Shown in pieces: positions 1-24,205 of a stretch of DNA of 24,205 bases. The DNA lies in the NCBI GenBank assembly GCA_042218325.1, contig JBDGRE010000022.1, forward strand, positions 1 through 24,205. Direction: 5' to 3'. Made by a program: the position numbers and the translations under genes. The notes beneath the pieces are model-generated. The model saw only the letters and a program-made list of their open reading frames with translations. It was not told the origin of the DNA and searched no databases. Positions within the stretch are counted from its first letter, which is position 1; every line of letters starts with the position of its first letter. Source of the DNA: Candidatus Nanohaloarchaea archaeon (GTDB lineage Archaea; Nanohalarchaeota; Nanosalinia; Nanosalinales; Nanosalinaceae).

Positions 1-88
1 CGGGGCTTCAGCATGTACGTTCCGGTCGATTTTCTCCTGACGTTCCCGGAAAGATAACAGATTTCAAGTAGAGGTGTGAAACGGGCCT

Positions 89-1078
89 GTGAGGCCAGAA
101 GCCGTAGAGGATATGCTGGTAGCGGAACTCGAGGAAGTGATCGGAGAGGTACAGGACGCATGGGAGCTGGAGGAGGGCCTGAACACAGTCTACGTACTTG
201 AGACCGGACGAGGGGAGTATGTGCTGAAAGCGCGCACCAACGACCGGAACGAACTCTCCTGGTTCAGGGCCGAGCCCCGGATATACTCCATGCTTGAAGA
301 CCGGGAAAACGTGCCGTCGCCGAGGGTCCTGTATACCGACCTTTCCCGCGAAAGGTATGAGAACGCGTTCTATGTCATGGAAAGGCTGGAGGGCCGGAAC
401 GCCGATTCTGTCCGTGATGAGATGAGTGAGAGGCAGCTCGAGCTCGTGCTCCGGCAGTACGGCCGCATACTTGGCGAGATACATTCAGCACACAGTTTCG
501 AGGGTTACGGGATGCTGGCCGGCGAGGCGGGGGAGCTGCGTGTCGAGGATGCCGCAGAGATTTGGCCGTGCGCGCTGGAGGGCTCTACGGACTCATGGAT
601 AGAGCGGATAGAGGACGGCTGGGAAAACGTGGAAATCGGCCGGCCATCTGAAGAAGAGATAAGGGCAACCGTGCCCGGTGACCCAGGCGCATCCCTGGCC
701 CACATGGATAACAGGCTGGACAACCTGCTGGTAAAGGACGGCGATATAACCGGTTTCCTGGACTGGAGCCACCCGGAGACGGCGGACCCGGAGTACGACC
801 TTTACACGGCCGAATACCTTCTCATCGACTGGGACCTTTCGTTCAGGGAAGAGCCTGTAGACCACGAGAAGATGCGGGAGGCGCTTTTCAGTGGCTACGA
901 AGAAGCCCGGCCGCGGGAGGAGGTGTCCCGGGAGCGGAGGCGACTGTACCGCTACGCGACCGTCCTCTGGCTCATGTCCGGCTTCCTGAACTGGGGGTCG
1001 GGCTTTCCAGAAGAGAAGAAGCGCCGGTTCAGGAAAGACCTCAGGGAAAGGTTGGAACGTGAAAAACCGGGGCTCTAA
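89..1078 (+). CDS. Aminoglycoside phosphotransferase / choline kinase-like (APH family) protein
   Basis: N-lobe 'GLNTVYVL...EYVLK', Brenner motif 'HMDNRLDNLL', metal-binding 'GFLDW', then 'ADPEYDL'. Start is GTG 89 or ATG 113. Confidence 0.85.
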   Translation: MRPEAVEDMLVAELEEVIGEVQDAWELEEGLNTVYVLETGRGEYVLKARTNDRNELSWFRAEPRIYSMLEDRENVPSPRVLYTDLSRERYENAFYVMERLEGRNADSVRDEMSERQLELVLRQYGRILGEIHSAHSFEGYGMLAGEAGELRVEDAAEIWPCALEGSTDSWIERIEDGWENVEIGRPSEEEIRATVPGDPGASLAHMDNRLDNLLVKDGDITGFLDWSHPETADPEYDLYTAEYLLIDWDLSFREEPVDHEKMREALFSGYEEARPREEVSRERRRLYRYATVLWLMSGFLNWGSGFPEEKKRRFRKDLRERLEREKPGL

Positions 1079-1106
1079 GACCTGGAAGGTAATGTGGCAG
1101 CGACCA

Positions 1107-1114
1107 TATTAAAA
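1107..1114 (+). promoter_or_regulatory. TATA box of the MMPL operon
   Basis: TATTAAAA about 30 nt upstream of the start of the MMPL-like reading frame, in a locally AT-rich gap. Confidence 0.55.
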
Positions 1115-1120
1115 GGTTTG

Positions 1121-1145
1121 TGTATAATAGTTGAACAAAATTACA
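1121..1145. promoter_or_regulatory. Palindromic operator, copy 1
   Basis: TGTA-TAATA-GTTGAAC-AAAAT-TACA. Same spacing as the copies at 7794-7818 and 8159-8183. Lies between the TATA box and the coding region. Confidence 0.75.
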
Positions 1146-1148
1146 TAA

Positions 1149-2178
1149 GAATTTCTCGAGAGGGTCACAGAGATACAGGAGGAACACGCCCTGGAAGTTT
1201 TCCTCTTCTTCCTTTTCCTGACCGTGGCGATGGTCCCCAGCATGGGAAGAGTAGAGACCATCGTTGCGCTGGAGAACATGATGCCCTCGAGTTCCACCCC
1301 GGTCGAAGGTTTCAACGACCTGCGAGCAGAAGGAATAGGCAAGGACTCGATAGCCGTCGTGGTGCGGACAGGTACCAGCGACGAGGGCCCGGAAGTACAT
1401 CGACTACCTCAGCAACGAGACCGCGGACATATACGGTGTCACCACCGTCTACAACCCGCTGGAGCGGGAAGGTCTCGTGGACAGGAAGAAGCAGACCGCG
1501 GTGATAATCGCCAATACTTACATGGGTGACTCGGGCAAGGAGATGGGACGCATATTCGAAGAGGTACGGGAAGAATCAGGTTACAACAGACCGGAGGGAG
1601 TCGAGACCCAGGTATCCGGCGTTCCGGCGGTCCAGCAGCGTCTTTCGAGCATGGTTGAGCGGGACAAGAACGTCAACACGGCGATATCGCTTGTTCTCGT
1701 CTTCCTCATCACTCTATCGCTGTTCCAGGGATCTCTTACTTCCTCCCTGATGCCGCTACTTGTCGTGGCGCTCTCGGTGGTCTGGCTCTACGGGACGATG
1801 GGGTATCTCGGTATCCCGCTTTCGACGCTCGCAGGGTCCGTTGCCGCCCTGGTCATAGGCATCGGTATCGACTACTCGGTGCACATACTCAATACCTACA
1901 GGTTCCACAGACGCGACAACACCATCTAGGAGGCGCTCTCTGAGGCAGTAGGTGAGACAGGTGTAGCCATCGTGGCGACCTCCATAACCACCATCAGCGC
2001 ATTCCTTGCGTTCCTGGCGGGGAAGATGCCCGAGATGCACCGGTTCGGCCTGATAATGTCGATAGGTATCGGCTACGCGCTGCTCTTCAGCTTCTTCCTT
2101 CTCCCCAGCGTCTTCGTGCTTGAGGAGCGGCTGATCCAGAAAATCCATGAATCAGTCGAGTGGAGGCACGATTTCTGA
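1149..2178 (+). pseudogene. Disrupted half-size MMPL/RND-family transporter
   Basis: Reading frame EFLERVTEIQEEHALEVFLFFLFLTVAMVP... has no start codon (TAA at 1146-1148). A frameshift near 1390 leads to KYIDYLSNETADIYGV..., with the MMPL motif 'IGIGIDYSVHI'. An in-frame TAG at 1927-1929 is followed by EALSEAVGETGVAIVATSITTISAFLAF, ending at TGA 2178. Confidence 0.85.
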
Positions 2179-3239
2179 TGATAGTGGAAGACCTCGCGGC
2201 ACGACTCGTCGAGTACCAGGTGGAAAACCCTTACAGGATGCTGGCGATACTCGGGATGCTGACCCTCGTGGCTTTACCAGGCATGACACAGCTGCAGGTG
2301 AAGCCGAGCACCGAGGCCATACTGCCCTCGGACGACCCCGTCGTGGAGTCGCTCGACACACTGAGAGCGAAGTTCTCGGCCGACACCACCTACGTGGTCA
2401 TCCAGTCGGGTAACGATGTTAGGACTCACGAAACCATGCAGAAGCTGCTCAGGATAGAGAGAAGGATAGAGCTACAGGAGAACGTGGCCGCCGTCAACTC
2501 TCCTGCCTCGATACTGCAGCAAAAGTACGGTGAGATACCACGGGACGCGGACAGGCTCGAGAACACGGATTACGGCAACCTGGTGACGGGTGACTACCGC
2601 ACCGCTGTCGTATCGGTCCGCGCCGACACCCAGGCGAACTCCGGCGAGATAGGGAAGCTCCACGACAGCATAATCCAGGTAGTGTCGTCCGAGAGCCCCG
2701 GAACCGGGTATTACCTGACAGGCTACAATATGATAGACCTTGCGACGTTCCAGGTCATCATCAGGGACTTCATGAGGATAACGCTCGTTTCGTTCGCCGC
2801 CGTCACGGCGGTGCTGTACGGGGTCTTCCGGGACCTGGAGAGGATGTTCCTGCCTATGGTCCCTGTGATGTTCGCACTGGTGTGGATGCTGGGGCTCGGG
2901 GGATACCTGGGGGCCGACCTGACCATCATCTCGATGGTTTCGGCCGCTATGATAATGGGTCTCGGTATCGACTTCGGCATCCACGTCACGAAGAAGTACT
3001 ACTCGACTTCCCGGGGGAGGGAAGGACTCTCCGAGACCATGACCGAGCTCTCGAGGGGGCTGCTGGGCGGCTCCATGACCACGGGCGTTGGCTTCCTGGC
3101 GCTGCTGTTCGCCAACCTCTCAGGTATGCACTCTCTCGGCATATTCCTTTTCACAGGTATAATGTCGGCCTACGTGGGCGCCGTGTTCCTGCTTCCAACC
3201 CTGATAACCCTTGTAGACGGCACAGAGCCGGTCGCATGA
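2178..3239 (+). CDS. Half-size MMPL/RND-family transporter
   Basis: N-terminal TM helix, extracytoplasmic loop, then about 5 TM helices with 'MGLGIDFGIHV' and 'GSMTTGVGFLAL'. ATG 2178 overlaps the upstream TGA (TGATG). Confidence 0.9.
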   Translation: MIVEDLAARLVEYQVENPYRMLAILGMLTLVALPGMTQLQVKPSTEAILPSDDPVVESLDTLRAKFSADTTYVVIQSGNDVRTHETMQKLLRIERRIELQENVAAVNSPASILQQKYGEIPRDADRLENTDYGNLVTGDYRTAVVSVRADTQANSGEIGKLHDSIIQVVSSESPGTGYYLTGYNMIDLATFQVIIRDFMRITLVSFAAVTAVLYGVFRDLERMFLPMVPVMFALVWMLGLGGYLGADLTIISMVSAAMIMGLGIDFGIHVTKKYYSTSRGREGLSETMTELSRGLLGGSMTTGVGFLALLFANLSGMHSLGIFLFTGIMSAYVGAVFLLPTLITLVDGTEPVA

Positions 3240-4534
3240 AAATAGATGCTATGAAACGAACCACACACTTCGGAATCAAGTTCGCACTCGAGATCACAAC
3301 CCTCCTATCAGTTACAGGGACCGTTTCCGCGGTCCCACTGCTCGACGCGGTGAGCTACGACCCTGCCTTCATAACGGCGGGAGACCGCGTAAACATCTCG
3401 GCCAACCTCCACGAGACACAGACGACGGAGAGCTCGTGGAACCCCGACAGGCAACTGAAGGTGGTCCTGGTGCCGGACAACCGCCTGGCGGAGGAGTACG
3501 TCACCATCGAGGACGCCAGGGACGAGTCTATCGGCTTCCTCTATCCTGACGGCGTCTGGAACCAGAGGTTCCAGGTAAGGGTGCACAGCGACGCACCTAC
3601 GGGTAAGTACGATTTCGAGCTCCACATCCAGTACCTCGAAAACGGGGAGCCCGTCAAGATCCAGACACGGGACGGGGGCACCACCCTCACCTACGTCGAG
3701 GACTTCACGATATCGGTCGACAACGAGTGCGTAGACCTCACCACAAACGTCCTGGAGACGGAACCGTCGGTTCCGAGGCCGGGAGACGACCAAGTCGAGA
3801 TGCAGCTCGAGTTCACCAACACCGGGAACAAGCCGGTAGAGGATATCGAGCTGCTGCCCCGGACCCCGGAACACGTTACGCCTTCCTTCTCGGGCGACAA
3901 GAAGTTCTATGTGGACAGGCTCGACCCGGGAAAAACATCCAGGAAGACTCTCTCGCTCGACCTCGACGAGGAACTGGAGCCCGGCCTCCACCGCGTCAAC
4001 ATATCTGCCAGCTACGAGGACGAGGACGGCAACCCCTACTCCGAGCAACTCGACGCACCTCTCAGAGTCGAGGGCCGGCCTGACCTTGAGCTAGTCGGCT
4101 CCGGCACAGAGATGAAGGCAGGCGAGACCTCACAGCTCCGGCTGAAGATCCGGAACAGAGGCGCACAGGACGCCGAATCGGTCACGGCCCGAGTCATAGC
4201 GGAGAGGACCCAGCCGTTCTCGCTGGCCGACCGCTCCAGCTACATCGGGGAGATAGAGGCCGGTGAAACGGCAGCGGCGATCCTCGACGTGAAGGCCGAC
4301 CGTTCAGCTACACTCCGCACACACCAGCTCAAGATCCAGCTGCGGGCGAACGGCAACTCGGAAGAGGGAGACCATTCAGTCTATACCTTCACGGAAAAGG
4401 AAGAGGTCAAACTCACAGGAAGGACCCGTTCCCTCCTGGTATACGCCGGTATAGCGGCGACCCTTCTGGTGCTCGCCGCCGCGGCCTACCGGTACGGGAA
4501 AAAACCCGCGAGAACCGGGGGAGGTGAGAACTGA
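3236..4534 (+). CDS. COG1361 / S-layer-domain (CARDB/Ig-like repeat) membrane-anchored protein
   Basis: Signal-like N-terminus, repeated Ig-like motifs ('LEFTNTGNKPVEDI', 'LKIRNRGAQDAESV', 'YIGEIEAGE'), C-terminal TM helix with basic tail. ATGA overlap at 3236. This family commonly sits next to archaeal RND genes. Confidence 0.8.
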   Translation: MKIDAMKRTTHFGIKFALEITTLLSVTGTVSAVPLLDAVSYDPAFITAGDRVNISANLHETQTTESSWNPDRQLKVVLVPDNRLAEEYVTIEDARDESIGFLYPDGVWNQRFQVRVHSDAPTGKYDFELHIQYLENGEPVKIQTRDGGTTLTYVEDFTISVDNECVDLTTNVLETEPSVPRPGDDQVEMQLEFTNTGNKPVEDIELLPRTPEHVTPSFSGDKKFYVDRLDPGKTSRKTLSLDLDEELEPGLHRVNISASYEDEDGNPYSEQLDAPLRVEGRPDLELVGSGTEMKAGETSQLRLKIRNRGAQDAESVTARVIAERTQPFSLADRSSYIGEIEAGETAAAILDVKADRSATLRTHQLKIQLRANGNSEEGDHSVYTFTEKEEVKLTGRTRSLLVYAGIAATLLVLAAAAYRYGKKPARTGGGEN

Positions 4535-4719
4535 TGAGAAGCAAGAAGAAGTTCATGAGGAGGCTCGCCGGCACCATGGTAACAGCAGGATTCATAGGAG
4601 GATGGTTCATCCACCCGTACATCTACCTGCACGACCTTTTCGTCGGCCTCAACATTCTGCAGAGCTCCTTCACGGGTTTCTGCCCTCCAGAGGACTTCTA
4701 CGACAGGTACCTCGGGTAG
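4534..4719 (+). CDS. DUF2892 / YgaP-like small membrane protein
   Basis: 'RRLAGTMV...FVGLNILQSSFTGFCP' signature. RBS GGAGGTGA at 4520-4527. Confidence 0.85.
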   Translation: MRSKKKFMRRLAGTMVTAGFIGGWFIHPYIYLHDLFVGLNILQSSFTGFCPPEDFYDRYLG

Positions 4720-4723
4720 AACG

Positions 4724-5851
4724 TCAGCCAAGAACCGCTATCTCCCTGAGCGCGGACAGGAAACCCTCGATGTCGTCCTCGCTGTTGTAGAGGTGCAGCG
4801 AGGCCCTCAAAGTCGGCCGCTCCCCATGTGACTCGAACCAGGAATGGACGCAGTGCATGCCAGACCTTACGGCGATATCACGCTGGTCGAGCATGAGCGA
4901 GGCCTGGTTCGCACCGAGGTTCCCGACGCGGAGCGATACAACTCCCGGCGCCTGGGAGCCGACGTTCTCGACGCCTCCGATATCATATATTCCACTGTAG
5001 AGCCTCTCCGTCAGCTCTTTCTCGTGCTTATGGATTTCCGACATGCCGATTTCCCCCAAGTACTCCGCAGCCTCGCCGAATCCTATGATGCCGGCGATGT
5101 TGGGAAGCCCTGATTCGAAGCCATGCGGGAACTCCTTCCGGTCGTGCGTCCTGAAAGCAGAGCTCCTCACGCCGCCACCACCCAGCTTCAGCGGCTCCAC
5201 GCTGTCTTTAACCCGGTCAGCGACGTAGAGGGCTCCAGTTCCCGAGGGTCCGAGCATCTTGTGACCGGAGAACGCGACGAAGTCTGGGTCGATTTCCCTA
5301 ACGGAGAAAGGACGGTGAGGTATGCTCTGGGCCGCGTCCACCATGAAGTGCGCCCCCTTTTCCTTCACGACTTTCGAGACCTCCCGGACCGGTATCTCGT
5401 GGCCGTCAAGGTTCGACACGTGGACGAGCGAGACGAGGTCACCCTCCCGTAGCTCCGATTGAAGGCGGGCGACAAAGTCGTCGCCTGTCTCCACGACCTC
5501 TACACCGGCAGGGGAGCGCTGCCACGGCACCAGGTTGGAGTTGTGCTCCCTATCCGAGACCAGGACGCGGTCGTAGTCGAAGCCGCGCGCGACCGCGTTG
5601 ATGGACTCCGTGGTACCGGAGGTAAAGGCCAGATTACCGCGGTCTGCGTCGATGAAGCTGGCGATGCGCTCCCGGGCGTTTTCCATCTTCTCCGTCGCGG
5701 TCTCGGAGAGCTCGTGGTTGCCCCTTCCCGGGCATGCAGGATAGTTCTCGTAGTACTCTTCGACCGCTTCTATCACCCTGTGAGGTCTCAGCGACATGCA
5801 GGCGCTGTCCAGGTAGACCTGCTTGAAATCCGGGAAGTCCTGACGTCTCAT
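4724..5851 (-). CDS. sufS: Cysteine desulfurase, SufS-like (class V PLP enzyme)
   Basis: 'VYLDSAC', 'EHNSNLVPW', 'VDAAQS', PLP-lysine motif 'FSGHKMLGP', catalytic Cys in 'VRSGMHC', 'LRASLHLYN'. ATG 5851 overlaps the upstream stop. Confidence 0.9.
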   Translation of the reverse strand: MRRQDFPDFKQVYLDSACMSLRPHRVIEAVEEYYENYPACPGRGNHELSETATEKMENARERIASFIDADRGNLAFTSGTTESINAVARGFDYDRVLVSDREHNSNLVPWQRSPAGVEVVETGDDFVARLQSELREGDLVSLVHVSNLDGHEIPVREVSKVVKEKGAHFMVDAAQSIPHRPFSVREIDPDFVAFSGHKMLGPSGTGALYVADRVKDSVEPLKLGGGGVRSSAFRTHDRKEFPHGFESGLPNIAGIIGFGEAAEYLGEIGMSEIHKHEKELTERLYSGIYDIGGVENVGSQAPGVVSLRVGNLGANQASLMLDQRDIAVRSGMHCVHSWFESHGERPTLRASLHLYNSEDDIEGFLSALREIAVLG

Positions 5852-6255
5852 CCCGTGACACCCGCCAGACTTTTTGCAGAACCCACTGCGGTGTTGAGAA
5901 GGGGGGAGCCGGCTTCCAGCGAGCAACCGCCCTGGGCCGCGGCGCCCGCGCAGTTGCCGTAGACCACGTAGTTGAACAGGCTGAACGCGGAGTAGGCGCC
6001 GGTCAACAGCAGCGCAATGAGGAGAACCCAGCTGAACAACTCGAAATGCCGGCTGAGAATTTTCGCTGCCCGGGGACTGTAATCAAGCGTCTTGCCGATG
6101 ACGGAGGCCTTGACACGGTCCTCCGGATCAGTCTCGCAGGGCTCCCCTTTCACTCGGCGGGTGACGCAGTCAAACGCCTCCGCCGCGAGAGCCCTGTGAC
6201 TGGCCGAGAATATCCCCAGTATGCCGAATACCAGCAGCGAGAGCAGGCATATCAT
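5848..6255 (-). CDS. Cys-rich hypothetical membrane protein (2 TM)
   Basis: Hydrophobic N-terminus 'MICLLSLLVFGILGIFS', second TM 'LFSWVLLIALLL', five Cys. Translationally coupled to the osmC-like gene and sufS. Confidence 0.75.
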   Translation of the reverse strand: MICLLSLLVFGILGIFSASHRALAAEAFDCVTRRVKGEPCETDPEDRVKASVIGKTLDYSPRAAKILSRHFELFSWVLLIALLLTGAYSAFSLFNYVVYGNCAGAAAQGGCSLEAGSPLLNTAVGSAKSLAGVTG

Positions 6256-6683
6256 CAGTTCAAGATGCTCAAGTCCACCGGGGTCTCGTGGCTTATGTTG
6301 TCCCTGACCGGGCAGCGGTTCTCCGCTTCCTCGAATACCTCTCTCAAGACGTCCTCGTCAGCGTCAGACTCCACATCGACCTCGAGTTCTATGCCCTTGA
6401 ATCCGGCCCGGTCGCCTGTTTCCTCACCCTGGAACTTGGCAGGGTTGAGCTCGCCCGACGCTGTTATTGTCAGGCCGTACATTTCGACCCCCCTTTCCTC
6501 CGCCACGAGGTGCGCGACGACGTTGAAGCAGCCGGTGAGTGCGCCCAGCTCGTACTCAACGGGGTTGGGTGCGGAGCCGGTCCCTCCATGCTCCTCGGGC
6601 TCGTCGACCTCGAAGCTGTAACCCCTGACGTTTACCTGTACCTTGGTCGGGTTCTTGCTCTCTGCTATTACTTCGGCTTCCAT
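6255..6683 (-). CDS. OsmC/Ohr family protein
   Basis: 'VDEPEEHGGTGSAPNPVEYELGALTGC' and second Cys in 'AENRCPVRDNI'. Confidence 0.92.
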   Translation of the reverse strand: MEAEVIAESKNPTKVQVNVRGYSFEVDEPEEHGGTGSAPNPVEYELGALTGCFNVVAHLVAEERGVEMYGLTITASGELNPAKFQGEETGDRAGFKGIELEVDVESDADEDVLREVFEEAENRCPVRDNISHETPVDLSILN

Positions 6684-6809
6684 GTTATCATATAGGCTTC
6701 TGTACCACGGAAATAAAACCGGTCTGGTAGAGGATTCAAACTACGGAGAAGTTCCACGACTTCAAACATCCGGAAAACGGGTGAAGATCTTCAATTAAAT
6801 CAGCAGGTT

Positions 6810-7488
6810 TCACATTTTTCCTCTCACAAGTTCCACTTCATCCGCTTCCCGCCAGTAACGGAAGTTGTCGCTGAAGCTGTCGATATAGGAATTGGGATCC
6901 AGCGAGGAGACTTTCCTTGCGTCCGCAACCGCCGCGTCTATCCGTGAAGGTGGCAGTTCTTCCTGGAGGCGCTCAACCACCATGTCAAGAGATTCGCCGG
7001 TATCGTAGTAGTCATCCACCACGAGAAGATTACCGGCGCTATCAGGTTCCTCTATGAATTCCAGGCCATAAGCCCTTCATGCCCCCGGCGAGAGGCATCT
7101 ACGCTGTAGACTTCGACTCCGTGAAGGAGGCCTGCAGCCTTCGCGAACGGATCGCCGCTGAAATCCACACCCACTATCTTCATATCCTCGGCAGGTCCTC
7201 TCTTTCAAGCCTCCACAGGAAATTATCGATCTTCGTCTCATCGAGAGGGTCGAACCTGTAATCATCCAGATCTGCAGTAACGGCTGTCTCATCCGGCTCT
7301 CTCAGTTCATAGGGCGTCTCCGGGAAATCGAACCCCAGTCTATCGTCGAGAAAATCCCTGTACAAAGGTCGGAGAGTATCAGGTCTTTCCTGGACCTGTG
7401 AAACAGCGGCTTCGCCGCTGTAGAAAAGCTCCTTGGCCTTCCGGTACTGCGACCAGGCTATCTTGACATCCTCAGGGCCCGAAACCAG
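6810..7488 (-). pseudogene. Frameshifted type I phosphoribosyltransferase
   Basis: Three collinear frames: LVSGPEDVKIAW...LEREDL, shift near 7186 to (E)DMKIVGVDFSGDPFAKAAGLLHGVEVYSVDASRRG, shift near 7075 to AYGLEFIEEPDSAGNLLVVDDYYDTGESL (PRPP-binding motif). No ATG; CTG at 7488 follows a TAA by one codon. Confidence 0.7.
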
Positions 7489-7541
7489 GGGTTAAATCCT
7501 GCTCTCAAATCTTTTTATCGGGCTGCGGAAAAAGTAAGAAT

Positions 7542-7787
7542 TCAGGCTCCCTGCTTTTCTATGGCCTGTTCTATCTTGGCAGACTGGAAGCCCACGACCG
7601 CGGTGTCGCCGATTAAGGTCTGGGGTACACCGCGCTGTCCTGTCTTCTCCACCATCTCCTTCGCTTTCTCGCGGTCCTCGGCCACGTTGTGTTCGATGTA
7701 GTCGTAGCCGTTCTCCTCGAGCCACTGCTTGATCCTGGTGCAGTAAGGGCACGAAGGCGTAGTGAAGACTTCTATGTCCTCCTTCAT
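7542..7787 (-). CDS. Glutaredoxin-like / NrdH-redoxin
   Basis: 'FTTPSCPYC' active site, 'GQRGVPQTLIG', 'VVGF'. Confidence 0.93.
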   Translation of the reverse strand: MKEDIEVFTTPSCPYCTRIKQWLEENGYDYIEHNVAEDREKAKEMVEKTGQRGVPQTLIGDTAVVGFQSAKIEQAIEKQGA

Positions 7788-7793
7788 AATATG

Positions 7794-7818
7794 TGTAACT
7801 ATGTTGAACTTTTATACA
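7794..7818. promoter_or_regulatory. Palindromic operator, copy 2
   Basis: (G)TGTA-ACTAT-GTTGAAC-TTTTA-TACA(C), 6 nt upstream of the glutaredoxin ATG. Confidence 0.75.
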
Positions 7819-7826
7819 CGTTATGG

Positions 7827-8156
7827 TCAGAGGTCTTCGAGGACCTCGAGCCTGTCCTTCTCCCACTCCTCCATGCGGCGTTCTATCTCGGCCTTCAGAT
7901 CTTGCTTGTCAGGCACCGAGTACACGTAGTACCGGCCGCGCTTGCCTTCCTCGACCACCCCCTCCCGTTCTACAAGCCCCGCGCTTCGCAGCTTCGAAAG
8001 GTAGCGCTGCACAGTGGAACGGTCTTTTCCAAGCTCGTCCGCGATATCCGAGGCCCTGGCCTCGTTGTCGCAGAGATAGTACATGACCTCGGTCTCGGAG
8101 CCGGAAAGGTTGTAAAGCAGTTTCAAAAGCTCCTTTATCTCGGAAGGACACCTCAT
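7827..8156 (-). CDS. Winged-HTH transcriptional regulator, TrmB-like / COG3355 (OxsR-like)
   Basis: 'ASDIADELGKDRSTVQRYLSKLRSAGLVER', wing 'GRYYVYS', C-terminal dimerisation helix with conserved W. ATG 8156 (MRCPSE) is preferred because the upstream extension overlaps the operator. Confidence 0.88.
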   Translation of the reverse strand: MRCPSEIKELLKLLYNLSGSETEVMYYLCDNEARASDIADELGKDRSTVQRYLSKLRSAGLVEREGVVEEGKRGRYYVYSVPDKQDLKAEIERRMEEWEKDRLEVLEDL

Positions 8157-8158
8157 AG

Positions 8159-8183
8159 TGTAAAACTGTTCAACAAGATGTAA
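8159..8183. promoter_or_regulatory. Palindromic operator, copy 3 (one arm degenerate)
   Basis: TGTA-AAACT-GTTCAAC-AAGAT-GTAA, 2 nt upstream of the regulator's own ATG. Confidence 0.65.
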
Positions 8184-8198
8184 AACGCTTTCCACGGG

Positions 8199-9323
8199 CT
8201 ATACTTCCGCGACCTCGTTCCTCGTCACAAGATGTACATCGGAGGAAGTCGCCCGGCCGGAGCGGTCCATACCCGCTATGTAGTCTGCATCGAGTTCCTC
8301 CGCCTTGCGGACACGTTCCTGGTCTATCTCGCCGTCGATAAGTATCGCGTGGCAGCCATCTTCGACATCGTCCAGCCGGTCAACAGGCACTTTCTGCGAT
8401 ATCTCAAGCTCGTCGTCGACCACGTGTACGGCGCGGGTGCCGACCAGCTCACCGAGAAGTTCGCGGATCTCCTCTACCCGTTCCTCATCGATTTCCAGCT
8501 CGGCGTCCCCTGCTTCAGCTCTTTCCGGGGACTTCTTGTCTCTCAGGGCCCTGAATATCTGCTTCTTTTCGAGATCCTCGACCTCCGTGTCCTCCGGGGC
8601 TCTCGCGACGTGGTCCACATCAGCCTTCTGCTTCAGTTCCTCGAGTATCAGGTCTCCTCCCCTGTCGCCGTCGAGGAAGGCAGTGACCTCTCTGCCGGAG
8701 GTCAGATTCGCTATCCTGGAGGGCACGTCCGTACCTCCTATAGCGACAGCGTTCTTGACCCCGTTCTTCAGGAGTTCGACGAGGTCGGCCCTGCCTTCAA
8801 CGAGGACTATCTCCTCCGAGTTACGGGCTTCAGGCCCGGCCTCGAAGCCCTCGAACTCCGATATCTCGGCCGCCCTGACCTCCTGCTTGACCTCTTCGTT
8901 TATCTTGCCGCGGCTCGGCGTATCGTCGTTCAAATCCTCGAGCAGCTGCTTGGCCCGTTTGACGATGTAGTCGCGCTTAGAGACTCTTTCATCCCTTATC
9001 TCGTTGACCTGTATGTCCGCGTTCGTCGGTCCCACGCGCTCTATGGTCTCAAGCGACGCTGCAATGAGCGATGTGTCGGCCGCGTCCAGCGAAGAAGGTA
9101 TGGTTATCGTCGCACTGGAGGAGCCGCCGGACTTGTCGACCTCGACCTGTATACGCCCGATGCGACCGCGCTCCTGGAGCTCGCGGAGGTCCAGGTCGTC
9201 GCCGAGGAGACCCTCCGTCTGGCCGAAGATAGCGCCGACGATATCCGGTTTCTCCACGAGCCCAGAGGATTCCAGTTCGGCCTCTATCACGTACTTCGCC
9301 GAACTCTGTGCGACCTTACTCAT
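8199..9323 (-). CDS. dnaG: Archaeal DnaG-type primase (TOPRIM; exosome-associated in characterised archaea)
   Basis: 'VEKPDIVGAIFGQTEGLLG', 'LDLRELQ', 'ASLETIERVGP', TOPRIM motifs 'VEGRAD' and 'FLDGDRGG'. Confidence 0.95.
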   Translation of the reverse strand: MSKVAQSSAKYVIEAELESSGLVEKPDIVGAIFGQTEGLLGDDLDLRELQERGRIGRIQVEVDKSGGSSSATITIPSSLDAADTSLIAASLETIERVGPTNADIQVNEIRDERVSKRDYIVKRAKQLLEDLNDDTPSRGKINEEVKQEVRAAEISEFEGFEAGPEARNSEEIVLVEGRADLVELLKNGVKNAVAIGGTDVPSRIANLTSGREVTAFLDGDRGGDLILEELKQKADVDHVARAPEDTEVEDLEKKQIFRALRDKKSPERAEAGDAELEIDEERVEEIRELLGELVGTRAVHVVDDELEISQKVPVDRLDDVEDGCHAILIDGEIDQERVRKAEELDADYIAGMDRSGRATSSDVHLVTRNEVAEV

Positions 9324-9564
9324 GTTTTTCAAGCCTCTCCATAATCTCATCCTCCGGCATATCTACTCGGATCTTCTTCCTGCGGGAGTGGTGACCGGAG
9401 ACGATACCTGGTTTTTCTCCGAGTATCTCCTCCAGCCGCCGGACCAGCTCCGCGTTGGCCCTGCCGTTCTCCGCCTCGTTCTCAAGGCGGAACGTCGGGA
9501 AATCCTTGAACTCTACCTCGAATCCTTCCTGTCCCGGCTCCACCCTGACGTAGATCTCTGTCAT
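9316..9564 (-). CDS. DUF167 (YggU/UPF0235) family protein
   Basis: 'YVRVEPG', 'AENGRANAELVRRL', 'IVSGHHSRRKKI'. Confidence 0.88.
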   Translation of the reverse strand: MTEIYVRVEPGQEGFEVEFKDFPTFRLENEAENGRANAELVRRLEEILGEKPGIVSGHHSRRKKIRVDMPEDEIMERLEKHE

Positions 9565-9570
9565 CTATCA

Positions 9571-9657
9571 TGATTTTGCTGCCCCGTAACATAGCCATTC
9601 ATCGCCTCTACCGTCTCCGGGAGGATTCTCGTGGCTACTGACCGCAGGACAGCACTA
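9571..9657 (-). ncRNA. Candidate single-hairpin H/ACA guide sRNA
   Basis: Lower stem UGCUGUCCU/GGGGCAGCA, pocket GCGGUCA/GUUAC, upper stem GUAGCCA/UGGCUAU, K-turn-like CGAGA/GAUGA, apical CCG-GAGA-CGG. ANA box (AAA) lies 14 nt from the top of the pocket. BRE/TATA-like AGAAACATAAG at 9690-9680. Confidence 0.7.
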
Positions 9658-9695
9658 TCCAAGAACAGGGGGTGCAAGTCTTATGTTTCTACCGG

Positions 9696-9876
9696 GAAAC
9701 TTCTGGAAGTTTCATCACCATAGCACGTTCAGCTGCGCTGAACGCACTTCAAGAGCAGATAAATCTAAACTTTGTGCCTTCCAGCAGGAAGGCTCCCTGT
9801 TGATGAAACTGACATCAGTTCGAAACCGAAGGGCGGTTTCTGTACTCCCGGAAACTCTTCGAGTTTCGAGAGTTTC
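9696..9876. repeat. Cluster of GAAAC...GTTTC palindromic hairpin units
   Basis: GAAACTTC-TG-GAAGTTTC (9696-9713), GAAACTGACATCAGTTC (9805-9821), GAAACCG-AAGGG-CGGTTTC (9822-9840), GAAACTC-TTC-GAGTTTC (9851-9867), plus an extra GAGAGTTTC (9868-9876). Confidence 0.7.
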
Positions 9877-10531
9877 ACTGGAAAAAGATGCCTTCTTCCG
9901 GAGCGGGCTTGAACTCGGCCTGCCGGGTCTTGGTCTGGATAGGTTCCTCGCCGTGGTACTTGCGGACGTACTGGTAGTACTCCCGCGCTTTCTCTATGGC
10001 GAACTCGCCGTCCCGCTCTATCATCTCCTCGCCGATGTAGTTGATGAAGGCCCACCGGAAGAACTTGTTAAGCGGTTTGGCTATGATCCGGGGCAGGAAG
10101 TCGACCCCGTTCGGCATGTCGTACTTTATCTTCGTCGATACGAGGTACTCCACCATCCCGAAGTCGTTCTCGCCCGAAGGAGCGGTCTTGGTCCATATGT
10201 CCGTTACGATCCTCAGTCTTCCGCGGCCGCTCGGCAGGTCCGTGTCGGCGTACATCGTGGACTTGAACGCATTGGTGTCGATGTTCTGCTGGTAGTACGT
10301 CTCCTCCGGCCGCGTCATCCCCATGTTCTGTTTCATGATGTACTTGTGGTCCTCGTATATCGATGGCAGGTTGGGGGATTCGTACCAGTCGGTCCGGTTC
10401 TGTATCTGTATCCATTCGCCGTTGAAAAGGTGGAAGTCACTCCAGATATTGTCCTCGTGGTTCTTCCCTGGACTCGGTGTCTCGAACCAGTACATCAACC
10501 TGTCCATGAAGGACTTCTCATCGTGGCTCAA
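9875..10531 (-). CDS. Hypothetical protein, paralog 3 of tandem triad
   Basis: TTG start 7 nt after GAGGTGA (10545-10539). Shares architecture with the two upstream ORFs. Confidence 0.8.
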   Translation of the reverse strand: MSHDEKSFMDRLMYWFETPSPGKNHEDNIWSDFHLFNGEWIQIQNRTDWYESPNLPSIYEDHKYIMKQNMGMTRPEETYYQQNIDTNAFKSTMYADTDLPSGRGRLRIVTDIWTKTAPSGENDFGMVEYLVSTKIKYDMPNGVDFLPRIIAKPLNKFFRWAFINYIGEEMIERDGEFAIEKAREYYQYVRKYHGEEPIQTKTRQAEFKPAPEEGIFFQ

Positions 10532-10561
10532 GCTCTGATCACCTCACGGCTTCTCATGTGT

Positions 10562-11197
10562 TCACTTCCAGGGAGGCCTGTAATGGGAGGCGCCTGTCCT
10601 CCCGACAGCCTCTTCGACCCCGAATTTTTCGCGGAACAGGTTCATCATCCTTAGCATGCTTTCCTCGGCCTCCTCCTTGTATCTTTCTATCTCTTTTGAA
10701 TAAAACTTGTTGTACCATATACCGACCAGTATCCTGTAAAGCTTGGATCTCTGGAACCTCGTGACGTCCTCGGGCTCCGCCATGAGGCCCGGCCTGTCAC
10801 CGCCTACACGCTCTGTAGGCCACTCCGACTGCGGTCTCGGCTCCCAGGATATCGGTTCCCCGCCAGGGTACATCGTGAAGACGAGAGGTGTGACCTTGAC
10901 GCGGGCCTTCATGATATCGTCCGGCCTGTCATGCTTGTAGACATCGCGGGGTGGTTTCGCCTTCATGGATATGCTGTAGTATATCACCGTGTGCGGGCTT
11001 TTCTCCTTGTAGGCGTGGAGCCTGACGCGGTCCTTCGGCTTGCTGACGTTGAACTCCATCCTGCCCTCCTCGACACGGTCCATATCGAACTCCTCGACCA
11101 GCATCTCCCTCAGGCCGCGGTACAGCCTTGCGGGGTCCTCGTGGACGAACATGTGGTCGGCCTTCGCGGGTATGTCCGATTCTGTGAACATCACCAT
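10562..11197 (-). CDS. Hypothetical protein, paralog 2 of tandem triad
   Basis: 211-aa ORF with host-like codon usage, translationally coupled to the upstream ORF (TGATG). Confidence 0.8.
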   Translation of the reverse strand: MVMFTESDIPAKADHMFVHEDPARLYRGLREMLVEEFDMDRVEEGRMEFNVSKPKDRVRLHAYKEKSPHTVIYYSISMKAKPPRDVYKHDRPDDIMKARVKVTPLVFTMYPGGEPISWEPRPQSEWPTERVGGDRPGLMAEPEDVTRFQRSKLYRILVGIWYNKFYSKEIERYKEEAEESMLRMMNLFREKFGVEEAVGRTGASHYRPPWK

Positions 11198-11646
11198 CAG
11201 GCGTTCGCCTCCACGTTCTGCCTGATACGGTGGAGAAGCTCGTCCAGCTTTTCCTCGACCGCGGGCTCGTAGCCGTGCCTAACGTGACCGTAGAGGAACT
11301 TGTCGTACAGCGCCCTGTAGGCGTAGTACCAGAGCGTGTTCCGCCATCCCTCCATCGGGTAATGTGTGATAAGCTTGGACTTCACCTGGATATCAAGTTC
11401 GCGGGCCTGCCCGTCTATGGTTATGTATATCTCGTGTTCCTCCTTCGTCACGTTGTCGAAGGCCTCCATCGCGATGATCTTGGAACGGATACGTTTCTCC
11501 TCGACGTCGTTGAAGTACTTCTCCTCGGAGACGTGGTCGAAATGCATCCTCCGGTCCAGCAGGTCGCGGATCTCCGAGTAGGCCCTGTCCGGCTCGTCGA
11601 TCGCGTAGGTATTACGTCTCCTGTCGATTTCCTCGACTATATCCAT
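11197..11646 (-). CDS. Hypothetical protein, paralog 1 of tandem triad
   Basis: 149-aa acidic ORF with TATA-like TTTTTATC about 25 nt upstream. Confidence 0.8.
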   Translation of the reverse strand: MDIVEEIDRRRNTYAIDEPDRAYSEIRDLLDRRMHFDHVSEEKYFNDVEEKRIRSKIIAMEAFDNVTKEEHEIYITIDGQARELDIQVKSKLITHYPMEGWRNTLWYYAYRALYDKFLYGHVRHGYEPAVEEKLDELLHRIRQNVEANA

Positions 11647-11684
11647 GTGCTACAGTTGTACGCGGTGATAAAAAAGGGTTGACG

Positions 11685-12233
11685 TCAGCTGACGTCGAGG
11701 CTTTCACGGCACTCCTCGCACATCATCCTGCCGTTGACCTCTTTCAGGTCCTCGGAGTAGTTCTCGCAGTCCTCGCACACACCGCTACGTGTCTCCTCCC
11801 GCGGTTCAGCAGGCGCGTCGAGTTCCTCCTGCTCCTCCAGTATCTCCGCGAATCCGGGCCACGCCCTGAGGATGTCGGACTGCGTCACGATGCCGACAAG
11901 CATGTCGTTCCGGACGACCGGTACACGGGATATGTTGTTCCTTATCATCGCCATCGCGACGTCGTCAAGGAGCTCGTCCTCCTCCGCAACAATCAGGTCG
12001 GTACTCATGACCTCACCGATATCCACATCCTCTGGGTCTTCCCCGGCGGATACGAGCTGGTAGACGATGTCACGGCAGACGACGATACCGATGGCCTCGC
12101 CTTCCTCCACAACCACGAGGCCGCGGATGCCCTCTTCCTTCAGCATCCTGGCTGCTTCCTTTACCGTACTATCTTTTTCTATGGCGATGACGCCGTCCGT
12201 CATGACCTCCCTGACTGTAACGTCGCTGTTCAT
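11685..12233 (-). CDS. CBS-pair domain protein with C-terminal Zn-ribbon
   Basis: 'VREVMT...EAARMLKEEGIRGLVVV...GIV', 'ISRVPVV...VGIVTQSDIL', and C-terminal CEDC-x15-CEEC. Confidence 0.9.
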   Translation of the reverse strand: MNSDVTVREVMTDGVIAIEKDSTVKEAARMLKEEGIRGLVVVEEGEAIGIVVCRDIVYQLVSAGEDPEDVDIGEVMSTDLIVAEEDELLDDVAMAMIRNNISRVPVVRNDMLVGIVTQSDILRAWPGFAEILEEQEELDAPAEPREETRSGVCEDCENYSEDLKEVNGRMMCEECRESLDVS

Positions 12234-12273
12234 AATACCTTTCAAGAGGGACAGACACTAAATAACTTTATGG

Positions 12274-15200
12274 TCACGCAGTGAACTGTTTTATCCCGGT
12301 CTGCCGTTTATCCTTGCCGAACAGGCTCTGCAACGTATCCTTCAGGATGAGAATCTGCTGCCGCACGTACGGCGACACCTCGAAGTTCTCGATTATCTTC
12401 CTTGACGGCTCAAGATACTTCTTGATGGTGCCCTCGGAGATCGTCAGCAGGATCTTTCCGCCGCACTCCGGGCACTCCGCCGTCGTCTTCCCTGTCGGGG
12501 CGATGGTCTGCGCCGTCATCGGCACCCTCCGGTACTTGGTGTTGCAGTCGTTGCACCGCATCTCCTGCGAAGAGAAGCTGCGCAGGTTGCCCTTGATATC
12601 AGGTATGAAGTGCTTCTTCAGCAGGAGACCCGCGACATCGTCCTCGTCGACCGCCTTTATCCGCCTCCCGAGGCCCAGCTGCTGCTGGGTCTTCTCCGAC
12701 ATCTCGTCGAGCGTGACGTACTCGCTCTGGTTCGGCCCGTTCTCCACGCTCGAGGTTTCGTGGGTGTAGCCGTGCCGGAACGGCTCCTCGCTGTGGACGA
12801 TGTCCTCTCCTATCTCGATCTCCGTCTCCAGCTCCCAAGGATACCTGTAGTCGTATGTCTCCTCGTAGAAGCTGCGCGGGTACTCGTCCACGGTCTCGAT
12901 GGCCCAGGCCTCGTCATCCACCTCGTCCGGGTTCAGCACGGTCGAGAGGATGAGCGGCGCGTCCATCGTCCTGGCGCCGGTCATGTCCGGCAGGAACTGG
13001 CGGGAGAAGTTGAGAAGGCCGTCCATCAGCAGCAGTATCGCATCCTCGTCCCCATCGCAGTTCTGAGTTACTATATTGTCTTTAGTGACAAAATTATGCG
13101 TACCCTCCACCTCTATGTCGTACATGAATCGATCGTCAGATTTCTTAACTTCTATTTCCCTTATTTCCTCCTTTACCAGCTGGCCCTCTCTCTTCTCACG
13201 TGTCTGGCCTTCTATGCTGTAATCGTTTTCGAGCGTTTCCTGCTTTCTTTCCAAGGTGAAGCCTATCTCCTTTCCGAAGTTGACCGCGTGAGATGACCGG
13301 ATGTGCAGCTTGTTGGAGACAAAAGTTCTGCCTTGATAGTGCTCCTCACCGTACTTATCCACCAGTATACCTCCTGCTTCTCTCTCACTCTGGCTGTACC
13401 GAGCGTAGATCCCGAACCGCTTCAAAAGGAAATCGATATCGTCAAGCAGCTCTCTTGAAACACTGGTCGCCTGTACATGCAGTCGACCTTTCTCGACCGA
13501 TCCATCCCCTGCGAAGTAGGCTGAAAGCATCTCCGCAACTTTTTCCTCTGGAAGCCTCTTAACGAAGTCTGGAACCCTTTTTTCATGCGCCCCGGAACCT
13601 AATCCCAGCGATTCAAAGAGTTCGTAGACAAGTCGTGAGCTTATAACAAGAGTATGGTCCTGTTCACCTGGTTCTATGTCAAAGGTCTGGTGTATCGCGT
13701 CACGGATATCCTTCTTGAGTTCTTTTTCACCAAACGATAGGCAGACTTGGTAGAACTCTTTTCCTTCTTTTTCAGACTTCCGTGTGTAACCTTCTGCCAG
13801 GTAGAAGCCCAAGAGCCTCATGAAATCTGTATCTAACTCGATTTCTGTATCGAGTTCTACGGTATCCGCTTTGGCGGCTATCCCCGCTTCATCCGGTATT
13901 CCGTTATCCAGGGAACTTTTTTCCATAAGAGTTCTGTAGAGGTCAAGAGATATACTTCCTCTATACCGGTAGTTGCCTAGAGACTTTTTCGGAACCGACA
14001 GCTTGTTTGCAGCAGTCTTCAGGCCTCCCAGTTCGTCTATCGCCGAATCAACTTTTTCTTCAGCTCCTCGGACCATTATACGTCGGGAGCCTGAAAGCTG
14101 ATTAGCAAGATTCAGGGTATCCCTATCTTCCACTTCAACGTCTACCTCAAGAGGTGTGAATAGCTTATCTCCTTCTCCGAGTTCCCTTGCTCTTTTTACT
14201 CCTGAGGCGGTTTTCATCCTGTGATCAGGGAACACTTCGATTTTCCTGCCTGACCTGGTCTCAAATTCTATCTTATGGTCTTGGGCGGGGGTCTTAATCA
14301 CCTTGCTGGCTTTAGCAGTGGTGACTTCGGTCGTATCAACAGTTACAACTTGTCTATCAATCTCTTTCTCTATGGTTCCTGCCGAGTCAGCCTCCGCTTC
14401 GCCTTCAGCGCCATCAAAAAGCTCCCTTAGAGTGGAACAAGAGCCGTCAGCCATTTTTACTTCTGAATCACCGGGCATACAGTTCCGTCTTTTCCCGGCA
14501 TGCCAGTACGGGTGGGCGTAGATTCCCTTGGCGTCTGTGAAGCCTATGATGCGGCCGACCGTGCCCCCGGATGTGTGCGGCGCCAGGCCGATGACAAGCT
14601 CCCCGACGAGGTCCTCCTTCGATTCCACGTCGTAGTAAGGTTCAAGGCCGTAAAGCTTCTCCAGCGTCCCGTCCACGAATTTGGCGACATTGACGAGGTA
14701 GTCCGACGCCGGAAGTGTGTTCTCGGAGTCCGGTATGACTATGTCCTGCGGCTTCAGGGCGACGACCTGGTCGCTTCTCTCAAGAGGCTCTCCGTCGACG
14801 TCCTCCTCGTACCCCAGTTCTTGGAGCTTTTCCACCGGGACCGATATCTCTTCAGGCCGGAAATGAGTCATCGGGAGATCGGTGGCGTCGTATCTTACCG
14901 TGCCGTCCTTGTTGACATAAAGGCCGTATTTCTGCCTTATCAGGCCTTTCTCGATGGGTTCGACGTGCCGGTGCTCGCCTGACATGCCGCGCGGCGACTT
15001 CAGCAGCTCTGGGAGCCGCATGTCGACGTTCTCCATGGCCTCATCCAGCAGCTGCTTTACCTCGATATCGGTCTCGCGGTGCCTGTTGAAGTACTCGTTG
15101 CCGCAGCTCCCGCACTTTTCCTGTTCTTCGTCGAACTGCTTGCCGCAGTCGCTGCAGAACCAGACCTCTTCCGCTGGGACGTCACAGCTGACGCAGTAGG

Positions 15201-17151
15201 AGAAGTAGGTGAAATCTCCGCATTCAGGGCATCGGTTGTGGACTATGCTCTGCCTGACCGTCTCCTTTTTGTACGACTCGGCGAGGTTGCGCATCCTTCC
15301 GCCCTCTTCGCGGCCGCACGGGAACAGCAGCTGGGGCCGGCCTTCCAGCGTCCGCTTCTCGGCCTTCTCCGGCCTTCCCATCCGGGCGCCGATGTAGTGG
15401 GGAGCTTGAGGATTCAGCTTGTAGCCCGAGACCTCCTCAAGGTAATCAAGTATCTCGTCGCTGTCATCGATATCTGGCTCCCTCGCTCCTTCCAGCATCT
15501 CGAGCAGCACTTCCATGTCGGCCTCCTCCACCTTTATCTCACCGTCCTCGACCCGGTGCTCCAGCAGGATGTCCTCGAGGCACTTCTTCACCTGGTCGCC
15601 CTCGAGGCTCCCGGAGTTGACCGCCTCGTGCAGGGCCTCGAACCTGTCAGGAGTGGTCTCGTCCCAGTGGTACGTCCAGCACGGATGCAGCGGTATATCC
15701 AGCTTGTCCGATATCTTGAACGCCTCGCCGGGTGTGGGAGCGCGGTCGGAGAAGTCGCGGCCCAGCTTTACGTCTTTATCCTGGAGCGCAGCCTCGAGAT
15801 CTTTCTCCCACCACTCCTCAACGTAGGGCGACGGCAGAAGTCTCTTGCCGTTCTCCACGAACTCGCCGTACGTAACCAGTATGTCGCCGAGGAAAAGTAT
15901 CTCTTCGATGTCGTGCTCCTTCTCGCGGGCCTCCTCCCGTGTCTCCAGCTCCACGACGTCGCCGTTCTTCATCCGCACCACCGGGGGATGGAGGGCGTCG
16001 CATGGAGTCCCGACCGTTGCCTTTCCCGGGTGCTCGACCTTGAGCTGCGTGCCGATGGACAGGAAACGCTCCGTCACCTCCATCGTGGCAGGATGGAAAG
16101 AAGTGGCGGCGAGCCCGTTCGCCCGGGAGTGGCCGTATCTTAGCCGGAAACCGCCTTTCTCCCCGGGATGGCCCAATACAGGGCGGCCCGCGGTTATGGA
16201 GCCGAGGTACTTGTCGCCCGGGGTGTACTTCGTCTCCTCCTCTCCTTCCTCGTCGCCTCCCGATGAGTGGAGCTCTTCCTGGAGCTCAAGGTAGTCCTCT
16301 ACCCATTTCCAGTGCTCGAGCCCGAACTCCTCGCCCCAGGACTCTATGCGTTTCTTTATCTTCGGTGCCTTGAGTGGCAGGCCGTCGAGGTAGACGAGGC
16401 ACATACCGCCTCTTATCTGGTTCGTATCTATCCTTTCGAGGTCCTTGTAGTTGGAGACCTCTATCTGCTCCGTCGGGCTGCCCGTGACCTCCACAGGCAC
16501 GTTCTCCGCGATCATCTCGGTCTCCTCCCTCTCGGGGTAGTACTGCTTCGCCGTGACCCGGTTGTAGTAGTCGTCGACCTCCGTCGCGTACCTCTTGACT
16601 ATGGTCTCCGACGGCTTGAACCTGTCGAGCCCGACGTTCTTCCGCACATAGTCCGCGAGCAGAACGCTCATGGCAGAGGCGGTTCCTCCCGCGGAGCGGA
16701 TGGGTCCGGAGTAGTACATCGCCAGGTAGTCGGTTCCGTCGTCGTTCTCACGTATCTTCACGTCGCCGATACCCTCGAGCGGAGCGGTGGTGATGCCGCC
16801 CGTCATGTAGGAGGCACCGACACGGATGCCAGCGTCACACGCCCGCTCCAGCTCGTCGAACTCGTAAAAATCGCCCGAGGCGATCTCCCTCGCGATCTCG
16901 AACGATACACGCTCGTCGTTCTTGCCGTACTCTTCCTCGAGTTCACGTATCCGGGCCGCGACTCCCTGGTCCTCGAGCTCCGGGAACTTCGCCGCGATGA
17001 CGAGCGACGAGGCCTTCTCCGACAGGTCCTCCGCACGCGGGATATCGACACGGGCCTCGGGATCCTTCGACTGCTCTCGAGCCTCTTCGGCTATATCGTA
17101 CGCCTTATCGGTTTCCTCCCTCAGCCGCTCGAAGTAGTCCTCAGTTTCCAT
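12274..17151 (-). CDS. polC: DNA polymerase D large subunit DP2 (intein-containing; about 1151 aa after splicing)
   Basis: 'TAPLEGI', 'YYSGPIRSAGGTA', 'GGFRLRYG', 'IGARMGRPEKA', 'LAPHTSGG', catalytic 'CDGDED', 'MDAPL', Zn-finger clusters. RBS GAGGTGA at 17168-17162. Confidence 0.97.
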   Translation of the reverse strand: METEDYFERLREETDKAYDIAEEAREQSKDPEARVDIPRAEDLSEKASSLVIAAKFPELEDQGVAARIRELEEEYGKNDERVSFEIAREIASGDFYEFDELERACDAGIRVGASYMTGGITTAPLEGIGDVKIRENDDGTDYLAMYYSGPIRSAGGTASAMSVLLADYVRKNVGLDRFKPSETIVKRYATEVDDYYNRVTAKQYYPEREETEMIAENVPVEVTGSPTEQIEVSNYKDLERIDTNQIRGGMCLVYLDGLPLKAPKIKKRIESWGEEFGLEHWKWVEDYLELQEELHSSGGDEEGEEETKYTPGDKYLGSITAGRPVLGHPGEKGGFRLRYGHSRANGLAATSFHPATMEVTERFLSIGTQLKVEHPGKATVGTPCDALHPPVVRMKNGDVVELETREEAREKEHDIEEILFLGDILVTYGEFVENGKRLLPSPYVEEWWEKDLEAALQDKDVKLGRDFSDRAPTPGEAFKISDKLDIPLHPCWTYHWDETTPDRFEALHEAVNSGSLEGDQVKKCLEDILLEHRVEDGEIKVEEADMEVLLEMLEGAREPDIDDSDEILDYLEEVSGYKLNPQAPHYIGARMGRPEKAEKRTLEGRPQLLFPCGREEGGRMRNLAESYKKETVRQSIVHNRCPECGDFTYFSYCVSCDVPAEEVWFCSDCGKQFDEEQEKCGSCGNEYFNRHRETDIEVKQLLDEAMENVDMRLPELLKSPRGMSGEHRHVEPIEKGLIRQKYGLYVNKDGTVRYDATDLPMTHFRPEEISVPVEKLQELGYEEDVDGEPLERSDQVVALKPQDIVIPDSENTLPASDYLVNVAKFVDGTLEKLYGLEPYYDVESKEDLVGELVIGLAPHTSGGTVGRIIGFTDAKGIYAHPYWHAGKRRNCMPGDSEVKMADGSCSTLRELFDGAEGEAEADSAGTIEKEIDRQVVTVDTTEVTTAKASKVIKTPAQDHKIEFETRSGRKIEVFPDHRMKTASGVKRARELGEGDKLFTPLEVDVEVEDRDTLNLANQLSGSRRIMVRGAEEKVDSAIDELGGLKTAANKLSVPKKSLGNYRYRGSISLDLYRTLMEKSSLDNGIPDEAGIAAKADTVELDTEIELDTDFMRLLGFYLAEGYTRKSEKEGKEFYQVCLSFGEKELKKDIRDAIHQTFDIEPGEQDHTLVISSRLVYELFESLGLGSGAHEKRVPDFVKRLPEEKVAEMLSAYFAGDGSVEKGRLHVQATSVSRELLDDIDFLLKRFGIYARYSQSEREAGGILVDKYGEEHYQGRTFVSNKLHIRSSHAVNFGKEIGFTLERKQETLENDYSIEGQTREKREGQLVKEEIREIEVKKSDDRFMYDIEVEGTHNFVTKDNIVTQNCDGDEDAILLLMDGLLNFSRQFLPDMTGARTMDAPLILSTVLNPDEVDDEAWAIETVDEYPRSFYEETYDYRYPWELETEIEIGEDIVHSEEPFRHGYTHETSSVENGPNQSEYVTLDEMSEKTQQQLGLGRRIKAVDEDDVAGLLLKKHFIPDIKGNLRSFSSQEMRCNDCNTKYRRVPMTAQTIAPTGKTTAECPECGGKILLTISEGTIKKYLEPSRKIIENFEVSPYVRQQILILKDTLQSLFGKDKRQTGIKQFTA
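13060..14481 (-). mobile_element. Intein with LAGLIDADG homing endonuclease (474 aa) in DP2
   Basis: Inserted between HAGKRRN and CDGDED. Starts 'CMPGDSEV'; block B 'IEVFPDHRM'; LAGLIDADG blocks 'LLGFYLAEG' and 'MLSAYFAGDGS'; block F 'MYDIEVEGTHNFV'; ends 'VTQN' before Cys+1. Visibly more AT-rich than the exteins. Confidence 0.95.
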
Positions 17152-17208
17152 AACTATACAGTCACCTCAAGTGAACCGGTGGCTGATGTAGGGTTCCAAG
17201 AACCCTGA

Positions 17209-17237
17209 CCTGATGATGAAACTTTCAGAAGTCTCAT
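17209..17237. repeat. Distant copy of the GAAAC hairpin repeat between DP1 and DP2
   Basis: TGATGAAACTTTCAGAAGTCTC (17214-17235) matches the reverse complement of 9696-9717 at 20/22 nt. CCTGATGATGAAACT matches 9796-9810 at 14/15 nt. Confidence 0.65.
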
Positions 17238-17238
17238 T

Positions 17239-18888
17239 CTAGAATTTCTTCACCTCGGTGTTTCTTGTCTTGTAGTCTACGAATGTTACGAGGCCGGGCT
17301 GGGGCTCGTGGCCGACGCGTTTCTGGAAGTCGGTCTGCTGCTGGAACGTCGAGGCGCAGATGACGTTGACGCCTTTGTAGCTCTCGTTCGCGTGGCTGTG
17401 GAAGTGGCCGCTCGCGAGGATGTCCGGCTTCCTGACGATGACGAGGTGGTCCTCCTCCTCTGGCGACAGGAGGTTGGAGCCGTAGGTCGGCGCGAGATGC
17501 CGCCGCTTCAGCAGGTCTATCATGACGTGGTGCGGGTCGTCGTACGCCTTCTCCCGCAGCTCCTGTATCTGGTCGACGTGGTCGTCGAAGCTGTAGCCGT
17601 GGTAAATCAGGTTCATTATGCCCTTGCTCCTGATGCCGTGCAGGCGGACGTACTGCGGGTTCTGGACCAGATGGACGTTTTCCCACTGGCTCATGTTCGG
17701 CAGCGCCTTTTCAGGTAATGCGGGCTGGGGCTCGGCGAGCCTCACGACATCGTGGTTCCCCGGCCCGATTATGATTTCAAGGTCGTCGGGCAGCTTCTCC
17801 GCCCACTCCTCGAACCGAGCGTACTGCCTGTAGATATCCGTTATCTCGAGCTCTTCTTCCTGGCCAGGGTATGTCCCGACACCTTCGACGATGTCGCCCG
17901 GGATTACGAGGTAGCCGACCTTCTTCGCCTCGTCGCTGTTGAGCCAGCGGGCGAACTTGTCCATCCGGTCGTACATCGTATCCTTCGAGCCGACGTGGAA
18001 GTCGGATATGTACGCCGCTTTAACTTTCTCGCTGGTGGTGTTGACGCCGTCCGGTATCGGCAGGTCGGGCCGGACGACAGAGTTTGCGAATATTATGTCT
18101 TCTCCCATCGAACCACGGACGCCTATGACCTCGTCGGGAACTATGCGGTCCCCGTCTCTCTCATCGATCAGCGCCTTGAAGGTGCCGGTCTTGTCCTCCA
18201 GCTCGATGATGTACTTCCCGCTACGGGTGGAGTATTTGTCCTTCACCAGGCCGACGGTGGCGGCCTCCTCGCCCTCGTCACGGCGGTCCAGCCGCTGGAT
18301 GCTGACTGCGGACTTCATCTCCATCCGCTGCATCAGTATCTTCTTCATCCTGTCGTATCGGTCGTTGTAGTACTGCAGGAACTCCGGCACATCTTTATCC
18401 TCCTTCGAGATATCCGCCTGGTCGAGCACCTCGACCTTGGTCCGGAGGTCCCGGGAACCTGTGTCTCTCATAGTTGAGGCCGGCCGCTGGACGTCCTGGT
18501 CCACGTCGCCCGGGTTCGGATCCTGGGCGGGGCTTCCTTCACCCTCATCGACACCAGTGTCAGCGGCTGCATCTGTTTCCCCTGTCGCGTCCTCTTCTTC
18601 CGTGTCCCCGACGTTGCTGTCGTCTACGGCGGCCTCTATCTCACCGGGGACCTGTTCCCTGTCTTTCTTCACCATGAGTTTCTGGTCACCGCTCTCCACC
18701 TCTGTCATCTGCTCCTGCAGCTTCTCGTGGTCCTCCCGGAGCCGTGAAAGCATCGGCTCCGTGATGTACATCGGCGGAGAATCAAGGGCCTCTATACGCT
18801 CGAGGTCCTGCTCTGTTATCTTTTCTGCAGCATCTTTTTCTACGATGCAACCCTTCTGTGTTAGCTGTTTTACTGCTTTCTCGTTCAA
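17239..18888 (-). CDS. polB: DNA polymerase D small subunit DP1 (proofreading exonuclease)
   Basis: OB fold 'IIELEDKTG' and metallophosphoesterase motifs 'ISDFHVGS', 'GDIVEGVGTYPGQ', 'PGNHD', 'YHGYS', 'RRHLAPTYG', 'GHFH'. TTG start after GGGAGGGT. Confidence 0.95.
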   Translation of the reverse strand: MNEKAVKQLTQKGCIVEKDAAEKITEQDLERIEALDSPPMYITEPMLSRLREDHEKLQEQMTEVESGDQKLMVKKDREQVPGEIEAAVDDSNVGDTEEEDATGETDAAADTGVDEGEGSPAQDPNPGDVDQDVQRPASTMRDTGSRDLRTKVEVLDQADISKEDKDVPEFLQYYNDRYDRMKKILMQRMEMKSAVSIQRLDRRDEGEEAATVGLVKDKYSTRSGKYIIELEDKTGTFKALIDERDGDRIVPDEVIGVRGSMGEDIIFANSVVRPDLPIPDGVNTTSEKVKAAYISDFHVGSKDTMYDRMDKFARWLNSDEAKKVGYLVIPGDIVEGVGTYPGQEEELEITDIYRQYARFEEWAEKLPDDLEIIIGPGNHDVVRLAEPQPALPEKALPNMSQWENVHLVQNPQYVRLHGIRSKGIMNLIYHGYSFDDHVDQIQELREKAYDDPHHVMIDLLKRRHLAPTYGSNLLSPEEEDHLVIVRKPDILASGHFHSHANESYKGVNVICASTFQQQTDFQKRVGHEPQPGLVTFVDYKTRNTEVKKF

Positions 18889-18909
18889 TCCTACCCTCCC
18901 CCTGGAGGC

Positions 18910-20145
18910 CTATATGTAGAACTTGTCTTCCACCATCTCGCGGAGACGCGCCCTGATATCCTCCGACAGGTCAACGCTTATCTGCCTTGTCCTGCCGTGG
19001 CGTCCCTTCGAGATGACCTTGCCGTTGATGACCCCGAGCATGTCGAGCTCGGAGATGAGACCAGATACCCGGCGCTGTGTCAGCTCGGATACATCTATCT
19101 CGCCGCAGATCTCCTTGTACTTCGAGTAGACGTCGCCGGTGGCCACCTCTTCCTCCTCTTCAGCTATCTCAAGTATGGTGTAAAGCACGAGCTTTGAGTG
19201 TTTCGGCTGCGACCGAACCGTCTCGACTATCCTGTCGCGCTCTATCTTGTCCTGTGCCCTGTCAACGTGCGACTTCGTGACGCTCTCCTGCTCCGACCGC
19301 TCCGCAAGCTCGCCAGCGACCCTTATCAGGTCGAGGGCTCTGCGGGCGTCGCCGTGCTCCTGTGCGGCGAGGGCTGAGCACTTGGATATCACGCCGTCCT
19401 CGAGCGCCTCTTCAGCGAAGCCTGTATCAGCCCGCGACTTCAGTATCTCTCTTAACTCGAGTGCGTCGTAAGGCGGGAATATTATCTCCTCCTCGGACAG
19501 CGACGACTTGACCCTGGAATCCATGTACTCTGTGAAGTTGAGGTCGTTGGATATACCGAGGATGGAGACCTTGGTCTGCTCGAGGTCGTCGTTGATACGT
19601 GTAAGGTTGTAGAGGAACTCGTCACCCACCTTCTTCACCAGCGCGTCGATCTCGTCGAGCGCTATTATCACGACGCCCTCCTGGTCCTGCAGCACATCGA
19701 AGAAACGGGAGTATACCTCGTCCGTCGGGAGGCCCGTCGAGGGGACCTCCTCGCCGAGCTGTCGGGTAAGCTTCGCGAGCAGCCTGTACTCGGTGTCAGC
19801 TACCTTCTTCATCTTGCAGTTTATGTAAACTATGTTGAGGTCGACCTCCTCCTCGTGTGCCACAGTCCGGAGCTCTTCCGTAACATGCTTCGTGATAAGC
19901 GTCTTCCCGGTACCGACCGAGCCGTAGATGAAGACGTTGCTCGGGTCGTCACCCTTCAGCGCCGGGGCCAGTATCGAGGCAAGGTCATTGATCTGCTGGT
20001 CACGGTGGAGTATGTTCTCTGGTTTCCAGTTGGTGGTAAGAGCCTCCTTGTTCCTGAAGACCGTGTCCTGGTGTATGTAGTTCGAGAACTTGGACTTGAG
20101 TCCCGCACCCGCTACCGAAACTTTTCCCCCCTCATCATCTGCCAT
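18910..20145 (-). CDS. cdc6: Orc1/Cdc6 replication initiator
   Basis: Walker A 'GSVGTGKT', Walker B 'IALDEID', 'ISND', 'GDARRALDL', C-terminal winged helix 'ISELDMLGVI...GRHGRTR'. Confidence 0.97.
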   Translation of the reverse strand: MADDEGGKVSVAGAGLKSKFSNYIHQDTVFRNKEALTTNWKPENILHRDQQINDLASILAPALKGDDPSNVFIYGSVGTGKTLITKHVTEELRTVAHEEEVDLNIVYINCKMKKVADTEYRLLAKLTRQLGEEVPSTGLPTDEVYSRFFDVLQDQEGVVIIALDEIDALVKKVGDEFLYNLTRINDDLEQTKVSILGISNDLNFTEYMDSRVKSSLSEEEIIFPPYDALELREILKSRADTGFAEEALEDGVISKCSALAAQEHGDARRALDLIRVAGELAERSEQESVTKSHVDRAQDKIERDRIVETVRSQPKHSKLVLYTILEIAEEEEEVATGDVYSKYKEICGEIDVSELTQRRVSGLISELDMLGVINGKVISKGRHGRTRQISVDLSEDIRARLREMVEDKFYI

Positions 20146-20159
20146 ATTATCGCCGTGTG

Positions 20160-20470
20160 AACTTCACTTGAAATCAAGGTTTAAAATACTACTCCAGATG
20201 AAGCCGGGGTACCTGAACCCCCACCCCCTGATTTCGACTGGAAATATGGTAAAACAACAACCCCACCGCTATAACACTGTTATATATTATAGATGTGTTA
20301 TAACGTAAGAATCCAGCACGCTCAGACGTCTCCACTCGAAATAAGGGGGGTCGGTTACCGGCTCGATCTTTCTACCTCTTGCGAAAGGCTCTGACCTCTC
20401 TCGACCACCTCTGTTTCGTCTGGATGTGGCCAGGAGCCGATTAGCCACCCCTTTGTTTCGTGTGGAGATT
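20160..20470. other. Replication origin (oriC): ORB boxes plus DNA unwinding element
   Basis: ORB-like TCCA-NNN-GAAA-N(3-4)-G-string elements at 20163-20179 (+, weak), 20193-20209 (+, weak), 20224-20243 (-), 20331-20350 (+), 20405-20424 (-) and 20447-20466 (-). AT-rich tract at about 20245-20312. Directly upstream of cdc6. Confidence 0.88.
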
Positions 20471-20562
20471 GTTCAAACAATCAGAACTTAGTGAACCTGT
20501 TTCCCGGCCGGGCCGTGGCAACACTGGCTGATTTAAGTCTTTCCATCGACTGCTCTCACATA

Positions 20563-20718
20563 GTGAGTCACGGCGGATCAGGAACCGAAAGTGAGTACGC
20601 GCCTACCGATTTCCAGAAGACCGCGGCCAGCATAGTCGCAAGTATGATACTCGCGGTGGGCCAGGTCGTCTATTCCGTGTTCCGTTTCGTCTTCAGCATC
20701 CTGGCCTCACTTGCCTGA
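20563..20718 (+). CDS. Putative 51-aa small membrane protein
   Basis: GTG about 30 nt after TTTAAG (20532-20537). Polar N-terminus, then hydrophobic 'AASIVASMILAVGQVVYSVFRFVFSILASLA'. Overlaps the convergent gene by 49 nt. Confidence 0.45.
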   Translation: MSHGGSGTESEYAPTDFQKTAASIVASMILAVGQVVYSVFRFVFSILASLA

Positions 20719-23700
20719 TACCTCTCTTCCAGATTCTCTATCTCTTTCCTCAATAACTCGAGCTTCTTATCCGGGTCGTCGGGAGCAACTCCATAGGTCC
20801 TTTCCTTGGTTCTACCGTCTCTTGTAACCTGAACATACCTTCCCCGATCTGTCATGACCTTTCTCAGGACTGTTTCCGGGTTCTTTTTGATAGAGGCCCT
20901 GAAGGTCCGGGTGTCGAGGATGGATATCCTGTGAGTGGAGTTGACCGTGTAGCTGGCGTATCCTTTCTGGGTATCGAGCCGGACACTGCGACCGGAATGA
21001 CTCCTGCTGACCGAGAAATCCGTACCTGGCGAAGACAGGCTCTGTGCGAGCTTTGCCGGGGTCATGATACTTTTGATGTCTGTAGCAGGTCTTACCACAA
21101 GTTCGTCCTGGCTCCCGGCGACCTCGACCTCCGCTTCACCGGTCGCTATACCTGTGACCTCCCATGAAACCTGTTTCGAGGAGTGCGGTCCTATTTCCAC
21201 CTCCTTCGACGGCCTTTCAAGGAACCCGAGCTGTAGATTCTCGGACATTGAGATCTCGGCGGTCCGGGTGACGCTGAAGCTGTTCGGGTTCTCCAACACG
21301 ACCCTGACCTCTCTTACCGAGCCCAGGTGGATGTCCGGCGAGAAGACGACGGTTTCTATATCTTGTGGAACCCTGATTTCTTTCTCTGCGCGCGCAAGCA
21401 CATCTTTCTGGTATATATAGGCCTCGACATCATGGACGCCGGAGTTTAAGTTCTTGAGAACGATTCTGTTCTTCCCCTTTTCCAGCTGGACTGGCTTCGA
21501 GCCACGCTCTCTGTCTATGGAGTAGGCAAGGCTCACGTTTCTCTGCTTGCTGGAGAAAACATTTGCGACTATACTCCCACCATCCCGCTCCAGTTCGACC
21601 GTCACAGGGCTCCTGTACCTCACAGTTGTCGAGCCCTGCTCCAGTATCCTCGAGCTGTTTTCGCCGTACTGGATAGCGGCCTGGACGTACTCGAGCCGCG
21701 AGCTGTTCAACCTGTAAAGTTTCCCCGGGAACTTCCCGCGGTCGATACTCCTGTTCTCGAAACTACCGGAATGAGAGAGCAGGTGGTTCCGGCTACGGGC
21801 CACACCGCTCACGTTCCGGTAGCTGTAGCTGACGTCTGACGAGATTACTTCAGCCCGGTCTGGAAGCTCGTGGGAGTAGCTGTATAACGGCGTTATAGGA
21901 GCCAGGCCTTTAACCAGGTAGTCCGTGGCATTAAAGACGAACTGCTTCTTCCCGTCTTGTTTTATTACCTTCGGTCCAGGATCTATCCTCACCTCTATCT
22001 CGCATACTCCTTCTTCGCACGCCCGGGATGTGTTGAGCTCCGGCTTTTCCACAGGGTCCTTTGGCATCTCTGGATTACCGTAGAGCGAGAGCGACTTCTC
22101 CATCTTTTCTCGCACACCAGTCCTGTATGCGGAGGCCGGGTTGTACACGATGAACGCGGACCTGAGGTCGTTGACCGATTCCTTCAGGCTCTCACCCAGC
22201 GTGTTTCCGTGACGGAAGAAACGCCTCGAGATGTAGGACGTGTAGGCCTCGTAGCTCACCGAGCTGAACCCGAGGTATGAGGAAGCGCCGTTTTCCAGGA
22301 AAGCTCTCTTCAGTTCGCTGCTATGCATTCCGGCGTTGATCGAGCTGTCCCATACTATAGACCGGTCTACCTCCGGCAGCTCACCTGCTTTTAGCCTTTC
22401 ACCGCCCGAGTAGCTGTCGTGGACGAACCCTGATCTGTTGTTCGGCATCGTGTAGCCTGTGGAGTTACCGATCAGCTGCAGGTAGATAACGTCTTTCCCC
22501 TGCATCCGGTTCACGAGAGATCTTTTGGTCAGCTCTGGGTGCCGGTCCGGGAGGAAACTGAAAGCGGCCTGCCTCAGCTCCTCTATGGACGCACCATCCG
22601 GGACGTCAATATCTTGCTTGAGAGGCTGCCAGCCACGCCAGTCGAACTCGAGGTAGAGCTGGAGTACCCGCTCCGCGTAGTTCAGACCTCTTACCACGAA
22701 GGCAGCGTTTTTCACTGCCGCGGCCCCGGTCGCTCCCACGTATTTCCCTATCTGGTCCTTTGCTGTCTTGACCTCACCCACGAACAGGTCCATCTTGGTA
22801 GGGAAGCCGAGCAGGTCCGTGATAAGGGCCACAGGTTGAGACCTTTGCTCGACCAACCGCTCGACATCGAAGTCCTGCTTCTTGAGCACATATCCCAGGT
22901 TCTTGACATCCCACATACCGCCACCGAAGGTCGCGAGTATGACCGGCCACCGGGAGTGCAGGTACTCTCCCGCCAGTACAGCCTCCTTGTCCGACTCCCG
23001 CACCAGGGAGCGGTGGTAGACCGCGCTTGCATCTCCGACCTCTGAAGGGTAGCGGCCGACTCCTGCTTCCAGCCTGCCATCGCCGTCCAGGTCGCCGTAG
23101 GCTAAATCGGAGTAGAAGTAGCTGCCATCCTTGCCGTCATCTATCAGGCCTTTCTCCACAGGATCCCTGTAGAGCTTTCGCGGCCCGTCGAGCAGCGAGA
23201 CGTACTTGCCGTCGAAGACGGTGTTCCTGTTCTCACCGATCCTCTCGAACGCCTCCCTGATCTTCCTTTCCAGTTTTATAACGCCGTTATCCGTGTTCCA
23301 GTCCCCTGCATCAAGTTCCTGATTTTGAAGTTCTTCTTCCGAGGGGTAGTCAACTTCCTGCTCGAATTCCACGGGAAGTACACCCTGCCTCACCGCCATG
23401 TAGGCCGCGAGCGTACCCCTGTCCGAGTCCAGGTCCGCGACCGCCACATGGTGCGGGCGGAACTCCTGTACGAACCTCTTCTGCAGCTCATTCACAGAGT
23501 AGTTGGAGAAGTCGCGGTCCGCATCGCTTTCATCGAACGTGAGGGTTGCGTTGTTCTTGGCCGCGAGCGCCGCCACGTAGACGGCTTTCTCCCGCGAACC
23601 GGCGAAGTACTTGGGTTTCGAGATGTTGAAGGCCTCGTTCACGGACTGGACAGACGCCACGCCTGACACGTCTCCCACGCCTACAGGCTCCAGACCTGTC

Positions 23701-24205
23701 CTGTTCACCTCTTTCCGTACCTCTCCGAGATCGTGTGTGACGAAAGAGGTCTGGTTGAGAGCTACCGCCTTCAACATGGCGCGGCCCGAACCCAAGAAGA
23801 CGGTTTCCTTGAGCGACTGGTTCACAGAAACTCTGCTGCCCGAGATATCGACGATATGCACTGTATCGCCGTCGCCGTACGCTATCTCCTTTCTCGGGTC
23901 GCTGTCGTACTGCGTGAACTGGTAACCCTCGTCCATGCCGCCGGTATCGAACGAAAACAGCCTGCGGCCATCCATCCCGAAGATCGACAGGTTGTCGCCC
24001 TGCCTCGCGGTCAACCAGTCCTCGCCCGGGAACTCCTTCAGCCTGGAAGCAACCCGGCCGAGCTCGAAAGAACCGGTCTTCTCACCGCCCTCGACGCTCC
24101 TGTACACCAGGCTCGACCCATCAACATACGCTATCCTGTCACCGGTAACTACAGGCCGGAAACGCTCAGGCCCCACCTCACGCTCCCACACCACAGAACC
24201 GTTCT
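20670..24205 (-). CDS. Large (>1170 aa, 5'-truncated) extracellular-type protein: beta-propeller-like N-part, peptidase C25 (gingipain)-like domain, Ig/CARDB-like C-part
   Basis: Frame is open to the window edge. 'YSDLAYGDLDGDGRLEAGVGRYP', 'FLENGASSYLGFS', 'TLGESL' and 'LYGNP' resemble C25 motifs. 'VRVVLENPNSF' is Ig-like. Many NxS/T sequons. Confidence 0.7.
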   Translation of the reverse strand, partial: NGSVVWEREVGPERFRPVVTGDRIAYVDGSSLVYRSVEGGEKTGSFELGRVASRLKEFPGEDWLTARQGDNLSIFGMDGRRLFSFDTGGMDEGYQFTQYDSDPRKEIAYGDGDTVHIVDISGSRVSVNQSLKETVFLGSGRAMLKAVALNQTSFVTHDLGEVRKEVNRTGLEPVGVGDVSGVASVQSVNEAFNISKPKYFAGSREKAVYVAALAAKNNATLTFDESDADRDFSNYSVNELQKRFVQEFRPHHVAVADLDSDRGTLAAYMAVRQGVLPVEFEQEVDYPSEEELQNQELDAGDWNTDNGVIKLERKIREAFERIGENRNTVFDGKYVSLLDGPRKLYRDPVEKGLIDDGKDGSYFYSDLAYGDLDGDGRLEAGVGRYPSEVGDASAVYHRSLVRESDKEAVLAGEYLHSRWPVILATFGGGMWDVKNLGYVLKKQDFDVERLVEQRSQPVALITDLLGFPTKMDLFVGEVKTAKDQIGKYVGATGAAAVKNAAFVVRGLNYAERVLQLYLEFDWRGWQPLKQDIDVPDGASIEELRQAAFSFLPDRHPELTKRSLVNRMQGKDVIYLQLIGNSTGYTMPNNRSGFVHDSYSGGERLKAGELPEVDRSIVWDSSINAGMHSSELKRAFLENGASSYLGFSSVSYEAYTSYISRRFFRHGNTLGESLKESVNDLRSAFIVYNPASAYRTGVREKMEKSLSLYGNPEMPKDPVEKPELNTSRACEEGVCEIEVRIDPGPKVIKQDGKKQFVFNATDYLVKGLAPITPLYSYSHELPDRAEVISSDVSYSYRNVSGVARSRNHLLSHSGSFENRSIDRGKFPGKLYRLNSSRLEYVQAAIQYGENSSRILEQGSTTVRYRSPVTVELERDGGSIVANVFSSKQRNVSLAYSIDRERGSKPVQLEKGKNRIVLKNLNSGVHDVEAYIYQKDVLARAEKEIRVPQDIETVVFSPDIHLGSVREVRVVLENPNSFSVTRTAEISMSENLQLGFLERPSKEVEIGPHSSKQVSWEVTGIATGEAEVEVAGSQDELVVRPATDIKSIMTPAKLAQSLSSPGTDFSVSRSHSGRSVRLDTQKGYASYTVNSTHRISILDTRTFRASIKKNPETVLRKVMTDRGRYVQVTRDGRTKERTYGVAPDDPDKKLELLRKEIENLEERYQASEARMLKTKRNTE

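Follow-up and report, generated by a model that had tools for sequence, protein, structure and literature searches.

What regulates a glutaredoxin gene, the gene of a small winged-helix protein and an exporter operon that lie in one stretch of nanohaloarchaeal DNA, and do they share an operator? A first-pass annotation of the window, by which we mean the whole 24,205-nt stretch that was analysed, had described a palindrome, TGTA-N5-GTTSAAC-N5-TACA, at the promoters of all three and had proposed an autorepressing, OxsR-like redox regulator. The features concerned are the following.

1104..1114, + strand: TATA-like box ATATTAAAAG in the promoter of the MMPL operon; its centre lies ~30 nt ahead of the former start codon
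1115..1148, no strand: operator site 1, GGTTTGTGTATAATAGTTGAAC plus right arm; matrix match 1115-1137 (28.1 bits), palindrome 1121-1145 (TGTATAATAGTTGAACAAAATTACA)
1140..2178, + strand: MMPL half 1, pseudogene; from alignment to the 355-aa orthologue at locus L107, orthologue starts and a Pfam MMPL match on the 1477-1929 piece
2178..3239, + strand: MMPL half 2; Pfam MMPL 1.1e-16; its ATG overlaps the half 1 stop (TGATG)
3236..4534, + strand: secreted or surface protein with NPCBM_assoc and CARDB domains (Pfam); its ATG overlaps the MMPL half 2 stop (ATGA)
4534..4719, + strand: 61-aa YgaP-like transmembrane (DUF2892) protein containing a GFCP cysteine; 23.7 bits to Pfam PF11127, slightly below the cut-off of 25.3
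7542..7787, - strand: glutaredoxin (grx), CPYC, 81 aa; Pfam Glutaredoxin 1.6e-18; 84.1 bits to the NCBIfam YruB-family model, below its cut-off of 88.55
7788..7819, no strand: operator site 2, GTGTA-N5-GTTGAAC-N5-TACAC at 7793-7819 (27.3 bits), an exact palindrome at 7794-7818 (TGTAACTATGTTGAACTTTTATACA)
7827..8156, - strand: 109-aa winged-helix regulator with Cys3 and Cys29; Pfam HTH_5, MarR_2, TrmB
8153..8185, no strand: site 3, preceding the regulator gene; 8159-8183 (TGTAAAACTGTTCAACAAGATGTAA), its right arm degenerate; one mismatch to TTGTGTAANNNNGTTSAAC, 11.0 bits

A rare palindrome at three promoters

The sites were recovered with the sequences and coordinates first given for them. The exact palindrome occurs twice in the 1,072,872-base genome, at sites 1 and 2, and these are also the only matches in the window when up to two mismatches are allowed. 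At that tolerance none of 100 dinucleotide-preserving shuffles of the window gave a match. The core GTTSAAC alone is unremarkable, with 163 copies in the whole genome and six in the window against 2.58 expected, a count that 6 of 100 shuffles reach. A genome-wide matrix scan, which had been suggested with the original proposal, was run with a weight matrix built solely from 29 sites of other genomes and with the reversed genome as control. It ranked sites 1 and 2 first (28.1 and 27.3 bits) and the next match at 16.6 bits, the top control scores being 16.5, 15.7, 12.2 and 11.1 bits.

Site 3 departs from the palindrome at three positions, and its arm matches (five of eight) are tied with those of three other cores. 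It fits the revised pattern TTGTGTAA-N4-GTTSAAC with one mismatch, and with up to one mismatch TTGTGTAANNNNGTTSAAC has only four matches in the genome, namely sites 2 and 3 once each and site 1 in both orientations. The third copy thus stands as a one-mismatch match to this pattern, but its matrix score of 11.0 bits lies within the control range and would not set it apart on score alone.

Each copy had been placed within a few nucleotides of a coding start, and this placement is correct: the distance to the grx ATG (7787) is 6 nt from the end of site 2, that to the regulator ATG (8156) is 2 nt from the end of site 3, and site 1 overlaps what was once the start codon (1140-1142) of MMPL half 1. 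Genome-wide, in a set of 586 crude gene calls, the AT content is highest at -30 to -24 from the start codon. The TATA-like boxes of all three promoters fall within this interval and the sites lie downstream of them. Read on the minus strand, the grx promoter has TATAAAA at -29 to -23 and TTACAC at -11 to -6 from the ATG, while that of the regulator has the TATA-like TTTTACA at -29 to -23, GTTGAAC at -18 to -12 and TTACAC at -7 to -2. The MMPL orthologues carry (A)TTAAAAAG or CATAAAAAG at an equal distance from the start. The space between TATA-like box and start codon that the site fills is the position of a repressor; in genomes G033 and G031 the TATA-like box is instead preceded by the grx site.

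Conservation with the regulator gene

The comparison set comprised 70 genomes of the order, which are kin and hence not independent samples. With up to one mismatch, the palindrome gave 21 distinct sites in 16 of these genomes and no control match, and TTGTGTAANNNNGTTSAAC gave 44 matches in 26 genomes compared to 5 control matches. Outside the genome under study, 30 of the 40 TTGTGTAANNNNGTTSAAC matches are next to a regulator orthologue or ahead of an MMPL1 orthologue. Across the set the site adjoins orthologues of the 109-aa regulator or precedes orthologues of the split MMPL-CARDB-DUF2892 operon, and in more distant relatives it precedes thioredoxin-reductase-like and thioredoxin genes. Three of the other TTGTGTAANNNNGTTSAAC matches are accounted for by a divergent pair of a thioredoxin-reductase-like and a thioredoxin-like gene in G006 and, in G009, by an unsplit MMPL gene and a DUF2892 gene.

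The site is kept before grx in 19 of 30 regulator loci, with variants or other arrangements at loci L009, L020, L022, L025, L026 and L030. It also precedes MMPL half 1 at 13 of 17 orthologous loci (two are without it and two are not assessable). An operator common to grx and the MMPL operon, as the first-pass annotation had it, is supported by this comparison, and the motif is conserved upstream of the orthologues of both. Autorepression through a dedicated site is less well supported. Site 3 does precede the regulator gene, but a dedicated site, scoring at least 5 bits, was found in only 6 of 30 regulator upstream regions (seven if the site of the genome under study, cut by the span of that scan, is counted from the genome scan), against 1 of 586 control upstream regions. 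Elsewhere the regulator lies in an operon behind a full site, or divergently from one.

The site is present in 25 of 37 genomes with a match resembling a regulator orthologue and in 4 of 33 without, all four of these being dubious. Linkage between site and regulator holds in every gene arrangement found: regulator followed by grx; site, grx, DUF2892 gene and regulator (G021, G022); grx followed by regulator and divergent from a trxB-like gene (G012); and MMPL gene divergent from regulator (G046, G058, G063, G064). A regulator orthologue is also present in each of the 18 genomes that have an MMPL1 orthologue (E ≤ 1e-56). Regulator and grx, usually together with the MMPL operon, are present or absent as a unit, and four genomes without the regulator contain only distant grx-like genes (29-36% identity) that are without the site. 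Because the module comes and goes as a unit, co-occurrence cannot separate binding by the regulator from travel with the cluster.

The 109-residue regulator and its possible action

The regulator scores 48.3 bits to Pfam HTH_5, 38.7 to MarR_2 and 38.2 to TrmB (PF01978, cut-off 25.6). Its 30 orthologues share the start M-x-C, and Cys3 and Cys29 are invariant in 30/30 orthologues and 120/120 family proteins, with no other cysteine. The AF2 model (mean pLDDT 91.9) consists of helices at residues 5-15, 19-30, 35-42 and 46-59, strands at 63-68 and 75-80 and a long helix at 84-108, and places Cys3 in the N-terminal tail and Cys29 at the end of helix 1. The top Foldseek matches to the model are 3R0A (E 4.8e-8, TM 0.75) and 6CMV (6.2e-8, TM 0.79), with 2D1H also among the best structural matches. 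In a profile search against the PDB, 6CMV was the best sequence match (1.2e-14) and 3R0A was found at 6.7e-10; a SurR structure was absent among the 11 sequence matches at E ≤ 0.001. The fold of the model is the Lrs14/MM_1094 fold, as used to model OxsR.

The label OxsR-like thus holds for fold and Pfam TrmB family, but not for cysteine position or CG-rich motif. OxsR (HVO_2970) of Haloferax volcanii is a TrmB family protein placed in arCOG02242, and COG3355, to which the first-pass annotation had referred, is not mentioned in the OxsR paper (PMC9426492). According to that paper, OxsR is needed for induction of a glutaredoxin (hvo_0337) by a thiol-based mechanism, binds DNA via a C24 disulfide-linked dimer and better when oxidised, both activates and represses, and has the CG-rich motif CGGnCGnGCG, mostly upstream of BRE/TATA; it was modelled on 3R0A and 6CMV, with a disulfide in or near the N-terminal helix (PMC9426492). 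The published disulfides of MM_1094 (3R0A) and Sto12a are likewise in or near that helix. Our regulator resembles OxsR in being a single winged-helix protein of similar size (109 aa against ~110-125 aa), in scoring above the PF01978 cut-off and in its modelled fold, which matches both OxsR templates, MM_1094 and AbfR2 (6CMV). However, C24 of OxsR equals C17 of MM_1094, an equivalence taken from PMC9426492 and not from an alignment of our own, and would correspond to regulator position 13. The 3R0A cysteine in '...vikCaln...' aligns with this position, which is valine in 116, leucine in three and threonine in one of the 120 family proteins. The site here is AT-rich, AGTTTGTGTAA-N4-GTTSAAC, compared to the CG-rich OxsR motif, and the oxidised dimer is the DNA-binding form of OxsR, the opposite of the polarity that we propose below.

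SurR of the Thermococcales is a winged-helix protein with a cysteine redox switch, the reduced form of which binds and oxidation of which releases it. Its sites downstream of TATA repress, its own gene and that of the glutaredoxin-like Pdo share operator sites, and the protein, which is re-reduced by TrxR-Pdo, controls hydrogen and sulfur energy metabolism (PMC12162507). Winged helix with cysteines, sites downstream of TATA and the core GTT...AAC are features in common. In contrast, SurR as described there has two wHTH domains with CxxC at 24 and 27 and the motif GTTn3AAC(n5GTT), whereas the present regulator is a single 109-aa domain with Cys3 and Cys29, and GTTSAAC has one central base and TGTAA/TTACA arms. 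Lrs14 proteins are described as crenarchaeal, abundant and largely non-sequence-specific, preferring AT-rich promoters, and some Lrs14/Sta1 members form disulfides from helix H0 (PMC11841832). The regulator model shares with AbfR2 (6CMV) and Sto12a (2D1H) the H0 helix, the wHTH and the long C-terminal H4 helix; it differs in its cysteine positions and in the specific conserved site that accompanies its gene. It falls below the cut-offs of the NCBIfam Lrs14/Sta1 models (NF040939, NF053606), with 65.0 bits against 80 for Sta1 and 58.1 against 90 for Lrs14. As to ArsR/SmtB metalloregulators, NCBIfam HTH_metalloreg gave 34 bits against a cut-off of 55, and only the generic Pfam HTH_5 passes.

We give a probability of about 0.55, somewhat better than even, to the reading that the three sites serve as operators for a single small, locally encoded thiol-redox regulon repressed by the 109-aa protein. 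A two-cysteine regulator with a conserved site at grx, at the exporter and partly at its own gene probably constitutes a simple redox-controlled switch, one that is probably familiar in kind and not yet described for nanohaloarchaea. Site conservation and linkage partly support the redox regulon of regulator, grx and MMPL module that had been put forward; binding of the 109-aa protein to the sites, repression and a redox signal are inferred. The protein, probably as a dimer, would bind a partly palindromic site of ~25-29 bp with the proposed consensus AGTTTGTGTAA-N4-GTTSAAC-N4/5-TACAC, located, in mostly leaderless genes, after the TATA-like box and before the start codon, and would there block TBP/TFB or RNA polymerase. 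It would repress grx and the MMPL1-MMPL2-CARDB-DUF2892 operon and, more weakly, its own gene. Cys3 and Cys29 would form the thiol switch, with oxidation or thiol modification releasing the protein and derepressing thiol-repair genes, and the glutaredoxin (thioredoxin reductase in relatives) may re-reduce the regulator, as in SurR/Pdo.

The same protein and site could follow another logic, in which the oxidised form binds and acts as a dual activator and repressor like OxsR, or in which the signal is not redox (for example a metal, sulfur species or host-derived ligand). This we consider unlikely, if a reading that deserves attention: OxsR, of the same fold class, binds as a C24 disulfide dimer and activates as well as represses, the upstream site in G033 and G031 is at an activator-type position, the best Pfam match of the regulator is HTH_5 (ArsR), and the DUF2892 protein and MMPL exporter are without a proven redox link. 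Yet at the majority of loci the site is flanked by TATA and the start codon, where binding of the oxidised form would silence grx and the trxB-like gene at the moment of need; moreover, the targets are mainly thiol-disulfide genes and the OxsR cysteine position is unconserved in the regulator family.

That the motif is instead a promoter part of a mobile or co-inherited cluster, read by another factor or a particular TBP/TFB pair, with the 109-aa protein a travelling Lrs14-type chromatin protein, strikes us as distinctly doubtful. The site stays with the regulator though its partners change to a trxB-like gene (G012) or a paralogous regulator (G048 C39), and it also accompanies regulator-like genes of only 39-45% identity (G043-G045). 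The palindrome with its self-complementary core suits a dimeric winged-helix protein, no other regulator gene was found consistently near the compared loci, and the Lrs14 and Sta1 scores are under the NCBIfam cut-offs. Such a cluster would nevertheless fit the confounded co-occurrence of the whole module, the same-genus genome G032, which is without regulator orthologue, MMPL1 orthologue and motif, and the non-specific preference for AT-rich promoters reported for Lrs14 proteins (PMC11841832). It is very improbable that the site works at the RNA level (leader or translational operator) or owes its conservation to chance. The sites do touch or overlap start codons, but the strand that carries the asymmetric half, relative to transcription, differs between grx and MMPL. 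This inversion is what a DNA site rather than an RNA element would show, and most of the site is ahead of the likely leaderless transcription start. Furthermore, there is no Rfam match at gathering scores, and shuffles, reversed genome and reversed patterns gave 0-5 matches compared to 21-44 observed.

Decay of the first exporter gene

MMPL half 1 has lost its start codon (ATG to ATT, 1140-1142) and carries a stop at codon 3 (TAA, 1146-1148), a frameshifting 26-nt deletion after 1384 and a further stop (TAG, 1927-1929). The right arm of site 1 is the decayed start of this gene, with the dead start codon contributing to the 'perfect' palindrome. Downstream, MMPL half 2 has orthologues that are 66-70% identical at 6/6 loci, the gene of the NPCBM_assoc/CARDB protein keeps its position in 6/6 loci, and so does the DUF2892 gene, whose orthologues score 32-33 bits, above the cut-off of 25.3. 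Since a dead gene stands at the head of the exporter operon, the grx and regulator arms are the only targets certain to be still functional in this strain.

The pseudogene status of MMPL half 1 had been missed in the first-pass annotation. The gene is intact in a sister strain, which at site 1 has A at 1115 and G at 1142. Contigs from runs X2 and X3 have the bases G (1142), C (1146) and G (1927) and an additional 26 nt after 1384, and those from runs X4 and X5 have the same form as the window across 1384. At site 2, the similarity of an X2 contig is restricted to 7784-7819.

Candidate operators and the genes they precede

The candidate operator sites at the regulator, glutaredoxin and exporter genes are real, rare and conserved, are placed as would be required of an operator, and stay with a neighbouring regulator gene through several arrangements. 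The three sequences proposed in the first-pass annotation were found at 1121–1145 (site 1), 7794–7818 (site 2) and 8159–8183 (site 3). With up to two mismatches allowed, TGTA-N5-GTTSAAC-N5-TACA matched only sites 1 and 2 in the window and had no match in any of 100 shuffles; these two are also the only exact palindromes in the whole genome (1,072,872 bases in 35 contigs, the window being bases 1–24,205 of contig C15). The frequency of the 7-base core GTTSAAC by itself is unremarkable. Site 3 has three mismatches to the palindrome and ties in arm matches with three other cores, and thus required support from elsewhere.

A 23-column weight matrix trained on 29 sites, all from other genomes, ranked sites 1 and 2 first in this genome at 28.1 and 27.3 bits, followed by a match of 16.6 bits; the maximum in the reversed-genome control was 16.5 bits. 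The proposed scan with a matrix derived from orthologous loci therefore placed these two sites well above the control, whereas site 3, at 11.0 bits, did not exceed it. The other matches of at least 12 bits, C16:9775 (16.6), C3:13658 (16.2), C8:34882 (14.5) and C11:13082 (13.7), were left out of the regulon because their scores are at control level and no clear target gene lies nearby. The third-best match (G000:C16:9775–9797, AAGGTGTGTAAATTTGATGAACT) is intergenic and follows a TTTATAAAG box, with no evident gene downstream. One contig from another sequencing run, X2, resembles the window over 7784–7819 only, with unlike sequence on either side, so that around these positions the operator is the piece common to the window and this co-occurring relative.

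The genes concerned are the following.

1140–2178, plus strand: MMPL half 1, a pseudogene with four lesions, at places that are all intact in the sister strain of runs X2 and X3
After site 1 and ahead of the CARDB gene, plus strand: MMPL pieces (Pfam)
3236–4534, plus strand: NPCBM_assoc/CARDB protein (Pfam)
4534–4719, plus strand: YgaP-like/DUF2892 protein of 61 aa with a GFCP cysteine (Pfam, translation)
4724–5851, minus strand: class-V aminotransferase (encoded protein)
6255–6683, minus strand: OsmC-like protein (encoded protein)
7542–7787, minus strand: glutaredoxin (grx) with CPYC (encoded protein)
7827–8156, minus strand: winged-helix regulator, 109 aa (Pfam HTH_5, MarR_2 and TrmB, all above cut-off)

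In this series each stop codon overlaps the start codon that follows, at MMPL halves 1 and 2 (TGATG, 2176–2180), at half 2 and CARDB (3236–3239) and at CARDB and DUF2892 (4532–4536), so MMPL1-MMPL2-CARDB-DUF2892 looks like a single operon. The candidate targets are thiol-disulfide genes together with a conserved envelope/export operon. Rfam at gathering scores had no match in the whole window, and ARAGORN made a single doubtful tRNA-like call (18463–18534, two-base anticodon undetermined) that has no Rfam tRNA match at the gathering score.

Conservation and shape of the site in related genomes

A search of 70 genomes of the same order with the regulator gave matches at E ≤ 1e-15 in 37, and the best 25 matches are 63–80% identical across all 109 residues. 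The palindrome, with up to one mismatch, occurs at 21 distinct sites in 16 of the 70 genomes, and the reversed pattern at none. The pattern TTGTGTAANNNNGTTSAAC, also with up to one mismatch, has 44 matches in 26 genomes compared to five for its control; its four matches in this genome fall on sites 1, 2 and 3 and nowhere else. Coordinate comparison showed that 30 of the 40 matches outside this genome adjoin a regulator orthologue or precede an MMPL1 orthologue. A further match, in G006, is flanked by a thioredoxin-like gene and by one for a pyridine-nucleotide-disulfide oxidoreductase the size of a thioredoxin reductase, and G009 has one match before an unsplit MMPL gene and one before a DUF2892 gene. 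Seven of the 40 have no evident link (G008 C82, G009 C37, G012 C75, G020 C13, G035 C20, G049 C33 and G054 C38), a number close to that of the control matches. When the palindrome and TTGTGTAANNNNGTTSAAC scans are combined, a site is present in 25 of the 37 genomes with an orthologue-like regulator versus 4 of the 33 without, the latter four lying inside open reading frames or having GC-rich spacers; as related genomes are not independent, these counts describe the association rather than test it. Conservation upstream of orthologues in related nanohaloarchaea, named beforehand as a check, was found. Of five regulator-less genomes, four have grx-like genes, all distant and none with a site (best 6.6 bits), so that a separation of the motif from grx on these genomes is confounded.

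The exporter operon is whole in all six longer loci examined, five of which have the regulator-grx pair and two of which have OsmC after grx. It is divergent from the regulator gene in G046, G058, G063 and G064, adjoins it in G057 and G026, and lies 3–11 kb away in G000 (this genome), G003, G033, G052, G053 and G055; the regulator is present in every one of the 18 genomes that have an MMPL1 orthologue. The gene order in G021 and G022 is site, grx, DUF2892, regulator, and in G012 the site separates a grx-regulator operon from a thioredoxin-reductase-like gene divergent to it. One genome has, at locus L094 (G048:C39), a second regulator copy (58% identical) accompanied by a separate grx and a separate site (TTGTGTAATAATGTTGAAC), a paralogous module. 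The module is patchy even inside one genus, as G032, the closest of the relatives listed, of the same genus and in one contig, lacks an MMPL1 orthologue, the motif and a close regulator orthologue (best regulator-like protein, 36% identity). In the window and loci L048–L063, MMPL is encoded by two half-genes of about 355 aa each with overlapping stop and start codons; unsplit frames of 768–819 aa are present in G009, G012, G022, G024 and G044.

Upstream of grx, 19 of 30 loci (this one counted) carry (G)TGTATAAAAGTTCAAC-N4-TTACACAAACT-ATG, and the flanks outside this site do not align by eye among them. Upstream of MMPL half 1, the arrangement (A)TTAAAAAG-(A)GTTTGTGTAA-N4-GTTSAAC-TAN-ATG is found in 13 of 17 orthologous loci; of the other four, two are truncated at contig ends and two have no site. 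The element common to both promoters is AGTTTGTGTAA-N4-GTTSAAC, which runs in opposite directions relative to transcription at each. The second arm, TACA(C), is present and overlaps a TATA-like box (TGTATAAAA) at grx and, at MMPL, the start codon with the codons right after it (ATGTCACAG or ATGCAACAG), features by which it is constrained. The palindrome described in the first-pass annotation is thus real, but one half dominates in information, and the conserved site is longer and less symmetric.

Promoter geometry and the putative regulator

In 586 crude gene calls from this genome, AT content peaks at −30 to −24 from the first ATG (0.57–0.63 versus about 0.46), with a smaller peak at −11/−10, a pattern characteristic of leaderless haloarchaeal-type promoters. 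The three promoters read as follows, relative to the ATG.

grx: TATAAAA, −29 to −23; GTTCAAC, −22 to −16; TTACAC, −11 to −6
Regulator: TTTTACA, −29 to −23; GTTGAAC, −18 to −12; TTACAC, −7 to −2
MMPL: TTAAAA, about 30 nt upstream of the former start codon, the site between the two

Protein bound here would overlap both the TATA box and the start of transcription, which is the usual mode of action of archaeal repressors. Such a mode is also stated for SurR (PMC12162507). At two loci, L016 (G033) and L023 (G031), a TTTTAAG or TTTATAAG box downstream of the regulator gene lies some 28 nt ahead of the grx ATG and is immediately preceded by the grx site, unlike the other loci, where the site lies between TATA and ATG.

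All 30 regulator orthologues fetched start with M/V-x-C at the position of ATG 8156, which fixes the gene start and places site 3 upstream of the gene. Scores of at least 5 bits were found in 6 of 30 regulator upstream regions versus 1 of 586 control regions, a scan whose window truncates the site 3 of this genome (11.0 bits in the whole-genome scan). What these upstream regions have in common is TTTTACATCTTG-TTGCACAAAC, the strong half-site with a TATA-like box; in the other genomes the regulator gene either belongs to an operon preceded by a full site or is divergent from the MMPL site. Autoregulation through site 3 is therefore plausible in this genome, though it is the weakest part of the proposed regulon.

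A 26-sequence profile search against solved structures gave AbfR2 (6CMV, 1.2e-14) and MM_1094 (3R0A, 6.7e-10) as best matches. The AF2 model (pLDDT 91.9) has an N-terminal helix, a winged helix-turn-helix with wing and a long C-terminal helix, and its closest structural matches are 3R0A, 6CMV and Sto12a (2D1H). The top named families, NCBIfam Sta1 and Lrs14, were each below cut-off, and labels in the protein collection are generic (ArsR, MarR or TrmB family, "predicted transcriptional regulator"). Homodimer predictions, with scores of 0.31, 0.33 and 0.29 for a mark of 0.42, speak neither for nor against a dimer. Cys3 and Cys29 are present in all 120 family proteins, which have no other cysteines. 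Position 13, aligned to Cys17 of MM_1094, is V, L or T in all 120, while Cys3 is located approximately at MM_1094 Cys6, an estimate counted back from the alignment start because Cys6 is outside the aligned stretch.

The OxsR study reports a model of OxsR built on 3R0A and 6CMV, and states that the functional Cys24 of OxsR aligns with MM_1094 Cys17 (PMC9426492). The regulator, as modelled, is of the OxsR fold class but, by alignment, lacks the OxsR cysteine. The same study describes a CG-rich OxsR motif, in contrast to the AT-rich palindrome linked to the regulator (PMC9426492). The "OxsR-like" assignment thus holds for the fold but not for the cysteine or the operator. In the proposed logic, the closest analogue is SurR. 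SurR is switched by a cysteine, binds DNA in its reduced form and represses from sites downstream of TATA, sharing sites with the divergent glutaredoxin-like pdo and being re-reduced by TrxR-Pdo (PMC12162507). Two cysteines are invariant in the regulator, and its fold has precedents for disulfides with a regulatory role. The protein is most likely a repressor controlled by a thiol switch, similar in kind to SurR and OxsR and new to the Nanohaloarchaeota. Titles and abstract openings on nanohaloarchaeal glutaredoxin or redox regulation and on Lrs14 redox do not describe the family, and those on DUF2892 give nothing on its function.

To our knowledge, almost nothing has been reported on gene regulation in DPANN archaea, which have small genomes and few regulators. 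The regulator and operator would form a concrete, testable pair, with a conserved site and two cysteines as obvious mutation targets, and the proposed regulon covers thiol-repair genes and an unexplained envelope/export operon. Record names indicate close homologues in cultivated nanohaloarchaea, making experimental testing feasible. If true, the SurR/OxsR theme of cysteine-switched winged-helix regulators would reach a new lineage with another cysteine geometry and another operator, extending a known theme rather than adding a new principle.

Decay of the first exporter gene in this strain

Orthologues of MMPL half 1 have ATG-TCA-CAG three bases past the core, where the window has ATT-ACA-TAA (1140–1148). 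The lesions are the ATT start, TAA at codon 3, a frameshifting 26-nt deletion after 1384 and TAG at 1927–1929; alignment with the 355-aa orthologue from locus L107 places the frame change near 1387, with 70–82% identity elsewhere. Runs X2 and X3 of the same study (contig depths 59 and 49) contain a sister strain that, over 1000–3582, differs by 27 other letters and the 26-base gap, with about 99% identity over the aligned 2.6 kb. At 1142 it has G, which gives back the ATG, at 1146 C (CAA) and at 1927 G (GAG); 26 additional bases follow 1384, and at 1115 it carries A, the consensus base of the site. Contigs from X4 and from X5 (another study) cover, among the lesions, the deletion and not the other three, and follow the window through 1384 with no gap, which marks the deletion as genuine rather than a fault of assembly.

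With T at 1142, the start codon is lost and the TACA arm noted in the first-pass annotation is completed. The perfect symmetry of site 1 thus stems in part from the decay of the gene; site 1 is still the top match in the genome. Of the proposed co-control of grx and the export module, the sites at both stand, being conserved in relatives, but the first exporter gene is dead here. A wider reading, tentative at roughly three chances in ten, is that the regulator represents a thiol-switch family of the Nanohaloarchaeota's own, with Cys3/Cys29 replacing the OxsR cysteine, that ties glutaredoxin and a TrxB-like reductase to an envelope module (split MMPL exporter, CARDB surface protein and DUF2892 cysteine membrane protein). 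The surface and export functions of an ectosymbiont would then be redox-gated, and the exporter would have been switched off at strain level by a mutated start codon inside the operator, which made the palindrome more perfect, while the sister strain keeps the gene.

The interval between OsmC and grx (6684–7541) holds nothing but short minus-strand ORF pieces in differing frames (7180–7365, 7052–7183 and 6810–7022), two of which were searched with Pfam and had no match. In the sister-strain contigs 7189 is followed by one additional G, suggesting that a second gene here carries a strain-specific frameshift.

What the first reader, a model, noticed from the sequence alone, without database searches (positions are those of the whole stretch)
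9571..9657. Unannotated H/ACA-like pseudouridylation guide predicted to target 23S rRNA helix 69 (U1915 equivalent)
Seen on the minus strand: 9-bp lower stem, bipartite pocket GCGGUCA (9645-9639) and GUUAC (9590-9586), 7-bp upper stem, imperfect K-turn-like motif, GNRA-capped apex, AAA box exactly 14 nt after the pocket top, and a promoter-like element about 26 nt upstream. G-U pairs favour this strand. The pocket predicts the target GUAAC-U-N-UGACC(GY). Known (from memory): haloarchaeal H69 reads GUAACUAUGACC, and the unpaired U corresponds to E. coli 1915. Inference: an RNA-guided pseudouridylation system is retained in a reduced DPANN genome, possibly co-transcribed with DUF167 and dnaG.
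Basis: partly seen in the sequence, partly recalled or inferred. Interest (0 to 1): 0.8.

Follow-up and report, generated by a model that had tools for sequence, protein, structure and literature searches.

The report
H/ACA guide RNA for ribosomal helix 69
This is a real, unannotated small guide RNA of a tiny salt-loving archaeon that most likely tells the enzyme Cbf5 to turn one conserved uridine in helix 69 of the large ribosomal RNA into pseudouridine; it is a known kind of RNA found in a new lineage.

Summary

- **Conservation.** A covariance model built from it finds one copy in 57 of 70 genomes of the phylum. Relatives carry Candidatus Nanosalina and Nanohaloarchaea titles.
- **Structure.** 14 of 15 base pairs show compensatory changes (0 of 500 shuffles reach this).
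- **H/ACA features.** The two pocket strands, the tandem G:A kink-turn and an ANA box 14 nt from the upper stem are the most conserved parts.
- **Target.** The pocket pairs 5+7 with a single site in the same-genus 23S rRNA, GUAAC-UA-UGACCGU in the helix 69 loop. It follows a base change in that helix seen only in nanohaloarchaeal records.
- **Partners.** Cbf5, Nop10 and L7Ae are encoded. Gar1 was not detected in any of the 70 genomes.
- **Context.** The gene lies 9 nt upstream of DUF167-dnaG with no T-run between them, so co-transcription is plausible here.

Untested: the window's own 23S is not assembled, and neither expression nor the pseudouridine itself could be checked.

It is a new member of a known kind; the functional counterpart is stem-loop 2 of Haloferax sR-h45. 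This scan had earlier noted other H/ACA guides in Asgard genomes, but not this family.

The parts
9574..9654 (-). Whole box H/ACA guide hairpin, from the lower stem through the ANA box
   Evidence: MFE fold. Covariance model R1 scores 92.3 bits here, and it is the only hit in the genome.
9678..9689 (-). A-rich promoter-like box (GAAACAUAAGAC), about 25 nt upstream of the hairpin
   Evidence: Read. Relatives carry AAGAAAAAGCUU, UUUAAAG or UAUAAAU type boxes at a similar distance. Promoter function is inferred.
9646..9654 (-). Lower stem P1, 5' strand (UGCUGUCCU)
   Evidence: Pairs with 9577-9585. All 8 modelled pairs show compensatory changes, for example GCUGCCC/GGGCAGC to GCCCGCC/GGCGGGC.
9639..9645 (-). 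5' guide strand of the pocket (GCGGUCA), pairing with UGACCGU of helix 69
   Evidence: GGUCA is nearly invariant in 57 homologues. It forms 7 bp with the same-genus 23S.
9632..9638 (-). Upper stem P2, 5' strand (GUAGCCA)
   Evidence: Pairs with 9591-9597. Of the 7 modelled pairs, 6 show compensatory changes and the closing G.U varies on one side only.
9629..9631 (-). Kink-turn, non-bulged strand (C-G-A)
   Evidence: N-G-A directly after P2 in 53 of 57 homologues. Both GA dinucleotides are in place in 52 of 57.
9605..9624 (-). Apical stem with GAGA tetraloop (9617-9614); variable in relatives and absent in a K-loop form
   Evidence: Fold. Variable length in alignments A1 and A2.
9598..9603 (-). 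Kink-turn, bulged strand (GAU bulge, G-A, A)
   Evidence: U-G-A-N directly before P2 in 54 of 57 homologues.
9591..9597 (-). Upper stem P2, 3' strand (UGGCUAU)
9586..9590 (-). 3' guide strand of the pocket (GUUAC), pairing with GUAAC of helix 69
   Evidence: GUUAC in 54 of 57 homologues. It forms 5 bp with the target.
9577..9585 (-). Lower stem P1, 3' strand (GGGGCAGCA)
9574..9576 (-). ANA box (AAA), 14 nt 3' of the upper stem
   Evidence: ANA at this column in 50 of 57 homologues: 35 AAA, 8 AUA, 5 ACA, 2 AGA.
9316..9564 (-). DUF167 (YggU family) gene; its start codon lies 9 nt after the ANA box
   Evidence: Pfam PF02594, 37.8 bits against a cut-off of 30.9. A DUF167 homologue starts within 100 nt of the guide in 42 of 57 loci.
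8199..9350 (-). Archaeal DnaG (Toprim) gene, overlapping the end of DUF167
   Evidence: Pfam Toprim_4 and Toprim_2. It follows DUF167 in most related loci.

Best explanation
A single-hairpin archaeal box H/ACA guide sRNA.

**Shown by sequence and comparison.** A lower stem, a two-stranded pocket, an upper stem carrying a kink-turn, and an ANA box at the canonical distance.

**Inferred mechanism.**
- L7Ae binds the kink-turn.
- Cbf5-Nop10 bind the lower stem and the ANA box.
- The 3' pocket strand GUUAC pairs with GUAAC, and the 5' strand GCGGUCA pairs with UGACCGU, in the loop of 23S helix 69.
- This leaves U-A unpaired at the base of the upper stem, and Cbf5 isomerises that U.

The target U is the first U of the UAUG that holds Haloferax volcanii psi1940 and psi1942. 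The equivalence to E. coli U1915 is recalled, not tested.

**Inferred transcription.** The RNA starts at its own promoter-like box. In this genome there is no T-run before the DUF167 start codon 9 nt downstream. The guide is therefore probably made as the 5' leader of the DUF167-dnaG transcript and trimmed from it.
For: **Fold and strand.** The minus strand folds at -35.0 kcal/mol against -27.9 for the plus strand. G.U pairs fix the strand; for example the closing G.U of the upper stem is present in 51 of 56 distinct sequences.

**Conservation.** There is one hit per genome in 57 of 70 genomes of the phylum, and in 25 of 28 high-quality genomes. One more copy, in G019, was seen by eye. The own genome holds a single copy.

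**Covariation.**
- 94.7% of cells are paired, against 25-54% when partners are slid.
- 14 of 15 pairs have changes on both sides, in 125 cells.
- 0 of 500 shuffles reach any of the measures.

**Conserved single strands.**
- 3' pocket GUUAC in 54 of 57.
- ANA at a fixed column in 50 of 57.
- Both G-A dinucleotides in place in 52 of 57.

**Geometry.**
- 14 nt lie between the upper stem and ANA. The published rule is 14-15 nt (PMC2377435, passages), or n+15 +/-1 (PMC7075261, passages).
- The distal G:A pair is the 10th position from the base of P2. The published rule is 9-10 (PMC7075261).

**Target.**
- There is a unique 5+7 bp site in the same-genus 23S, at U1964 of that rRNA in the helix 69 loop. 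It is also the only site at a threshold of 4+4 or better. Only 22 of 5000 shuffled pockets find any 5+7 site.
- 48 of 57 homologues keep at least 5+5 bp with the phylum's helix 69.
- The guide's CGG matches CCG of helix 69. That reading occurred in 2 of 121 matches of a pattern left open at those positions, and both are nanohaloarchaeal records. The other 119 read CCC.

**Proteins.** Cbf5, Nop10 and L7Ae are encoded. Cbf5 is present in 25 of 25 relatives.

**Precedent.** An H/ACA stem-loop guides this very site in Haloferax volcanii (PMC7075261, abstract and passages).
Against: - No expression data: no RNA run was listed.
- No pseudouridine mapping exists for any member of the phylum, as far as my searches reach.
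- The window's own 23S is not assembled, so the target is read from relatives.
- Gar1, the fourth core protein, was not detected.
- The upper stem is 7 bp if the closing G.U is counted. In Pyrococcus abyssi, functional motifs had 5 or 6 bp and predicted 7-bp ones were inactive (PMC2377435). If the G.U is open, the stem is 6 bp and the ANA distance is 15 nt; both values are canonical.
- The kink-turn of this particular copy is imperfect, with an extra AAU on the non-bulged strand.
- 9 of 57 homologues pair less than 5+5 with the consensus target. One example is G002, with 4+4 against its own 23S.
- 7 of 57 lack ANA at the fixed column.
- No Rfam family matches.
Confidence: 0.88

Rival explanations
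1. A cis-acting leader of the DUF167-dnaG mRNA: a kink-turn hairpin bound by L7Ae or another protein that controls translation or stability, with no guide function.
For: The hairpin ends 9 nt before the DUF167 start codon with no T-run between them. A DUF167 homologue follows within 100 nt in 42 of 57 loci.
Against: - The most conserved letters are the two unpaired pocket strands, and together they are complementary to one rRNA site. A translation operator has no need for that.
- 28 of 57 homologues have a T-run of 4 or more within 27 nt after ANA, which would end the transcript before DUF167.
- In 5 loci DUF167 starts more than 100 nt downstream, at 142-429 nt. In 8 loci none was found by tblastn.
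- The ANA box sits at the n+15 distance.
- The hairpin does not cover the start codon.
Confidence: 0.05
2. A genuine H/ACA guide whose real or additional substrate is another RNA (16S rRNA, a tRNA, or the neighbouring U two positions downstream), rather than the helix 69 U predicted here.
For: [quoted passage not shown] Haloferax stem-loop 2 makes both psi1940 and psi1942 from one pocket (PMC7075261). I scanned only a 23S rRNA, not 16S or tRNAs.
Against: - The 23S scan gives a single site even at the relaxed 4+4 threshold.
- The pocket tracks the lineage-specific helix 69 sequence.
- The second U is paired with the guide's A9639. The Haloferax double modification needs it unpaired, in the UNUN form (PMC7075261).
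Confidence: 0.04
3. A chance hairpin in an intergenic spacer, with accidental complementarity to rRNA.
For: Single-sequence fold statistics alone are modest: z -3.3, with 2 of 200 shuffles as good.
Against: Single-copy conservation in 57 of 70 genomes and compensatory changes in 14 of 15 pairs. Only 22 of 5000 shuffled pockets find a comparable site.
Confidence: 0.01

Closest known systems
Haloferax volcanii sR-h45, 3' stem-loop SL2 (box H/ACA guide for 23S psi1940 and psi1942 in helix 69; PMC7075261)
   Same: Same class of RNA: P1 stem, pocket, P2 stem with tandem G:A kink-turn, and ANA at n+15. Same target helix. The predicted target U is the first U of the UAUG that SL2 modifies; haloarchaeal helix 69 reads GUAACUAUGACCCU. 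Both organisms live at high salt.
   Different: - sR-h45 is a double stem-loop RNA of about 200 nt with a 56-nt linker. Here there is one hairpin, and no second H/ACA hairpin was found in the 217 nt upstream.
- SL2 leaves UNUN unpaired and makes two pseudouridines. Here only UN is unpaired, so one is predicted.
- The covariance model found nothing at E<=1 in 5 haloarchaeal genomes; the one match listed has E 1.9 at 16 bits. Homology is therefore not shown.
- Those 5 haloarchaea lack DUF167 and have Gar1.
Single-motif box H/ACA sRNAs of Thermococcales (Pab91, Pab21, Pab160, Pab19; PMC2377435)
   Same: [quoted passage not shown]
   Different: Different sequences and different target sites. The Pyrococcus upper stems are 5-6 bp, against 7 bp here if the closing G.U is counted. 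AAA is the commonest box here, whereas the paper says ACA is the most frequent.
Eukaryotic snR191 (yeast) and U19 (human), the H/ACA snoRNAs for the two helix 69 pseudouridines (named in PMC7075261)
   Same: RNA-guided pseudouridylation of the same conserved helix 69 positions.
   Different: These are two-hairpin snoRNAs with H and ACA boxes, using one hairpin per site. They have no L7Ae-type kink-turn requirement (recalled). No sequence relationship was tested.

Membership tests
Archaeal box H/ACA guide sRNA | Hairpin with lower stem (at least 7 bp) and upper stem (at least 5 bp) flanking an internal loop of 5-11 nt per strand (descriptor of PMC2377435) | tested here: met
   9-bp lower stem, 7-nt and 5-nt pocket strands, 7-bp upper stem. 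Stems are supported by covariation in 14 of 15 pairs.
Archaeal box H/ACA guide sRNA | [quoted passage not shown] | tested here: met
   GA at 9630-9629 faces GA at 9600-9599 behind a 3-nt GAU bulge, and the distal pair is the 10th position. Both GA dinucleotides are in place in 52 of 57 homologues, and one homologue has a K-loop form. The sheared geometry itself is inferred from sequence. By the Pyrococcus count (5-6 bp), the 7-bp stem is one pair long unless the closing G.U is open.
Archaeal box H/ACA guide sRNA | ANA trinucleotide 14-15 nt 3' of the upper stem (n+15 rule) | tested here: met
   AAA at 9576-9574, 14 nt after U9591. ANA at the same column in 50 of 57 homologues.
Archaeal box H/ACA guide sRNA | Bipartite complementarity of the pocket to a stable RNA, leaving U-N unpaired | tested here: met
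   5+7 bp with GUAAC-UA-UGACCGU of the same-genus 23S, the only such site. 22 of 5000 shuffled pockets do as well. The own 23S is not assembled.
Archaeal box H/ACA guide sRNA | Core proteins Cbf5, Nop10, L7Ae and Gar1 encoded in the genome | tested here: inconclusive
   Cbf5 340.7 bits, Nop10 46.8 bits and L7Ae 96.2 bits are all over their cut-offs. Gar1 was not found with PF04410 (0 of 70 over the cut-off) or with a haloarchaeal Gar1 profile (0 of 70 at E<=0.01). The same Pfam model hits 5 of 5 haloarchaea at E<=0.001, 3 of them over its cut-off.
Archaeal box H/ACA guide sRNA | Expressed as a stable small RNA, bound by L7Ae and Cbf5, with pseudouridine present at the predicted site | not testable with these tools
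   No RNA run was listed. No modification data are available.
Any curated Rfam H/ACA family | Match to the family covariance model at its gathering score | tested here: not met
   0 matches at gathering score in the window. At E<=10 over 9300-9950 there were 5 unrelated matches, none overlapping 9571-9657.
Haloarchaeal sR-h45 family | Double stem-loop RNA (SL1 for psi2605, long linker, SL2 for psi1940/1942) with sequence or structure homology | tested here: not met
   This is a single hairpin. No second H/ACA hairpin appeared in the descriptor scan of the genome or in the upstream 217 nt. Model R1 found nothing at E<=1 in 5 haloarchaeal genomes, but only 150 of about 600-800 first-look candidates per genome were scored. 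I could not locate sR-h45 itself for a direct alignment.

The most novel reading that the evidence does not exclude
Nanohaloarchaeota run a stripped-down RNA-guided pseudouridylation system. It has one guide hairpin and one rRNA target (the helix 69 U). It uses Cbf5-Nop10-L7Ae with no Gar1 at all. The guide is produced from the 5' leader of the DUF167-dnaG transcript, so DUF167 (function unknown) would be functionally tied to helix 69 or H/ACA RNP biology.
Probability: 0.12. Interest if true: 0.6.

Novelty: new member of a known kind. Interest (0 to 1): 0.4.

Why it matters
- **Annotation.** It adds a non-coding RNA gene that is not in Rfam to the annotation of a whole phylum of ultra-small symbiotic archaea.
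- **Biology.** Genomes of about 1 Mb still pay for RNA-guided modification of helix 69, the bridge between ribosomal subunits.
- **Guide-target co-variation.** It gives a clean natural example: the guide follows a base swap in the helix 69 stem that is specific to this lineage.
- **Open questions.** The side observations make testable questions for the few cultivated nanohaloarchaeon-host pairs. These are that no Gar1 was detected in 70 genomes and that the guide is fused to the front of DUF167-dnaG.

I found no paper in the searched library that mentions H/ACA RNAs, Cbf5 or Gar1 together with Nanohaloarchaeota or DPANN.

Tried and rejected
- **Rfam.** No family at gathering score. Only unrelated weak matches at E<=10.
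- **RNA evidence.** No RNA holder was listed for window 8200-10600.
- **Homology to Haloferax sR-h45.**
  - Model R1 found nothing at E<=1 in 5 haloarchaeal genomes; the one match listed has E 1.9 at 16 bits.
  - A motif pattern (UGA, GUUAC, ACA) gave about as many hits as its reversed control in three of those genomes and more in the other two.
  - I read one hit, G072:C6:150464. It has no matching lower stem and looks like coding sequence.
  - I therefore never saw the sR-h45 sequence itself; its figure and supplementary oligonucleotide table are not readable here.
- **Second guide in the genome.** My own strict descriptor scan returned 9 rows at 7 loci.
  - Two rows are this locus.
  - C13:18251-18322 (two rows) looked best, but it lies inside a 193-aa ORF, has no rRNA target within 2 mismatches, and is not conserved even in the same genus.
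  - The hit at window 15137-15214 (+) lies inside a 1625-aa ORF.
  - The other four were not followed up.
  - The descriptor demands perfect stems and UGA, so it is not exhaustive.
- **Second hairpin upstream (sR-h45-like architecture).** 9658-9874 is strongly structured, but it shows no pocket, K-turn and ANA arrangement and does not align with close relatives.
- **DUF167 as a Cbf5 partner.** Complex prediction on alignments of both proteins gave no verdict (score 0.00). This counts neither for nor against binding.
- **DUF167 linkage outside the phylum.** The 5 haloarchaea searched have no DUF167. Other archaea were not examined.
- **Earlier notes of this scan.** There were none for this genome. 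The word search returned H/ACA guides and a K-turn leader in Asgard genomes only.

Full report
**1. Observation**

- Lower stem: UGCUGUCCU (9654-9646) pairs with GGGGCAGCA (9585-9577). That is 9 bp, two of them U.G.
- Pocket strands: GCGGUCA (9645-9639) and GUUAC (9590-9586).
- Upper stem: GUAGCCA (9638-9632) pairs with UGGCUAU (9597-9591). That is 7 bp, the first being G.U.
- Kink-turn: C-GA (9631-9629) faces GAU-GA-A (9603-9598).
- Apical stem: closed by a GAGA tetraloop (9617-9614).
- ANA box: AAA at 9576-9574, 14 nt after the upper stem.

RNAfold gives exactly this structure as the minimum free energy fold: -35.0 kcal/mol, z -3.3. The opposite strand folds less well, at -27.9 kcal/mol.

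No ORF covers the element on its own strand. It lies between an unassigned 218-aa ORF (9875-10531) and a DUF167 ORF (9316-9564), which is followed by dnaG (8199-9350).

**2. Is it more than chance?**

A blastn search with 101 nt found similar stretches in six relatives. Their alignment showed conserved pocket strands and changing stems.

A covariance model built from the seven sequences (the window's copy and those six) gave these results:
- A match at E<=0.01 in 57 of 70 genomes of the order. These 70 genomes are also all that is held for the phylum.
- 25 of 28 high-quality genomes have it.
- There is one match per genome, except for one genome with two.
- The weakest match (G041, 20.6 bits) is doubtful, and I dropped it from later counts.
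- One genome scored as negative (G019) does carry the element upstream of DUF167, as seen by eye.
- The own genome has a single copy, even at E<=10.

Covariation was counted on the 58 aligned matches, 56 of them distinct:
- 94.7% of cells form standard pairs.
- 14 of 15 pairs have changes on both sides, in 125 cells.
- None of 500 column shuffles reaches any of the five measures.
- Sliding the partners by 1-3 columns drops pairing to 25-54%.
- The lower stem switches as a block between GCUGCCC/GGGCAGC and GCCCGCC/GGCGGGC.

The alignment was fitted to the model's structure, which favours it somewhat. Even so, the block changes are unambiguous.

**3. What it is**

The conserved unpaired letters are those an H/ACA guide needs, counted on 57 homologues:
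- GUUAC in 54 of 57, and GGUCA nearly throughout.
- ANA at a fixed column in 50 of 57: 35 AAA, 8 AUA, 5 ACA, 2 AGA.
- N-GA directly after the upper stem together with UGA-N directly before its 3' strand in 52 of 57.
- One relative replaces the apical stem with a K-loop.

The geometry fits the published rules:
- ANA lies 14 nt from the upper stem. The rules are 14-15 nt in Pyrococcus abyssi (PMC2377435, abstract and passages) and n+15 +/-1 (PMC7075261, passages).
- The distal G:A pair is the 10th position from the base of the upper stem. The rule is 9-10 (PMC7075261).

One tension remains. P. abyssi motifs worked with upper stems of 5-6 bp, and predicted 7-bp ones did not. Here the stem is 7 bp if the closing G.U is counted and 6 bp if it is open. 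In the latter case the ANA distance becomes 15 nt, which is still canonical.

**4. Target**

The own assembly (35 contigs, 96% complete) has no 23S rRNA and no helix 69 fragment. I therefore read the target from relatives.
- Eight 23S loci were fetched. Seven read GUAAC-UA-UGACCGU, among them the closed same-genus genome. One reads GACUGU at the 3' end.
- The window's pocket pairs 5+7 with this site, the last pair being G.U. This leaves U-A unpaired.
- In the same-genus 23S it is the only site with 5+7 pairing, and also the only one with at least 4+4.
- Only 22 of 5000 shuffled pockets find any 5+7 site.
- Of the 57 homologues, 48 keep at least 5+5 pairs with the consensus target. Nine keep fewer, for example G002 with 4+4 against its own 23S.

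Of these, 119 read CCCU. They come from haloarchaea, methanogens, Thermoplasmata and other archaea, plus one record titled Clostridiales. Two read CCGU, and both come from nanohaloarchaeal records. The guide's CGG therefore follows a lineage-specific swap in the helix 69 stem.

The target U is the first U of UAUG. In Haloferax volcanii the two U's of this tetranucleotide are psi1940 and psi1942, made by stem-loop 2 of sR-h45 (PMC7075261). My assignment of which U is which rests on the paper's 'UNUN' description and on the haloarchaeal sequence. The E. coli number 1915 is recalled.

**5. Partners**

- Cbf5: a 320-aa ORF, 340.7 bits on TIGR00425 over the whole model.
- Nop10: 46.8 bits.
- L7Ae: 96.2 bits.
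- Cbf5 is present in 25 of 25 relatives searched.
- Gar1 was not found in the own genome.
- Gar1 was found in none of 70 genomes over the Pfam cut-off; the two weak hits have E of 0.012 and 0.19.
- With a profile built from four haloarchaeal Gar1 sequences, 0 of 70 genomes match at E<=0.01.
- The Pfam model hits 5 of 5 haloarchaea at E<=0.001, 3 of them over its cut-off.

This may be a true loss or divergence beyond recognition. I could not decide between the two.

**6. Context and transcription**

- A DUF167 homologue begins within 100 nt of the guide in 42 of 57 loci, and 142-429 nt downstream in 5.
- None was found by tblastn in 8 loci. Two of those 8 have dnaG starting 72-91 nt downstream of the guide and a third at 272 nt.
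- Two loci have too little downstream sequence.
- Upstream, most loci carry an A/T-rich box of the archaeal TATA type some 22-30 nt before the hairpin, or before an extra small 5' hairpin.
- Downstream, 28 of 57 have a run of at least four T within 27 nt of ANA. That looks like an archaeal terminator and argues for a separate small RNA in those genomes.
- The window and its nearest relatives have no such run. Here the DUF167 ATG is 9 nt after AAA.

In this genome the guide is therefore probably the 5' leader of the DUF167-dnaG transcript. That is an inference.

In genus g14 the syntenic spacer is about 35 nt and holds no hairpin, and the model finds none elsewhere in those genomes.

**7. Taxon**

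Genomes of the group are 0.5-1.7 Mb. Two named records, a Candidatus Nanosalina genome and a Candidatus Nanohaloarchaea MAG, give model hits with the same coordinates and scores as handles G002 and G065. Both handles are 'same family' as the window.

**8. Comparison with the known**

The RNA works like, and meets the computable criteria of, an archaeal box H/ACA guide.
- It matches no Rfam family.
- Its closest functional counterpart is sR-h45 SL2, but the architecture differs. This is one hairpin rather than two. UN is unpaired rather than UNUN, so a single pseudouridine is predicted.
- My model finds nothing at E<=1 in five haloarchaea; the one match listed has E 1.9. The prefilter scored only part of the candidates there, so homology is not excluded.
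- I could not retrieve sR-h45 itself.
- Searches of the paper library found nothing that links H/ACA RNAs, Cbf5 or Gar1 with Nanohaloarchaeota or DPANN. Supplementary files, which I could not open, might hold such annotations.

**9. Verdict**

This is a new member of a known kind.

Interest is moderate. The prediction itself is what a specialist would expect wherever Cbf5, Nop10 and L7Ae are present. Three side observations are worth a bench test in the cultivated nanohaloarchaeon-host systems:
- the phylum-wide failure to detect Gar1;
- the guide-as-operon-leader arrangement;
- the guide-target co-variation.

Noticed in passing
Whole genome G000 and the 69 other genomes of the phylum: Gar1 is not detectable. 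PF04410 gives 0 of 70 over its cut-off, and a haloarchaeal Gar1 profile gives 0 of 70 at E<=0.01. The Pfam model hits 5 of 5 haloarchaea at E<=0.001, and Cbf5 is present in 25 of 25 relatives. This is either loss of a core H/ACA protein or extreme divergence.
   Followed up: partly
window 9658-9874 (-): The spacer between the upstream ORF and the guide's promoter-like box is packed with near-perfect hairpins: MFE -81 kcal/mol, z -5.0, 0 of 200 shuffles as good. It does not align with the closest relatives. One hairpin (GUGCGUUCAGC...GCUGAACGUGC) has a positional counterpart in G005. Its function is unknown; it may be a terminator of the upstream gene or a mobile hairpin repeat.
   Followed up: partly
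L005-L012, L140, L179 (23S helix 69): Nanohaloarchaeal helix 69 reads GGCG...CCGU where the other archaeal matches read GGGG...CCCU. This is a compensatory base-pair swap in the helix 69 stem. It was seen in 2 of 121 pattern matches, both nanohaloarchaeal, and in 7 of 8 relatives' 23S loci.
   Followed up: partly
L289, L290, L291 (genus g14: G014, G037, G017): In this genus the upstream gene is followed after about 35 nt (with a UUUUAAU box) directly by DUF167. The guide hairpin is missing at the syntenic place, and the model does not find it elsewhere. Cbf5 is still present in G014 and G017.
   Followed up: partly
L088-L091 (G053, G027, G052): These homologues carry a 16-18 nt 5' pocket strand, against 6-8 nt in most others and 10 in L081. 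G053 has two copies on different contigs.
   Followed up: no
window 18463-18534 (+): ARAGORN reports a tRNA of undetermined identity with a two-letter anticodon 'cc' at position 33. It may be an intron-containing or otherwise unusual tRNA.
   Followed up: no
window 9875-10531 (-) and 10562-11197 (-): Two ORFs of 218 and 211 aa have no Pfam family at E<=0.01. The C-terminus of the first (..GIFFQ) recurs just upstream of the guide in many relatives, so it is a conserved neighbour of unknown function.
   Followed up: no
G000:C13:18251-18322 (+): An H/ACA-like hairpin with an 8-bp lower stem, GA/UGA motifs and AAA/ACA was picked up by my descriptor. It lies inside a 193-aa ORF, has no rRNA target within 2 mismatches and is not conserved. 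It is most likely a false positive.
   Followed up: yes
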